A stretch of DNA of 64,000 nt from an uncultured Puniceicoccaceae bacterium (GCA_963933835.1 CAWVVV010000002.1:288001-352000), one strand, 5' to 3'; positions 1 to 64,000 are shown, counted from the stretch's first letter. The notes: generated from the sequence alone by a model not told the origin. Numbers and translations are program-made.

Positions 1-1
1 A

Positions 2-568
2 CCCAAGCTTAGTGAGCTCGAACATCGTCAAAGGCTCCTGCCCGTTCAGCCTAAGAATGTCGGAGGCGAGGATGTTCGTACTTGTCCCGACCAGCGTGCA
101 GGCTCCCCCAAAAATCGAAGCATAGGAGAGGGGAATGAGCAGCTTCGACGCGGGCACGTCCATCTCTCTCGCCAAGTGGAGGATGACGGGGAGAAAAATG
201 ACAACGACAGGCGTATTGTTAATGAAGGCCGAAAGCCCACCCACGACAAAGACCATTGCGAGGACGACAACCCCGGTTCCCAGCTTGGACAGCTTGACCA
301 TACTGTTGGCAATGATCTCGATCCCGCCGGTTTTCTCTAGGGCAGCACTGATGATAAACATGGCCGCGATCGTCAGCGGCGCCGTCGAAGAGAAGACATT
401 GAACAATTCGGCCGTCTTCGGGAGGTTATCCGAAATCGGGAGTGAGCCCGCTAGAAGGATGACCCCAAAGGCAGTCAACGCCGTCACATCCGTCGGTACG
501 CGTTCCCAGACGAAACTGCCTACAGTGGCGATAAGGGTGAATAAAACAAAAATTATCTCCCAAGTCAT
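2..568 (-). CDS. SLC13/CitMHS-family permease, N-terminal part (runs off window start)
   Basis: Manual minus-strand translation from ATG 568: MTWEIIFVLFTLIATVGSFVWERVPTDVTAL...LSAFINNTPVVVIFLP...PASKLLIPLSYASIFGGACTLVGTSTNI. These are SLC13/ArsB-NhaD superfamily motifs. Absent from the ORF track because there is no stop in the window. Confidence 0.88.
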   Translation of the reverse strand, partial: MTWEIIFVLFTLIATVGSFVWERVPTDVTALTAFGVILLAGSLPISDNLPKTAELFNVFSSTAPLTIAAMFIISAALEKTGGIEIIANSMVKLSKLGTGVVVLAMVFVVGGLSAFINNTPVVVIFLPVILHLAREMDVPASKLLIPLSYASIFGGACTLVGTSTNILASDILRLNGQEPLTMFELTKLG

Positions 569-727
569 TGGATCAAATTGAATTCTGAGAGTGCGACGCT
601 AAGGGCGGGAGACACAAGGAGATTTCCTCCACCAAGTAGCTTGTTCGATATTTATTCTCCTTGGTCGAGCCCATCGCGTCGTGCAAAAGTAAGTCCAGAG
701 GCGTATGAAAGTGATTCGACCATGGTT

Positions 728-1511
728 ATGAGATGCGTATTTGCAGTGCTTTTGGCGCTTAGCGGGGTGTCAGCGTATCCGCAGACCTGGCTCGCGGGTA
801 GCGGCGATGGATCATGGCGATGGATATATTTCGGTCGCCGACCTGCGTAGTCCGGCGGAACGCCCTGTTACCTTGCGAGCTACGCCCGAGACTTCAGAGG
901 GGCTCCGTGAGGGTGCGGTCATTCGCCTGCAACTGGGGCAGTATGAGGGAGAATGGTGGCTAGACAGTTGGTGGCCAGTGTCCTCTGCCGCAGCGGCTCG
1001 GCTCGTTGATGAGCGATGGTGGTTACCCTTGGAAGAGGAAGGCGACGCTTTCCCCGCTTCGGGCATCCTAGGGCTAGATGATCGGGGCGCTTTGGTGAAT
1101 TTAGGCGATGAGGCCTTCCGCCTTGGCGTGTTTATCGTGCCCTACGGTCGCTCTTCTAATGCCGAGGCGGTTCCACAGGCGATTGAGTTGATGAGCCGCT
1201 TCGCTGAGCGCCTATCGACGACGCCACATCGCGATTTGCCCGTCGTTTTTTGGTCACTTGAGCCTGACCGCGATAAGATCTCCGAGGTTGAAGAGTGGAA
1301 ATCGCTCATGGGGGCCAGAACGGGGGATTTTATTTGGGTTACGAGCCTTCACGAAATGCATGAAAGTTGGATTGAGCAGCTTTCGGTGGTTTCTTTTGAG
1401 GTAGAAGGGCAACCGTTGCAGACAAATCCTATGGTCGTCGCTTTTGCAGACCAAAAAATGAAATCATGCGTTATGAGGGGCATTCGTGGCCCCTTGAATC
1501 ACTCGTTCTGA
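728..1511 (+). CDS. Exported SCO/thioredoxin-fold-like protein, apparently frameshifted near 793
   Basis: A signal-peptide-like start MRCVFAVLLALSGVSA lies in one frame and the body in another. The C-terminal part has SCO-like segments (GLDDRGALVNL; VVFWSLEPDRD resembling ISVDPERD) but no CxxxC. Confidence 0.45.
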
Positions 1512-1615
1512 AGCTCGACGTCGGCCTCTTAATATCTCCAAGGAGTGCAGATGAATAGAGTGGGTGCGGAAAAAGCTCGTTATGGGTGGTCGGATTTGTA
1601 GCTTTTTATTCCTTT

Positions 1616-2140
1616 ATGATCGAACGCAAAACCGCATACGACCGCGACGAGTTGATCCTCTGTGGCAAAGGGAAACTATTTGAGCCGGGCCACGCCCGAC
1701 TGCCTTTGCCCAACATGTTGATGTTTGATCGGGTCGCCGAAATCGATGCGAAGGGTGGCAACCATTCAAAGGGCCTCGTTGTTGCCGAGCTAGATGTGCA
1801 ACCTGACCTCTGGTTTTTCGGATGCCACTTTGAGGGCGATCCTGTGATGCCGGGATGCCTCGGCCTCGACGCGCTTTGGCAGCTAGTGGGCTTTTATATT
1901 ACCTGGTCTGGTCATCTCGGCAACGGGCGGGCCCTTGGTGTCGGCGAAGTGAAGTTTATTGGGCAAGTGCTTCCGGAGGTGAAGAAGGTGACCTACGAGA
2001 TTCACATCAAACGCCTCCTTACTGGACGCCTGAAAATGGCGGTGGCAGATGGCCGAGTGCTTGCAGACGGTCAGGAAATTTACACCGCGAGTTCGCTCCG
2101 TGTGGGCCTTTTTTCAGACACCAATTCGGCCTCCTCTTAG
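1616..2140 (+). CDS. fabA: 3-hydroxyacyl-ACP dehydratase/isomerase FabA
   Basis: [39 protein letters not shown] (His/Asp dyad of FabA); [11 protein letters not shown]. Confidence 0.96.
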
Positions 2141-2253
2141 TAACTGTGATTTTTCCGGATCGAACTTGCACGGCCACGATGGCCTCTTCTCTATTATCGA
2201 CCCTATTGAGATACGAGTTGCGATCCCAACGATAGAACCTTAGATAATATACT

Positions 2254-3471
2254 ATGCAACGACGAGTCGTCATTACTGGAGCTGGAATTATTTCGCCGAT
2301 TGGCAATGATCTTGAGAGTGTTCTCAAGTCGCTGCGCGAGAGTATTTCGGGAATCGAATTCAGTGATCTCTACAAGGACGGTGGGATGCGGAGTCACGCT
2401 AGTGGCACGGTCAAAGACCGCACATCTCTCCTAGCTTCAATCGATCGCAAGCTCTCCCGCTTTATGGGCGACGCCGCCGCGTATGCCTACCTTGCGATGC
2501 GACAGGCGATCGAACATGCCGGATTGAGCAAAGAGCATGTCAGCCATCCGCGAACAGGTGTTATCGCCGGTAGTGGAGGAGGCTCACCTTTTGCTCAGGT
2601 TGAGGGCGTTGATGTATTACGGGGAAAAGGCATTCGCCGTTGTGGCGCATTTCGGGTCCCGCGTGTGATGTCGAGCACGGTCTCTGCAAACCTCGCGACA
2701 GCTTTTGGTATCCAAGGCGTAAATTACTCGATTACGAGTGCCTGTGCGACGAGTGCCCACTCAGTGGGAGCCGGCCTCGAGCAGATCGCTTGGGGTAAGC
2801 AAGACATCGTCTTTGCTGGTGGGGGCGAAGAGGAGTCTGTCGAACTGGCGGCCTTTTTTGATTCCATGGGAGCGCTGACGACGGGTCATAACGACACGCC
2901 TACAACTGCCAGCCGGCCCTACGACATAACACGTGACGGTTTCGTAGCCGCAGGTGGCGGAGCGATGATCGTGCTTGAAGAATATGAGCACGCTGTTGCT
3001 CGTGGAGCCACCATCCTCGCTGAGGTTGTTGGCTACGGCGCGACCAGTGATGGTGCAGACATGGTCGCACCGAATGGTGAAGGCGCGCGCCGCTGCATGG
3101 AGCAAGCGATCGCGACCGTGGATACGCCGATTGACTACATCAATACTCATGGCACGAGCACACCGGTCGGCGACGTCGTCGAACTCGGCGCCTTGCGTGC
3201 AACTTTTGGGGACAACATTCCGCCGATCAGTTCAACCAAAGCACTGACGGGTCACAGCCTCGGTGCAACCGGAGCCCAAGAGATCATCTACAGCATGCTC
3301 ATGCTCAACAATGGTTTCATTTCACCCAGCGTTCACATCACCGAGCTCGATCCGCAGGCCGAAGGCTTCCCGATCGTGCGCGAATACCGTGAGGCATCGC
3401 TGCGCACGGTGATGTCCAACAGCTTCGGGTTTGGCGGCACGAATGCATCGGTCGTTCTCAGGTCCATCTAA
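2254..3471 (+). CDS. fabB: Beta-ketoacyl-ACP synthase I
   Basis: [54 protein letters not shown]; adjacent to fabA. Confidence 0.93.
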
Positions 3472-3812
3472 TGGAACCAAGAGTCAGCAGCGAGCGGGGG
3501 AATTACGCACTGTCGTTATTTGCTCTGGTCGATCGAAGTAAAGTTGACGACGCTAATCAGCAATTGCCGGAGCTCGCAGAGCAACTTCAGGCCTATCTGG
3601 GCGGAAACATGGGCATCGAAATTTTGGATAGTCGGATCGAGCAACTTGGCGGAGACACCTACCTTGTGCTCAACGGCGTTGCGGGACCTTCCATTCCCGC
3701 TCTCTTCGCTTTGTGCGATGTGCAAAAGACCCAGCTTTTCCGTTATGAACGCGATGATTCAGATTCTGCTACTTTGACGCCGCTCGCGGTCGATCCTTCT
3801 GGGGGTAATTAG
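3471..3812 (+). CDS. Hypothetical protein translationally coupled to fabB
   Basis: 113 aa ORF whose ATG overlaps the fabB stop (TAATG). Confidence 0.65.
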   Translation: MEPRVSSERGNYALSLFALVDRSKVDDANQQLPELAEQLQAYLGGNMGIEILDSRIEQLGGDTYLVLNGVAGPSIPALFALCDVQKTQLFRYERDDSDSATLTPLAVDPSGGN

Positions 3813-3852
3813 CCTCAATTGCATGAAGCAACGTAGAGTTTTCGAAAACAGC

Positions 3853-3881
3853 TTGACGGAGCTTTTTACAGGGGCATATTC
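3853..3881 (+). promoter_or_regulatory. Putative sigma70 promoter of tRNA-Gln
   Basis: TTGACG at 3853 and a weak -10 (CATATT) 16 nt downstream, about 13 nt before the tRNA. Confidence 0.45.
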
Positions 3882-3893
3882 CGCGTCTCTTTT

Positions 3894-3967
3894 AGGCCTA
3901 TGGTGTAATGGTAGCACAGAGGTTTTTGGTATCTTTAGTTGGGGTTCGAATCCCTGTAGGCCTGCCA
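3894..3967 (+). tRNA. tRNA-Gln (TTG)
   Basis: Acceptor stem AGGCCTA/TAGGCCT, anticodon loop TT-TTG-GT, GGTTCGAATCC T-arm, encoded CCA. Confidence 0.96.
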
Positions 3968-3987
3968 TTTTTTGAAGTTTTGAAAGT

Positions 3988-4020
3988 AAGGCTGCTCCGA
4001 AAAGAGCGGCTTTATCTTTC
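3988..4020 (+). terminator. Intrinsic terminator after tRNA-Gln
   Basis: AAGGCTGCTC-cgaaaa-GAGCGGCTTT hairpin followed by a T-rich tract. Confidence 0.6.
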
Positions 4021-4108
4021 TATCCTTAGTGGGTAAGCGCTTTTCGCCGCTTGACAGCCGAAAGACTGCCCGCTGTTTTCCTCCATTCAATTTTAAATAT
4101 TACCCGCT

Positions 4109-4249
4109 ATGATGCCAACCTATCGTCCCTCTAAGCTAAAGCGTGCGCGCAAATTTGGCTTTCGTGCCCGCCGTGCTACCAAAAGTGGCCGCAAGGTTCT
4201 CCAAGCTCGCCGCGCTCGCGGACGCAGCCGCCTCTCGGCGTCTGTCTAG
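4109..4249 (+). CDS. rpmH: 50S ribosomal protein L34
   Basis: Manual translation [46 protein letters not shown]; directly upstream of rnpA. Confidence 0.97.
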
Positions 4250-4272
4250 TCTGGTTGGCTGGCGTATCTGCC

Positions 4273-4662
4273 ATGCGCTTTAGGCGCGAACAGCATATTA
4301 GACGCACCACTGAATTCTCAGTCGTGCGCACTCAGGGAAAGCGTCGAGATTGCGGCGCTTTTTTTGTGCACCTACTCCGAACAGAGCAGAAAGAGGGCTT
4401 AGGGCTGAGGAGAGTTGGCGTTGTTGCGTCTAAGCGCGTGGGCAACGCAGTAGAGAGAAACCGGGCAAAACGGCTACTACGGGAGGCCTTCCGCCACGAA
4501 ATCGAAGAGCTGCCCGCGGGTTGTGATCTCGTTTTGACTGCTCGCCGCTCGATTCTTAACTTTGATCTCGAAACCTGCCGCCGCCGCTTAGTCACAGCGG
4601 TGAAGCAACTGGGCAAACAAAACCACTTGTCTGAAGAGACGCATAAGGAGCGAGAGCAGTGA
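4273..4662 (+). CDS. rnpA: Ribonuclease P protein component
   Basis: [28 protein letters not shown] (RNR motif). Confidence 0.96.
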
Positions 4663-4991
4663 AAGAGGGCGCCCCTTCGCGGAAGCGGCGACCACTGCAT
4701 CTTTGGCCTGCGTTCGTCCTACTAGGATTCTACCGTTGGATTATCTCTCCGGTCATTCATGCCTTTGCTCCCGGTATGGGCTGTCGATATCAGCCTAGCT
4801 GCTCAGCTTATGCGGGCGAGGCACTTGATCGCTTTGGACTCTTGCGTGGCAGCTGGTTGGCGCTTCGTAGACTCTCTGATTGTCATCCTTTTGGGCACGC
4901 TGGTCCCGACCCAGTGCCGAAGACTTGGCCAGGCTGGTGGGCCCGTCGCCGTCACTATTTTGGCAAAACTGGCACAGAGAATGAAATCTAG
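4659..4991 (+). CDS. yidD: Membrane protein insertion efficiency factor YidD
   Basis: [10 protein letters not shown]...[10 protein letters not shown]; conserved synteny. Confidence 0.93.
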
Positions 4992-5050
4992 GCCCGTTCT
5001 GGTTGCCAAGTTGCCCCAGAACCCTCCTGATCCTCCGTTTTAAATTTTTC

Positions 5051-6931
5051 ATGGATAAGAAGAACACACTTTTAGGCACGATTTTCCTCATTGCTGCCCT
5101 TGGTTTGATGTATTGGAACTCCAAGCAGATGGCAGAGGCCCAGCGCCGGGCCGCGGAGGAGGCTGCTGCTAACCCACCTGTCATCGAGGCTCCTGCCGAA
5201 GATAGCGCTGCGCCATTTTTCGGCTCTCCAGCGACGATCGTCAGTGATGTTCCTGGGATGTTACAAGAGGTTGTCCCGCCGCCAGCTCCAACGTCGGACG
5301 AGGTCACAACCGTCATTGGCAACTCGTATTTCGAGGCGACACTCACATCGCTTGGCGGCGCAATCAAGACCGTTGCCCTCATCGCGCGCGATGAGGATGG
5401 CGAGTTTGTCTACCCGATCGAGCTGGATTCGGAAGAGCCCGTTGTGCTGCATGCCCTCGCAGAGACACTGCCCTTTAGCCTTTCGCAGTTGAGCGGAAAT
5501 GACTTCCGTCCGCTTGCGCTTGATTTTGCTCTGATTGAGTCATCGTACGATCGCGTTGTATTTGAAACCTCACTACCGCAGGGCTTGGTCATTCGCCGAA
5601 CTTATGAGTTGGTCGAAGGCGAAGATGGGACCCCGGCAGACTATACAATCCGCCACACACTCACGGTCTTGAATCCAGGCACAACCGACTTTGATCTGTC
5701 GGAATTGTATTTGAATATTGGGACGGCCGCGCCGACCAATGCCGACCCTTACGGTATGGACCTGAACGCCTCGGTCAATGTCGATGGCAAGTATAAGAAC
5801 ATCGCCGCGAGTAAGTTTAAGAGCAGCTTCTTTTCCAGCGCCAAAAAGCGTGTCGAGCGCACTGGATCGATCAAATGGGCGGCGGTTAAGAATCAATTTT
5901 TCACCTCCATCGTTACACCAGAGACACCGGGTAACAGCCTCCTCTCGCTTCCGGTGAAGTATCCGACCCCACTCAAATCGCGGAAGCCGTCGATTGGGAT
6001 CACCTCGTTTATTGAGTTCGATTTTGATCTCGTGATGGCAGGCACCTCACAGAGCTTGGTAATGGATTACTACTCGGGGCCAAAAGACTTTAACCGTCTC
6101 AAGCAGATGGGTGCCAAGCAGGAAGACGTCATGCACTTCGGCTGGTTCATGGGCATGTTCCTCGGGATTATTGCCTTTGTCGGGAAGGCTCTCTTTAGCC
6201 TCCTCAGCTTTATCCACGGCCTGATTGGCAACTGGGGTTTCGGGATCATTTTAATGACCTTGGTTGTCCGCCTCTTGCTTTGGCCTTTGACCGCCAAGGC
6301 GGCGCGCTCTTCGAAGCGGATGCAAGAGCTGCAAAAGCCAATGGCCGCGCTCAAAGAGAAGTTTAAAGACAGCCCTCAGAAGCAGCAGCAGGCGACCCTT
6401 GAGCTTTTCAAGAAGCATAAGATCAATCCACTTTCAGGCTGCTGGCCGCTCCTGCTGCAATTCCCGATCTTCATCGCGATGTTTAATCTTTTGCGGAATA
6501 CGTCGGACCTTCGCTTCGCTGAGTTTCTTTGGATTACGGACCTTTCGATGCCGGATGCGTCGATCCCGCTGGGAGACTTTGCCCTCGGTCCGATTAAGGG
6601 TGCGATCAATGTTCTTCCGTTTATCTGGCTCGTTAGCATGTGGTTCCAGATGAAGATGATGCCGCAGCCGTCGGTTGATAATGCGCAGGTAAAGATCATC
6701 AAATACATGCCTTTCATCTTTTTCCCGATGACCTATTTCTTCTCGAGCGGCCTCGTTCTCTACTGGACGACGACAAATGGCTTCTCGATTTTCCAAGCCT
6801 GGATGACGAAGCGGAGTAAGGATTCCGAAGATATTGCGATCGAAGCGGAGATCCTCGAGAGTGAGGAGAAGAAGACCGTCTTGAAGACAGGTCCGATTCC
6901 GTCGAAGAAAAAGAAACGCAAGAACCCCTAG
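5051..6931 (+). CDS. yidC: Membrane protein insertase YidC
   Basis: NWGFGIILMTLVVRLLLWPL, NPLSGCWPLLLQFPIF, FLWITDLSMPD, SGLVLYW. Confidence 0.97.
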   Translation: MDKKNTLLGTIFLIAALGLMYWNSKQMAEAQRRAAEEAAANPPVIEAPAEDSAAPFFGSPATIVSDVPGMLQEVVPPPAPTSDEVTTVIGNSYFEATLTSLGGAIKTVALIARDEDGEFVYPIELDSEEPVVLHALAETLPFSLSQLSGNDFRPLALDFALIESSYDRVVFETSLPQGLVIRRTYELVEGEDGTPADYTIRHTLTVLNPGTTDFDLSELYLNIGTAAPTNADPYGMDLNASVNVDGKYKNIAASKFKSSFFSSAKKRVERTGSIKWAAVKNQFFTSIVTPETPGNSLLSLPVKYPTPLKSRKPSIGITSFIEFDFDLVMAGTSQSLVMDYYSGPKDFNRLKQMGAKQEDVMHFGWFMGMFLGIIAFVGKALFSLLSFIHGLIGNWGFGIILMTLVVRLLLWPLTAKAARSSKRMQELQKPMAALKEKFKDSPQKQQQATLELFKKHKINPLSGCWPLLLQFPIFIAMFNLLRNTSDLRFAEFLWITDLSMPDASIPLGDFALGPIKGAINVLPFIWLVSMWFQMKMMPQPSVDNAQVKIIKYMPFIFFPMTYFFSSGLVLYWTTTNGFSIFQAWMTKRSKDSEDIAIEAEILESEEKKTVLKTGPIPSKKKKRKNP

Positions 6932-6973
6932 TAAGCGAACGGCGCTTACGACCAATCTCCCACCCACCGAACC

Positions 6974-7726
6974 ATGTCTGGACACAGTAAATGGGCAACG
7001 ACCAAGCGCCACAAGGCAGTCGTCGATGCCAAACGCGGCAAAATCTTCAGCACCCTTTCCAAGGACCTTACCTTAACGGCCCGTAATGGCGGAGGTGACC
7101 CAGAGTTCAATCCGCGCCTGCGCACGACGATCGTCAAAGCCAAGGCGGCAAACATGCCTGCGGACAATATCGACCGCGCGATCAAGAAAGGCACGGGCGA
7201 GCTTCCCGGAGTTGAATACAGCGAGTTGCTCTACGAAGGTTATGGTCCCGGCGGCATTGGTATCATCGTCGAAGTGACGACGGACAATAAGAACCGCGCC
7301 GCCAGTGACGTGCGTTCTACTTTCACCAAAAACGGCGGTAATCTCGCGACCCCCGGTGCGCTTCAGGCGTTTTTCAACCATCAGGGCCAGTTCCTCATCG
7401 CGGCCGATAAAACGAACGAAGAGCAGCTCATGGAAGTTGCCCTCGAAGCCGGTGCGGAAGATATCATCGATAACGGCGACCACTTTGAGGTGCGCTCGCC
7501 GATGGGTGAATACGACAACGTCGCAACCGCGCTGGAGGCTGCCGGCATCGAATCAGGGAGCAGCGAGCTTGCCTACATCCCGAGTTCGTTGAACGCGATT
7601 ACGGATAAAGACATGGTGGCTAAAGTCCTTCGCCTGACCGAAGCTCTCGACGATCTCGACGATGTGCAGAATGTCTTCGATAACAGTGAGATCGCGCCAG
7701 CGCTGCTCGAAGATAGCGACGCTTAG
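6974..7726 (+). CDS. yebC: YebC/PmpR family protein
   Basis: MSGHSKWATTKRHK, YEGYGPGG, LDDLDDVQNVF. Confidence 0.96.
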   Translation: MSGHSKWATTKRHKAVVDAKRGKIFSTLSKDLTLTARNGGGDPEFNPRLRTTIVKAKAANMPADNIDRAIKKGTGELPGVEYSELLYEGYGPGGIGIIVEVTTDNKNRAASDVRSTFTKNGGNLATPGALQAFFNHQGQFLIAADKTNEEQLMEVALEAGAEDIIDNGDHFEVRSPMGEYDNVATALEAAGIESGSSELAYIPSSLNAITDKDMVAKVLRLTEALDDLDDVQNVFDNSEIAPALLEDSDA

Positions 7727-7751
7727 TAGACAGCCGCCCTCTGGGTGCTAT

Positions 7752-8689
7752 TCAGCGATAGCTGGCAGTGGCTCGGGTAGATCCAAAGACGTAACTCAGT
7801 ACACCTGGGTTCACGACGATTTCGGATACCTGGGTCGTGTTACTTAGAGTAGCATCAACCGACGTGGTGACTAAAAACGGCATTGGGATTTCGTCGACAT
7901 AACGGTAGTCGCCGTATTCGACGGTGACTGAATTTGGACCCTCTGCTTCGGCGCTCTTGAAGGAAATGTCTCTTTGCGTGCATAGAAAATGCCCTGCGTT
8001 GATCGTCATCTTGTCGACGTAGCGCCCGCTTCGGCGCTCGATCACATAGGGGGCATCGCTGTCATCGCTGCCTGCAGGTAAAAGGGCTAATGCTCCCTCG
8101 CGCCAAAGCGAATCACTGAAGGGCTTCAAGGTCATGAGATCGATTTCGATCAGGATCCGATCGAGACCATCGAGCCGACTGTATTGGGTTGCTCCGTGGG
8201 TGATCTCAATCCGCCGCCAGATGTCATCCCCATTGGAGCCAGCCGTCATGGTGTAGCCTTTTGTTTCATACAAATAGCGGATGTGATCTGGAGTCCTAAA
8301 AATTACGGTCGAGTTGATTCGATCGGTCTTGTCGTCTCGGTGAATAGTGACTTTCCCGGCACGCCGTAAGGTCTGGATGTCCGTGAGTCTTTGCACGCCT
8401 CCGTGCGCTTTGAGTGCACGCCTTATGACTCTTCTTGCAGGTCTAGGCGTTCACCGTTGTTGGGTGTATCAAAGAGTTGATTCTCTGGCCGTGTTGAATA
8501 CGCGAGAATCTCTGCCTCAGTGAGTACTTCTTTGGCAACAAAGCCGGTCTCTCCTGGGCCTTGAAGAACCTTCACGATGATGAAAAACCCACCCACTAGC
8601 ATAACCATACCACAAAGGATACTTCCGAGTTGGTAGAGTAGGGCGTGATTTCTTAAGTGATTGTGGAATTCCTCTTTAGATGCCATCAC
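7752..8689 (-). CDS. Membrane-anchored protein with a LolA-like/lipoprotein-sorting-type domain; frameshift near 8430 joins two ORFs
   Basis: ORF 8423-8689 (TM helix) continues after a 1-nt shift into VIRRALKAHGGVQRLTDIQTL and ends with YGDYRYVDEIPMPF...IVVNPGV, a pattern typical of this family. Confidence 0.55.
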
Positions 8690-8833
8690 CCACTACAGGT
8701 ATCCAGTTTCTCGGACTCGGCAAGGCCTTGCTTTGGCGCGCTTTTTGATCGCTGAAAGGCTCCCTCATCGACTGGCTGTGGAATTCGAGCAAATGCGGGG
8801 GGTTGACGCGTTCGCTATACTCTTACTGTGCGA

Positions 8834-9698
8834 ATGAAATATATAAACAAAGCAGCTTTGATATTGGGGCTCTGGGTTGCGTCGGGAGCCGGTCTTGATG
8901 CGGCCGTCCTAAAGGTCGCGGTTTCGTTACCGCCACAGGCCGAAATCGTTCGGGCTGTCGGTGGAGAGCGTGTCGAGGTGACTGTTGTGCTGCCGGCAGG
9001 GGTAGGGCATGAGTCCTATTCGCCGCGGCTTAGAATGCTGCGCCGAGTGGCGATGGTTGATCTCTACTGGGCGACGGGGGGTGGGTTTCGAACGGATCTG
9101 GCTTCCTAAGCTTTCTGCCTCCAATCCAGCCTTAGAAATCTTTGAGTGGACGGCTGTGGCCTGTGAGCATACGCACCATGATCATGCCGAGCATGAGGAC
9201 CTCCATCGCTGGCTAGATATCGCAGCGGTTGAAGAGGCAGGAGTACTTTTAGCCGAGCAAATGACGCGTCTTGATCCGGCCGGAGCTGCCCTCTATGCGA
9301 AAAATTCTCGGGCCTTTTCGGCTCTTTGTGCTGAGCTCAAGGCTGAGTTAAAAGACCTCTTTGAGCCCCACCAAGGGCGTCGCTTTTATGTCTACCATGG
9401 CGCTTTTGGCTATTTTGCGGAGGCCTTTGGTTTGGAGCAAGTGGCCCTTGAGAGCGAAGGCCGTGAGCCCTCCCTTCGTGGCCTGAGCAATCTCATTACG
9501 ACGGCGCGTGCCGACGGCGCTCGCTTCGTTTATATACAGCCACAAATACAGGCTCCATCGGCCCAGCGACTTGCTGAGGCGATCGGGGCTGAACTCATTG
9601 TTTTGGATCCTTTAGCGGAGCAATGGGCGTCCAATCTCCGTTCGATCGCTCAAACCATGGCGGATGGATTCGCCGCTGCCCCGAAATCGAAAGAATGA
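8834..9698 (+). CDS. znuA: Zn ABC transporter substrate-binding protein (ZnuA-like); frameshift in G run near 9076-9081
   Basis: Signal peptide, VVLPAGVGHESYSP, His-rich HTHHDHAEHEDLHRW, YHGAFGYFA, LDPLA. Confidence 0.85.
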
Positions 9699-10453
9699 CC
9701 GCCGCGATTGAATTCAAAGAGGTAGCGTTTGCCTACCGACAACGTCAGGTGCTGGAGGGCCTTTCATTTAGCATCTCCCCGCACGAGACGGTCTGTTTTG
9801 TCGGACCCAACGGAGGGGGGAAATCGACCGCGCTAAAGCTGATGCTCGGCCTCCTCAGTCCGCAAAAAGGCAGTGTCCGTATCCTTGGCAAAGCGCCGCG
9901 CCGCGCTCAACGCCGGATTGGCTACATGCCTCAAAGTTTAGAATTTGATCCGCTCTTTCCCCTGACAGTCAAAGATGTCGTGCTCGCCGGGCGTTTGAAC
10001 GGAATGCGCCCCGGGTTTTACTCCCGCAATGATCGGCTGATCGCTGCTGGCTGCCTTGATGAAATGGAACTCAGCGGAGTCGCTGAGCATCCAATGGCTG
10101 AGCTCTCAGGAGGCCAACGTCAGCGGGGTTTGATCGCTCGTGCGCTCGCGGTAGAACCAGAGATCCTCTTGCTCGATGAACCGACGGCGATGGTCGATGC
10201 CCATCTTGAGACACGGCTTCTGGAGAAAATTCGGAGCCTCCACCGCCAGTTGACGATTGTATTGGTTTCTCACGACGCCGCGTTCGTCTCGTCCTTAGTC
10301 GAACGTGTTTTTTGCGTTAACACCACCGTCACTGAACATGCCGCCGAGGGTTTGACGGCGGAGACGATGCATGCGCTCTACGGCGACGCGGTCCAAGTCG
10401 TGCGCCATGATCACGACTGCGCTCACGATCACGGGGAGGGCGGCCATGAGTGA
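9695..10453 (+). CDS. znuC: Zn ABC transporter ATP-binding protein
   Basis: GPNGGGKS, LSGGQRQR, LLLDEP, His-rich C-terminus. Confidence 0.9.
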   Translation: MTAAIEFKEVAFAYRQRQVLEGLSFSISPHETVCFVGPNGGGKSTALKLMLGLLSPQKGSVRILGKAPRRAQRRIGYMPQSLEFDPLFPLTVKDVVLAGRLNGMRPGFYSRNDRLIAAGCLDEMELSGVAEHPMAELSGGQRQRGLIARALAVEPEILLLDEPTAMVDAHLETRLLEKIRSLHRQLTIVLVSHDAAFVSSLVERVFCVNTTVTEHAAEGLTAETMHALYGDAVQVVRHDHDCAHDHGEGGHE

Positions 10454-11284
10454 CCTTTTCTCTGGGCCAAATGGCTTTTTATGGCTTGGGCTCTTGGTTG
10501 GACTGGGGGCAAGTTTTGCCTTTGGCAGCCTCGGCTCAATCATCGTCGCGAAGCGGTTGGGTTATCTCGCCGGTGCGGTGGCGCACGCGTCGCTCGGCAG
10601 TATCGGCGTCTGTCTTTATGCTGAACGAGTATTGGGCTGGGCATGGGTGGATCCACTCTGGTGTGGAGCCCTCCTTTCAATGATTGCTGGTCTACTCATG
10701 GAGGTGATCCGGCGCGTCTCCCCAGAGCGCGAAGATACTTTGCTTGGCGCGCTGTGGGCGGTCGGGATGTCAGTCGGCTTGATCTGCCTTTCGCAGACCC
10801 CGGCTACGCAAATCCATCGAGCTATCTTTTCGGCAACTTGCTCTTGGTTTCGACCGGAGACTTGTGGCGTATCCTGATCCTCGATGCGATTCTCTTGGGA
10901 CTGCTTGGCGCCTATTATCCGATCTGGCAGGCCTCTGCTTTTGACGAGGAGTTTGCCCGCCTGCGCGGAGTGAAAGTGGAACTCTTTTCGGCCCTCTTTA
11001 TTGCCCTTGTGAGCCTCAGTGTAGTCCTGCTCTTGTCAGTTGTTGGTCTGCTCTTGGTCGTGGCTTTGATGACGCTGCCAGCCTCGGCTGCTAGCCGGGT
11101 GACGAAGTCGCTTGGAGGTATGATGATCGGCGGTGTTGTGATTTGCGCCATCAGTGTGGTCTCGGGCCTAGCGCTGAGTTATGCCACCGATTGGCCTTCG
11201 GGTCCTTCGATCGTCATTTTTTCTGCCGTGATGTACTTCGCCTTTGCTCAGTTCGGGAGCTGGCGCAGCCGGCGGCAGGCATAA
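10446..11284 (+). CDS. znuB: Zn ABC transporter permease; frameshift in C run near 10798-10801
   Basis: AGAVAHASLG, SYLFGNLLLV, FDEEFARLRG, PSGPSIV split across two frames. Confidence 0.85.
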
Positions 11285-11314
11285 AAAAACCTCTCCGGTG
11301 ACGGAGAGGTTAGT
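11283..11314. terminator. Probable bidirectional terminator between znuB and sbp
   Basis: AACCTCTCCG-gtga-CGGAGAGGTT perfect stem with an A run on the left, between convergent genes. Confidence 0.75.
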
Positions 11315-11340
11315 AAAGTATTTGGAAGCTGCCGAGCTGC

Positions 11341-11499
11341 TTACTCGTCTGGCAACGTCTTCTTCAAACCAAAGACGCCCTTTTCGGCATCCCAATCGCC
11401 GCGCTTGCGGAGCAAAGCAATACGCTCGAAGCGTTTGAGGACATTGCGCTTTTTCTTGGAGCCGCTTCCACCGGCACTGAAACTTGGATGTTGGGACAT
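11341..11499 (-). CDS. sbp: PVC-superphylum small basic protein
   Basis: Manual translation MSQHPSFSAGGSGSKKKRNVLKRFERIALLRKRGDWDAEKGVFGLKKTLPDE, with the MSxHxS, RNVLKRxER and GL(P/K)K signature; below the ORF-track length cutoff. Confidence 0.9.
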   Translation of the reverse strand: MSQHPSFSAGGSGSKKKRNVLKRFERIALLRKRGDWDAEKGVFGLKKTLPDE

Positions 11500-11604
11500 G
11501 GTTGGATTCTCCTTGTTGAAAAGAAAAACGGTGAAAACACTCTGGAGAGAAGTCTAGAGCAAGGAAAAACGCGTTTCGTGGCGAATTAGTCTGCTCCCGC
11601 CGCC

Positions 11605-12144
11605 TCAACTGCTCTGCATGCCTGGGTCTAGAATGCGGAGAAAAAACCAGACAAGGACCCCCGTTACCGACACGTAAAGCCAGATCGGATACGTCCAGCG
11701 AGCGACTGCCCGGTGGGCGTCGAAGCGCTTTAGGGCGGCAAAGCTCAGCGTATTGAGAACGAGAGGAAGCGCGATGACTGAGAGCAGGATGTGACTGATC
11801 AGGATGGCGAAATAGATCCCGCGCAGTGCGCCTTCGAGTGTCGTAGGGGTGTCCCCGTGAACCGTGTGGTGAACGAGATAGCCGCCGAGAAAAGTGCCCG
11901 AAGCGATCGTCGCCGCGCACATCGAAATGCCATGGGCGCGCTTCTTGCCTTTCTTGATGAGGATAATCCCAAGGGTCAGAAAGGATGCGCTGGTGGCGTT
12001 ACAGGCGGCATTGAAATGCGGAAGCCAGCTGAGCGCCCCTGCTTCGACGTCTTCGAGGTCGAAGAGGTAGATGAGCCAGATCAGCCCAAGGCAAATGACG
12101 GCACTGAGCCCGATGTTAATCGCGATGAGAAGGCGGTTGGACAT
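11605..12144 (-). CDS. DUF420 family membrane protein
   Basis: LPHFNAACN, FLGGYLVHH, ILISHILLS, HRAVARWTYPIWLYVSVTGVLV. Confidence 0.9.
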   Translation of the reverse strand: MSNRLLIAINIGLSAVICLGLIWLIYLFDLEDVEAGALSWLPHFNAACNATSASFLTLGIILIKKGKKRAHGISMCAATIASGTFLGGYLVHHTVHGDTPTTLEGALRGIYFAILISHILLSVIALPLVLNTLSFAALKRFDAHRAVARWTYPIWLYVSVTGVLVWFFLRILDPGMQSS

Positions 12145-12177
12145 GGCGCGGTGGAGCTTAAGACGGCGGTGGAGGGT

Positions 12178-13080
12178 TTACGCCTCGTCTCGTATGATGA
12201 GATCGAAGGGGATGAATTGCTCGACCCCGTTGACTGAGAATTGAGCCCAGACTCGGTATTCGCCGGGCTCCTCGACGGAAAAGCGAAACTCCAGTCGCGG
12301 GTCTGCTGGGTCCGGAGCGACGCCGGGCAGTGCGGTCGGGTGAAAGTGTGCGAAGCCAGTGCGGTCTGAACTGAAGGCGACGAGGTGGGCGTAGGCATCC
12401 ATGACCGGGTCGAGGGTCAGGCTTTCGTCGCCTTCGAGCGGATTGATTTCTAAGGTCAGTTCGATTGTTTCCCCGACGACGAGCTTGGATTCGGGGTAGT
12501 TCAACTTGGCGGGAAATGGCAGTGCCTCGATCGATGTCGCCGCGGTTTCAGATCCCTGTGCTGCTTCGACTTGAAATGAGCCGGCAAGGAGCGTGCGCTT
12601 GGCCGTCTTCAGCGGAATGAAATCGAGATAGAAGTCGTAGCTACCTGCGCGCTGCGGGGTGTGGGTAAAGTGATAGCTGCCGAGAGCACCGCCATCGACC
12701 GGATGGAGGTGCTGGTAGTCCGCCAAGGCGTCGTCGATGATCATGGCGTGAATCCGCTCAGTATGGCTCACCGCGATGTCTTCGTAGGCCAGAGGACGCC
12801 CCGTCGAGGTCGCGAGCTGGAGGACGAAGGTCGTTTCCTCGCCGACCCGGGGCGTGCTGAGCGCTTCTAGCTTAAGCGCGACTGGATACTTCAGCTCGTC
12901 GAGATCGAAGAAGCCAACTTCCTCGATTCCGCAGCCTTCAATCACGCCGGCATCATTGATGTAGGCGCCATAGTGAACGACTTCACAGGCTTCGACGGGA
13001 ATCGAGCGCAGGCCTACGTAGGCGCCAAGGCAGGCGCTGGTCAGAACGAAGGTGGTGATCCACTGGCTTTTTGAAAACAC
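12178..13080 (-). CDS. Membrane-anchored His-motif protein, putative heavy-metal binding
   Basis: N-terminal TM; two repeats each with a His motif followed by HxHP (HTERIHAMI...YQHLHP; MDAYAHLV...FAHFHP); PGEYRVWAQF. Confidence 0.65.
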   Translation of the reverse strand: MFSKSQWITTFVLTSACLGAYVGLRSIPVEACEVVHYGAYINDAGVIEGCGIEEVGFFDLDELKYPVALKLEALSTPRVGEETTFVLQLATSTGRPLAYEDIAVSHTERIHAMIIDDALADYQHLHPVDGGALGSYHFTHTPQRAGSYDFYLDFIPLKTAKRTLLAGSFQVEAAQGSETAATSIEALPFPAKLNYPESKLVVGETIELTLEINPLEGDESLTLDPVMDAYAHLVAFSSDRTGFAHFHPTALPGVAPDPADPRLEFRFSVEEPGEYRVWAQFSVNGVEQFIPFDLIIRDEA

Positions 13081-13154
13081 AGCGCAATCACACACGATAC
13101 AGGGTGTAGATCAAGCCACACAGCTCGATTTGGGCTGAAAAAGTGGCGTAACGG

Positions 13155-13520
13155 CTATTTCTGTGCCGCTTTGAAGACGCGTCGAGCGAGGCCAATGAGA
13201 CGGCGCCCCGAAACACGGGCTTTAAGGCTCTCCCGCATCATGAAGCCATTGACGTATTTGTGCTGGTAGAAATCCACGTCCCCTCGCACATCGGATATTG
13301 AGATTTTATCCCCCGCTTGCTTGATCAGGAGGTATTCTGCGAAGAAGCTTTCGGGCCGCATTGGTCGAACCAAAGCTCGGAGAAAACGCGCATGCCAGAA
13401 CAGCGTTTGTCTGAGGACGCGTGGTTCAAATTCGTCCACCGAGCAGTCGTAGACTTTGCAATACGCGGTCCTGAAATCGATTTGATTTTCAGAAAGGTAA
13501 GCTGCAGCGGTGTTCGACAT
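13155..13520 (-). CDS. Conserved hypothetical protein
   Basis: 121 aa ORF with F..YC...C...F and a C-terminal RVSGRRL, resembling a verrucomicrobial small-protein family (from recall, unverified). Confidence 0.6.
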   Translation of the reverse strand: MSNTAAAYLSENQIDFRTAYCKVYDCSVDEFEPRVLRQTLFWHARFLRALVRPMRPESFFAEYLLIKQAGDKISISDVRGDVDFYQHKYVNGFMMRESLKARVSGRRLIGLARRVFKAAQK

Positions 13521-13745
13521 GGGAAGTGAGCGTCTCGCTCATGGATAGCTGGCGGAGGATCGAGGAAGGGCTCAGGTTGAATCAACGGTTTGGGGGAGTA
13601 GTCCAAAAATAGAAGTGAGTTATCTTACGTCGCAGTATTGATCTTTCCTCAGGCGATGGCGAAGGAAAAAATTGTTCCTAAATTGTAAAAAAGCACTCTT
13701 CTTCCTCGTTTTACGACGACTTGTCCAGTTCGATATGCGTGAACT

Positions 13746-14921
13746 ATGCAGCGTGGAGAGCCAGTTTTCAGTTTAGCCCTTATTGGAGCCGGGCCGGCCG
13801 GTCTGTCAGCCGTATTCACCGCGCTGCAAAACGGTATCAGCCCGGAGCAAATCTGTCTTTGCGAGCGGGCAGACACACTTCTAGGCGGATGGCGCCACAC
13901 CTCGGTTCCCATCATCGAGAGGATGGACCCCTCGGTGACTTGGCAGTCCGCGCAGGGCGGCCTGAACGACCACTCTTGGCTCGAGGCGCTTGATACCGAG
14001 TCGTCCGCTGTCTTCGATGGTGGCTCCCTGGTTGCACTCCGGAAAACGCTCCTCGAGCAGCTTAATCGGGCAGGCGTGGCGATTCGCACCGGCGCCAAGG
14101 CTCTGGAGATTGGTCGCGATTATAATAACGACTTTCGTGCGTGGTTTGAGAGTGGGGTGCCCATCACCGCCAAGCGCCTCATCATTGCGACCGGTGGCGG
14201 CAAAAATCACGGCTATCGCTGGGCCGAAGAAAAGTCGCTTTCGATTCAGCCCTTTCTTCCTGCCGGGATCAACCTGCGGCTCAAAGAATCGCGCAAACGA
14301 ACGTGGGGCTCCCTCCCTCCGACCAAGGTTCAGGTCGGCCTCGCGTCGATGGACGATCGTGCCGAAGGCTCGATCGAGGGGCCACACCCATGGCTCGGCG
14401 GCACCGCTTTGACGCGTCTCAGCCTATGCGCCCCCGCCGCCCTCGCCGCCGCGAATTATAAAGGCTCGATCCAGATCAACTGGCTTTGCCGCGGGCAAGA
14501 AGGCGTTTCGTCCAAAGAGCTCATGCAGTTCCAGGAGCAGGCCGGCCGCAGGACGCTTGAAGAGTATCCATGGACGGGCTTGGAGAAGACGGTTTGGAAA
14601 ACCCTCCTCCAGCGCGCCCGCGCCGAGCCCTCCGCGTTATGGCGTTCGCTCTCCCAGCGCGAGCTCCAGAACCTCGCCTCTCAGTTCACGCGCGCTCAGT
14701 TCAAATTCGAGGGCTATCGCCTCGACCGGATCGGGGGTCTCGCCGCCGGGGGTCTCGGCCTCGAGGAACTCGTCCCCGGCACCTTCGAATCAAAACGCGA
14801 AGCGGGCCTCTTCTGGATCGGAGAGCTCGTCGATCTCCATGCCTCAGATCCCAACGCCAACCTCTGGCTCGCCCACCTCGCAGGCAAAAACGCCGCCGAT
14901 GCCGTGGCCCATACTCTCTAA
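13746..14921 (+). CDS. Divergent HI0933/BaiN-like flavoprotein
   Basis: IGAGPAG, LIIATGG, AGG..LEE....TFESK, GLFWIGELVD..NLWLAHLAG. Confidence 0.75.
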   Translation: MQRGEPVFSLALIGAGPAGLSAVFTALQNGISPEQICLCERADTLLGGWRHTSVPIIERMDPSVTWQSAQGGLNDHSWLEALDTESSAVFDGGSLVALRKTLLEQLNRAGVAIRTGAKALEIGRDYNNDFRAWFESGVPITAKRLIIATGGGKNHGYRWAEEKSLSIQPFLPAGINLRLKESRKRTWGSLPPTKVQVGLASMDDRAEGSIEGPHPWLGGTALTRLSLCAPAALAAANYKGSIQINWLCRGQEGVSSKELMQFQEQAGRRTLEEYPWTGLEKTVWKTLLQRARAEPSALWRSLSQRELQNLASQFTRAQFKFEGYRLDRIGGLAAGGLGLEELVPGTFESKREAGLFWIGELVDLHASDPNANLWLAHLAGKNAADAVAHTL

Positions 14922-14938
14922 ACACGCAGGACGATTCA

Positions 14939-15013
14939 ACCCAACGCCAAGTGGATACAAGAGAGGCTGTCGCGGGACGACGGCAACAAACTGTATCATC
15001 CGACGTATTAGAA
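14939..15013 (-). repeat. attC-like imperfect hairpin
   Basis: Minus strand TTCTAATACGTCGGATGATACA...TGTATCCACTTGGCGTTGGGT, ending in GTTRRRY; starts about 3 nt after the cupin stop. Confidence 0.45.
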
Positions 15014-15016
15014 AAA

Positions 15017-15328
15017 TCACTCGCTCATCTGAGCCATGATTTTTCCTACATGGGTAAGCACTTCTTCATGCTCTTTTGTCGGGCTGAAATCAATGAACTT
15101 CAGATCCTTGTCGACGATGGCCGTATGGCCTGCTGGGGCGTAAAATACATCACCCTCTTCAAAGACTTCTTCGTGCCCATCATCGTAAATGAAACGAAAC
15201 GCTCCCTTGAAAACGTAGCCCAAATGCGGGCAGTGGCAGCTGTCATTTGTGAGGCCTTTGAGCAATGGAGTGAAGTCAGTCCCTTGCGGGAGTTCATGGA
15301 AGTTTGCATCCATGTTCCCGAATCCCCA
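15017..15328 (-). pseudogene. 5'-truncated cupin-domain protein
   Basis: GFGNMDANFHELPQGTDFTPLLKGL..CHCPHLGYV..GDVFYAPAGH; an in-frame TGA lies just upstream at the junction with an unrelated ORF. Confidence 0.65.
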
Positions 15329-15624
15329 TCAAACAGAGTTCCTTCAATGGATAACACATCATTGCGGCTACGCTCTATTATGAACTCTTCTCGATCCCAT
15401 GTTGAGTTGGGCAGCCCCTTGAAAAGGGAGCCATCAGTGGCTTCGCTGATTATTGTCGGCGAAGGCTGACCCAAGAAGTGTCTGACACCTGGTCTTGCTG
15501 CCGCGTCATCCGGAATGGGGTATTGAAGCGCTGAAATAGTAGATACCCTAAGTATTGCGATAGTCACTATCGATACGCAGATACCGACGATCGAAACAGT
15601 CACACATAGCTTCCGAGTATTCAT
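15329..15624 (-). pseudogene. 5' fragment of an AT-richer hypothetical membrane-anchored protein
   Basis: MNTRKLCVTVSIVGICVSIVTIAIL... runs out of frame into the cupin sequence. Confidence 0.45.
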
Positions 15625-15660
15625 TCTACTATGAATTAAACGGAACATGACCCCATTTTA

Positions 15661-16473
15661 TTATTTCGAGCGCTGGCGCACGGCTTCGAAGAGAGCGATG
15701 CCGGCGGTGACGCTGACGTTGAGGCTATCGGTGATACCCGACATCGGCAGCTTCGCGGGACGGCAGGGGGCCTCGAGCCATTCCTGCGAGAGCCCTTTGT
15801 CTTCGGGTCCGAGGACGAGCGCGGTGGGGGCCTTTAGGTCGATGTCCCAGAGTTGATCCTCGGCGTGAGGGGTCAGGGTGACGGGCTGGATGTGCTGTTC
15901 TTCAAGAAAGAGGAGGGCTTCAGCGCTGCTTGTTTCAACGATGGGGAGGTCGAAGAAAGCGCCTTGGGAGGCGCGGATGGCGTTTGGATTGTAAACGTCG
16001 CAGACGGCATCGCAGAGGATGAGGGCATCGGCCCCGGCGGCGTTGGCCGAGCGCATGAGGGCTCCGAGGTTGCCAGGTTTCTCGACCCCTTGAGCGATTA
16101 GGAGAAAGGCGGGTTTACTAAGAGTAAGGTCTTCGAGTGAGCGGGGGCGCTCGGGGGCGATGCCGAGGAGGCCATCGGGGTTTTCCCGGTAGGCGGCTTT
16201 GGCGAAGACGCTCTTGCTCAGTTGCACGACTTCGATCGAGCGTTCGCTGGCTTTCTCGACGAGGTCCATCGCATCCGGTCGCAGAAAGCTTTCGGGCGCA
16301 AAGAAGAGGGTGCTGAGTTCCCATCCGCTTTCGATCGCGCGCTCGAGTTCACGTTCTCCCTCGATGAGGAAGCAGCCCGCACGGCGGCGGTGGCGGGCGT
16401 CGCGCAGCCGGACAAGGTCTTTGACCCGTGGGTTTTGCAGACTGGTGATGAGATTGGGCGGCGAAGAAGACAT
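15661..16473 (-). CDS. TrmH/SpoU-family RNA methyltransferase
   Basis: ITSLQNPRVK, FLIEG, VEKPGNLGALMRSA, LGPEDKGLS, DSLNVSV. Confidence 0.93.
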   Translation of the reverse strand: MSSSPPNLITSLQNPRVKDLVRLRDARHRRRAGCFLIEGERELERAIESGWELSTLFFAPESFLRPDAMDLVEKASERSIEVVQLSKSVFAKAAYRENPDGLLGIAPERPRSLEDLTLSKPAFLLIAQGVEKPGNLGALMRSANAAGADALILCDAVCDVYNPNAIRASQGAFFDLPIVETSSAEALLFLEEQHIQPVTLTPHAEDQLWDIDLKAPTALVLGPEDKGLSQEWLEAPCRPAKLPMSGITDSLNVSVTAGIALFEAVRQRSK

Positions 16474-16614
16474 CGGTGGGCTTGCTGATGAGTGAGGATA
16501 AAAACCCGCCAGCCGACGAGCTGATTTCGAGCGAAGATATGCGTCCTTGCCAGATACGTGCGGAATGGCATCTTCCGCCGACAAGTTGGCCCTGCCAATT
16601 TCACTGCCACGATT

Positions 16615-17832
16615 GTGAGACTTCCGAAAAAATTCGTCCCCGAACCCTTTGCCTATCACGAGGAGGTAGAGCTGGAGATCAATGACCTGACAAACCTCGG
16701 TGAAGGCGTTGGCCGCATCGACGATTGGGTCGTGATGGTGCCCTTTGCGCTCCCCGGTGAGCGTGTGAAAGCTCGCATCTGGCGGAACAAAACGAATTAC
16801 TCCGACGCCGATCTCGTCGAAGTCCTGAAGGCCTCGCCGGATCGCGTCGAGCCACCCTGTGCGCTCTTTCAAGAGTGTGGCGGTTGTCAGTATCAGCACC
16901 TCAGCTATGAGGCGCAGTGGCGGTGGAAGACAGCGCAGATCGTTGAGCTCATGCGCCGTTTGGCGGGCTTGGAAATTGAAGTCCAGCCGTGCCGGGGTTC
17001 AACTGAGGCCTACGGTTATCGCTCTAAGCTGACGCCGCATTACCAGCGGCCCAAAGATGGGAAAATGGGCCCGATTGGCTTTCTTCGCTATTCAAGTCGT
17101 TCGATCATCGATGTGGAGCAATGCCCGATTGCCCGCCCATTGATTAATGAACGGCTGACTGAAGAGCGCGCTCTTATGCACGCGATGCCACCTAAAAAGG
17201 GCAAGGGCGGCACACTCCTCCTGCGCGAAGGCGACGATGGGGTGACGACGGACAACAAAGACCTGCGCACGGGATCGGTGGGCGATAAGCGCTTCCAGTT
17301 CATCGCGGGGGAGTTTTTCCAGAACAATCCCTACGTTTTGCCGTTGCTCGTGGAGTACGCGCTCGACGAGTCGGAGAAGGGTGGAGAGCGCTATTTTGTC
17401 GATGCTTACTGCGGTGTCGGGGTCTTCGGAATTTGTGGAGCGGAGCGCTTTGAGGCGGTGGCCGGCATCGAGGTGAGTCCACCCGCCGTCGCGCTGGCAC
17501 AAGCCAATGCGGCGCTCAATGGGGTAAAAAACGCCGATTTTCTCATCGGTTCGGCTGAGGCGATTTTCGAGGAACTGAAATTCCCTGCCGCTGAAACGTG
17601 CGTTTTGATGGATCCACCCCGCCGTGGCTCAGACGAACTATTTCTTTCGCAGCTCGTTGCCTATGGGCCGAAGCGCGTCGTCTACGTCAGTTGTGGCCCC
17701 GATACGCAGGCGCGTGATCTGCGCTACCTGATCGATCGCGGCTACCGTGTGGAGCGCATTCAGCCCTTTGACCTCTTCCCGCAAACTCGCCACATCGAGA
17801 ACGTTGTCACCCTGGTAAAGGAACCAGCGTAA
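16615..17832 (+). CDS. rlmD: RlmD/TrmA-family RNA (uracil-5)-methyltransferase with TRAM domain
   Basis: CALFQECGGCQYQH, FFQNN, DAYCGVG, DPPRRG, YVSC, FDLFPQTRHIE. Confidence 0.9.
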   Translation: MRLPKKFVPEPFAYHEEVELEINDLTNLGEGVGRIDDWVVMVPFALPGERVKARIWRNKTNYSDADLVEVLKASPDRVEPPCALFQECGGCQYQHLSYEAQWRWKTAQIVELMRRLAGLEIEVQPCRGSTEAYGYRSKLTPHYQRPKDGKMGPIGFLRYSSRSIIDVEQCPIARPLINERLTEERALMHAMPPKKGKGGTLLLREGDDGVTTDNKDLRTGSVGDKRFQFIAGEFFQNNPYVLPLLVEYALDESEKGGERYFVDAYCGVGVFGICGAERFEAVAGIEVSPPAVALAQANAALNGVKNADFLIGSAEAIFEELKFPAAETCVLMDPPRRGSDELFLSQLVAYGPKRVVYVSCGPDTQARDLRYLIDRGYRVERIQPFDLFPQTRHIENVVTLVKEPA

Positions 17833-17956
17833 GCACTTTTTATGGGATGAAAGGCGATGAGCGCCCTCTATTCCATTGAAATGTCCGCGTTGAAACGCGG
17901 TTGCGTCGCAGCGGTAGCTACACCAGTATAATCCTAATTTTTTACGTCTAGCCTCT

Positions 17957-18466
17957 ATGCATCAGCTGATAGAAGACAACCTCACCTGCCTCGAGCAAGG
18001 CATCCAGTTTCTTGGATGCTTGCCTGCTGAGCTCTACACGACGCCTAGTACGGTGTGTTTTGGTAGCGCAATCGGAGGTCATTTTCGACATAACATTGAT
18101 CACTACCAGCAGCTCCTCGACGGGATCGCGAAGGGCCGCGTGAACTATGATGCTCGCTCGCGAGATATCGAAGTGGAAACGCAGATCTCGGTGGCGATCG
18201 GCGCGCTTTGGTCGCTCAAGGGTGGGCTTTCCGCCCTCACGATTGAAGCCGACGACGGGACCGCGCTCGAAGTCATCATGGATGGCGGGGTTGAGGCGCA
18301 ATCCACGCGTTCCAGCCTTTCGCGCGAACTCCAGTTTCTCATCAGCCACACGATTCACCACTACGCCTTGATCGTGACGATCTCGCAGACCCAAGACTTT
18401 GCTGAATTTCCGGCTGATTTTGGGGTGGCTCCTTCGACGCTGAAGTTTCGCTCCCAATCAGCTTAA
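17957..18466 (+). CDS. DinB-family metalloprotein
   Basis: IGGHFRHNIDHY, VNYDARSR, RELQFLISHTIHHYALI, FGVAPST. Confidence 0.88.
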   Translation: MHQLIEDNLTCLEQGIQFLGCLPAELYTTPSTVCFGSAIGGHFRHNIDHYQQLLDGIAKGRVNYDARSRDIEVETQISVAIGALWSLKGGLSALTIEADDGTALEVIMDGGVEAQSTRSSLSRELQFLISHTIHHYALIVTISQTQDFAEFPADFGVAPSTLKFRSQSA

Positions 18467-18469
18467 GCG

Positions 18470-19201
18470 ATGTGCACCGTTTCTTGGTCTATAGAAAAGG
18501 GCGGATATTGCCTATTCTTCAATCGCGATGAGCAGCTTACGCGCGCACCCGCTGAGGCGCCCATAGAGTGGGCCGATGAGGCAGGCATATTCTACGGCCC
18601 TAAAGATCCGGTCGGCCGCGGAACGTGGATTGGGGTTAATCCTCAGGGATGGACCTCCGCTGTCTTGAATTATTACGACGCGACTATCGAAGGGCTTGAG
18701 AAGCGCCCAAAGAGTCGAGGCGAATTGGTCAGGTCATTGGCACCGTTGACGGATAACCGACTTGTCAAAGCGGCGCTTTCGAAGCTGGCGAAGAAGGACT
18801 TCGCACCCTTTCACTTTTTGCGGGTTTCGCCCACCGGCGAGGGGAGCCTTTGGACCTCAAATGGCAAGAAATTGAGTGCGTCTGTCGTCGCGACGGAAAG
18901 CCTCCCGCTCACGACGTCTTCGGTCGATACCGAGCGGGTGACCGAGCGGCGCAAGGCGATCTATTCCTCCCTGAATGCGGGGGGCGCTACGTCGGCCGAT
19001 TCTCTGAAGATGTTTCACCGCTATTTTGATACTTCTGATCCCGCAGCGAGCGTGAGCATGCGCCGCGAAGATGCAGAAACGGTCAGCCTGTCTGAGATTT
19101 TCGTGAAGGCGAAGCTGATCACGTTCGACTACCACGAACGAGCAGATGAAGGCACGGGGTTTAAGTCGCCGGTTAGCCTGAAGATTCAACGGATCAAATA
19201 G
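18470..19201 (+). CDS. NRDE/TANGO2-family protein
   Basis: MCTVSW...FNRDE, PKDPVGRGTWIGVN, SRGELV, ETVS. Confidence 0.92.
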   Translation: MCTVSWSIEKGGYCLFFNRDEQLTRAPAEAPIEWADEAGIFYGPKDPVGRGTWIGVNPQGWTSAVLNYYDATIEGLEKRPKSRGELVRSLAPLTDNRLVKAALSKLAKKDFAPFHFLRVSPTGEGSLWTSNGKKLSASVVATESLPLTTSSVDTERVTERRKAIYSSLNAGGATSADSLKMFHRYFDTSDPAASVSMRREDAETVSLSEIFVKAKLITFDYHERADEGTGFKSPVSLKIQRIK

Positions 19202-19211
19202 AGCCGCGCGG

Positions 19212-21806
19212 ATGAGATCGATTTGTCGCTGGGTTTGGGTCCTGTATTTCCTCCTCCTGGCAGCCTCTTATCTTGGGCAATGGATCGTATCTGACACCTC
19301 AGCGCTTCCGTCGGGTATGCAAATCTTCGAGGTGCCCGAGCGCTTAGCATCCGGAGAACGAACAGGCCGCTTGATCAAGATGGCCACCTACACGAGTGGG
19401 CCCGATGAAGGACCCACGCTCGTTCTGATCCACGGTAGCCCCGTCGCTTCATCGGCGATGCGAGGCCTCAAGCGTGAATTGGAGAAGGCTCTGCCCGATT
19501 GGAGAATCCTTGTCCCGGACATGCCGGGGCTGGGCGCATCAACGAGCGAAGTAACAGACTACTCGGTCGCGGCGCATGGCTACGCTGTCCTAGATCTGCT
19601 CGATGCGCTCGACGTAGAAGAGGCTCACCTCTTGGGCTACAGCATGGGCGGAGGCGTCATCCTTGAGGTCTCCCGGATCGCGCCGGATCGCATTGATTCA
19701 TTGATCATGGCGTCGGCAATCGGCGTTCAAGCGTATGAGCTTTTTGGATCCTATGAGCTGAACCATTCGGTGCACTGGATGCAGTGGGCCGCGCTGAAAG
19801 GCATCGATCTGCTCGTCCCGCATTTTGGATTCTTCGAGAAGCAGCCCCTGGATTTAGGCTACGCGCGTAACTTTTTGTATACGGATCAAAGACCCCTGAG
19901 CGAGGCACTCAAAAGCTACGTCGGCCCGATGCTCATCCATCATGGCCGGGCGGATAACTTGATCCCGATCCAAGCGGCAAAGGAACACGCCCGCCTCGTG
20001 CCTCAAGCCGAGTTAGAACTCTTCGATGGCGGCCACCTCGATGTGATTTCAAATCCGATGCGCTATGTGGCCCTGTTCGCCGATTTCGTTGCTCGTGCTG
20101 AGGCGGGTGAAGCGACCCTTCGAGCTGAAGCAAGCGCCGAGCGTATCAATGCTGCGGATCAGCCTTTTGTCAGGGACCGCAGTTGGCACTACGAGGGGTT
20201 AGCGCTCTTTATCGTCATCAGTCTCCTCATGGCTGCGACGATGGTCTCGGAAGACCTGACTTGTATTGGCGGAGGCTTACTCGCGGCCAATGGTTTGATT
20301 TCACTCCCAGCAGCCGTTATCGCGTGCTTCCTCGGCATCTTTATTGGCGATCTACTGCTCTACACGGCGGGGAGATCTCTGGGTCGGAGCGCGCTTTCTC
20401 GGAGACCAATGCGCTGGTTCGTTCGCCCAGAGGCTGAGAAACGCGCCGAGGCTTGGTTCGCGCGGCGCGGCGCGGTCATCATCTTGGTCTCTCGGGTTTT
20501 GCCCGGGACGAGGGCGGCGACCTATTTTACCGCGGGCGTGCTGAAGGCTCCTCTTGGACGCTTTCTCCTTTTCTTTGGGGTCGCGGCCGCGATCTGGACA
20601 CCGCTTCTTGTCGGAGGCGCCAGCTTGATCGGGGAGCAGATGCTCAGAGTCTATGCTTCATACGAGGCCTATGCGCTCCCGCTTCTATTGGCGACGGGCT
20701 TATGTCTGTATCTGATCATTGGATACGGAATACCTGCCTTGAGTTGGGGCGGGCGAAGACTGCTTTTGGGTAAATGGAGGCGCTGTACACGCTGGGAGTA
20801 TTGGCCGCTCTGGCTGGTGAATGCACCGGTGTTTATCTACGTCTTGTGGCTTGTCCTTATTCGCTACCGCAAGCCGATGATCTTCACCCTTTCGAATCCC
20901 GGGATGCCGCACGGCGGGTTCATCGGCGAAAGCAAGGGGGATATCTTAGCGAGTATGCCAACCTTTGCCTCACATGTCATCCCATGGGACCGGTGTCCCG
21001 TAGGTGAACCGCTGGATGAGAGAATGGAACGGCTGCGTGCGATTCAGTCGAAGGGTCAGCCTTGGCCAATCGTGATCAAGCCCGACGAGGGTCAGCGTGG
21101 TCTTGGGGTGAGAATTGTTAAATCGGAAGAGGAGGCAAAGGAGACGCTTGGCCACTTGGATGAATCCCTCGTTCTCCAAGAGTTCGTCGATGGCCCTGAG
21201 TATGGAGTATTCTACTACAGGTATCCTGAGGCTGAAAAAGGAGTGATCTCTTCGATCACAATCAAGCAATTGACCTCTGTGACGGGTGATGGGGAGCGAT
21301 CGCTTGAAGATCTTATTTTGGCCGATGATCGCACTGTAGATCGAGCTACCTATTTCCTTGATCAGATGTCTGATGCACTTCTTGAGGTGCCAAAGTTAGG
21401 TGAGCGAGTGCCGTTGGTTGAGCTTGGGACACACTCTCGGGGTGCGACTTTTTTGGATGGAGCTCACTTATTGACAGACGAGCTGCTTGAGGCAGTTGAA
21501 AAGATTTCGCGCTCGTATGAGGGATTCTACTACGGGCGCTTCGACTTTAAGGCACCATCAGAAGTTGCCCTTCGCGCAGGGCAGGGCCTAAAAATGATTG
21601 AGTTGAATGGTCTGACGTCAGAGCCGACCCACATTTACGCGCCGGGTGCGTCGCTCTTCACGGGGTGGAAGACACTCATGATCCATTGGCACATCGCGAT
21701 TCGAATCGGGATGCAGAATGAACGGGCAGGGATGAAGCCGTCGGCAGTGAAGGACTTTATTCACTGGTGGTGGCTGAGCTATCACCGCCAGAAAAACAAG
21801 GGCTAA
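19212..21806 (+). CDS. Alpha/beta-hydrolase + DedA/VTT + ATP-grasp fusion protein
   Basis: Hydrolase: LIHGSP, PDMPGLG, GYSMGG, HGRADNLIP, GGHL. DedA: SEDL, IGDLLLY, SRVLPGTR. ATP-grasp: IKPDEGQRGLGV, LQEFV, GRFD, IELNG. Confidence 0.85.
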   Translation: MRSICRWVWVLYFLLLAASYLGQWIVSDTSALPSGMQIFEVPERLASGERTGRLIKMATYTSGPDEGPTLVLIHGSPVASSAMRGLKRELEKALPDWRILVPDMPGLGASTSEVTDYSVAAHGYAVLDLLDALDVEEAHLLGYSMGGGVILEVSRIAPDRIDSLIMASAIGVQAYELFGSYELNHSVHWMQWAALKGIDLLVPHFGFFEKQPLDLGYARNFLYTDQRPLSEALKSYVGPMLIHHGRADNLIPIQAAKEHARLVPQAELELFDGGHLDVISNPMRYVALFADFVARAEAGEATLRAEASAERINAADQPFVRDRSWHYEGLALFIVISLLMAATMVSEDLTCIGGGLLAANGLISLPAAVIACFLGIFIGDLLLYTAGRSLGRSALSRRPMRWFVRPEAEKRAEAWFARRGAVIILVSRVLPGTRAATYFTAGVLKAPLGRFLLFFGVAAAIWTPLLVGGASLIGEQMLRVYASYEAYALPLLLATGLCLYLIIGYGIPALSWGGRRLLLGKWRRCTRWEYWPLWLVNAPVFIYVLWLVLIRYRKPMIFTLSNPGMPHGGFIGESKGDILASMPTFASHVIPWDRCPVGEPLDERMERLRAIQSKGQPWPIVIKPDEGQRGLGVRIVKSEEEAKETLGHLDESLVLQEFVDGPEYGVFYYRYPEAEKGVISSITIKQLTSVTGDGERSLEDLILADDRTVDRATYFLDQMSDALLEVPKLGERVPLVELGTHSRGATFLDGAHLLTDELLEAVEKISRSYEGFYYGRFDFKAPSEVALRAGQGLKMIELNGLTSEPTHIYAPGASLFTGWKTLMIHWHIAIRIGMQNERAGMKPSAVKDFIHWWWLSYHRQKNKG

Positions 21807-22892
21807 GGAAAGATGCCACGCAGCTGTTTTGCTTTCGCGACGCGCTTGATCCCAAGGGTTTGAGCGGCTTCTCGCCGGGTTAGCCCTAAGCGCTCTTTTT
21901 GGTCTTCGACTTCAGCTCGGGCTTTGTCGAGGAGATCGAAGAGTCTTTGTAGAACCTTCTCGCGGGACCAAAAAAGGCTTTGCAAGCCTTGGACCCATTC
22001 AAAGTAAGAGACGATGACGCCGCCGCTGTTGCAGAGGACATCGGGGATGATCTCGATGTCGCCGCGCTCTTCGATGATCTTGTCTGCTTCGGTTGTGGTG
22101 GGTCCGTTGGCAGCTTCGGCAAGAAAGCGGCAGTTTAGCTTGGGTGCGTTGTCTGCATCAATCACTCGCTCGAGAGCGGCCGGGACGAGGACGGTACACT
22201 TGAGGAGAAGAAGTTCTTCATTCGTGATCGACTCGGCACCTTCGTAGTCTTTGAGAGACCCATACGTATTGACGTGCCGGAGGGCATCGTGGACATCGAT
22301 CCCTTTTGGATTATGGAATGCGCCTGAGACGTAGCTGATACCGATGACGCGATAACCGTAGTCAACAAAACCAAGTGCGGCATTTGAGCCGACATTTCCG
22401 AATCCTTGAATCACGACGCGCGTTTGGACAGGTCGGATACGGTGGCTTTCAAGGTAGCGTTTCACGATATAGGCGACCCCGCGACCCGTCGCTTCTTCGC
22501 GTCCTTCTGAGCCACCAATTTCAATCGGTTTACCGGTTACGATCGCTGGCGTTGAGCAGCCGATGATGTTCGAGTAAGTATCCATCATCCACGCCATGGT
22601 CTGTGGATTTGTGCCGAGGTCGGGTGCCATGATGTCGACGTTGGGGCCAACAAAAGGTAAGACCTCCTGCATGTAGCGGCGGGCGACGCGTTCGCTTTCC
22701 CTCAGGCTGAGTGCTCGGGGATCGATCGCAACACCCCCTTTGGCTCCACCGTAGGGGAGACCGACGAGGGCGCATTTCCAACTCATCCACATCGCGAGAG
22801 CCCCAACTTCACCAACCGTTACGGCAGGGTGAAATCGGACGCCGCCCTTGGTTGGCCCGAGGGCGAGATGATGCTGCACGCGATAGGCCTCC
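21803..22892 (-). pseudogene. gdhA: Glu/Leu/Phe/Val dehydrogenase (glutamate dehydrogenase), N-terminus lost
   Basis: YRVQHHLALGPTKGGVRFHP, GGAKGG, IQGFGNVG, EAANGP, SYFEWVQ; recognisable homology stops near 22892. Confidence 0.85.
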
Positions 22893-23716
22893 AGGCAACT
22901 GCTGAGCGTAATGGCTTTCGAGTACACATAGCGAATGATGCATCAAAGGCCGAAGCGGCTCTTAAAGAAGGTGTTAAGCCGGATATTGTTTGGGTCGCGG
23001 CGGAGCTTGGGGATGATGATGGCTATGAAGTCCTTGAGAAGCTAAGATCATTAGATGATTTTGATAAGCTTCCTGCACTCGTTCTGACGTCTGCTTTTCA
23101 GACCAAGAACAGAGAGCAAGCTTCAAACGATGCACTGAGTTTACTCTTAGCGAAGCCTGCAAATCACCTTGTTCTTGAAGCGGGCTGCGAGGCTCTCCTC
23201 TTTGCAGATGGCCGCAAGATGAACGAGTCAGATCATCAAGAAGAGGCTCCGTCATTAGAGCTCGATGACGAAGATTTAATTGAGGCGAAGGTACGAGCTG
23301 CTTTAACAAATTCTAACAGGCGCAGATTAACCAAGAGCCCATTCGTTGATTACAAAACGTATCTGCCCTTGGATGTGCTCTTAGCGGATTCCCATCGTGC
23401 TCGTGGCGCGACGACTCGACGGGTCCTGAAGCATTTTAATAAGGCAACCAAGGTAGTTCAGAGTGCAAACGAAGTTCTTGATTCATTGGAGAATGCCTCT
23501 TTCGATTTGGTCATACTATCGCATCCCTTGCTCGGATCTGAAGTGAGTCAAGTGACACGTCTAATCCACTAGAAATTGCCTGAAGGTCGCCGGCCAGTGA
23601 TTGTGTCGATGGGGATTGATTACCCTGAAGACTCCGTCGAGGCAGGCATCGATGACCATTTGAGGCTGCCGCTTTCTGTTTCGGCGCTAGGGCTACGCCT
23701 GATTAAGAAGGCGTAG
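22889..23716 (+). pseudogene. C-terminal fragment of a multi-receiver signalling protein with internal TAG at 23570
   Basis: Two degenerate REC domains (GFRVHIA..PDIVWV..LAKP; LDVLLADS..FDLVIL..AGIDDHLRLP); the frame continues past the TAG to 23716; no native start. Confidence 0.7.
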
Positions 23717-23756
23717 CTAATAACTGGATACAGTGATCAGACGACAGGCGTTCGGA

Positions 23757-25184
23757 TCACTTAGCTGTTTCAGATATTCTGCTCTCACGGATAACCGTGA
23801 TCCGTATTGTTCCCGGATACTGAAGCTCATCTTCGACGCGCCTCCGGATTTTTTTCGCGAGGCGACGAGCATCGAGGTCGTCGATCGCTCCAGGGTCTGC
23901 GATGATACGAATTTCTCGGCCTGCTTGCAGCGCGTAGGCTTCTTTGACCCCTTCGCAGGAGAGCGCGATACTTTCTAAGCTTCGAACTCGCTGAATGTAA
24001 CCGTCCATGCTTTCGGCACGTGCGCCTGGGCGCATCGAGCTCAGGCGATCTGCAGTGATGAGAAGTCCGACATAAGGGCTCTCGGCGGGTACTTCACAGT
24101 GGTGGGCAGCGACGGCGTTGAGCACGGTCGCATCTTCCTCGCCGTGCTGTTTGAGAAAGCTAGCTCCCGCGAGGGCATGGCTGCTGTCATACTCTTCGGT
24201 GAGGACTTTCCCGATATCGTGGAAAAGGCCACAGCGCTTCGCGATCTCGGTGTCTAAGCCCAGTTCGGCGGCGATGAGCGCGCAGATGTTTGCGACTTCG
24301 ATGGAGTGGGCGAGCGAGTTTTGATTGTTCGCGAGGCGAAAGTGCATGCGGCCGAGGGCAGAAATAACCTCGGGGTGGATGCGCTTGAGGCGAAGGCGTT
24401 GAATCGCATTTTCACCATAGGCGATGACACTGCGCTGAACCTCCTCGGTTGCTTTGGCGGCGGCCTCTTCGATCGTTACGGGATGAATCCGACCGTCTGC
24501 TATGAGAGACTCGAGGGTGATGCGGGCTATCTCGCGTCGAACGGCGTCGAAGGACGAAATGAGGACGGTTTCAGGCGTTTCATCGATCAGGATGGTTGTT
24601 CCCGTCGTCGATTCGAAAGCTTTGATGTTACGGCCTTCACGGCCGATAATACGCCCTTTCATATCTTCGCTCGGAAGCTTGATAATCGTAGCGGTGATAT
24701 CGTGGTGAGGCTGTGCGGATAAACGCTGAAGGGCGGCGACGAGAATGTTCCGAGCCTCAGCGTCAACTTCTTCGATCGAGCGCTTCAGGTAGTCCTCTTT
24801 CAGATCACGAACTTCATCGGCGCAGTCTTCTTCGACTTCGCGCCGCAGTGCTTGGCGCGCTTCATTGATGTCCATGTTCGCGATCTTGCGCAGGCGATCG
24901 CGGTATTTCTGAGCTTCGTCGCGGGCGTCGTCTTCGCGCTTTTCGGACGTCGCGATCTGCTCTTCGAGGTGAGTTCGCCTGTTTTCAAGTGCGGCGCGCC
25001 CAGTCGCCGTCGTCCGAAGGCCGGACTCGATTTCGATCTTCTTAACTTCGAGTTCCTGCCGCAGATCCTGTTCGCGCCGATCTGCACTCAAGGTCAGAGA
25101 TCGGGTGGTTTTTTGATAAACCATCCAACCGACGCCTGCTGAGGCTGCCGCTGCTACAGATAATGCAATCCAAGTATCCACCAA
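23757..25184 (-). CDS. rny: Ribonuclease Y
   Basis: N-terminal TM and coiled coil, [12 protein letters not shown] (KH), LFHDIGK (HD), RPGAR, QAGREIR. Confidence 0.96.
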
Positions 25185-25301
25185 AAGTATATTAGAATGC
25201 GGGCACCGAGGTGCCGCGTGTAACGATAAATCGAATCTCTAGTCGGTTAAGCTGCTTGTTAAGTAACACCATACAAAGGCTGAGAGTGCTTTCAGTCAAC
25301 T

Positions 25302-27041
25302 TTAGCGGAGCTCTTGACCGGTGCCTGCTTCGACGATCTTGAAGTTCTCGACGTGGTAGGTGGGGTCCGCACGGAAGCTGAGTTTGACGCCATAGGTCTC
25401 TTCGATCTCGACGAGCACGGCTTCGTCCTCGTGGCGCAGGCGTTCGAGGGCATGCGGGTGACAAAAGACGCGCAGCCAGGTTGGCTCTGCAGGCTTATCA
25501 GCCGGTGAATTGAGGCGGCGAATGACGCTCGTGAGGCGGCGCTGAATCTCGACACTCATCGTGCGGGAGCTCTTCACTGTTCCACGGCCACCGCAGTAGG
25601 GGCATGAACTGTAAAGTCCGCTTGAGACACTTTCTTTGTGTCGTTGCCGCGTCATCTGCATGATGCCGAGTTGTGAGATAGGGAGGACGTGGTTCTTGGC
25701 ACGGTCTCGATCCATCTCCTGTTTCATCCGGCGGAAGACGGAGGAACGGTCGTTCCGATTCTTCATGTCGATGAAATCGAGAATGATCAGCCCACCGATG
25801 TTTCGTAGTTTGATCTGGCGCGCGATCTCGGTCGCCGCTTCCAGATTTACATCGAGAATGAAGTTCGAATTGTCGCTCTTATTTTTGTGCGCGCCGGTGT
25901 TCACATCGACGGCTACGAGGGCTTCGGTTTCTTCGATGACGATCTCGCCGCCGCTTGGAAGGGCGACTTTGCGGAGGAAGGTTTGCTCGATCTGTCGCTC
26001 GATATTGAAGCGCTCAAAAATCGGGATGTTCTCTTTGAAGACGGCGATCTTGCCACTGCTGCGCTTCGAAATGCGAGCGACGAGCTCGATCATTCGATCT
26101 CCGCCTTCCTGATCGTCGACGAGGACGCGATCGATGTCCTCAGTTAGAAAGTCACGCACCGTGCGCTCAATGATGTCTGGCTCGGTGTAGACGCAGGCGG
26201 GCTGCTTCGCTTTGTCGATGCGCTGTTTGATCTCTGCCCACTGGTTGAGCAGAATCGTGAGGTCGCGAACGAAATAGGTCCAGCGCTTGCCTTCACCCGC
26301 CGTGCGGATGATGACGCCCATGCCCTCAGGAATGGAGAGCTTTTTAAGGATATCTTTGAGGCGCTTGCGCTCCTTGTCGTCTTCGATTTTGCGGGAGACG
26401 CCACATTGGCCCTCGAAGGGCATGAGGACGAGGAAGCGGCCGGGAATGGCGAGGTTGGTCGTGGTCCGTGGTCCCTTCGTGCCGATCGTGCTCTTTGTGA
26501 TCTGAACGACGATTTCCGAGCCGATCGGGTAGAGCTTCGGGATGTCCTTTAGCGTAACCTTGGACTTCTTCTCCTTCTGGTCATCGCTGCGCGTATCGCG
26601 GATAAATTCAACTGAGCTGTCTGCTTGCGGGAGGATGTCCCAGTAGTGCAGGAAGGCGTTCTTAGGCTGGCCGATTTCAACGAAGGCAGCTTTGAGGCCC
26701 GGCTCCAAGTTCTGGATCTTGCCCTTAAAGATGGCGCCGACGAGGCGATCGTCGCCCGCGCGTTCGAGTTCGAACTTTTCGAGCACTCCCTCATTGAGGA
26801 CAGCAACGCGCCGCTCGAGCGGTTCGGAGTTAATGATGACTTCGCGGTAAGAGCGCTTTTCTTTCCGGATTTTCTCAACAAGGCGTTGGATGACCGGGCG
26901 TTCTTCGGCTCGGGCTTCCGCGTCTTTTTTCAGCTGATCGGGATCGACATCAGTGATGGCGACCTCCTCAGGACGTGCTTTGAGTTCAGCTTCTTGGTCG
27001 TCGGGAAGTTTGTCTGTGGTTTCTGCAGATGAAGAGTTCAT
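25302..27041 (-). CDS. rng: Ribonuclease E/G family
   Basis: S1 domain, [33 protein letters not shown]. Confidence 0.94.
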
Positions 27042-27140
27042 GATGGGTACGGTCTATGGACCGGTTTTGGTAGCGGTAGCTCTCCATCTTCTTAGTTGTA
27101 AGCGTCTTTTCATAAGGGGACACGTCGTCTTGTTTGGCAT

Positions 27141-28337
27141 TTACCAGCGTTCTCGGCGATGCCGGTGGACGCTTTGGATAATGCCTTGGAGAAAACAACA
27201 ACTGAGAATAAAAGAGCCACCGTAACTTAAAAACGGAAGAGGGAGGCCTGTTATGGGTGTCAGGCCAATCGTCATTCCGATGTTAACGAAGATGTGGATT
27301 AAAAAGATCACCGTGACGCCAACCGCGAGGAGCATGCCTAGCCGGTCTCGCGCCATACCGGCAATGCGAACACCATTAGCTAGAAGCGCTCCGAAAAGAC
27401 TGATGACGAGGCCTGCGCCGAGAAAGCCTCGCTCCTCCGCCAGAACGGCGAAGATGAAATCATTGTGTGCAACTGATCGTGGAAGGTAGCCGAGTTGGGC
27501 TTGGAGGCCTTTACCGTGGCCCTTGCCAAAGGGGCCGCCTGCGCCGACTGCCTGCATCGATTGGTTGCGATTCCACGCCGCTTCGGTCCCAGTAGGATCG
27601 ATTACGGCGGGGTTAATAAAGCCCATGATGCGCTCCCTTTGATAGTCGCGCAAGAGGGGGAAAAGTGCTTGGGTTTGGTACTGTCCGCGGGCCTCGTGAG
27701 CGGTGAGCCCGTTGTCCTTGAGGAAGGTGGTATAGCGGTAAAGATCAGCGCCAAGCCAGCCTGCAAACAGCATGCATATTAAAAAAACGATCACGAAAAA
27801 CTTCTGTGATAAACGGGAACCGTAAAGGAGTGCCAACACCGTTGGCGGTAGAATCATACAGGAACCTAGGTCTGGTTGGGTGAAAATCAAGACCATAGGG
27901 AACAACATGACTAAGAAGACCTTACCCAAGGCGAAGAGGGACTCTCCGATCGTCCCCAGCTTGCTCCGAGCGAGGATGCTGGCGGTCATGATGAGGGTTG
28001 CAACTTTGGCGGCCTCAGATGGCTGGTACCGCATCACGACAAAGTTCAGCCAGCGGGTGGCGCCTTCACGGGTGACGCCGAGAGGGGTGTAGATCAAGAT
28101 GAGAAGTATGATCGCCCCAAGGTAGAACCAAATCGCATTTTCTAGGTAGAACTTGTAATCGAGGCGGCTCGTAATGACATAAACGCCGGTCCCCAAAGCC
28201 ATCCAGACGATCTGCCGCAGCCAGTAGCCGCCCCCCGAAGTCAGGGTCGCAGAGTAGATAAAGGAGACGCCAATCACACCCAAAGTGATGATGATCGCAG
28301 GGCTGATCCAGTCGGTCCGGCTTTCATCCGACCCCAT
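27141..28337 (-). CDS. rodA: SEDS peptidoglycan glycosyltransferase RodA
   Basis: GATRW, QPSEAAK, QPDLG, HNDFIF, TGLPLPFLSYGGS; the true start may lie slightly upstream. Confidence 0.9.
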   Translation of the reverse strand: MGSDESRTDWISPAIIITLGVIGVSFIYSATLTSGGGYWLRQIVWMALGTGVYVITSRLDYKFYLENAIWFYLGAIILLILIYTPLGVTREGATRWLNFVVMRYQPSEAAKVATLIMTASILARSKLGTIGESLFALGKVFLVMLFPMVLIFTQPDLGSCMILPPTVLALLYGSRLSQKFFVIVFLICMLFAGWLGADLYRYTTFLKDNGLTAHEARGQYQTQALFPLLRDYQRERIMGFINPAVIDPTGTEAAWNRNQSMQAVGAGGPFGKGHGKGLQAQLGYLPRSVAHNDFIFAVLAEERGFLGAGLVISLFGALLANGVRIAGMARDRLGMLLAVGVTVIFLIHIFVNIGMTIGLTPITGLPLPFLSYGGSFILSCCFLQGIIQSVHRHRRERW

Positions 28338-28695
28338 GACAAGGAGCTGCTTCGTCCTCTCAAAGATTCTATCCTGATCTATCCCCCGGTTAATCCTGAA
28401 AAAGTTGGGTCATCGCTGTGGGCGACTCAATGCTAATTGGCAACAATCTGGGGGCAGAATCGGGAAAGAGTAGCTCATATTCGCGCGCCCCTGTCATTAG
28501 CAGTTTTCATACAGCAATCCACCGAATCTAATAGCATAGGATATCCCCAGCATTGAACGGCCTTTGGCTTTACCTATTAAAGATTCTTATAAAGGCTGCC
28601 CCTAGTATGGCACCTGTTCACACGCCGTTTCTCCCGGTGGTGGATAATAAACGCAGGTTTATGCGCCGTAGACCCTTCTAAAAGGTAGATTAACA

Positions 28696-29496
28696 ATGAG
28701 TTCCCTTACCAAAAAATACCTCATGGCGCTCACGGGCATCGTTCTCGTCGGCTTCGTCTTCGGACACATGGCAGGTAATTTGCAGATGTTTTTGCACCCG
28801 GACTGGATCAATGAGTATGCCTATAAGCTGCAGCACCTTCCTTACGGACTCATCTGGGTCGTTCGCAGCGTGTTACTGCTGTGCGTTGTTGTTCACATCG
28901 TCACCGCTGTCTTGCTCGTCTTGGAGAACAAGCGCGCACGGCCCGTTGGCTACTCGGTGCAGAACCCGCAGGTCTCGACCTTTGCATCGCGGACAATGCG
29001 CTACACCGGACTGATCGTATTAGCCTTCATTGTCTACCACCTCGCGCATTTCACGATTCAGTCGACCAACCCTGAGTTCAAGGATTTGGAGACACCTCTG
29101 GTCGGCACCGCTGGCAAGCACGGGATGGAAAGTCGCACGCTCTGGGGCGTCTACGACAAGCTGACCACTCACGGCGAAAACCCCGCTGCTGCCGCAAACA
29201 ACGTGCACGACGTCTACGCGATGGTCGCGCTCGGCTTTAAGTCACCCCTCGTTTCGGGCTTCTACATCCTTTCGATCCTCCTCCTCTGCATGCACCTCAG
29301 CCATGGCTTCAGCTCGATGTTTCAGAGCATCGGACTGCGCAATGCGGTTTGGCGTGGTCGCCTTGAGCTTGCCGCGAAGGTTCTCTCGTTCGCCCTTTTT
29401 CTGGGGTTCGCCTCTCTTCCGGCGGCAGCCCTGCTCGGTTTCTTCGCCGCCCATCTTTCATCGGCTGTAGAAGCAGCGGGTGCCTTAGCACACTAA
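28696..29496 (+). CDS. sdhC: Succinate dehydrogenase cytochrome b subunit
   Basis: [36 protein letters not shown]. Confidence 0.93.
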
Positions 29497-29515
29497 TTTT
29501 CAGCACCCACTAGAT

Positions 29516-31462
29516 ATGAAACTCGATTCCAATATTCCGGAAGGTCCGATAGAGAAGAAGTGGACGAACGCTAAATTTAACTACAAACTCGTGAACCCGG
29601 CGAACAAGCGGAAGTACTCCGTCATCGTTGTCGGGTCAGGGCTCGCTGGTGGCGCTGCTGCCGCGACGATGGGTGAGTTGGGCTACAACGTGAAGTGCTT
29701 CTGCTATCAGGATAGCCCGCGCCGCGCCCACTCGATCGCTGCCCAAGGTGGCATCAACGCCGCCAAGAACTACCAAAACGACGGCGACAGTGTCTTCCGT
29801 CTGTTCTACGACACGGTCAAAGGGGGCGACTACCGCGCCCGCGAAGCCAACGTCTACCGCCTCGCCGAAGTCTCCGCTTCGATCATCGACCAGTGTGTCG
29901 CTTCCGGGGTGCCATTTGCTCGTGAATACGGCGGCATGCTCGCGAATCGCTCCTTCGGTGGTGCGCAGGTGAGCCGAACTTTTTACGCCCGTGGCCAAAC
30001 CGGGCAGCAGCTTCTCCTCGGTGCTTACTCTAGCCTTAGTCGCCAGATCGGCCTCGGCATGGTTAAGATGTATAACCGCCACGAAATGCTCGACGTCGTT
30101 CTCGTCGATGGCGTGGCCAAGGGCATCATCACCCGTAACCTCGTCAACGGTGAGATCGAACGCTGGGGTGCAGACGCGGTTGTCCTCGCGACCGGTGGTT
30201 ACAGCACCGTCTTTTTCCTCTCCACCTGTGCGGCAGGTTGTAACGTCACTGCCGCGTGGCGCGCCCACAAGCGCGGCGCTGGCATTGCCAACCCTTGCTA
30301 CACCCAGATCCACCCAACCTGTTTACCACAGGAAGGTGAGCATCAGTCGAAGCTCACCCTCATGTCGGAATCGCTGCGAAACGATGGCCGTGTCTGGGTG
30401 CCGAAAACGAAAGAGATCGCCGCCCAACTCCGGACCCGCGAGATCAAGCCATCCGACGTCGCTGAAGACGATCGCGACTACTACCTCGAGCGCAAATACC
30501 CGAGCTTCGGTAACCTTGCCCCGCGTGACATCTCTTCCCGCGCTGCGAAAGAAGCCTGTGACGATGGTCGCGGCATCGCACCGACCGGCTTTGGCGTGTA
30601 TTTGGATTTCAAGGACGCCATCGAGCGCCTCGGTAAAGACTTGATCGCGGAGCGCTACGGCAATCTCTTCGACATGTATGAGAACATCGCCGGCTACAAC
30701 GCTTACGAGCAGCCGATGATGATCTACCCGGCACCGCACTATACGATGGGTGGCCTCTGGGTGGACTACAATCTACAGACCACCATCCCAGGCCTCTTCG
30801 CTGGCGGTGAGTGTAACTTCTCTGACCACGGTGCGAATCGCCTTGGAGCTTCCGCCCTCATGCAGGGCTTGGCCGATGGCTACTTCGTTCTCCCGTCGGT
30901 CGTCGGTAATTACTTCGGCGAAAACGTTCCGGTCGGCAAAGTAGGGAAATTTGATGTTAATTCCGAGCCGTTCCTCGAAGCGGAGCGAAATGTTAAGGAG
31001 CGGATCGAAAAGATGATGTCGATGAACGGCTCATCGAGCCCGCGTTCAATCCACATCGCACTGGGCAAGATCCTGCTCGATAAGTGTGGCATGGCGCGCA
31101 GCAAGGAAGGGCTCACTGAGGCGATTGAGCAGATCCAAGCCCTTCGCGAGAGATTCTGGACGGATCTTTGCATTCCGGGAGACTCGGCAGATCTCAATCT
31201 CGAGCTCGAGCGCGCCGGTCGCGTTTCTGACCACCTCGAGTTTGCCGAGCTCATGTGTTTCGACGCACGTGATCGCGAAGAGTCTTGCGGTGGTCACTTC
31301 CGAGTCGAACACCAGACTTCGGAAGGTGAGGCCGAGCGTAACGACGCCGAATTTAGTCACGCCAGTGTTTGGGAATTCACCGATGTTGGTAGAGAGCCGA
31401 TCAAACACAAAGAAGAGCTTACCTTTGATAATGTGAAGCTCGGTATCCGTTCCTACAAATAG
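29516..31462 (+). CDS. sdhA: Succinate dehydrogenase/fumarate reductase flavoprotein
   Basis: [38 protein letters not shown]. Confidence 0.97.
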
Positions 31463-31488
31463 TATCAACTTTCAACTACATCATAGCT

Positions 31489-32262
31489 ATGCCTGAAAAG
31501 ACCATCAGTGTTAAACTCAAAGTATGGCGCCAAAAAGGCACCGGCACGTCGGGCAATTTTGTCGACTATGAAATGAATGACGTTTCGACGTCATCGTCAT
31601 TTCTGGAGATGCTCGATCTCTTGAACGAAGATCTGATCGGCAAGAAAGTAGAGCCGGTGGCCTTTGACCATGACTGCCGCGAAGGTATCTGCGGGACGTG
31701 TTCGATGAACATCAATGGCGTGCCGCACGGTAAGGGCAACTTGCAGACGACCTGCCAGCTTCACATGCGCAGTTTTAAGGATGGCGATAGCATTGTCGTC
31801 GAGCCTTTCCGGGCGAAGCCGTTTCCCATCCTCAAAGACTTGGTCGTCGATCGCAGTCCGTTCGATCGAATCATCCAAAATGGTGGCTTTATCGAGCAGC
31901 GTGTCGGCAGTGCGGAAGACGCCAACGCCGTGCCGATCAGTAAGACAATCGCAGACAAGGCGATGGATGCAGCGGCTTGCATCGGCTGTGGCGCCTGTGT
32001 GGCGGCCTGCCCGAACGCATCAGCGATGCTCTTTACCTCCGCCAAGATGGGGCAGTTGAACTTGCTCCCACAGGGCAAGCCTGAGCGCCACCGCCGCGCA
32101 GTGGCGATGGTTGAGCAGATGGACGCCGAAGGTTTCGGCTCCTGCACCAACCTTGGCGAATGTCAGTCTAGCTGCCCGAAAGGCATCAGCCTCGACTTTA
32201 TTGCCGCCATGAATCGCGACTATGCCGTCGCGAGCGTGAAGAACTTCTTTGGCGCGCTTTAG
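31489..32262 (+). CDS. sdhB: Succinate dehydrogenase Fe-S subunit
   Basis: [32 protein letters not shown]. Confidence 0.97.
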
Positions 32263-32306
32263 GGCTAGATTGACAGCATCAGGTAAGTAGCCAATTTTTC
32301 GACGGA

Positions 32307-32726
32307 GTGAAACTGCGGCGAAAGGAGCATCCTGAGGAGGATTTTCAAATGGCCCCCATGATCGACATGGTGTTCCTCCTTCTTGTCTTCTTCATGACCG
32401 TCAGCACGCTGGCTCAGGATGAGCGACGCCCCCTCGACCTCGCAGAGAGTGAACGCTCGCAGGCACCCGAAGAGATTCAGAACCGCGGCACTGTTTCGCT
32501 CGAATTCGACGCTTCGGAGCAGCTTCAACTTTACCTCGGAGCAACTGCGCTTTCAAAGGAAGAGCTTCGCGCGGCTTTATCTGCCGGCCTTGAAGCCGAC
32601 CCAGAACTAGAGGTCAATGTCCGCTCTCCGCATGATATGCCTTTTCGCGAGATCAAGCAGGTGCTGAAACTGTGCGCTGAAGTTGGAGCCTACAAAGTCG
32701 TCTACGCAACGTATCAAAAGAGCTGA
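32307..32726 (+). CDS. exbD: ExbD/TolR family protein
   Basis: MAPMIDMVFLLLVFFM. Confidence 0.92.
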   Translation: MKLRRKEHPEEDFQMAPMIDMVFLLLVFFMTVSTLAQDERRPLDLAESERSQAPEEIQNRGTVSLEFDASEQLQLYLGATALSKEELRAALSAGLEADPELEVNVRSPHDMPFREIKQVLKLCAEVGAYKVVYATYQKS

Positions 32727-32731
32727 TACCG

Positions 32732-33172
32732 ATGCCTCTTCTCCGAAAACGAGCTCAAGACAAGCCGAGCATACCCATCGCTCCGATGATCGACTGTGTC
32801 TTCCTCATGCTCATCTACTTCATGGTCACGAGCTCGCTTGAGAAACAGGAGGCGGACATCGCCTTCGAGCTCCCCGGAGTGGTGGAGCAATCCGAGCCAC
32901 TCGAATTACCCGATGAGCAAATCATCGAAATCGATGCCGTCGGCCAGGTGCTCGTCAACGAATACGCCTACGACGACCCCGCCTCAGGCCGCTACCAAGA
33001 GCTCGCCGCCATGCTCACGCGCTTTCGAGAAGCCTGCGATGCCAACAAAGTCGAATGCATGGTCACGATCGCACCGGACGAAGAAACCACCCAGCAGATG
33101 ATCGTAAAGGTGATGGACGCGATCTCATTTGCCGGCATCGAAGGCGCTAACTTTGCTTTGCTCGAGGAATGA
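32732..33172 (+). CDS. exbD: ExbD/TolR family protein (second paralogue)
   Basis: IAPMIDCVFLMLIYFMV. Confidence 0.92.
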   Translation: MPLLRKRAQDKPSIPIAPMIDCVFLMLIYFMVTSSLEKQEADIAFELPGVVEQSEPLELPDEQIIEIDAVGQVLVNEYAYDDPASGRYQELAAMLTRFREACDANKVECMVTIAPDEETTQQMIVKVMDAISFAGIEGANFALLEE

Positions 33173-33960
33173 GTGCGCTTCGCCAAAATTTCCCCATCAT
33201 TGTTCTCATCGTGATTGCACTCGGGGCCTTAAAGATTGGGCCCAAGGTTCGCACTGAGCCGATGCCGCCTGCATGGGTGCCGGTGATACGTGAAGAAGCC
33301 CCGCCGAAGGCACCCAAACCGCCAAAGGTTCCAGTCGATGGGGCCTCACTCACGGGTTCGATCGATATCGAGGATGCTTACGATCTCGGCGATCCGATTT
33401 ACATCACTTTGAGCGTCGAGAACACGGGCGTGGTATCGCTCACCGAAGTGATGATCTGGCTGCCTTTACCGGTCGGAACCAACACTGTTCAAGGAGCTCG
33501 CTTCCTTCGTTTTCCGATAAAGCGACTCAAGCCAGGCCAGTCGGTCACCAAGCAAGGGACCCTGGTTCAGCAAATTGCCGGTAAGGTGGCCCTGCAGGCT
33601 CGATTCATTTCAAATGAAAGTCCGGATGCTTCGATCAAGGAAATCGTCAGAATCTCGACCGCCGTCCTCACCATTCTGCCAAATTTTGAGGACGCTCTCA
33701 TCAACGAAGGCGCGTCTGAGCTCTGTTTTACGGTGACGAATCACGGTGGGGCTCCTGCCCGAGATCTTGTCGTTCGTCTTCACGATCTTACCGAAGAGTA
33801 TCTCATTTGGAAAGAGCTTGAGCCCGGCGCTTCGACCGAAGCCTGCTTCGATCTTTCGTCTCTAGTGGCGGGTAAATACGAGCTGACGGCTGAGGCTTCT
33901 GCCTTTGCCGCCGACATCGCTTATTACGAAAACGAGCTCGTCGTCGAAGTGCGGGAATGA
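33169..33960 (+). CDS. Membrane-anchored protein with Pro-rich linker and two Ig-like (DUF11/CARDB-like) domains
   Basis: TM, PPKAPKPPKVP, ITLSVENTG...LKPGQS, FTVTNHG...LEPGAS. Confidence 0.65.
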   Translation: MSALRQNFPIIVLIVIALGALKIGPKVRTEPMPPAWVPVIREEAPPKAPKPPKVPVDGASLTGSIDIEDAYDLGDPIYITLSVENTGVVSLTEVMIWLPLPVGTNTVQGARFLRFPIKRLKPGQSVTKQGTLVQQIAGKVALQARFISNESPDASIKEIVRISTAVLTILPNFEDALINEGASELCFTVTNHGGAPARDLVVRLHDLTEEYLIWKELEPGASTEACFDLSSLVAGKYELTAEASAFAADIAYYENELVVEVRE

Positions 33961-34014
33961 GGGGGCGGTTCTTTTTGCTTTGCGCGCGGGCCATCGAAGA
34001 ACAGCCTCTGGCGC

Positions 34015-35412
34015 ATGGCTAGTAACTCCCAAGCGACTTGGGGCGGACGCTTCGAAAAAAGCCCCGCCGATCTAATGGTGCAGTTCAGCGAATCCGTCTC
34101 TTTCGATCAGGCGCTCGCTCTCTTTGACATCCAAGGATCACGCGCTCATGCCGCGATGCTTGCGCAGGTGGGCCTTATCTCGTCCGAAGAAGCGGATGCG
34201 ATCGATGCGGGGCTCGCTACCATTGCGACTGAAGTCGAGAACGGCGAAATGGAGTGGGAGGCGCGCTACGAAGACGTCCACATGAACATCGAGCAACGGC
34301 TGACGAGCCGAGTGCCAGCAGCAGCGAAACTGCACACTGCTCGGAGTCGAAACGACCAGGTGGCGACAGACATGCGGCTGTGGTTTCGGTGGGCAGGGGA
34401 AAGCATCGACGCCACCCTCAAGCACTGCATCGCAACACTCCTCAGCCAAGCTGAGAAAACCCAAACAGTTTACATCCCCGGCTACACTCACCTCCAGCGT
34501 GCGCAACCGGTCTCGATGGCCCATCACCTCCTCGCCTATGTTGAGATGCTCGGGCGTGACCGGAAACGGTTCAGTCGGCTCGTTGAAGATGCTCAGTGGT
34601 GTCCTCTCGGCTCGGGTGCGATCGCTGGAACGACATTGCCGATCGATCGCGAACTCACCGCCTCAACGCTCGGTTTTGTTTCCGCCGAAGGCGATTCTCA
34701 GCCCACCCGCAACAGTATGGATGCGATCGCGGACCGGGATCTATTTCACGATTTCGCTCATGCCTGCGCAGTCACTGGCATCCACCTCTCGCGGATGGCG
34801 GAGGATCTTATCCTTTGGACGTCATCAGAATTTGCATACGTAAAGTTCTCTGACGAATACACCACGGGCTCCAGCCTCATGCCTCAGAAGAAAAACCCCG
34901 ACGCGCTCGAATTGATTCGGGGAAAATCGGGACGACTCTGTGGGCATGTGACATCGCTGCTGACGATGGTGAAGGGCCTGCCGCTGACGTATAATCGCGA
35001 CCTACAGGAAGACAAACCACCGGTTTTCGACGCTTTCACCACGCTTTCAGCTTCGCTGGCTGTCATGGCGGGCACAGTTGATGGTATGGCAGTAAATACT
35101 GCGGGCTGTGAGCGGGCAGTGAGCGACCCTGCACTCCTTGCGACCGATGTGGTCGACTATCTCGTCCTGAAGAAGGTTCCTTTCCGCGAAGCGCATCACC
35201 TCATTGGTGCACTCGTGGCAGAGAGCGAAAAAACAGATACGCCCCTTCCTGAGCTTCCTTTTGCCACGGTTTCGGCACTGCATCCAGCCTTCGCAGAAGA
35301 TTGGGTCGAGTGCTTCTCGCTCAGTGCAGCGATGAAGGGCCGTGAGAACACCGGCATGCCGGGACCAGATCAAGTTGCCCAGCAGATCGCGTTCTGGAAG
35401 AAGCAGGGATAG
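34015..35412 (+). CDS. argH: Argininosuccinate lyase
   Basis: [36 protein letters not shown]. Confidence 0.97.
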
Positions 35413-35475
35413 TTGGCGGACGGCTGGGGGCAATCGACCCTGCCTTGCACGGTAAATGTTAAGGCTGCCTGTCTC

Positions 35476-35550
35476 AGCGGACCGGCAGGAGCCGATCCCT
35501 CCAAAAACTGATGTCATCCCTTTGGAGGGACCGCGTCCTCGCGGTCCGCT
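35476..35550. repeat. Inverted REP doublet (REPIN-like) with GGAG foot
   Basis: TTTGGAGGGACCGCGTCCTCGCGGTCCGC and inverted copy TTTGGAGGGATCGGCTCCTGCCGGTCCGC, 15-nt spacer. Confidence 0.7.
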
Positions 35551-35609
35551 TACGGTATTATCAGGGCTGCAATGCGCGCGATCAACAGCAGTCAGATCAG
35601 CAGGACACC

Positions 35610-36272
35610 CTAAAACTGCGAACGAAACTGATCAAATTCCTCACGCATCTTTTGCAGGCTGTTTTTCAGTTCAGCGACTTCGGCTTTGAGCTCTTCGATT
35701 TCGAGTTCGCGGGGCGATGGGGCTAGGGGACTTTCGACCTCGGTGACCGCTTCAGCTGCGCTTTTCTCGATGGGTGCTCCGAGCACGTGGGCGTAGCGGA
35801 TGTCCTTTGTTCCGGCTCGATGCGGTAATTCCCGGACAAGGGTTTGGGGCTCAAGCTCACGTTGTTCCATGCCTTCGAGGGTGTCGCGGACTTCATCGAG
35901 ATCACGAAAGGCATGGATGCGTTCGGTGCGCTGACGGAGTTGGCCGAGGCTCTGAGGGCCGCGCAAGAGAAGGACGGTGAGAAGAGCGTATTCTGCTCTA
36001 GTGAGTTCCCAGCTTTCATCTGCCTGGTGGCGATACTTCGGAACGCGGGAGCCAGCCATATCGACTCTGAAGGCTAGGCGTCGGTCGCGAAGTTCGTCGA
36101 GCGCGGCTTCGGCTTCATCATCGTCTAAAGTGGTGACGGGGTCGCGGCTTGTTTTCTGGTTACACCCGAGGGTAAGGCCATTGAGCGAGAGCGGATACTG
36201 GTCAGGCGTCGTTGCCGCCTTTCCCATCAAAACCCCGAGGACGCGCACTTCTGTATCAGATAAATGGGACAT
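35610..36272 (-). CDS. yceH: YceH/DUF480 family protein
   Basis: RVLGVL..K..TTPDQYPLSLN, CNQKTSRDPV, LLLRGPQ. Confidence 0.93.
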   Translation of the reverse strand: MSHLSDTEVRVLGVLMGKAATTPDQYPLSLNGLTLGCNQKTSRDPVTTLDDDEAEAALDELRDRRLAFRVDMAGSRVPKYRHQADESWELTRAEYALLTVLLLRGPQSLGQLRQRTERIHAFRDLDEVRDTLEGMEQRELEPQTLVRELPHRAGTKDIRYAHVLGAPIEKSAAEAVTEVESPLAPSPRELEIEELKAEVAELKNSLQKMREEFDQFRSQF

Positions 36273-38290
36273 TATAACTTATCCGCGAGACCGGTTAGGT
36301 CAGTTGTTGGTGCGAGGCACTGGGTTCCAATGCAGAGGATGTAGCCATCAGGCTGGTCTGGAGTATCCGAGGCTATGAAGAAACAGCGGCGGTAGGGTTT
36401 GCCCGCTACGGCTTGGCGTAGCTCCTCCAAGTCCGCCTTGGGAGAAGCCTTGATCGTGGCGACACCGGTGACGGCTCGGGTGATGCCGTCCATCGCATGG
36501 CCGATGGCATGAGGTGCGCGCTCGATGTAGCCGGGGTAGGCGGCACTCATTGCGCGCCAAGCGGTGTCCCAGTGAGATTCTCCAGTGAGCTGGGCAAGGT
36601 CGCGCGCGACGTGAACAAGGCAGCTGTGTCCGGCGGGGACTGCGTTGTCGAACCACTCCTTCTTGCGCTGGAGGACATCGCTTTGCTCAGCGTCAGTGAA
36701 GTAATAGCCGAGCGCGCTTTTGTCTTTGAAACGGGCTTCAACCGTTTCCCAGATCTTCTGTGCCCGCTTGATGTATTGATGCGCGGTTCCAGGCTGTGCC
36801 CAGTCGATGTAAGCAGCGACACTCAGGCAGGCTTCGGCGTAGGTCGCAAAGTCATCGATCACCGCAGTGCCAAAACCATCTTTTTCGTAGGCCCCGCGCT
36901 GCATGTGGAGCAGGCCGCTGTCTTCGACGATCAGATTGTTCCAGACCCAGTCGACGATCTCAACAGCACGAGCAAGCCAGTCTTTGCGGCCAAAGGTCCA
37001 AGCGGCTTCAGCGAGCCCGTTCGCGACGAGGGAATTCCAAGCAACAAGCCGCTTTTCATCTCGACCAGGGGCGGGGCGGCTTTCACGTGCTAAAAGTAGT
37101 TTCCCACGCTGTTCCGCGAGCGCTTCGCGCTCAGTGAATTCTGGTTCTAGGAGGATAGGCTGGCTCCAGCCTTTCTCGAAGTTGCCTTCTTCGGTGATGC
37201 CGTAGGCGTGGGCGACACGTTCAGCATCGTTTTTGCCGAGAGTGGCGTCGAGGGACTCTGGATTCCACACGTAGTAGCTGCCTTCGCCGCCTTCGCTGTC
37301 GGCGTCGAGCGCGCTGTAGTAGCCGCCTTCAGGTGCGGCCATTTCGCGTTCAAGCCACCCGATGGTTTCTTCGACGATCACTTTGTAGAGAGGTTTTGGA
37401 TACGATCGGTAGGCGCGACTGTAGGTCGTGAGGAGGAGCCCATTGTCATAGAGCATCTTCTCAAAGTGAGGGATGATCCAATGCTGATCGACGCAGTAGC
37501 GGGAGAAGCCGCCGCCGAACTGATCGTATAGCCCACCATGCGCCATTGCGGTCAGAGTCGTGTTGATCACTTCGTCAATACGCGTCGCAAGGGCTGGTTG
37601 ACGAACGTCGACCGTTTCCGTTTGTCGCAGCGCGAGGAGGAAATCGAGTGTCATCGACGGCGGAAACTTCGGTGCGCTGCCGAAGCCGCCGTAGGTGTCG
37701 TCGTGCGAATCGAGAATGGTTTTTGCGCCCGCGAGGAGCGCGCTGGGCTCGAGTGGATCGCCGGTGATGGCGACAGGCAGATCACCTGCGCCGATATTTT
37801 TCATCACGGAGTCAGCATTCTCTTCGAGGTCGGAACGGCTGCGTTTGAAAAAGTCACTGACGCGCACGATAAGCTGCGGCCATGGCACGCTACCACCGCC
37901 GCGTTTCTCATCCGGCGGGAAGTAGGTGCCGCCGGCAAAAGGCCGCCCGTCGGGGAGACAGAAGGCATTCAGTGGCCAGCCGCCATGCCCCCCGTTCATC
38001 ATCTGCACCGCCTCCATGTAGAGGTGATCGAGGTCGGGGCGTTCTTCTCGGTCGACCTTGATGCAGACAAAGTGCTCGTTCATGAGCCCTGCAATGAAAG
38101 GATCTTCAAAGCTTTCGTGCGCCATGACGTGGCACCAGTGGCAGGCACTGTAGCCGATCGAGACGATGATCGGCTTGGACTCCTTTTGGGCGCGATCAAG
38201 GGCTTCGGCCCCCCACGGATACCAATCGACGGGATTGTCGGCGTGTTGCCGGAGATAGAGTGAGGAGGCGTCTGCTAGGCGATTAGGCAT
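36272..38290 (-). CDS. YyaL/SSP411-family thioredoxin-domain protein
   Basis: [48 protein letters not shown]. Confidence 0.94.
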
Positions 38291-38358
38291 TGGGTCGAAA
38301 TGTAAGGTGGCGATCTAGTTCTGTTTGGCAACCGTAGCCGAGACTTCCCTGAAAGCAC

Positions 38359-38394
38359 AAAAAAGCCCCCGGAAGAAAGACTTCCGGAGGCTTT
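38359..38394 (-). terminator. Intrinsic terminator after eno
   Basis: AAAGCCcCCGGAAG-aaaga-CTTCCGGaGGCTTT with a U tract on the minus strand. Confidence 0.75.
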
Positions 38395-38418
38395 GAAATA
38401 ATTGGATACGAATGAAGT

Positions 38419-39729
<1,311 letters not shown>

Positions 39730-39906
39730 TTATGTTTGGAGAAAAGTTAAAGTATGAGTGGGGCGGTTCTTGGCTTGTGGCTTTGCTCTGTCAATCCAGC
39801 AGGTAAGAGTTTCGCCCCTAAATGGAGTCTGGCTGGGAATTTGATCCCGTAGCGGTCCTATATCGAGATCGTCAAATGGATCAAGGTGCTCCCCGCTACG
39901 TTCGTG

Positions 39907-41759
39907 CTACTTAGCAACGGTGGATTCGATCCTCCCCTTGAGCTTCAGTTCTTTCGCTATGAGGTCGTGGAGATCGTGGCCGTGATAAGGTTTAGGTAGA
40001 AATTTAACCGAGTCGAAACACGGCCAGTTTCGACCGATCATATTCATGTTATAAGCACTGGTGAGGATAAATAGGGTGTCTGGCAGAAGGTCTCTCGCTT
40101 GTTCGATGAGCTGCTTCCCTGTAAGCCGAGGCATGGTATGATCCGTCACGACGGCATCAAAGGATTGATCGCTCAGCTCGATCGCATCGAGCGCGGCTTG
40201 GCCGTCGGCAACGGAGGTAATCTCGAAGCCCCGTGTATCCAGATAGCTAGACATCGCCATGCGGAGGAGCTCTTCATCTTCCACAAAAAGGATACGGAAG
40301 GGTTTCCCGTCGGCGCCGGTTGGGGCATTTTCACTGGAGGGTTTGGCACTTTGCCCACTCACGACACTCGGCATCCAGATGTCGAATTGCGTGCCGACAC
40401 CTTCTTCACTTTCGACGGTGATTTTACCGCCGTTCTCGTGCACGAGATTCTCGACCGCGTTTAGGCCGAGGCCGTTCCCTTCCGGACCTTTGGTCGTGTA
40501 GAAGGCGCGGAAGATCTTCTTTTTACTTCAGGGGCCATGCCGACGCCTGTATCAATAAAGCTGATACACACCCAGTTCGCTGAGGCTTTGTCGATTTCTT
40601 CTCCATGGAGCTCGGAGGGCAGGGCCTTTGTCTCGGCCTTGATCGTAAGATTTCCGCCCTTCGCGGCCATGGCGTCACGCGCGTTGACGGTGAGGTTAAT
40701 AAAAATCTGATTGAGCATGCCAGGCCCGATCGAGACAAAGCCCTCTTCTTTGGGGACCTGCAGATCGAGTTCGATATGTTCCCCAAGAAGGCGACTCAAG
40801 ACGTCGCGATTAGTTTTGAGGTAGTTTGTTAGCTCAGTCTCCCCGTCCAGCGGTGCCTGATGCGGATTAAAGGTCATGAGGTCCTGCACGAGGCTCTTTC
40901 CACGGCGGGTGGCTGTGAGGATATTGCGCGCGAGGTCATTCTCTGGGTCACGCAACATCATGAGCTCGATATTTGCCTGTACCGCGGCGAGCAGGTTATT
41001 GAACTCATGAGCGATGCCTGATGAAAGCTCGCCCACTGCGACCATTCTTTCGCGTTCATACGTCCCGCGCTGGAGGCTGCCTTCGCCGGTTATGTTACGC
41101 AGGGTACAAAGGTGAAGATAGCGTCCACGTTCTCGAGTGAAGGCGACACGTGTTTCCACGACGGTCGTCTCACCTTCAGGTTGCGAGACATTGATGCGTC
41201 CGACGTGATCGGTATCGAGCTCGTGGGGCCATTCTGATCCGGTGAGTTCTTCCAGCGGTGAATTGAGGATTTTGGTCGCGGCGCGATTGGCAAAAACGAC
41301 CTTCTTGTCTTCCCCGATCGCGACGATGCCCTCGGTCGTATTTTCGAGGATGTGGTTTAGGCGGGTGTGCTCCGAACGGAGGTCAGCGGCCAGTTTGTGC
41401 CGTTCAAGCGAGTTACGTATACTGCGCTGAAGGAGCGCGATGCTGTAGTCCTCCTTGGAGAGGCAGTCCTGTGCTCCTGCCTGCATCGCGCCGAGTCCAA
41501 GCTCTTCAGTCTCGATCTCGGTGAGGACAATAATGGGGGTCCTAGGAAAAATCTTTTGTGCCTGAGCCAGCGTCTCAAGCCCACGTGATCCGGGAAGGTT
41601 GAGATCGAGGAGGAGGAGGTCCCAACCGGCGCTTTTTTTCGATGCCGCCACTGACAGACTCTCAACAAAATCCGTGAAGATCGGATCCGTTATGCAGCTG
41701 AAGCGCTGTTTTAGAAGGATACGATCAGTAGAGTTATCCTCAACGACAAGGATACGCAT
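39907..41759 (-). CDS. Hybrid sensor kinase REC-PAS-HisKA-HATPase-REC; frameshift near 40520-40524
   Basis: MRILVVEDN, IAHEFNNLL, NLTVNARDAM, DTGVGM; after restoring one A: IFRAFYTTKGPEGNGLGL...HENGGKITVES, then a C-terminal REC. Confidence 0.88.
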
Positions 41760-41934
41760 ACGTCTACTCAGTGTGTTTTTATCCGCCAAAGCTCTTATTA
41801 AAAGTGTGAGTGGTTTTTCCTTTAAATAGCCGCCGGTGCCGGTTTGAAAGACTAAAATCATGGATGTGAATTCCGTAAATGTGCTCTACGATCTCTGTCT
41901 TGTCTTCTTCGAGGGATGAATCAGATTTGTCGCG

Positions 41935-42687
41935 ATGACGGATCCCCGCATTCAGCCTCCCGATGACACCGTAGTGATGGTGCCTGCTCGCCTAGCTTCC
42001 CAACGTTTCCCGCGGAAGTTACTCTATGAAATCGAAGGTCGTCCGCTCATTCTCTGGACGGCTGATCGCCTAAAGTCAGAACTGCCGGGCTGGCGGGTTG
42101 TTTACGCGGTGGCCGATGAAGAGCTCCAGTCAGTTTTAGAGGCGGAGGGCTGCGAGACGGTGATGACGGATCCGGCACTGGCGAGTGGAACAGACCGCTT
42201 GGCCGCAGCAAACAAGGAGGTCGGTGCTCGGTATGTGATCAATGTGCAGGCAGACGAGCCCCTCGTTAAGGGCTCTGAGGTGCGGCTTCTCGCTGAGCTC
42301 GTACAAGGTGATTTCGATATCTCAACGCTAGCGACCCCTTTCCGCTCACACGAAGACTTCCTCAACCCAAACCGCGTCAAAGTTATCTGTGATGGCGACG
42401 GGCGTGCCTTCTATTTCTCACGGAGTCCGATCCCGCATAGTCGCGATGGTGACGAGCTCGGGGGGGGCGAAGGATTTTGGCACCTTGGGCTTTACGCCTA
42501 TCGGGCGGAGGCGCTGGAGCGATTTTCTAGCTTACCTCCATCGCGCCTCGAATCGATCGAGAAACTTGAGCAGCTCCGTGCTCTGGAAAATGGACTGCGG
42601 ATCGGCGTTGGTGTCGTCGAAGAGGGTGGAATCGGAATCGATACCCTCGAAGACGTGGAGCGATTTTTAGCGGCAATGAAATCCTGA
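41935..42687 (+). CDS. kdsB: 3-deoxy-manno-octulosonate cytidylyltransferase
   Basis: PARLASQRFPRK, SGTDR, NVQADEP, YFSRSPIP, EKLEQLRALE. Confidence 0.95.
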   Translation: MTDPRIQPPDDTVVMVPARLASQRFPRKLLYEIEGRPLILWTADRLKSELPGWRVVYAVADEELQSVLEAEGCETVMTDPALASGTDRLAAANKEVGARYVINVQADEPLVKGSEVRLLAELVQGDFDISTLATPFRSHEDFLNPNRVKVICDGDGRAFYFSRSPIPHSRDGDELGGGEGFWHLGLYAYRAEALERFSSLPPSRLESIEKLEQLRALENGLRIGVGVVEEGGIGIDTLEDVERFLAAMKS

Positions 42688-42706
42688 CGGGGGCTGTATC
42701 AATAAA

Positions 42707-42737
42707 AGGTAGCGCCACATCTTCTGTAGCGCTACCT
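42707..42737. terminator. Hairpin downstream of kdsB
   Basis: AGGTAGCGCcACA-tcttc-TGTaGCGCTACCT. Confidence 0.55.
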
Positions 42738-42823
42738 CACTATTGTAGTCAGTGAATCTCTACACCCTACATGAAATCCACCGTCACTATAATACCTCTC
42801 TACTCTAAAAAGTTACGACGTCA

Positions 42824-43009
42824 CTAGTTGTAATTGGGAACACTTACGGCGTGCTTATTCAGTGTCAGGCCGAGCTGGTGTTCGTATTCGAGGACTGCCT
42901 GCGGTGATTGCACACCGATGACTTCAAAGTCTTCTGGTTCGAAAAGAAAGCGACCAGATGCGATGATGTCAGGGTTATCGTCGGCGATGAGAAGGCGTTG
43001 GGCTGACAT
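42824..43009 (-). pseudogene. Truncated response-regulator receiver fragment
   Basis: MSAQRLLIADDNPDIIASGRFLFEPEDFEVIGVQSPQAVLE followed by unrelated sequence; lacks the phospho-Asp region. Confidence 0.65.
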
Positions 43010-43092
43010 ATCAGAACAGGGGGCAATAACGGATGCCCAAAATGAAAGTACCTCTAGCTTGAGCTTTGGCCTAACGAAGCCAAGCCACAAGA

Positions 43093-44253
43093 TTAGGCCT
43101 CCGCAGCACCTGCGACCAAGTCGTAGAAATGGGCAAAGAGCGGGTCGCTGTCGTGTGGCCCTGGTGAGGCCTCTGGGTGGTACTGCACACTGAAGACCGG
43201 AAGGTCCTTGTGGCGAATACCGGCGACGGTTTGGTCGTTGAGATTGTATTCGGTTACGACCGCTCCACAGCCCTCAAGGGCTTCCTTCGTCGACGCGAAG
43301 CCATGGTTCTGGGCGGTGATCGAGACGACGCCCGTTTCGATATTCTTCACCGGCTGGTTGCCGCCACGGTGACCAAAGGGCAGCTTCATCGTCTCGGCTC
43401 CGAGAGCGTGTGTGATGACCTGATGACCCATGCAGATACCAAACATCGGGTAGTCGGGCATGAGTTCGGCGATGGTTTTGTGCGCGTAGGTGACCGCAGA
43501 TGGATCGCCTGGTCCGTTTGAAATAAAGACTCCCTTTGGGTTCAGCTCGCGCACTTTCGCTGCTGGCGTATCGGCGGGCACGACCGTCACATCAAAGCCG
43601 TGGCGGGCGAGCTTGCGCAGGATGTTCGTCTTCACGCCCATGTCGAAAGCGACGATGGGGAAGCGCTCGGTGCGCTCTGGAGAGCCTTCGAGTTGAGTGC
43701 CGGGAACGGTGAAGGGCTCGATCTCTTCGCCCGGGTCGTAGGTGTAAATTTCTTTCGTGGTGACTTCTTTGACATAATCGACGCCAACGAGTCCTTCCCA
43801 GTTTTTTGCCTTTTCAACCGCTTCTTCTGCACTGATGCCCTCAGTGCTGAGGCAAGCTTTGAGTGCTCCGTGGACGCGGATCAGCTTTGTGATCGCCCGT
43901 GTGTCGACGCCGCTGATGCCTGGGATGTCGTGCTCCGCGAGGTAGTCGCCGAGCGGCATGCTGCTGCGCCAATTGCTGACGATCGGGCTCAACTCGCGGC
44001 AGACAAAACCAGTGGCTTTCGGTCCGTTGCTCTCAACGTCTTCAAGGTTCACCCCGTAGTTACCAATCATCGGGGTCGTCATCGTGATGATCTGCCCTAA
44101 GTAGGAGGGATCAGTGAGGATTTCCTGATAACCGGTCATCGAAGTATTGAAGACCCCTTCACCTACGACCGTCCGCTTGGCACCAAAGGCAAAGCCCTCA
44201 AAAACACTCCCATCTTCGAAGGCGAGAACCGCGCGATCATTTAATGTAACCAT
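43093..44253 (-). CDS. carA: Carbamoyl-phosphate synthase small subunit
   Basis: [47 protein letters not shown]. Confidence 0.97.
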
Positions 44254-44370
44254 TAAAGCAAAACCGTGATACGGCTCCGCACTCCTCCGCAACCCGAAAA
44301 ACGAAGATCGGGAGAAATTACTTTCAAGTTGACGAAGCCCAGAACTCAGCCTTCTTTCCTCACCTTTTCT

Positions 44371-44446
44371 GGGGCCGTAGCTCAGTTGGAAGAGCGCTTG
44401 CATGGCATGCAAGAGGTCGACGGTTCGATCCCGTTCGGCTCCACCA
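44371..44446 (+). tRNA. tRNA-Ala (GGC)
   Basis: GGGGCCG acceptor with G3:U70, CTTGC-AT-GGC-AT-GCAAG anticodon arm, GGTTCGATCCC, CCA. Confidence 0.97.
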
Positions 44447-44447
44447 A

Positions 44448-44517
44448 TCTTCGTTTCGAGCGAAGCGGTGGAAACGAAGACTGCCTCGGCGTAGTGCGCG
44501 CAGCGCAGTAGCCGGGC
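44448..44517. repeat. Palindromic REP-like hairpins after tRNA-Ala
   Basis: TCTTCGTTTC..GCGAAGC..GAAACGAAGA, then GCCTCGGC-GTAG..GCGCAGC..GCCGGGC. Confidence 0.55.
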
Positions 44518-44575
44518 CTCTGAAACAAAATTGAATTCGCTCTCCTCTACGCCCGGGCAAGCCATTGAGCTAGGT

Positions 44576-44658
44576 ATGAAAGACTTCCACTACGTTTATC
44601 TTTTGAGCAGTATTTGAAGAGCCATTCGGGTCGCGAATATGCGAAGCGGCATTATTGA
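44576..44658 (+). pseudogene. GIY-YIG nuclease remnant with internal deletion
   Basis: [12 protein letters not shown] in one frame joined to FEQYLKSHSGREYAKRHY* in another. Confidence 0.75.
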
Positions 44659-44666
44659 TCTCAGAT

Positions 44667-45428
44667 ATGCTATATTTCCTCCCAGTCGTTTTTATCGCTG
44701 TAGCCTGTCTCTATGCGATGGCTGGGTTCGGCGGCGGGTCGACGTACATCGCGTTGCTTGCGGTGAGTGGTTTGCCGCTCGCGGTGGTGCCGGTGATCGC
44801 GCTGGTTTGTAATTTGATCGTCAGTTCGCAGGGCAGTTATCTGCTTATTAAGCGCGGGCATGCGCAGTGGTCTTTGCTCGTTCCGCTTTTGGCTGGTTCG
44901 ATCCCGTGTGCTTTTCTTGGCGGGGCTTGGCGCCTCCCCGAAAGCGCTTTCCTCGTTTTTCTCGCCGTCGCGTTGACGCTGGCAGCCCTCGCGATGCTTG
45001 TGCAAGATAGGCAGGCGCGGAGCGACGAGACAGCGTCTTCGAAGGTGCCGAACGTCGGCGCTCTTCTTGGAGTGGGCGTGGCCCTTGGCTTGGTGGCAGG
45101 AATTACCGGCATCGGCGGCGGCATCTATTTGGCTCCAGTGATGCACCTTTTGCGCTGGGCCAATGCTCGAGTTATCGCGACCTGCACCTCGCTCTTTATC
45201 GCCCTGAACAGTCTAGCTGGGCTGAGCGGTCAATTAACCAAAGGGGTCGATGTGTTCGGCTCGATTCCGCTGTGGATTTTGGTCGCTTGTCCCTGTGCGG
45301 TTCTCCTCGGCGGCCGCTTGGGTAGCTACCTCTTGGCCGAGAAAATGCCGTTGGGCAAAGTGCGTATGGTAACGGCATGGGTGATCCTCTTCGTCGCCGT
45401 CCGTCTCTGGTTCAAGGTATTACTCTAA
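44667..45428 (+). CDS. Sulfite exporter TauE/SafE family
   Basis: YAMAGFGGGSTY, AGITGIGGGIYLAP, FIALNSLAGL. Confidence 0.9.
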   Translation: MLYFLPVVFIAVACLYAMAGFGGGSTYIALLAVSGLPLAVVPVIALVCNLIVSSQGSYLLIKRGHAQWSLLVPLLAGSIPCAFLGGAWRLPESAFLVFLAVALTLAALAMLVQDRQARSDETASSKVPNVGALLGVGVALGLVAGITGIGGGIYLAPVMHLLRWANARVIATCTSLFIALNSLAGLSGQLTKGVDVFGSIPLWILVACPCAVLLGGRLGSYLLAEKMPLGKVRMVTAWVILFVAVRLWFKVLL

Positions 45429-46097
45429 GCGGGAACGGCGGCGCCTTCTCAGCGCTGCGGCAGCGGCTACGAGTCCAATCAGTAAACTGCCTGCACTGGG
45501 CTCTGGAATCGCGACGAGCGTTAAGGTGCTGGCGTTGAAGCTGAGATCTAGGTCGTATTCTTCGCCGAAGGCCACGTTGAGGTCCTTATTAGCGGGCGGC
45601 ATGGTCGAAATGTTGTTTGAGTTGTGGAGCGTGCCGGTGCCCGCGCTGCTGAGAGTGAGGTAGGCAGGGTGAAAGCGGCCGGTGTTAACCTCGCGACCGT
45701 CGAAGGTAAAGCTGACGAGCTCGGAAGCTTGAAGCCCGTCAATCAGATTCGCGCTCCCGCTGATTTCAAAATTGAGAGAGCTGCCTTGAGTGTAAAACTC
45801 ACTGCCACCAATCGTGCGTATGAGGTCGAAGGCGGAGAAGTTCGAAGGAGTGGGGTCGTCCAAGATACCGTAGATATTATAGTTCACTCCATTGAGCGTC
45901 GGGTCGCTGTAAACGCCTCCGGCAGTGAGCGGAGCATTGATGTCGATCGTGAAGTCGAAATTGCGCAACGCGTTGTAGTTTTCTGATACAGCGATGTCGT
46001 TGCTCCCCTCGCGGCTGTCGTAGCTGAGAGTAAAAACGAAGGCGTTCGCAGCAGTGGCGAGGGCGAAGGAGACAGTGGTGACGACAGAGAACTTCAT
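45420..46097 (-). CDS. PEP-CTERM exported protein
   Basis: Signal peptide; C-terminal AIPEPSAGSLLIGLVAAAAALRRRRR. Confidence 0.92.
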   Translation of the reverse strand: MKFSVVTTVSFALATAANAFVFTLSYDSREGSNDIAVSENYNALRNFDFTIDINAPLTAGGVYSDPTLNGVNYNIYGILDDPTPSNFSAFDLIRTIGGSEFYTQGSSLNFEISGSANLIDGLQASELVSFTFDGREVNTGRFHPAYLTLSSAGTGTLHNSNNISTMPPANKDLNVAFGEEYDLDLSFNASTLTLVAIPEPSAGSLLIGLVAAAAALRRRRRSRLE

Positions 46098-46235
46098 CAA
46101 ATGAAGAAAACACCTTAGGCCGAACTCGGCAATCTTTAAGGTTGAGGCCTGCGCGTCAGGCTTTCGGAGGGTTCTTATGGGAGGGTGGATAAATTGGCAA
46201 TCGACTCAGAGCCTACTTTGAGGAGTGCTTGAGGG

Positions 46236-46511
46236 ATGGGGATTACGCTTACTTTTTTGAAGTAATTAGGTGTCGGGTTTGCTTACATTAGCCCGGTGGT
46301 GTTTTTTCTCGGAGTAATCGTGGCATTGCTCGGGATTTGGATTGGGCGGATCGAAGGTTGGAAGCGGTGGGATGCTGTCTGCTTTGCTTTCATTACGGCG
46401 ACGACAGTTGGGTATGGTGATATGCGGCCGACGAAGCCGCTTGCCCGCTTGCTCGCGATCCTTGCGGCATTTGTCGGATTAATAATGACGGGCATCATTG
46501 TGGCGGCCTAA
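46236..46511 (+). pseudogene. Potassium channel (Ion_trans_2) with internal TAA and truncated C-terminus
   Basis: FITATTVGYGD selectivity filter; in-frame TAA at 46263. Confidence 0.75.
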
Positions 46512-46819
46512 GGGGTGATCTCTTTTCCGCGAAGGAAGGCAGAGTCGTCGCTTACTTCACTCCAGAGGACTGGGATGGTGAGGCTTGCACCGGTGCCATT
46601 GATTTCGGTTTTGAAGTCGCCCCAATTCTCGAGGTCCCCTGAAGACTCGAGTTGGTAACTACTTCCAAGAACGGTATCGAAACTGATATCGAAGTCTGGG
46701 CGTAGGTGATCGGGATGTAAGTGACGCTCGGATCTGGAACAACAACGAGATCGAAGGGCGAGCTGAGTTCTGCACCGGGAAACATGCAGAGGTTGTCCCA
46801 AGGAAAGGGCCTCTGTCAC
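46508..46819 (-). pseudogene. C-terminal fragment of a secreted protein
   Basis: SYQLESSGDLENW...AFLR tail typical of verrucomicrobial secreted proteins; the frame breaks upstream and no N-terminus is present. Confidence 0.5.
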
Positions 46820-46973
46820 TCGGTGGGACAGGGTGTTGTCTCTAATAAAACACTTAGAATGGACCGTTATTAACTGAATGGAGGCGCTTTGGGATGGGCG
46901 CCCGGTTATTAAGAGTTTTCTGACGACTCTGAAACCTTGCGGTTGGAGCGAAGATCACCTCTTCTGTGGAGTC

Positions 46974-47654
46974 ATGCGAGCTGACGAGTTGTTTACTTAT
47001 CCCGAAGGAATGCCGTTCTCAGAGTTTTTTTTGCCGGATGCGGCACCATGGGATTGGGTTGGTTGTATTAAAAAGGCCTTGGCTGGTCTAAATGTGGAGG
47101 TTGGCTCCGGCCCCGAAATTCCGCCTGGGGTGCATATCGAGGGTGCAGTGCACCTCGATCCGACGGTGAAACTGCCAGCGTATGCGACCCTCATCGGTCC
47201 GGCATGGATAGGACCTGAGGTAGAGATCCGTCCTGGGGCTTTTGTGCGTGGACATGTCATCGTCGGGCGTGGCTCGGTCCTCGGAAACGCGTGCGAATAC
47301 AAGAACTGCCTCCTCCTCGAAGACGTCGAGACCCCTCACTACAATTACGTCGGCGACTCAGTGCTCGGCAACCGCGCCCACCTGGGTGCTGGGGCCATCT
47401 GCGCAAATCTGAAACTGGCTCGGGATGAAGTCAGCGTGGAGCTCCCAAGTGGAAAACGGCAGCAAACGGGGATGCGAAAGCTCGGCGGACTACTCGGCGA
47501 TGGTGCGGAGGCGAGTTGTAATTGCGTCTTACAACCGGGCACGGTTTTGGGCCGAGGGTCGGCTGTGCTCGCCCCCTCCTTCTCAGGCTATTTGGCCGAG
47601 CAGAAGATCATCCATGCCCGCTTCGAGACTCTTGTGACCTCTCGGCCTACTTGA
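46974..47654 (+). CDS. GlmU-like hexapeptide-repeat acetyltransferase (LbH domain only)
   Basis: IRPGAFVRG, PHYNYVGDSVLGNRAHLGAG, TGMRKLGGLLGD. Confidence 0.85.
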   Translation: MRADELFTYPEGMPFSEFFLPDAAPWDWVGCIKKALAGLNVEVGSGPEIPPGVHIEGAVHLDPTVKLPAYATLIGPAWIGPEVEIRPGAFVRGHVIVGRGSVLGNACEYKNCLLLEDVETPHYNYVGDSVLGNRAHLGAGAICANLKLARDEVSVELPSGKRQQTGMRKLGGLLGDGAEASCNCVLQPGTVLGRGSAVLAPSFSGYLAEQKIIHARFETLVTSRPT

Positions 47655-47713
47655 GTGGCGAGTGAAATGCGGACGATGCGGTTGCAAATACAGAGAATGG
47701 GAGGTTAAGTTGG

Positions 47714-48624
47714 ATGATGGTTTCTATCTCTCCTTTAGAGCTCAAAAAAAGGCTCGATTCGAATCACCCGCCCCACCTCCTGAATATTGAAGCTGAGCTT
47801 TCTTTCGAAGCAGGGCACATTGCGGGATCACTGCGCTCAGCGCTTTACGAAATGGGGTTTGCTGAACGGGTTGAAGCGTTGATCCCCGGCAAATCTACAG
47901 AGGTCGTAATTTATGGGACAGATGCGGATACCCATGGAAATACTTTCGCTGCTGAGAAGCTCAGCCGAGCAGGATTTACGTCGGTTTTGACCTTAGAGGG
48001 CGGTCTAGAAGCTTGGTCGAAGAGTGGCTATGCGATCGAAGGCGAACTTACGCCACTGCCAGTGGCTTTGGCCGAGAGTGGGGTATATGAAATCGATTTG
48101 GAACAGAGTCACCTGCGCTGGGTTGGACGGAATCTAGCAAATTTTCACGAGGGGAAACTCGGGATCAAGGCAGGGTCAGTCAGTCTGAAAGATGGAGGAC
48201 TAGAGAACGGGCAACTAGTCATTGATATGAAAGCGATTGAGTGTAGTGATATTGCGGATACGAAATTCAATCGCATTCTGATCACTCACCTAGAGGACCA
48301 CGACTTTTTCGATGCAGGCCGCTTTCCCGAGGCTGAAGTGCGTTTGGGACAAGTGAAGTCCCTGCAGGATGTGGCACCGGGGCAGCCCAACTACATTGGC
48401 GAGGCCATCCTTACGCTGCGCGGAGTTGAGCATGAAGTGGCCTTCGCGTTGGCGGGTGGTCAATCGGACGACCAATTTAGCCTGCAGGGTGCACTGAGAT
48501 TCGACCGCACAGACTGGGGGGGTGCTCTACGGATCGGCTCATTATTTTAGCCGCCTTGGGATGCAATTTGGTCAATGATTTGATCGATCTTGATCTGCGA
48601 TTGAACTTTAAGCGCCGAACATAG
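47714..48624 (+). CDS. Rhodanese-like + YceI fusion; indels near 48516-48580
   Basis: GHIAGS, LEGGLEAW; WVGRN..HEG, HLEDHDFFDAGRFP, DRTDWG; the C-terminus LVNDLIDLDL is in a shifted frame. Confidence 0.85.
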
Positions 48625-48690
48625 CCTCATCGGGCCATTGGATGGCGTTCCAATCTTGCTTCAAGGCTGTTTTACGGTGATGACGGTCGG

Positions 48691-49845
48691 GTGACATTTC
48701 GAACTGGGAACATTCTATCCATCGCCACCGTTGCTTTGCTTGCGCTGTTGCCACTGCTCCTAGGAGCTCAACGAGCACGAGACTTGAGCATCCCATTTCG
48801 AGGTGAGCCGGGCCCGCTCAATGCCATAACCGATGTCGCAGGTGTTGCTGTCGGACATGCGACTTTGATTGAGGGCGAAGGGGGTTTGGTCGTTGGCGAA
48901 GGCCCCGTGCGCACGGGTGTCACCGCGATCCTGCCGCAAGGGCTGACCTATGGTCCCTTTTTCGCCGCTTGGGCATCGCTCAACGGCAATGGTGAGCTCA
49001 CCGGCACACACTGGATTGAGGAGTCGGGGTTTCTTGAAGAACCAATTTTGCTCACAAATACGCACAGCGTGGGGGCGGTGGCGGATGCCTCCATCGCATG
49101 GCGACGGGCGAACAATTACCATGGCGAAGCGCCCGGTACTCATGGCTGGGCATCATTGCCTGTGGTGGGAGAAACCTGGGATGGTCGCCTCAACGATATC
49201 CACGGGCGCCATGTGGGCGATAAGGCTGTTTTCTCTGCCCTCGATTCGGCGACAGGCGGACCTGTGCCAGAGGGCAATGTAGGCGGCGGCACCGGGATGG
49301 TTTGTCACCGATTCAAAGGCGGTATCGGCACTTCATCTCGAGTAGTGGAAGGTGGATACACGGTGGGTGTTCTTGTTCAGACCAATTATGGTCAACGTGA
49401 AGATCTTACCATAGCGGGCCAATCGGTAGGCCTGAAGATCACCGATCTCATGCCTGTGATGTCGGGATTGGAGCCAGCGCAAGAGGGAAATTCAATTATC
49501 GTAATCATCGCGACGGACGCACCGCTACTTTCTCGCCAGCTCAAGCGTTTGGCAAGTCGGGCAACAGTCGGGCTCGCCCATGTAGGCGGCTATGGAGCGA
49601 ATTCGTCCGGCGATCTCTATCTCGCTTTTTCAACAGAGCGCCCGCAGGAGCAGACGGATGGAACCTACACAACACAGTTTCTCCCTAATGATGCCCTTAC
49701 CGGGATTTTCAAAGCCGTTGCACACGCCACCGAAGAAGCGATCGTTAATGCATTGGTCGCGGCGGAGACGATGACCGGCATCAATGGAAATACGGTCTAT
49801 GCCCTGCCGCATGATCGTATCCGTGCTCTCTTTGAGACGGAATAG
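48691..49845 (+). CDS. Peptidase P1/S58 (DmpA/BapA-like aminopeptidase) with signal peptide
   Basis: NAITDVAGVAVGH, NGNGELTG, EGNVGGGTGM, FKGGIGTSSR, NSIIVIIATDAP, SSGD. Confidence 0.92.
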   Translation: MTFRTGNILSIATVALLALLPLLLGAQRARDLSIPFRGEPGPLNAITDVAGVAVGHATLIEGEGGLVVGEGPVRTGVTAILPQGLTYGPFFAAWASLNGNGELTGTHWIEESGFLEEPILLTNTHSVGAVADASIAWRRANNYHGEAPGTHGWASLPVVGETWDGRLNDIHGRHVGDKAVFSALDSATGGPVPEGNVGGGTGMVCHRFKGGIGTSSRVVEGGYTVGVLVQTNYGQREDLTIAGQSVGLKITDLMPVMSGLEPAQEGNSIIVIIATDAPLLSRQLKRLASRATVGLAHVGGYGANSSGDLYLAFSTERPQEQTDGTYTTQFLPNDALTGIFKAVAHATEEAIVNALVAAETMTGINGNTVYALPHDRIRALFETE

Positions 49846-49856
49846 AGAGCGCCGAT

Positions 49857-51251
49857 ATGACTGACAAAGCAAAGCCTTCCCTTTCCCTCTCCCTTGTCCC
49901 GTTGTTCTTTTTGCTCATTTCGATGAGCTGGTTCTTGCTCGTTGCTGAGCAGGAGGCACATATCGCGCTCATCCTGACAACGGTTGTGGCGGTCGTGGTT
50001 GGTTTGTCTGCCGGGAATAGCTGGGAGGAGCTAGAGTCCGGCTTGATCAAGGGGCTGCAGCTTGGACTGTCGGCGATCATTATCCTGATGGTGATCGGAC
50101 TGCTTATCGCGGTATGGATAGCGGCAGGAATCGTCCCACTTTTCATTACGCTGGGCCTCGATTTGCTTAGCGCGGCGATCTTTCTTCCAGCCGTTGCGTT
50201 GATATGTGGCTTGGTCTCGCTTGCAACGGGTAGTTCTTGGACGACCGCAGGGACAGTGGGTGTCGCATTTATCGGAGTTGGCGCAGGACTTGGTGTTCCG
50301 CTTCCCATGGTGGCCGGGGCGATCGTCTCAGGGGCTTATTTCGGAGATAAGATTTCTCCGCTTTCGGATTCGACGAATTTAGCGGCTGCTGTGACGGGGG
50401 TGGATCTGTTCACACATATTCGCCACATGACGTACACCACTTTTCCGGCCTTTGGCTTGGCCTTGGTCGGATTCTTTTTTCTAGGTCTCTCAGCGAGTGG
50501 CGGCGAGGCGGCACTGGTTTCAGTCGAACAGATTCAAACAGCCATCACTGGAGCCTACGACCTAAGCCTCATTCTCCTTTTGGCGCCAGCGTCGGTCATT
50601 GTTATGAGCCTCAAGAAAATTCCTGCGCTCCCGGCACTCGTCATCGCGACCCTCATTGGGGGTGTGCTTGCGATTTGGATACAAGGCGTCGACCCCGCTG
50701 CTTTGATCGGTATCGCTTATGGTGGCTACGAGGGATCGACGGGTGTGGCGGAGGTTGATCGCCTGCTGTCACGCGGTGGATTAGAGCCGATGATGTACAC
50801 GATCTCATTGATTCTCTGCGCTCTGATGTTTGGAGGCGTTATGGAAGCGACGGGCTTCATCAACCGCATCGCTGAAGCGATCCTGAGCAGAGTGCAGCGC
50901 CGTGGGGGCCTTGTTACTGCAACGATCGCTTCTTGTATTGGAATGAATCTGGCGGCCTCCGATCAATATCTCGCGATCATCGTTCCGGGACGGATGTTTG
51001 CGAAGGACTACCGCCGATTCAAACTAGCACCGAAGAATCTCTCTCGGACGATCGAAGATGGCGGGACGATGACCTCAGCACTGATCCCTTGGAATACCTG
51101 TGGCGCCACGATGATGGCTTCACTCGCCGTCCATCCCTTCGCGTTTTTGCCCTACGCTTTCTTCAATCTTCTGACGCCGCTCATCGCTATCCTCTGGGCC
51201 TACCTCGGAATTGGTCAGGCGGAGTTAGAGGAGGAGAAGAGTGAAGAATGA
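49857..51251 (+). CDS. nhaC: NhaC-family transporter
   Basis: ATGSSWTTAGTVG, GAYFGDKISPLSDSTN, EDGGT..LIPWN. Confidence 0.92.
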   Translation: MTDKAKPSLSLSLVPLFFLLISMSWFLLVAEQEAHIALILTTVVAVVVGLSAGNSWEELESGLIKGLQLGLSAIIILMVIGLLIAVWIAAGIVPLFITLGLDLLSAAIFLPAVALICGLVSLATGSSWTTAGTVGVAFIGVGAGLGVPLPMVAGAIVSGAYFGDKISPLSDSTNLAAAVTGVDLFTHIRHMTYTTFPAFGLALVGFFFLGLSASGGEAALVSVEQIQTAITGAYDLSLILLLAPASVIVMSLKKIPALPALVIATLIGGVLAIWIQGVDPAALIGIAYGGYEGSTGVAEVDRLLSRGGLEPMMYTISLILCALMFGGVMEATGFINRIAEAILSRVQRRGGLVTATIASCIGMNLAASDQYLAIIVPGRMFAKDYRRFKLAPKNLSRTIEDGGTMTSALIPWNTCGATMMASLAVHPFAFLPYAFFNLLTPLIAILWAYLGIGQAELEEEKSEE

Positions 51252-51273
51252 TGAATTTTGAGTGATGAATGCT
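51246..51273 (+). repeat. Heptamer tandem repeat (GAATGAT family)
   Basis: GAATGAT GAATTTT GAGTGAT GAATGCT. Confidence 0.65.
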
Positions 51274-51310
51274 GAGGCACTGCGTCTCCTCTTTTAAAAT
51301 GCTTTTCCGT

Positions 51311-52090
51311 TTACGCAGGATTTAGCAGCTCGACCACTTTTCCGTGGTGGCGAGGGTGAGCACAGACGAGGTTGAACTTACCTTCACCAGTGCCAACGGG
51401 ATCGTTGCCTTGCCAGTTTGTGATCGTGGCACCTGCTCCGCGCATGACGGGAACGAGGGCAGCCATATCCCAAAGGCTCATGATCGGGTCGCACATGATG
51501 TCTGCGCCGCCGGAAGCGAGGAGTGTGTAACCGAAGCAGTCACCCCAGCTGCGGTATTGATCCGTCGCAGCGAGGAGGGCATTCCAGCCATCGTGGCTGT
51601 GATGTAAGTATGGGCGTTTCGGATCGGTCGTGAGGAGGAAGCAGCTTTCGAGCTTCTCCGTTTCACGCATCTTCACTTCACGTCCGTTGCACCAAGCGGT
51701 TTCGTTGTTCCCGATGTAAAGCTGGTCGATGGCGCAGATATTGATCACGCCCCAGATCGGCTGCTTGTTTTTGCGCAGCGCAATAAGCGTTCCAAATTGC
51801 GGTGACCCAGCGGCATACGAGCGCGTGCCATCGATCGGGTCGAGTACCCAAGTGTATTCTGCGTCCGAGTTGAGGTCAGCAAACTCTTCGCCGACGATCC
51901 CGTGGTCAGGAAATTCTTTGCTGATGAGCTCGCGGAGAACTTCTTCAGCTTTCTTATCGGCGTATGTCACTGGGGTGGCGTCGCTCTTCCACTCAACTTC
52001 GAGAGCAGGGTTAGCGAAGAGAGGCTTGATCACCTTTTCGCTTTCGGCGGCGAGGTGTTCGAGGAAGGGCTTAATCAGGGATGCTTCCAT
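51311..52090 (-). CDS. hisN: Inositol monophosphatase family, HisN-like histidinol phosphatase
   Basis: TPVTYAD, IVGEE, WVLDPIDGT, WGDCFGY, WDMAAL. Confidence 0.82.
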   Translation of the reverse strand: MEASLIKPFLEHLAAESEKVIKPLFANPALEVEWKSDATPVTYADKKAEEVLRELISKEFPDHGIVGEEFADLNSDAEYTWVLDPIDGTRSYAAGSPQFGTLIALRKNKQPIWGVINICAIDQLYIGNNETAWCNGREVKMRETEKLESCFLLTTDPKRPYLHHSHDGWNALLAATDQYRSWGDCFGYTLLASGGADIMCDPIMSLWDMAALVPVMRGAGATITNWQGNDPVGTGEGKFNLVCAHPRHHGKVVELLNPA

Positions 52091-52178
52091 ATAGGGGCGA
52101 AGAAGAGCGTAGTTGGCGGTAGGTGAAAAGGCATTTTTCGCTTTTCGTGAGGGGAGGGCACGGCAGTCTCGCTAGATA

Positions 52179-52805
52179 GTGATCCCTCAGCTCCACATTA
52201 TCGATTTCGAAGGCCACCCGCGTTACGGTGTCGTTGAGTATGGTGTGGTGACGGTGAATGAGCAGGGAATTGTCAGCTGCGCCACCGGTCTTTGTGCGCC
52301 GACCGGCGAGATTCCCCCCGCTGATACCCGTGTGCATGGGATCGATGCGGTGAGCTCGGCAGGGCGTGCCCCCTTTTCGGAGCTTTACGCAGAATTCGTC
52401 GAATGGAGACGGAGCGGACTCTTCGTCGCGCACAATGCGCATGTAGAGCACGGCTTACTCAAGTCAACCTGGTCCTTTCCGCCTTACGTGCCGGCATGGG
52501 GCGGAGCGGCTGGTGCTGAAACCGCTGACTGGGGGCCGTGGCTCGATACCCTAGTGCTTGCTCGCGAATTGAGGAACACTGCCGAGGATTCGTGCTCGCT
52601 GGAGGCACTGAGCTATGGCGGCGAACTGCGCGGGGCCGTCGAGGCGCTCGCTCAAGAGCACTGCCCACCGGATCGCCGCCGGCCGCATTGCGCCCTCTAT
52701 GATGCGCTCGCCACGTGCGTCTGGCTGCGCGAGCGAGTGGGCTATGCCGAGGCTTTGACCTGGTTTCAGCGCCAACAAGCCACGGCCCAAGGGGAGCTCT
52801 TCTAG
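52179..52805 (+). CDS. DEDDh 3'-5' exonuclease (DnaQ-like)
   Basis: IIDFEG, VHGI, VAHNA, WLDTL, HCALYDA. Confidence 0.85.
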   Translation: MIPQLHIIDFEGHPRYGVVEYGVVTVNEQGIVSCATGLCAPTGEIPPADTRVHGIDAVSSAGRAPFSELYAEFVEWRRSGLFVAHNAHVEHGLLKSTWSFPPYVPAWGGAAGAETADWGPWLDTLVLARELRNTAEDSCSLEALSYGGELRGAVEALAQEHCPPDRRRPHCALYDALATCVWLRERVGYAEALTWFQRQQATAQGELF

Positions 52806-52812
52806 AGCTCTT

Positions 52813-53106
52813 CTAAGCCTCAGGCGCTTCCGGAAGAAAGCGGTGGAGGAAGAACGTTGCCGCAGGGATGAGCGAGGCGATCGCTGCGATGACGATGGCT
52901 TTGAAGGGCCATTTAAGTGCTATCCAACAGCGTGCCAGCCAGATGAAATAGAGAATGAAAAGAACACCGTGTGCCCAGCCCACATAGGTAACGACTAAGT
53001 CTAGCCCGAGGCCATACTTGAGCGGCATCGCCACGAGGAGAAGGACGAGATAAGACACGCCCTCGATAACTGCGATTTGGAAGAACTGGCGATAGAGCTG
53101 GCTCAT
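52813..53106 (-). CDS. DUF3817 membrane protein
   Basis: IEGVSYLVLLLVAMPLKY, GWAHGVLF, ASLIP. Confidence 0.88.
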   Translation of the reverse strand: MSQLYRQFFQIAVIEGVSYLVLLLVAMPLKYGLGLDLVVTYVGWAHGVLFILYFIWLARCWIALKWPFKAIVIAAIASLIPAATFFLHRFLPEAPEA

Positions 53107-53204
53107 AGGCGCCCATCAGCAGAGACACGGACACCTCGTCGCAATTCAATTTTTTGGCCGCTTGCGCTCAGCGCCGCCTCTACTCAATTTGGAGGGAAAT
53201 GGGA

Positions 53205-54515
53205 ATGACAGCGCGCGAGTTAATTGCCTTGAAACGAGAGGGCTTAGAGTTGACCACTGAGCAAATCGGAGAAGTCGTCCTCGGCGTGACGGATCAATCT
53301 TGGTCCGACGGTCAAATCGGCGCCTTCCTCATGGCGGCGTTTTGCCGTGGGCTTTCTCGAGCTGAGACAGTCGCGCTAACACTTGCGATGCGCGACTCGG
53401 GCGACCGGCTTCGCATTCGACCAACGAGTCGACCGGTCCTTGATAAGCACTCTACCGGAGGCGTCGGTGATAAGATTTCCCTGCCGCTCGCACCTCTCAT
53501 GGCATCATGTGGACTCTTCGTCCCGATGATTTCGGGGCGTGGCCTCGGTCACACCGGAGGTACGCTCGACAAGCTACAATCGATCCCTGACTTTCGGATG
53601 GATCCTGATCTTGAGGAGATGCGTCAACTCGTTGAAGAGGTTGGGACTGTCATCATTGGCCAAACTGGACGCCTCGCTCCGGCTGACCGCCGCCTCTATG
53701 CGATGCGCGACGCCACTTCGACGGTCGAGAGCCAGTCACTCATCGTCGCGAGTATTCTTTCCAAGAAACTGTGCGAAGATTTGGATGGCCTCGTTCTCGA
53801 TGTAAAGGTCGGCAACGGCGCTTTCTTCGATGATTTTGATAAGGCTCGGTCCCTTGCTGTTGCGCTCTGTGAAACAGCGCGTGAGGCGGGCGTGAAATGC
53901 ACTGCCGTCCTCACCGCGATGGATGAGCCCCTCGGCCACACCGTCGGGAATGCACTGGAAGTCATTGAGTCCAACGACGTCTTGCTGAACAAAGGCCCGA
54001 CGGATGTGAAGGAAGTCACGCTCGCTCTCGGTGCAGAGATGCTCCTCATGGGCGAGATTGTCGCAACGGAAGCTGAAGCGATGGCATTGATGGAGGAACA
54101 TCTCGCCTCGGGTAAAGCCTTTGAGGTGTGGAAGCGAATGATCACTACTCAGGGCGGTGACGTATCCAGAATTTTGGACGATGATTGGCTAGCGCATGCG
54201 CCAGCGAAGCTTGTCCTAGGGTTTGAAGGCAGCGCGCCTTCGTACGTCTCTTCAGTGAATGCCCGTGCCGTGGCAGAGGCAGCCTTGCTCCTCGGCGCCG
54301 GCCGTCTACGCGAGGATGCGGAGATCGATCCTTCTGCGGGGGTCAGTGATATTGTTAAGGTTGGCCAACGCATCGAGCTGGGTCAGGCTTTGTGCGTGTT
54401 GCACGGAGCAAGTGATGCCTTGCTTGATGAGCATGTTTCATCTTTTCGCTCGGCTTTTGAGTTTTCTGAAGAAGCGCCGAAGAAAGCACCTTTGATTCTC
54501 GAAGTGATACGTTAG
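53205..54515 (+). CDS. pdp: Thymidine/pyrimidine-nucleoside phosphorylase
   Basis: DKHSTGGVGDK, SGRGLGHTGGTLDKL, SILSKK, LDVKVG; GGAGG RBS. Confidence 0.95.
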   Translation: MTARELIALKREGLELTTEQIGEVVLGVTDQSWSDGQIGAFLMAAFCRGLSRAETVALTLAMRDSGDRLRIRPTSRPVLDKHSTGGVGDKISLPLAPLMASCGLFVPMISGRGLGHTGGTLDKLQSIPDFRMDPDLEEMRQLVEEVGTVIIGQTGRLAPADRRLYAMRDATSTVESQSLIVASILSKKLCEDLDGLVLDVKVGNGAFFDDFDKARSLAVALCETAREAGVKCTAVLTAMDEPLGHTVGNALEVIESNDVLLNKGPTDVKEVTLALGAEMLLMGEIVATEAEAMALMEEHLASGKAFEVWKRMITTQGGDVSRILDDDWLAHAPAKLVLGFEGSAPSYVSSVNARAVAEAALLLGAGRLREDAEIDPSAGVSDIVKVGQRIELGQALCVLHGASDALLDEHVSSFRSAFEFSEEAPKKAPLILEVIR

Positions 54516-54517
54516 AT

Positions 54518-55333
54518 ATGGATAAATTGGATACGATTTTAGAAGTACTTAAGTCTCGCCTTGAAGGCCGCCAACCAAAGCTAGGGCTTGTTCTTGGCTC
54601 AGGGCTAAATTTCTTCGCGGAAGATGCGATCGATGACGCCGTCAGGATTCCATACGGTGAATTGCTGGGCTTCCCTGTCTCGACCGTCGAAGGTCACTCA
54701 GGTCAGTTCGTCGCGGGGAAGGTGGGTGATGTTGAGGTGCTGTGTATGCAAGGCCGCTTTCACTACTATGAGGGCTACGATATGGAGGAGGTTACGCTTC
54801 CAATTCGCGTCATGAAGCTGCTTGGAATCGATACACTGATCCTGACGAATGCTGCGGGCGGGGTGGACCCGAGCTTTAGTCCTGGTGACCTCATGCTTAT
54901 CACCGACCACATCAACTTTATCGGGGTCAACCCGCTCCGCGGTCCTAATGACAGTCGCTTTGGTCCTCGTTTCCACGACATGACAACCGCTTGGGATCCG
55001 CTCCTCCAAGAGCTGGCGCGTGCGACAGCCAAGAGCGAAGGCATTCCGATCAAGGAAGGCACCTATCTTGCGGTCAGTGGGCCGAGTTTTGAGACGCCCG
55101 CAGAAGTCAGCGCACTTCGTGTCTGGGGTGCGAATGCGGTTGGTATGTCGACGGTTCCAGAGTGTATCGTAGCACGTCATGCTGACATGCGCGTCTTAGG
55201 CTTCTCTTGTATCACCAATGCGGCGGCTGGGCTCAACGATGAGCCACTCTCTCATCAAGAAGTTTCCGAGACGGCGAATACCGTGAGGGAGCCTTTTGCT
55301 CGCTTAATCAAGCAAATCGTTCTTTCGATCTAG
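54518..55333 (+). CDS. punA: Purine-nucleoside phosphorylase (trimeric type)
   Basis: LGSGL, QGRFHYYEG, TNAAGG, GPSFETPAE, VGMSTVPE. Confidence 0.95.
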   Translation: MDKLDTILEVLKSRLEGRQPKLGLVLGSGLNFFAEDAIDDAVRIPYGELLGFPVSTVEGHSGQFVAGKVGDVEVLCMQGRFHYYEGYDMEEVTLPIRVMKLLGIDTLILTNAAGGVDPSFSPGDLMLITDHINFIGVNPLRGPNDSRFGPRFHDMTTAWDPLLQELARATAKSEGIPIKEGTYLAVSGPSFETPAEVSALRVWGANAVGMSTVPECIVARHADMRVLGFSCITNAAAGLNDEPLSHQEVSETANTVREPFARLIKQIVLSI

Positions 55334-55367
55334 TGCCCATTTTTGTTAATTTTTGAATTCATCTATA

Positions 55368-55994
55368 ATGTCTCTCAACGTCTTAAAGCATTCCCTCGCG
55401 CCGCAGTATCTCAATGTCATCCGCTCCAAAGCGACGGGGGCTAGAGCCTTTCGTGAAGCGGGCTTCAATATCGGCCTCTTGATTTGTTCAGAGGCCACAC
55501 GCGATCTGGCGACCGAACCCGTAAAGGTTGAAACGCCCTTGGAAACAGTTGGGAGTGAGCAACTTTCCGATCAACTGGCCGTCGTCAGCATCCTCCGCGC
55601 AGGCATGGCGATGGTCGATTCAGTCCTTCAGTTCTTTCCGGATGTTCGTGTCGGCGTCATTGGTATGGAGCGCAATGAAGAGACTGCAGTCGCGACTTCT
55701 TACTACGAAAAATTACCAGATCTTGAAGGCCGCGTCGTCCTTCTAGTTGATCCAATGCTAGCAACCGGTGGGTCCGCTGAAGACGTGCTCGACCGCATCT
55801 ACACGATGAAACCGAAAGAGGTGCGCTTCCTCTCCATCGTGGCCGCCCCAGAAGGCGTCGCTCGCCTCGAAAAGAAATTCCCTGATCTCAAAATTTACGC
55901 CGGTGCACTCGACCGCGAACTCAACGAAAAGAAATACATCCTCCCCGGTCTCGGCGATTACGGTGACCGGCACTTTGGGACGGACGAAGTGTAA
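55368..55994 (+). CDS. upp: Uracil phosphoribosyltransferase
   Basis: ILRAG, VDPMLATGGS, YILPGLGDYGDR. Confidence 0.96.
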   Translation: MSLNVLKHSLAPQYLNVIRSKATGARAFREAGFNIGLLICSEATRDLATEPVKVETPLETVGSEQLSDQLAVVSILRAGMAMVDSVLQFFPDVRVGVIGMERNEETAVATSYYEKLPDLEGRVVLLVDPMLATGGSAEDVLDRIYTMKPKEVRFLSIVAAPEGVARLEKKFPDLKIYAGALDRELNEKKYILPGLGDYGDRHFGTDEV

Positions 55995-55996
55995 CG

Positions 55997-56629
55997 ATGA
56001 GTGAAGAACCTCTAGCTGCCTCTGGTGATTCCGCCACGATGATTATCTATGCCGCGTTTATTGTAACGGGGTTGGCAACCTGTTTTGTTGGGTCATTGAT
56101 CTTTCGCTATGTGCTGGCGTTGCTTTTGACCTTGGCGGGTGCGCTCGCAGGCTTGCAGGTGGTGCTGGAGCTTGAGATCGCAACAAACACGGGGATTTGG
56201 ATTGGCGCTGGCGCTGGTGCGATTCTGGGGCTTTTGATTTCGTTTTTCTTTATCAAGGCTGCAGCTGCAGTCGCGGGTGGAACACTGGCCTATGTCTTCG
56301 TTTCGCCGAATGTCGGTGACTTGATGGAGTGGAAAAACGCCCTCGTTTTAGGTGTTTCCTGCCTAGCAGGCGGCGTTGTTGGAGTCTTCCTCGCCAAGCC
56401 AACCATCCTTGTCGCGACGGCATTTGTTGGAGCATTTTTCGCCGTCTATGGCGGGCTCTACTTCATCGACGGCACGCAGTTACTCGAGGTGAGTGAGAAT
56501 GCGGTCGAGACGGGCCAGATCCTAGCGTCGCGCAAGTGGCCTTTTATCATCACCATCGTTCTCGGCGTGATCGGCGGGCTGGCACAAGTGACGCGGACTT
56601 GGAGAAATAAGCGGAGTAGTGATAAATGA
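55997..56629 (+). CDS. DUF4203/TMEM198-like membrane protein
   Basis: Multiple Gly-rich TM helices, GLATCFVG, TAFVGA. Confidence 0.65.
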   Translation: MSEEPLAASGDSATMIIYAAFIVTGLATCFVGSLIFRYVLALLLTLAGALAGLQVVLELEIATNTGIWIGAGAGAILGLLISFFFIKAAAAVAGGTLAYVFVSPNVGDLMEWKNALVLGVSCLAGGVVGVFLAKPTILVATAFVGAFFAVYGGLYFIDGTQLLEVSENAVETGQILASRKWPFIITIVLGVIGGLAQVTRTWRNKRSSDK

Positions 56630-56690
56630 TGAATTTTGAATGATGATTAGGAGCGGATAACTAGGTATTCATCATTCAAAACTCATCATT
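56624..56690. repeat. Heptamer-built inverted repeat
   Basis: AATGATGAATTTTGAATGATGA ... TCATCATTCAAAACTCATCATT (22-bp arms, 1 mismatch). Confidence 0.8.
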
Positions 56691-56692
56691 AA

Positions 56693-57226
56693 CTAAAGCC
56701 CGTAGTCACTCGGGTCGACGCCACGGGCGGCGATAGCGCGACGCAAGGAATCAAGTTCGAACTGCGCCCCGGGCAGGACGCCGTTGTTCGAGTACCATCC
56801 TTGATTCATTTCGAGAGCGAACTGGATTTGATCGCTTTGAGATCTTTTCGCCGAGAGGTCTTTTGGATACATTCGAACAACTTCGGTGAGCCGCCCAGCC
56901 GCGTCGATGTAGCCGATGTCGAGTGGAATGAGGGTGTTTTTCATCCAGAATGACATCTGCTGGGGCTTTCCGTAGACGAAGATCATCCCGTGATTTTCCG
57001 GCATCGATTCGCGATGCATGAGTCCGGTCGATTGCTCGGATATGTTCAGGGCGATTTCCACTTGAATCTCGAGTTCTCCGATACGGAGGGGCTGGGGGAC
57101 ATTGAGTGGGGCAGGGTCACTGCTGATCTGAATACCACTTTTGGCGGTTGAGCTTGTTTCTGCCTTTTCGCAGGCGGTCAGAAGAAGGATGCATAGGGCA
57201 AAGAGGGCGAACGGGCGCAATGTCAT
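56693..57226 (-). CDS. DUF192 family lipoprotein
   Basis: Lipobox LTAC, GLMHR, GMIF, FWMKNTLIPLDI, ALEMNQG. Confidence 0.92.
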   Translation of the reverse strand: MTLRPFALFALCILLLTACEKAETSSTAKSGIQISSDPAPLNVPQPLRIGELEIQVEIALNISEQSTGLMHRESMPENHGMIFVYGKPQQMSFWMKNTLIPLDIGYIDAAGRLTEVVRMYPKDLSAKRSQSDQIQFALEMNQGWYSNNGVLPGAQFELDSLRRAIAARGVDPSDYGL

Positions 57227-57273
57227 GGGTCTTTGATGTGGACAGTGGGGTCGTGGCGACAAGGGTAAAGCGC

Positions 57274-58416
57274 ATGCCAAGCTCCGCACCGTCATCGTTT
57301 CCTGTCCTTTTATTCGCCTCCACAGAGCGCTCTGCTGATGCGCTCTATTTTGGTGGGGTCGAGGTGCCTGATGCCTTCATTGCCTTCGGCTATGGTTCAC
57401 AGCGGATTGCTGTCTTGAGTCGGCTTGAGATTGCTCGGGTGCGTAAGGAAGGCTGTTTTGACACCTGCCTGTCGTTGGAAGAATGCCAAGAGGCGGTAAA
57501 ACAGAACGGCGGGATGGGAACACCTGTAGAAGTCGTTGCTTTGATTGCGGAGGAGTGGGCGATCGAGGGTTTTGAAATCGGCTATGATTTTCCAGCGGGC
57601 CTCGCTAACCAACTCATAGGCGCAGGTGTCACCCTACGGGTTGTTGAAGGAGCGCTCTTCCCTGAACGTGAGATCAAGGCCGATATCGAGGCCGATGCAA
57701 TTCGCGAAGGTAATGCAGCTTCCGCTGCAGGCTTTAAAGTCGTGGAAAAAGCACTGCGTCGAGCCACCATTGGTCGCGGAAAGAAACTCTATCTGGATGA
57801 CAAGTTGCTCACGTCTGAGCGCCTTCGGCAAATGATCGATATTGCCTGCCTTGAGCGTAGCGCGGTAGCGAACGGAACGATCGTCGCAGGCGGAGACCAA
57901 GCTTGTGACCCCCATTGCCGAGGCACTGGGCCATTGCGTGCAGACGAGTTCATCATCGTCGATATCTTCCCGCGTGTCACAAGAACTGGATACCATGGCG
58001 ATATGACCCGTACGTATCTTAAGGGACAGGCGAGCAAGGAACAGAAGTCGCTTTACGCTGCGGTCTTTGACGCGCAGCAGGCGGCGATCAAAGAGGTGAA
58101 GGCCGGCAAGAGTGGTACGAAAATTTATAAAGGTGTGTGCGCTTCTTTTGAGGGCAAAGGCTACGCGACCGAGGTCGTTGATGGTACGCCAGTGGGCTTC
58201 TTTCATGGCCTCGGCCATGGTCTTGGGCTTGAAGTGCACGAAGCGCCCCGCGTCGGCGCAGTGAAGTCGCGCTTAAAAAAGGGGCAAGTCATCACGGTTG
58301 AGCCAGGGCTCTATTACCCCGGTCTTGGAGGTGTTCGCGTCGAGGATGTCGTGCGTGTGACGAGCGGCGAGCCGGAGATGCTTTCAAAGCATCCATATCG
58401 CTGGCACATCAAATGA
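57274..58416 (+). CDS. Xaa-Pro aminopeptidase (M24 family)
   Basis: IVDIFP, GYHGDMTRT, HGLGHGLGLEVHE, TVEPGLY, GVRVED. Confidence 0.93.
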   Translation: MPSSAPSSFPVLLFASTERSADALYFGGVEVPDAFIAFGYGSQRIAVLSRLEIARVRKEGCFDTCLSLEECQEAVKQNGGMGTPVEVVALIAEEWAIEGFEIGYDFPAGLANQLIGAGVTLRVVEGALFPEREIKADIEADAIREGNAASAAGFKVVEKALRRATIGRGKKLYLDDKLLTSERLRQMIDIACLERSAVANGTIVAGGDQACDPHCRGTGPLRADEFIIVDIFPRVTRTGYHGDMTRTYLKGQASKEQKSLYAAVFDAQQAAIKEVKAGKSGTKIYKGVCASFEGKGYATEVVDGTPVGFFHGLGHGLGLEVHEAPRVGAVKSRLKKGQVITVEPGLYYPGLGGVRVEDVVRVTSGEPEMLSKHPYRWHIK

Positions 58417-58477
58417 TGAATGATGAATGGTGAATGGTGTGATGTCTTAAATCTTTTCTATTCATCATTCAATATTT
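58411..58477. repeat. Heptamer repeats with partial inverted arm
   Basis: AAATGAT GAATGAT GAATGGT GAATGGT ... ATTC ATCATTC AATATTT. Confidence 0.7.
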
Positions 58478-58479
58478 CC

Positions 58480-59577
58480 TTACCACGCCTTCTGCCAACC
58501 AAGCGTCAGGGCCCAATCGGTTTCGAGTTGGTAGCCATTGAGGTTTTGCCAGAGCGGAAGGCGAAGATCGATGGCGAATCGGTGCCCCTTGAGGATGCCG
58601 CCGTCGATGAGGCTGTTTACGCCGAAAATGGCTTCGATGGATTCGCCGCCGTAATTGTCGCTAAAGGCCGTCGTGACGGTTTCACGGCTCGGCGCGAAGG
58701 GTGGATTCAGTAAAAGGTCTTCCTGCTCCCCGCGCATTTTTCCCGACCATTGGTAGGCGAGGCCGGTGCTGATGCCGAATGAATTACCGAGGGGCAGGGA
58801 ACCCCATGCAGTCGCCTTGAACTGGTCGCCGAGGCGGCAGCCTTGATCGTTGTGCCCGGTACGAATTGTTCCAGCTAACTGACCCCCGAAGGAGACGCTT
58901 TCGCGCTGCTCCACCCAGGTGAAACTTGGCAGGAGGTCGTAGGTGCCGGATCCAAGTTGCATCGGTGCTGGAAGCTGGCGTTCAAAGAGTCCACCCATGC
59001 CCGGTTCGCTACCTATCGATGGAGCGGGTATTGCATCCGATTCAGTGATGGATCCGGTGGGGAGGCTGATCCCGAGGCCGACATGAGCACGGCTGTCCTC
59101 ATCACGGTAAACGGAATAGAGGGCGCTTAGCTTGATGTCGCTAACCCCTTCGGTCTCGGTCGTAAATACATCGCTGCCGCCGTTGAAGTTAAGCAGAGGT
59201 GTCGCCATGCCGAAGATGCGGTGATCCATCTCAGTGGACGTATAGTTGGCCATCGCCATGAGGGTGAGCTGATCGCTCGGGGCATGCATGAAACCCAACA
59301 TGTGCATATCCATCGTCATCTCCTCGGGCGTGATGGTGTAGTTCGCCGCGAAGACTGCATCGCTTGAGGCGCTGGTTGTTCCGTTTCGCATACCGTCCAT
59401 CTGCATTCGCATGAAGCGATAGGAGAGCATGCTTTCGCCCTTAGCGTGAATGTGTTCACCCATGATGGAGATGGGGGCATGGGCGTCGATACGGCCGGTA
59501 TCGAATGAATGAGCAAAGCTCGATGTGCTGAGTAATACGCCGGTTAAGAACGTAGAAGGGTAAGAAAATCTTTTCAT
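58480..59577 (-). CDS. His/Met-rich outer-membrane beta-barrel 'transporter' (SphA/MetA-pathway-like)
   Basis: Signal peptide, DAHAPISIMGEHIH, MTMDMHM, GISLPTGS, MQLGSGTYD, C-terminal beta signal LTLGWQKAW. Confidence 0.75.
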   Translation of the reverse strand: MKRFSYPSTFLTGVLLSTSSFAHSFDTGRIDAHAPISIMGEHIHAKGESMLSYRFMRMQMDGMRNGTTSASSDAVFAANYTITPEEMTMDMHMLGFMHAPSDQLTLMAMANYTSTEMDHRIFGMATPLLNFNGGSDVFTTETEGVSDIKLSALYSVYRDEDSRAHVGLGISLPTGSITESDAIPAPSIGSEPGMGGLFERQLPAPMQLGSGTYDLLPSFTWVEQRESVSFGGQLAGTIRTGHNDQGCRLGDQFKATAWGSLPLGNSFGISTGLAYQWSGKMRGEQEDLLLNPPFAPSRETVTTAFSDNYGGESIEAIFGVNSLIDGGILKGHRFAIDLRLPLWQNLNGYQLETDWALTLGWQKAW

Positions 59578-59668
59578 CTGAAGTGTTTGCGTAAGGTGGG
59601 TGCCCGAGGTTCAGAATTTTACTCAGGCGGGTTGGATGTAGGCCAAAGGCGATTCAGCGCTACAGATC

Positions 59669-59700
59669 AATCACCTACATAGTAAAAAGTGTAGATGATT
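59669..59700 (-). promoter_or_regulatory. Hairpin in the leader between the upstream ORF and the OM-protein gene
   Basis: AATCATCTACA-ctttttacta-TGTAGGTGATT (11 bp, one G:U) about 20 nt after the upstream ORF stop. Confidence 0.5.
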
Positions 59701-59719
59701 TTGGATACGGTTGGATGTC

Positions 59720-60109
59720 TTACGCTAACCGCGGAGGTGGCCCAAGTGGAGTGTCGATGTACTCGCAAGGGGGCGATGGATCGCTGAGCTGAAGCTCCTG
59801 CGTTCGAGGATGAAAAATGAGTGCAACTCCGAGGCTTCTGAGCGGGAGGAGACGGACTTCCTGCTGAAGCCGGAATTGATCAGCCTGCCAGGTATTGTCT
59901 TTCGTGTCTTCGACAAAGGCACAGTAGCCACAGCTTTCTTCTCCGTTGAAGGTGTAGGAAAGCGCGTCACCGATCGGCATTTGTTCCGAGTATTGGGAAA
60001 ACATCGTTGCCCAGCCGTAGGCTTGGACCAACGCCACATGCAGGCCGCTCAAGCACAGAAAGCAGAGAGCAGTTGCGAGAAGGAAGCAGCGTTGCAGTTT
60101 TGAAGGCAC
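59720..60109 (-). CDS. DUF2946/CruR/CutF-like upstream ORF
   Basis: Hydrophobic N-terminus, CGYC, C-terminal TPLGPPPRLA*. Confidence 0.7.
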   Translation of the reverse strand: MPSKLQRCFLLATALCFLCLSGLHVALVQAYGWATMFSQYSEQMPIGDALSYTFNGEESCGYCAFVEDTKDNTWQADQFRLQQEVRLLPLRSLGVALIFHPRTQELQLSDPSPPCEYIDTPLGPPPRLA

Positions 60110-60215
60110 AGGACGAAAACGGGGTCATTTGTCGGTTTTTCGTCCCGCAAGTGTCAACCGATTTTGCGCAAGAAGCGGGTGGGCAAAGCGCAGGTTTCTA
60201 TGCTAATCTGTTTCC

Positions 60216-61058
60216 ATGGCATCGCATTATGACTGCATCGCAACCGCGATTGATCTCTTGGTGAAGCGACACGCGGAGGTACCGAGTCTGGAGGAACTCA
60301 GCGGTCAAGCTGGTTTGAGCTTATCCCACTTTCAGCGGCTCTTCACGGAGTTCGTCGGGATCAGTCCGAAGCGTTTCTCCCAGCACCTGTTTTTGCAGGA
60401 CGCGAGGGAGCGGCTTCAACGAGGAGAAGCGGTGCTGGATGCAGCCTTGGGTTCGGGACTTTCTGGACCAGGACGATTGCATCATCTGACCGTGCATTGC
60501 GAGGCGGTTACGCCAGGGGAACAGCGTTCAGGAGGCAAGGATCTGCGGATTGAATATGATTGGAGCTTAACCCCTTTCGGCTGGGGTCTCTTTGGGAAAA
60601 CGTCGCGCGGCTTGTGCTATTTTGCGCTCCATGAGACTGCCTCGGAGGAGGCCCTCGCGGCGCTCAAGAAACGGTTTCCTGCCGCGGATCTGGAGGAGAA
60701 GTTAGGACTAGCGGCTGAGCTTTGTGCTCGGATCTTTTCTTCGGAGCCAAGTGGGCCAATAGCGTTGCATCTTCGGGGAACAAATTTCCAGATCCAAGTC
60801 TGGCAGGCCTTGATGGCAATTCCCGATGGATTGGCCGCAAGCTACGGATCCGTCGCTCGCAAAATAGACCGCCCAAAAGCTTCGCGTGCGGTCGGCACTG
60901 CGGTGGGAAATAACCCCGTCGCGATCCTTATTCCGTGCCATCGTGTGCTGCGCGAGAGTGGGGCGATCGGTGGCTACCGCTGGGGCTTGGATAGGAAGCG
61001 TGCGCTCCTGGCCTGGGAGCGAGCCCGGCCTGCGAATAGCAGCTCAGTAGGTAGATAG
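60216..61058 (+). CDS. ada: Ada-like AraC-HTH + O6-methylguanine-DNA methyltransferase
   Basis: HFQRLFTEFVGISPKRF, GTNFQIQVW, RAVGTAVGNNP, IPCHRV. Confidence 0.9.
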   Translation: MASHYDCIATAIDLLVKRHAEVPSLEELSGQAGLSLSHFQRLFTEFVGISPKRFSQHLFLQDARERLQRGEAVLDAALGSGLSGPGRLHHLTVHCEAVTPGEQRSGGKDLRIEYDWSLTPFGWGLFGKTSRGLCYFALHETASEEALAALKKRFPAADLEEKLGLAAELCARIFSSEPSGPIALHLRGTNFQIQVWQALMAIPDGLAASYGSVARKIDRPKASRAVGTAVGNNPVAILIPCHRVLRESGAIGGYRWGLDRKRALLAWERARPANSSSVGR

Positions 61059-61083
61059 CCGAAATTGAGGGCGTGTGGGTGCC

Positions 61084-61115
61084 TTGACTTTCCAATGTAG
61101 CCTGTGCTACATTGG
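61084..61115 (+). promoter_or_regulatory. Promoter with overlapping perfect palindromic operator
   Basis: TTGACT (61084), then 18 nt, then TACATT (61108) with an extended TG; CCAATGTAGC-ctgt-GCTACATTGG at 61092-61115. Confidence 0.75.
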
Positions 61116-61119
61116 TCAT

Positions 61120-62058
61120 ATGTTTAAACTTGGATGGTTATTGTTAGCGCTTTTCATTGGCTTGCCGCTGGCGGGACAAACGGAGCCGTATCGGATCGTT
61201 GCGACGGTTGCGATGGTGACGGATATTGTTCGCCAAGTGGCGGGTGATCGCGCCGAGGTCACGGGGCTACTGGGCGAGGGGATCGACCCTCACCTCTACA
61301 AGCCCACCCGAACCGACATCGGTCAACTGCTTCGCGCGGACGTAATTTTCTACAATGGCCTCCTTCTTGAAGGTAAAATGTCCGACGCGCTCATCCGCGC
61401 TGCGACCGCAGGCAAGAAGGTCCACGCGGTCACGGAACTGATCGACGAAGGCTATCTTCTCTCACCCGAAGAATTTGCAGGCCACTATGATCCGCATGTT
61501 TGGATGGACCCTAGCGCGTGGGCGAAGGCGGTTGATGTGGTTGAGGCGAAATTGACAGCGTTTGATCCCGCGAGTGAAACGACCTACGCGACAAATGCGG
61601 CGGCATTGAGGGAACGGATCCAAAAACTGGATGCGTATGCTGAGCAGGCTCTAAGCAGTGTGCCTGAAAAACAACGTGTGCTCGTAACCGCGCACGACGC
61701 CTTTAACTATTTCGGCCGTCGCTTCGGCTACGAAGTTGTTGGCATCCAAGGTATCTCAACGGAGTCAGAGGCAGGTGTGCTTGATTTGGAGAACCTCGTG
61801 AATCTCCTCGTCGAACGAAAAGTTCGCGCCGTATTTGTCGAATCAACCGTTTCTGAGCGCAATATTAAGGCACTTATTGCGGGTGCAGCAGCTCGAGGAC
61901 ACACCGTTGTCATCGGAGGTGAACTCTTTAGTGATGCGATGGGGCAGCCTGGTACCTATGAGGGAACCTATATCGGGATGATCGATCACAACGCATCGAC
62001 GGTGGCGCGAGCGCTCGGGGGCACTCTGCCTGAAGGTGGATTTTCAACTGCGGACTGA
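61120..62058 (+). CDS. troA: Mn/Fe/Zn ABC substrate-binding protein (TroA-like)
   Basis: [44 protein letters not shown]. Confidence 0.92.
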
Positions 62059-62062
62059 ATCA

Positions 62063-62914
62063 ATGGGAACTGACCGCACACTGCTTCACCGTACCGGTAT
62101 TTCGGATACACGAGAACCGCTTTCGACGCGCCCCGAACACTCGGCGGAAAGTCCGCTCTCAATTCACGCGATGACGGTGGCCTACCACCGGCGCCCAGTG
62201 CTGTGGGATGTCGATTACGACGCCCCATCAAATAAGCTGATCGCGATCGTTGGTCCAAATGGGGCGGGCAAGAGCACCATGATAAAGGCCTGCTTGGGTC
62301 TCACTCAACGCGCCTCTGGCCAAGTCGAATACTGGGGGCGATCTTATCGCAGTCAGCGCAGTCGGGTGGGGTATGTGCCGCAACGCGAAACCGTCGACTG
62401 GGACTTCCCGGTTTCCGCCCTCGATGTCGTTTGTATGGGGCTTTACCGCGAGATCGGCTGGCTGCGCCCTGTAGGTAAAAAACATAAAGCCCTCGCTTTG
62501 GAATGCCTCGATAAGGTGGGCATGGCTGACTACGCTCAGCGCCAGATCAGTCAGCTCTCGGGTGGCCAGCAGCAACGGGTTTTCCTTGCACGGGCGCTCG
62601 CACAGCAGGCGGATCTCTATTTCATGGACGAGCCCTTTGTCGGGGTCGATACAGCCACCGAGCGTTCGATTATAGCGGTTTTGAGGGATCTGCGTGATTC
62701 AGGAAAAACAGTCATTGCGGTCCATCATGACTTGCCGACCGTTCCTGAGTATTTTGATGAAGTCGTCTTGCTGAATATGCGGGTCGTTGCCTCTGGGCCT
62801 GTCCCGGAAGTGTTCACGCAGGACAATTTGCAGAAGACTTATGGTGGCCGGCTTACGCTTCTTTCCGAGGCGGCAGAAGCGATGGCTCGGGCGGCGTCTG
62901 GATTGGACTCTTGA
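62063..62914 (+). CDS. troB: Mn/Fe/Zn ABC ATP-binding protein (TroB-like)
   Basis: [33 protein letters not shown]. Confidence 0.92.
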
Positions 62915-62925
62915 TCGATATTTTG

Positions 62926-64000
62926 ATGTCTCCGATCGTATTAGAAAATCTGCTACTGCAGCTCGATCCACAAGTCGTGTGGGAGACGCTGACGCTGCGC
63001 AGTGGATACAACTCCACGGTTGTTATCGTGGGGACGACACTCCTTGGAATCAGCGCCGGCGTCGTGGGTGTCTTTGCGCTTTTACGCAAACGCTCCTTGA
63101 TGGCTGATGCACTGAGTCACGCCACTCTTCCGGGAATTGGATTGGCCTTTATCATCGCGACTTGGCTGGGATATGAAGGCCGCAGCTTGCCAATACTCCT
63201 GACGGGGGCCGCCATTACGGGTGTGCTCGGGGTCGTGACAATCCAATGGCTTGTGCGCTCTACGCGTCTTCGCGAGGACGCAGCGATTGGCATCGTGCTC
63301 AGTGTTTTCTTTGGCATTGGAGTCGTGATCCTCAGTATCGTTCAGTCGATGAAGGCGGGGACAGCCGGTGGCATAAATCATTTTATCTATGGCCAAACGG
63401 CTGCAATGAGTGCGGCGGATGCTAAGCTCATGGGGCTCATCGCACTGGCCACGGTCTTCTTCGCCTTCTTCTTGCTTAAGGAATTTGCTGTTGTGTGTTT
63501 CAATGACGCCTTTGCTCAAGTGACAGGTTGGCCAGTTTCGAAAATCGATCTCCTGATGATGGCTTTGGTCGCGCTGGTTACGGTGGCTGGTTTGCAGGCG
63601 GTAGGCCTTATCCTGGTCGTTGCAATGTTGATCATTCCTGCGGTTGCGGCGCGTTTTTGGACCGAGCGATTATGGAAACTCATTTTGCTCGCGGGTCTGA
63701 TCGGGGGCGTCTCGGGCTATCTCGGATCGGTCGCTTCAGCGCTGTTGCCGCGGAAGCCAGCGGGGGCGGTCATCGTATTGACGGCGGGGATGATTTTCAC
63801 CCTGAGTATGTTTATCGCTCCGTCGCGTGGTGTCTTAGCATCGGTCTTACGCCGTATGAGGTTGAAACTCCGAATCGCGACGGATCACCTCCTGGAGGCG
63901 ACGGTCGATGAGGACGAGAGCACGAGAGGTTCTCTATCCGTCGCAAACACTAAGGTTCTTCAGAAGAAGCGAAATTGGGGGGCATGGCTTCACTTCGCAG
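62926..64000 (+). CDS. troC: Mn/Fe/Zn ABC permease (TroC-like) with C-terminal cytoplasmic extension; runs off window end
   Basis: Manual translation MSPIVLENL...LRKRSLMADALSHATLPG...FIYGQTA...GLQAVGLILV...APSRGVL, then hydrophilic RRMRLKLRIATDHLLE... with no stop seen. Confidence 0.88.
   Translation, partial: MSPIVLENLLLQLDPQVVWETLTLRSGYNSTVVIVGTTLLGISAGVVGVFALLRKRSLMADALSHATLPGIGLAFIIATWLGYEGRSLPILLTGAAITGVLGVVTIQWLVRSTRLREDAAIGIVLSVFFGIGVVILSIVQSMKAGTAGGINHFIYGQTAAMSAADAKLMGLIALATVFFAFFLLKEFAVVCFNDAFAQVTGWPVSKIDLLMMALVALVTVAGLQAVGLILVVAMLIIPAVAARFWTERLWKLILLAGLIGGVSGYLGSVASALLPRKPAGAVIVLTAGMIFTLSMFIAPSRGVLASVLRRMRLKLRIATDHLLEATVDEDESTRGSLSVANTKVLQKKRNWGAWLHFA

Follow-up and report, generated by a model that had tools for sequence, protein, structure and literature searches.

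Related systems

In MprF and the DedA-MprF fusions, a lipid is aminoacylated on the cytoplasmic side by an enzyme that is fused to a flippase. According to the available text of PMC10193950, DedA replaces the MprF flippase domain in such lipid-synthesis fusions; Fig. 5 of that paper may list the DedA fusion described here. A comparable arrangement is proposed for a three-gene locus of an uncultured Puniceicoccaceae bacterium, contained in a window of 64,000 nucleotides that represents the whole stretch of DNA analysed (GCA_963933835.1 CAWVVV010000002.1:288001-352000). MprF uses aminoacyl-tRNA, with phosphatidylglycerol as acceptor, whereas the present module would rely on ATP-grasp chemistry, its likely acceptor being the carboxyl of an aminolipid. 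MprF also lacks the additional periplasmic hydrolase, the DinB protein and the NRDE protein. Neither an aminoacyl-tRNA-dependent synthase nor an LPG_synthase_TM domain was found in the three proteins of the locus.

The aminolipid pathways OlsB/OlsA, OlsF and OlsH/OlsI are the second group of related systems, and the present module is genomically linked to them through OlsB/OlsA- and OlsF-like genes. The available text of their published descriptions mentions no ATP-grasp, DedA, DinB or TANGO2 protein as a component. Head groups consisting of a di- or tripeptide are known from other lipids, and the accessible part of the corresponding literature names no enzyme for the extension step. Akin to the ligase reaction proposed here is the tailoring step that makes cerilipin, an ATP-dependent amide extension in which taurine is transferred to the carboxyl of ornithine lipid; the available text of PMC12971839 states that its gene is unknown. 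The lipid extension proposed for the present locus would match this orphan reaction. A literature search covering mainly the main text of open-access papers listed no description of the module.

Organization of the locus

The locus consists of three intact genes, all co-directional (+ strand) and separated by only 3 and 10 nt. ORF translation gives a DinB-type gene (17957..18466, 169 aa), an NRDE/TANGO2-family gene (18470..19201, 243 aa, with a PF05742 match) and a fusion gene (19212..21806, 864 aa) encoding an anchor, an alpha/beta-hydrolase, a DedA/VTT domain and an ATP-grasp domain. The translations contain HFRH, HTIHH, MCT, GYSMGG, WEYWP, KPDEGQRG, VTGDG and ELNG, in agreement with an earlier note on this DNA, which had described three tightly spaced co-directional genes with intact-looking motifs. 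That note had also named an assembly artefact as a possible origin of the fusion. This origin is ruled out by the recurrence of the three-domain fusion in related loci and by contigs of another study: two from run X3 (18481-20496 and 20498-21671) bridge each of the domain junctions, and a contig of X5 (19161-20358) bridges the first, with no differences listed.

A promoter and terminator scan of the locus gave signals no better than shuffle level. Two RNA runs contained short contigs over the DinB and NRDE genes only, which is no evidence of transcription.

The DinB-type and TANGO2-family proteins

The 169-aa protein shares the DinB fold and three conserved His with the S-transferase-like (DinB/YfiT) thiol transferases BstA-H, LmbV and EgtB, and would on these features fall into the DinB/STL group. 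Its DinB_2 Pfam match is below the cut-off (E 0.011); the fold was recognized by an Atlas match (feature score 0.95, TM 0.93), and a profile match to 3dka was obtained (E 0.0011). H45, H131, H134 and H135 are present in 70/70 homologs, and H42, R44, Y64, R67, R123 and E124 are also conserved. The protein is S-transferase-like with four helices, and H45, H131 and H135 are its predicted metal triad. Unlike the described members, it carries the motifs YDxRxR, RE and FGVAPST and co-occurs with an Ntn hydrolase and a ligase.

The 243-aa protein matches TANGO2 PF05742 with E 2.8e-16 and 60.9 bits (cut-off 22.6), and human TANGO2 (8sv7) by profile comparison with E 1.9e-16. Together with human TANGO2 and Shewanella HtpA (SO0126) it has PF05742 membership, Cys2 and the N-R-D-E motif. 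Its motif residues (C2; N18-R19-D20-E21; R25; N67; R83-G84) include the equivalents of Cys2, Asn25, Arg26 and Asp27, and a Cys-Ntn hydrolase is predicted. C2 is found in all 63 NRDE homolog rows that are not gapped at this position; in a set of 33 rows C2, R19, D20 and E21 are invariant and N18 nearly so. The locus had been put forward as a bacterial context for TANGO2 function, but the link is looser than suggested. Of the two TANGO2 residues given in the available text of PMC13044924, Asn157 (oxyanion) aligns with Ser in the present subfamily, and the counterpart of Lys166 is ambiguous in the profile alignment. The gene context also differs from that of SO0126, a heme-trafficking protein whose gene, in the accessible part of PMC10470608, adjoins a metal transporter and is transcribed alone. 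As for the NHISS-linked thiohistidine dipeptide cluster, the available text of PMC13674229 mentions neither NRDE, TANGO2 nor DedA.

The fusion protein

The model of the whole fusion has a pLDDT of 94.9 and a pTM of 0.81. A hydrophobic helix (19233..19289, about residues 8-26) follows the basic N-terminus and is predicted to be a signal anchor or a signal peptide. The alpha/beta-hydrolase domain (19413..20090, about residues 68-293; Abhydrolase_1, E 1.5e-25), predicted to be periplasmic, has the G-x-S-x-G elbow and the S144-D248-H275 triad of the alpha/beta serine hydrolases, conserved among homologs in 49/60, 58/62 and 57/58 cases, respectively. It is missing from many homologs of the fusion. 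The DedA/VTT membrane domain (20196..20741, about residues 329-510) matches PF09335 with E 1.1e-16 and 61.8 bits (cut-off 33.9). It carries an acidic S-E-D motif and an R-x-x-P-G-x-R arginine pair, the two Arg being found in 112/112 and 111/112 homolog rows, and two re-entrant helices are predicted from sequence and DSSP; with the PF09335 score these features are those of the DedA/VTT family. The K/R charge bias predicts a hydrolase outside and a ligase inside, as in the earlier proposal that the two face opposite sides of the membrane.

The WEYWP-type ATP-grasp domain (20760..21803, residues 517-864), predicted to be cytoplasmic, has a hydrophobic N-terminal helix and a VTGDG insert. Its Pfam matches are weak (E about 8e-4) and a Foldseek search with the whole fusion returned hydrolases only, so the ligase domain was folded alone (pLDDT 94.5). 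With this model, the ATP-grasp fold was confirmed by fold search. The best profile and Foldseek matches were 7ta5 (E 1.3e-8), 7wac and 3ln6, with a Foldseek E of 5.7e-11 for CphA1. ArgX (VIA; Z 14.7, rmsd 3.7, 222 residues aligned), LysX (Z 14.6) and RimK (Z 13.2) tied for the best fold match. The closest solved structures are thus cyanophycin-synthetase, GshF and LysX/RimK ligases, all of them amide ligases. The fold is common to the G domain of cyanophycin synthetase (CphA1/CphA2), GshF/GshAB and LysX/ArgX/RimK, the VTGDG insert can be aligned to GshAB and to CphA, and the E-x-N and R-x-D residues are kept. Identity to these proteins is 13-18%, however, with a TM by query of at most 0.54; none has the hydrophobic N-terminal helix and the membrane fusion of the present ligase, which in turn lacks a Mur-like or GshA domain. 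Conserved residues are K623, R629, E663, K685, H741, R776, D778, E797 and N799, of which K623, R776, D778, E797 and N799 are invariant in 84 rows. These presumably play the parts of the ATP-binding Lys, the E-x-N metal ligands and the R-x-D residues of ATP-grasp ligases. Fold and residues place the domain in the ATP-grasp superfamily, its catalysis being predicted.

The ligase family comprises 1068 clusters at 50% identity (E up to 1e-30), and public annotation labels some of its members D-alanine--D-alanine ligase. This label, together with UptA (NF052604) as best match of the DedA domain, would fit a cell-wall role in which a D-Ala-D-Ala ligase is fused to an undecaprenyl-phosphate flippase. 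Such a role is highly improbable and was rejected. The UptA match reaches only 65.3 bits for a cut-off of 250, no cell-wall genes occur among the recurring neighbour clusters of the ligase, and the distribution of the ligase is patchy (39/301 genomes of the host's phylum). A plain D-Ala-D-Ala ligase, another reservation of the earlier note, is likewise ruled out: the fusion is absent from the 7 TIGR01205 (Ddl) matches of the host genome, with no match at E 0.01, and a separate full-length Ddl-like gene is present at C5:61712-62593 (TIGR01205, 223.5 bits over positions 1-317).

Conservation across genomes

Four samples of ligase loci were compared, comprising 38 loci of the host's own phylum, 80 cross-phylum loci, 20 Bacteroidota loci with a standalone ligase and 52 loci of a distant clade; a tree was built with FastTree. 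The locus counts include kin and are hence not independent observations. The three-domain fusion was found in 23/38 own-phylum and 38/80 cross-phylum loci, and DinB and NRDE both lay no more than 6 kb from the ligase in 20/38 own-phylum, 36/80 cross-phylum and 13/20 Bacteroidota loci. The DinB-NRDE-ligase linkage is not due to chance and is kept across many phyla, as is the proximity of DedA; the linkage expected from the single locus is therefore borne out in other genomes. DinB and NRDE are both missing from 23/91 full-flank ligase loci.

The transporter slot beside the ligase is occupied by DedA in 78/80 cross-phylum loci, by LysE in 10/20 Bacteroidota standalone loci and, among the distant homologs, by an MprF-type LPG_synthase_TM domain in 9/52 loci. 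This interchange in one slot argues for a lipid as the product. LysE proteins are small-molecule exporters, however, and a soluble product would fit these neighbours as well. The ligase could then make a small exported peptide or act, like RimK/LysX, on the C-terminus of a protein; its linkage to the ols genes described below would reflect co-regulation only. The tied fold matches to ArgX, LysX and RimK are in line with this explanation, as is the distant clade, where amino-acid-modifying enzymes adjoin the ligase (YqcI/YcgG with DUF1989 in 19/52, an iron redox enzyme in 12/52). It is nonetheless quite unlikely: the hydrophobic helix, the fusions to DedA and OlsB and the MprF-type flippase neighbours point to a lipid, and the recurring neighbour clusters include no conserved small carrier protein.

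Linkage to aminolipid synthase genes

OlsB- or OlsF-like genes are found at a distance of up to 6 kb in 46/80 cross-phylum loci, and in 28 of the 44 with full flanks, for an estimated chance proximity of about 0.3% (one ols locus per 4 Mb). The linked loci belong to at least eight named phyla, and both the two-gene OlsB/OlsA and the fused OlsF types are represented; a Horticoccus locus (L148) and a Balneolaceae locus are examples. Strand and side of the ols genes vary in seven ways, and in one further locus, L137, hydrolase, DedA, ATP-grasp and OlsB are encoded by one continuous ORF, with OlsA next. Among 301 genomes of the host's phylum, PF13444 is present in 36/39 ligase-carrying versus 147/262 ligase-free genomes, and in the three ligase genomes devoid of it the ligase is degenerate (G195, G276) or broken (G185); in G192, OlsF is present, yet the ligase is degenerate. 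In a second phylum sample, PF13444 lies 3.0-5.0 kb from all 33 complete three-domain fusions. The host genome itself has an OlsF-like gene at C4:136874-138748, unlinked to the module.

Ols linkage, L137, PF13444 co-occurrence and this OlsF-like gene all argue for the extension of an aminolipid. This reading is weakened by the absence of any ols gene near the module in the host genome, by the 0/20 Bacteroidota standalone loci with an ols neighbour and by the distant clade, with ols neighbours in 1/52 loci and DinB or NRDE in 0/52. Only 5/38 own-phylum loci have an ols neighbour. Tests on independent pairs agree in direction and are not significant, with 5-7 pairs and a median p of 0.125-1. The linked OlsB-like proteins score 123-155 bits, so far below the curated OlsB cut-off of 350 that the lipid head group is not assignable from them. 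The earlier note had left the conjugate as either a lipid head group or a peptide; these neighbourhoods favour amino-acid lipids. A general role as the serine ligase converting glycine lipid to flavolipin was ruled out, the ligase being present in 1/14 genomes with GlsB above cut-off. A cerilipin synthase would be expected in Gluconobacter cerinus; no Gluconobacter appears among the 120 ligase matches listed of 1377, most of which are nameless; the named ones are Komagataeibacter, Novacetimonas, Gluconacetobacter, an Acetobacteraceae bin, Emcibacter and Janthinobacterium.

The Bacteroidota genomes with a standalone ligase deserve separate consideration, since 12/25 of them have neither a strong PF13444 match nor OlsF. 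The ATP-grasp domain might, in the manner of OlsH, condense an amino acid with a free fatty acid, with the hydrolase as an OlsI-like O-acyltransferase; OlsH is indeed ATP-dependent and OlsI an alpha/beta-hydrolase in the available text of PMC12493201. This alternative synthase appears rather improbable, because the ligase stands beside OlsB/OlsA or OlsF instead of replacing them, the predicted topology puts the hydrolase on the periplasmic side, and 11 of the 12 genomes carry GH3 genes (G384 has neither these nor OlsB/OlsF). GH3 may only mark lineage in these genomes. As a sign that GH3 is the alternative synthase, its presence in 12/13 ligase-positive, OlsB-negative genomes versus 3/20 controls carries little weight, the controls not being lineage-matched, and the host genome has no GH3 gene.

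Redox genes and a possible thiol

DoxX, YHS or MsrQ-Rieske genes are found within 6 kb in 36/64 full-flank loci with DinB versus 0/27 without it, so that the association of DinB with this redox cassette is closer than that with the ols genes. It is also present in 20/32 ols-linked loci, AhpC/TSA, DM13, CRP and ECF-sigma genes adjoin the Bacteroidota ligase loci, and the host genome has DoxX and YHS homologs away from the module. The cassette went unnoticed in the earlier note.

All these genes would suit a module in which an acyl-amino acid receives cysteine or a different thiol from the ligase and so becomes a thiol anchored in the membrane. Electrophiles would be coupled to this thiol by DinB, and the conjugate would be cleaved off by NRDE and exported by DedA or LysE, while the DoxX/YHS/MsrQ-type partners would restore the reduced state. 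GshF is among the structures closest to the ligase, and the accessible part of PMC5815605 describes DinB/STL proteins as metal-dependent thiol transferases partnered by amidases and efflux. We hold this explanation to be unlikely, in view of the ligase loci devoid of both DinB and NRDE, of a DinB-redox association that is not significant on independent pairs, and of the available text of aminolipid reviews, in which no thiol aminolipid appears.

A bolder version is a little less likely still: the module would make and cycle a lipid-anchored thiol that serves in the membrane as glutathione or mycothiol does in the cytoplasm. A sulfur-bearing amine would be put on an aminolipid by the ATP-grasp domain, DinB would conjugate electrophiles or install the sulfur, the TANGO2 relative would cut the acyl-amide, the flippase would export and DoxX/YHS would reduce. 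If so, TANGO2-family proteins would be shown to be acyl-amide hydrolases and the ligase would be, to our knowledge, the first ATP-grasp lipid ligase.

Proposed pathway and its significance

From the genes, folds, conserved catalytic residues, linkage and swapped transporters, all of them observed, we infer the reactions and substrates of the module. It is seen, with slightly more belief than doubt, as a membrane pathway in which amino-acid lipids are extended and then flipped. On the cytoplasmic side, an aminolipid of the OlsF/OlsBA type would be amidated at its free carboxyl by the ATP-grasp domain at the expense of ATP, the amine possibly being an amino acid or resembling taurine. DedA would flip the extended lipid outward, where the periplasm-facing Ser hydrolase may edit or transfer an acyl chain. 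DinB and NRDE might supply the amine by thiol transfer then trimming, as EgtB/EgtC reportedly do, or else cleave the amide and recycle the lipid. Besides the ols and transporter evidence, this extension is favoured by the amide ligases as nearest folds, by the K/R topology, by the known ATP-dependent extension of ornithine lipid and the existence of peptide lipids, and by TANGO2 being likened to fatty-amide Ntn hydrolases in the available text of PMC13044924. The sequence of ligation, flipping and recycling first imagined for the locus thus gains from the linkage, the fusion and the predicted topology, its catalytic steps staying at the level of a proposal.

The ligase family, often labelled D-Ala-D-Ala ligase, is a widespread candidate for aminolipid amide extension, and the pathway, if true, would name the cargo of an unstudied DedA subfamily. 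Loss of TANGO2 causes severe human disease and its substrate is not yet known, as stated in the accessible part of PMC13044924; a bacterial pathway that pairs a relative of TANGO2 with the synthesis of acyl-amide lipids would provide defined compounds to try on TANGO2.

Gene content, assembly and topology

The module comprises a DinB gene (17957..18466), an NRDE/TANGO2 gene (18470..19201) and a gene (19212..21806) for an 864-aa fusion of an N-terminal anchor, an alpha/beta-hydrolase, a DedA/VTT domain and a WEYWP-type ATP-grasp domain (the ligase), all on the forward strand. Translations and ORF calls recovered the three ORFs, gaps and motifs exactly as the earlier note had described them, and profile searches found one copy of each gene in this genome. 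The genome measures 1.94 Mb, with the window on contig C2; module DNA is also found in marine metagenomes. The fusion is not an assembly artefact: contigs from two other studies bridge its domain junctions without differences, X3 and X5 at the hydrolase-DedA junction and X3 also at the DedA-ligase junction. The module is flanked upstream by an RNA methyltransferase gene and downstream by a convergent glutamate-dehydrogenase-like ORF (21803-22927, minus strand), which overlaps the fusion stop by 4 nt. This ORF appears to lack its N-terminus, has an in-frame stop just upstream and is overlapped at its start by a plus-strand ORF (22829-23572); it seems to be a truncated gene or an assembly join. 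Elsewhere in the window, what looks from its sequence like a metal ABC-transporter permease gene (10371-11284, plus strand) is read in two overlapping frames (10371-10877 and 10643-11284), an apparent frameshift or sequence error.

The hydrolase domain matches Abhydrolase_1 (E 1.5e-25), its best fold matches are esterases, and its triad is kept among homologs (S144 in 49/60, D248 in 58/62, H275 in 57/58). The DedA domain exceeds the PF09335 cut-off and scores far below that of the UptA model. Using segment boundaries of our own choice, mean K+R was 3.4 N-terminal of the first helix, 0.7 from the first re-entrant helix to TM1, 7.6 after TM1 and 6.3 after TM3, the TM2-TM3 segment having 1.3 (D+E 1.7). 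Under the established positive-inside rule, this bias predicts a periplasmic hydrolase and a cytoplasmic ligase, in agreement with the opposite-sides topology proposed at the outset. Many hydrolase-less forms retain a signal-like segment ahead of DedA.

In ATP-grasp enzymes a Lys binds ATP and E-x-N residues are metal ligands. With the ligase model (pLDDT 94.5), Foldseek placed CphA1, GshF and CphA2 on top and Ddl only from rank 8, while VIA tied ArgX, LysX and CphA (Z 14.0-14.7, vs 13.2 for Ddl); an 84-homolog profile gave CphA2, CphA1 and GshAB as top matches. A D-Ala-D-Ala ligase identity was rejected, TIGR01205 matching another full-length gene on contig C5 and not the fusion. The DinB fold and its three His were confirmed. 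The NRDE protein matches human TANGO2 (profile E 1.9e-16) and keeps Cys2 and the NRDE motif, with Ser aligned to human Asn157; TANGO2 is described in PMC11867700 as an acyl-CoA binding protein. A much higher-scoring PF05742 gene in a ligase-free genome (G223:C66:4298-4792) is probably of a more TANGO2-like subfamily.

Conservation of the module

Ligase matches occurred in 45 of the 301 genomes of the same phylum, and 39 were kept (E < 1e-30), six weak matches to other ATP-grasp proteins being left out. Of the other 38 loci, the window's own excluded, 20 have both a DinB and an NRDE gene no more than 6 kb from the ligase, and 24 of the 26 genomes (of 301) with PF05742 are ligase-positive. A cross-phylum set, biased to close relatives because it holds the best 80 of 597 confirmed matches, has DedA beside 78 ligases, DinB beside 50 and NRDE beside 44; one sequence (L032/L083) is common to both sets. 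The proposed linkage is thus conserved in other genomes. Among the matches listed, the closest relative of our ligase comes from an Opitutales bin. A second sample of 251 genomes, centred on a Rhodothermales genome, gave ligases in 59: 33 three-domain fusions, 25 standalone and 1 fragment. Split forms are found in Salinivibrio (separate VTT, ligase, DinB and NRDE) and Paracoccus (ligase, hydrolase and VTT), and each of DinB, NRDE and the hydrolase has been lost from some loci. The core of the module is the ligase with its transporter.

Three loci of one family (L063, L065 and L067, in G195, G276 and G192) retain a fusion whose ligase is catalytically degenerate; neither DinB nor NRDE is nearby, and the protein is possibly a flippase-only remnant. 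Four loci titled Heliobacteriaceae or Bifidobacterium (L084, L093, L108, L109), whose ligases group with or near Acidobacteriota, are likely mislabelled bins. In a Planctomycetaceae locus, a cyanophycin-synthetase-like protein (L086:13734-16538, minus strand) is encoded 2.7 kb from the module.

Linkage to aminolipid synthases and alternative transporters

An OlsB- or OlsF-like gene lies within 6 kb of the ligase in 46 of the best 80 of 597 cross-phylum loci, with varying side, strand and synthase type. All 16 ols-type neighbours submitted to NCBIfam, and one farther PlsC-type gene, match Ols/Gls models, none of the 17 above curated cut-offs. In the second sample, PF13444 lies 3.0-5.0 kb from all 33 three-domain fusions. 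Within our phylum it occurs in 36/39 ligase-positive vs 147/262 ligase-negative genomes (Fisher p 5e-6, overstated since kin are not independent), and the three ligase-positive genomes without it have a degenerate or broken ligase. In a single Akkermansiaceae bin, one ORF (L137:8486-11761) joins hydrolase, DedA, ATP-grasp and OlsB, followed by OlsA. The only PF13444 match in our genome is an OlsF-like bifunctional acyltransferase (L069, G000:C4:136874-138748; NF052615 414 bits, cut-off 620), unlinked to the module.

A LysE-type gene takes the place of DedA in 10/20 standalone loci, and an LPG_synthase_TM gene does so in 9/52 loci of a distant ligase clade; among five such LPG_synthase_TM candidates checked against Pfam, a single one exceeded the cut-off, another three matched more weakly and the fifth gave no hit. 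LysE proteins export small molecules. Because a translocator often adjoins the ligase, twice of lipid-flippase type, the product is most simply a lipid. PMC10193950 describes DedA substituting for the MprF LPG_synthase_TM domain in lipid-synthesis fusions.

Counter-evidence to the aminolipid link comes from several samples. Ols neighbours occur in only 5/38 own-phylum loci and in none of 20 standalone Bacteroidota loci (of 26), and the ligase in only 1/14 genomes with true GlsB. OlsB/OlsF are absent from 12/25 standalone genomes; the module therefore also occurs where those synthases are missing. In the distant clade (L206-L281; the 52 metagenome loci, out of 78, that are at least 3 kb long), 1/52 loci has an ols neighbour and none has DinB or NRDE nearby; the neighbours are YqcI/YcgG with DUF1989 (19), methyltransferase (15) and iron redox enzyme (12). 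The methyltransferase and iron-containing redox enzyme can occur there as a pair, and the clade's loci often include an MprF-type flippase gene. Such neighbours may supply different modified amines, or the family may have several functions; these gene sets may also be separate undescribed pathways.

Redox genes near DinB

DoxX, YHS (NF041384) or MsrQ-Rieske genes accompany 36/64 full-flank loci with DinB vs 0/27 without, and 20/32 ols-linked loci. In L042 and L045, DinB, NRDE, DoxX, YHS, ligase, two OlsB and OlsA all share one strand. A fusion of an MsrQ-like ferric reductase with a Rieske domain (L082:12709-14565 and related loci), accompanied by small conserved partners, is encoded no more than 6 kb from the ligase in 14 of the best 80 of 597 loci. 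A simple lipid model does not explain why this cassette tracks DinB, and because of it the ligase product could be imagined as a membrane-anchored thiol handled with DinB, NRDE and redox partners. This would be categorically new if true; we consider it improbable. In a tree-based test the associations kept their direction without reaching significance (5-7 independent pairs). DoxX/YHS homologs in our genome are unlinked (C2:150636-151097, C1:361263-361472, C6:45866-46402, C1:257088-257603).

A candidate tailoring and flipping pathway

The module is real and widespread, is built from known folds and most likely tailors and flips aminolipids; it would belong with lipid synthase-flippase and aminolipid-tailoring systems. 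With slightly better than even confidence, we infer every reaction of a scheme in which the ligase would extend an aminolipid carboxyl by an amide, DedA would flip the product, the periplasmic hydrolase would edit acyl groups, and DinB and NRDE would supply or recycle the amine. EgtB and EgtC, in thiol transfer and trimming, offer an analogy. No description of the module was found in the searchable literature; background came from PMC10470608, PMC11631085, PMC12493201, PMC13044924, PMC13674229, PMC5815605, PMC8433624, PMC12971839 and bioRxiv 2022.02.03.479048. The module offers a candidate, of putative activity, for an orphan lipid reaction, and provides defined substrates with which TANGO2-family proteins could be assayed.
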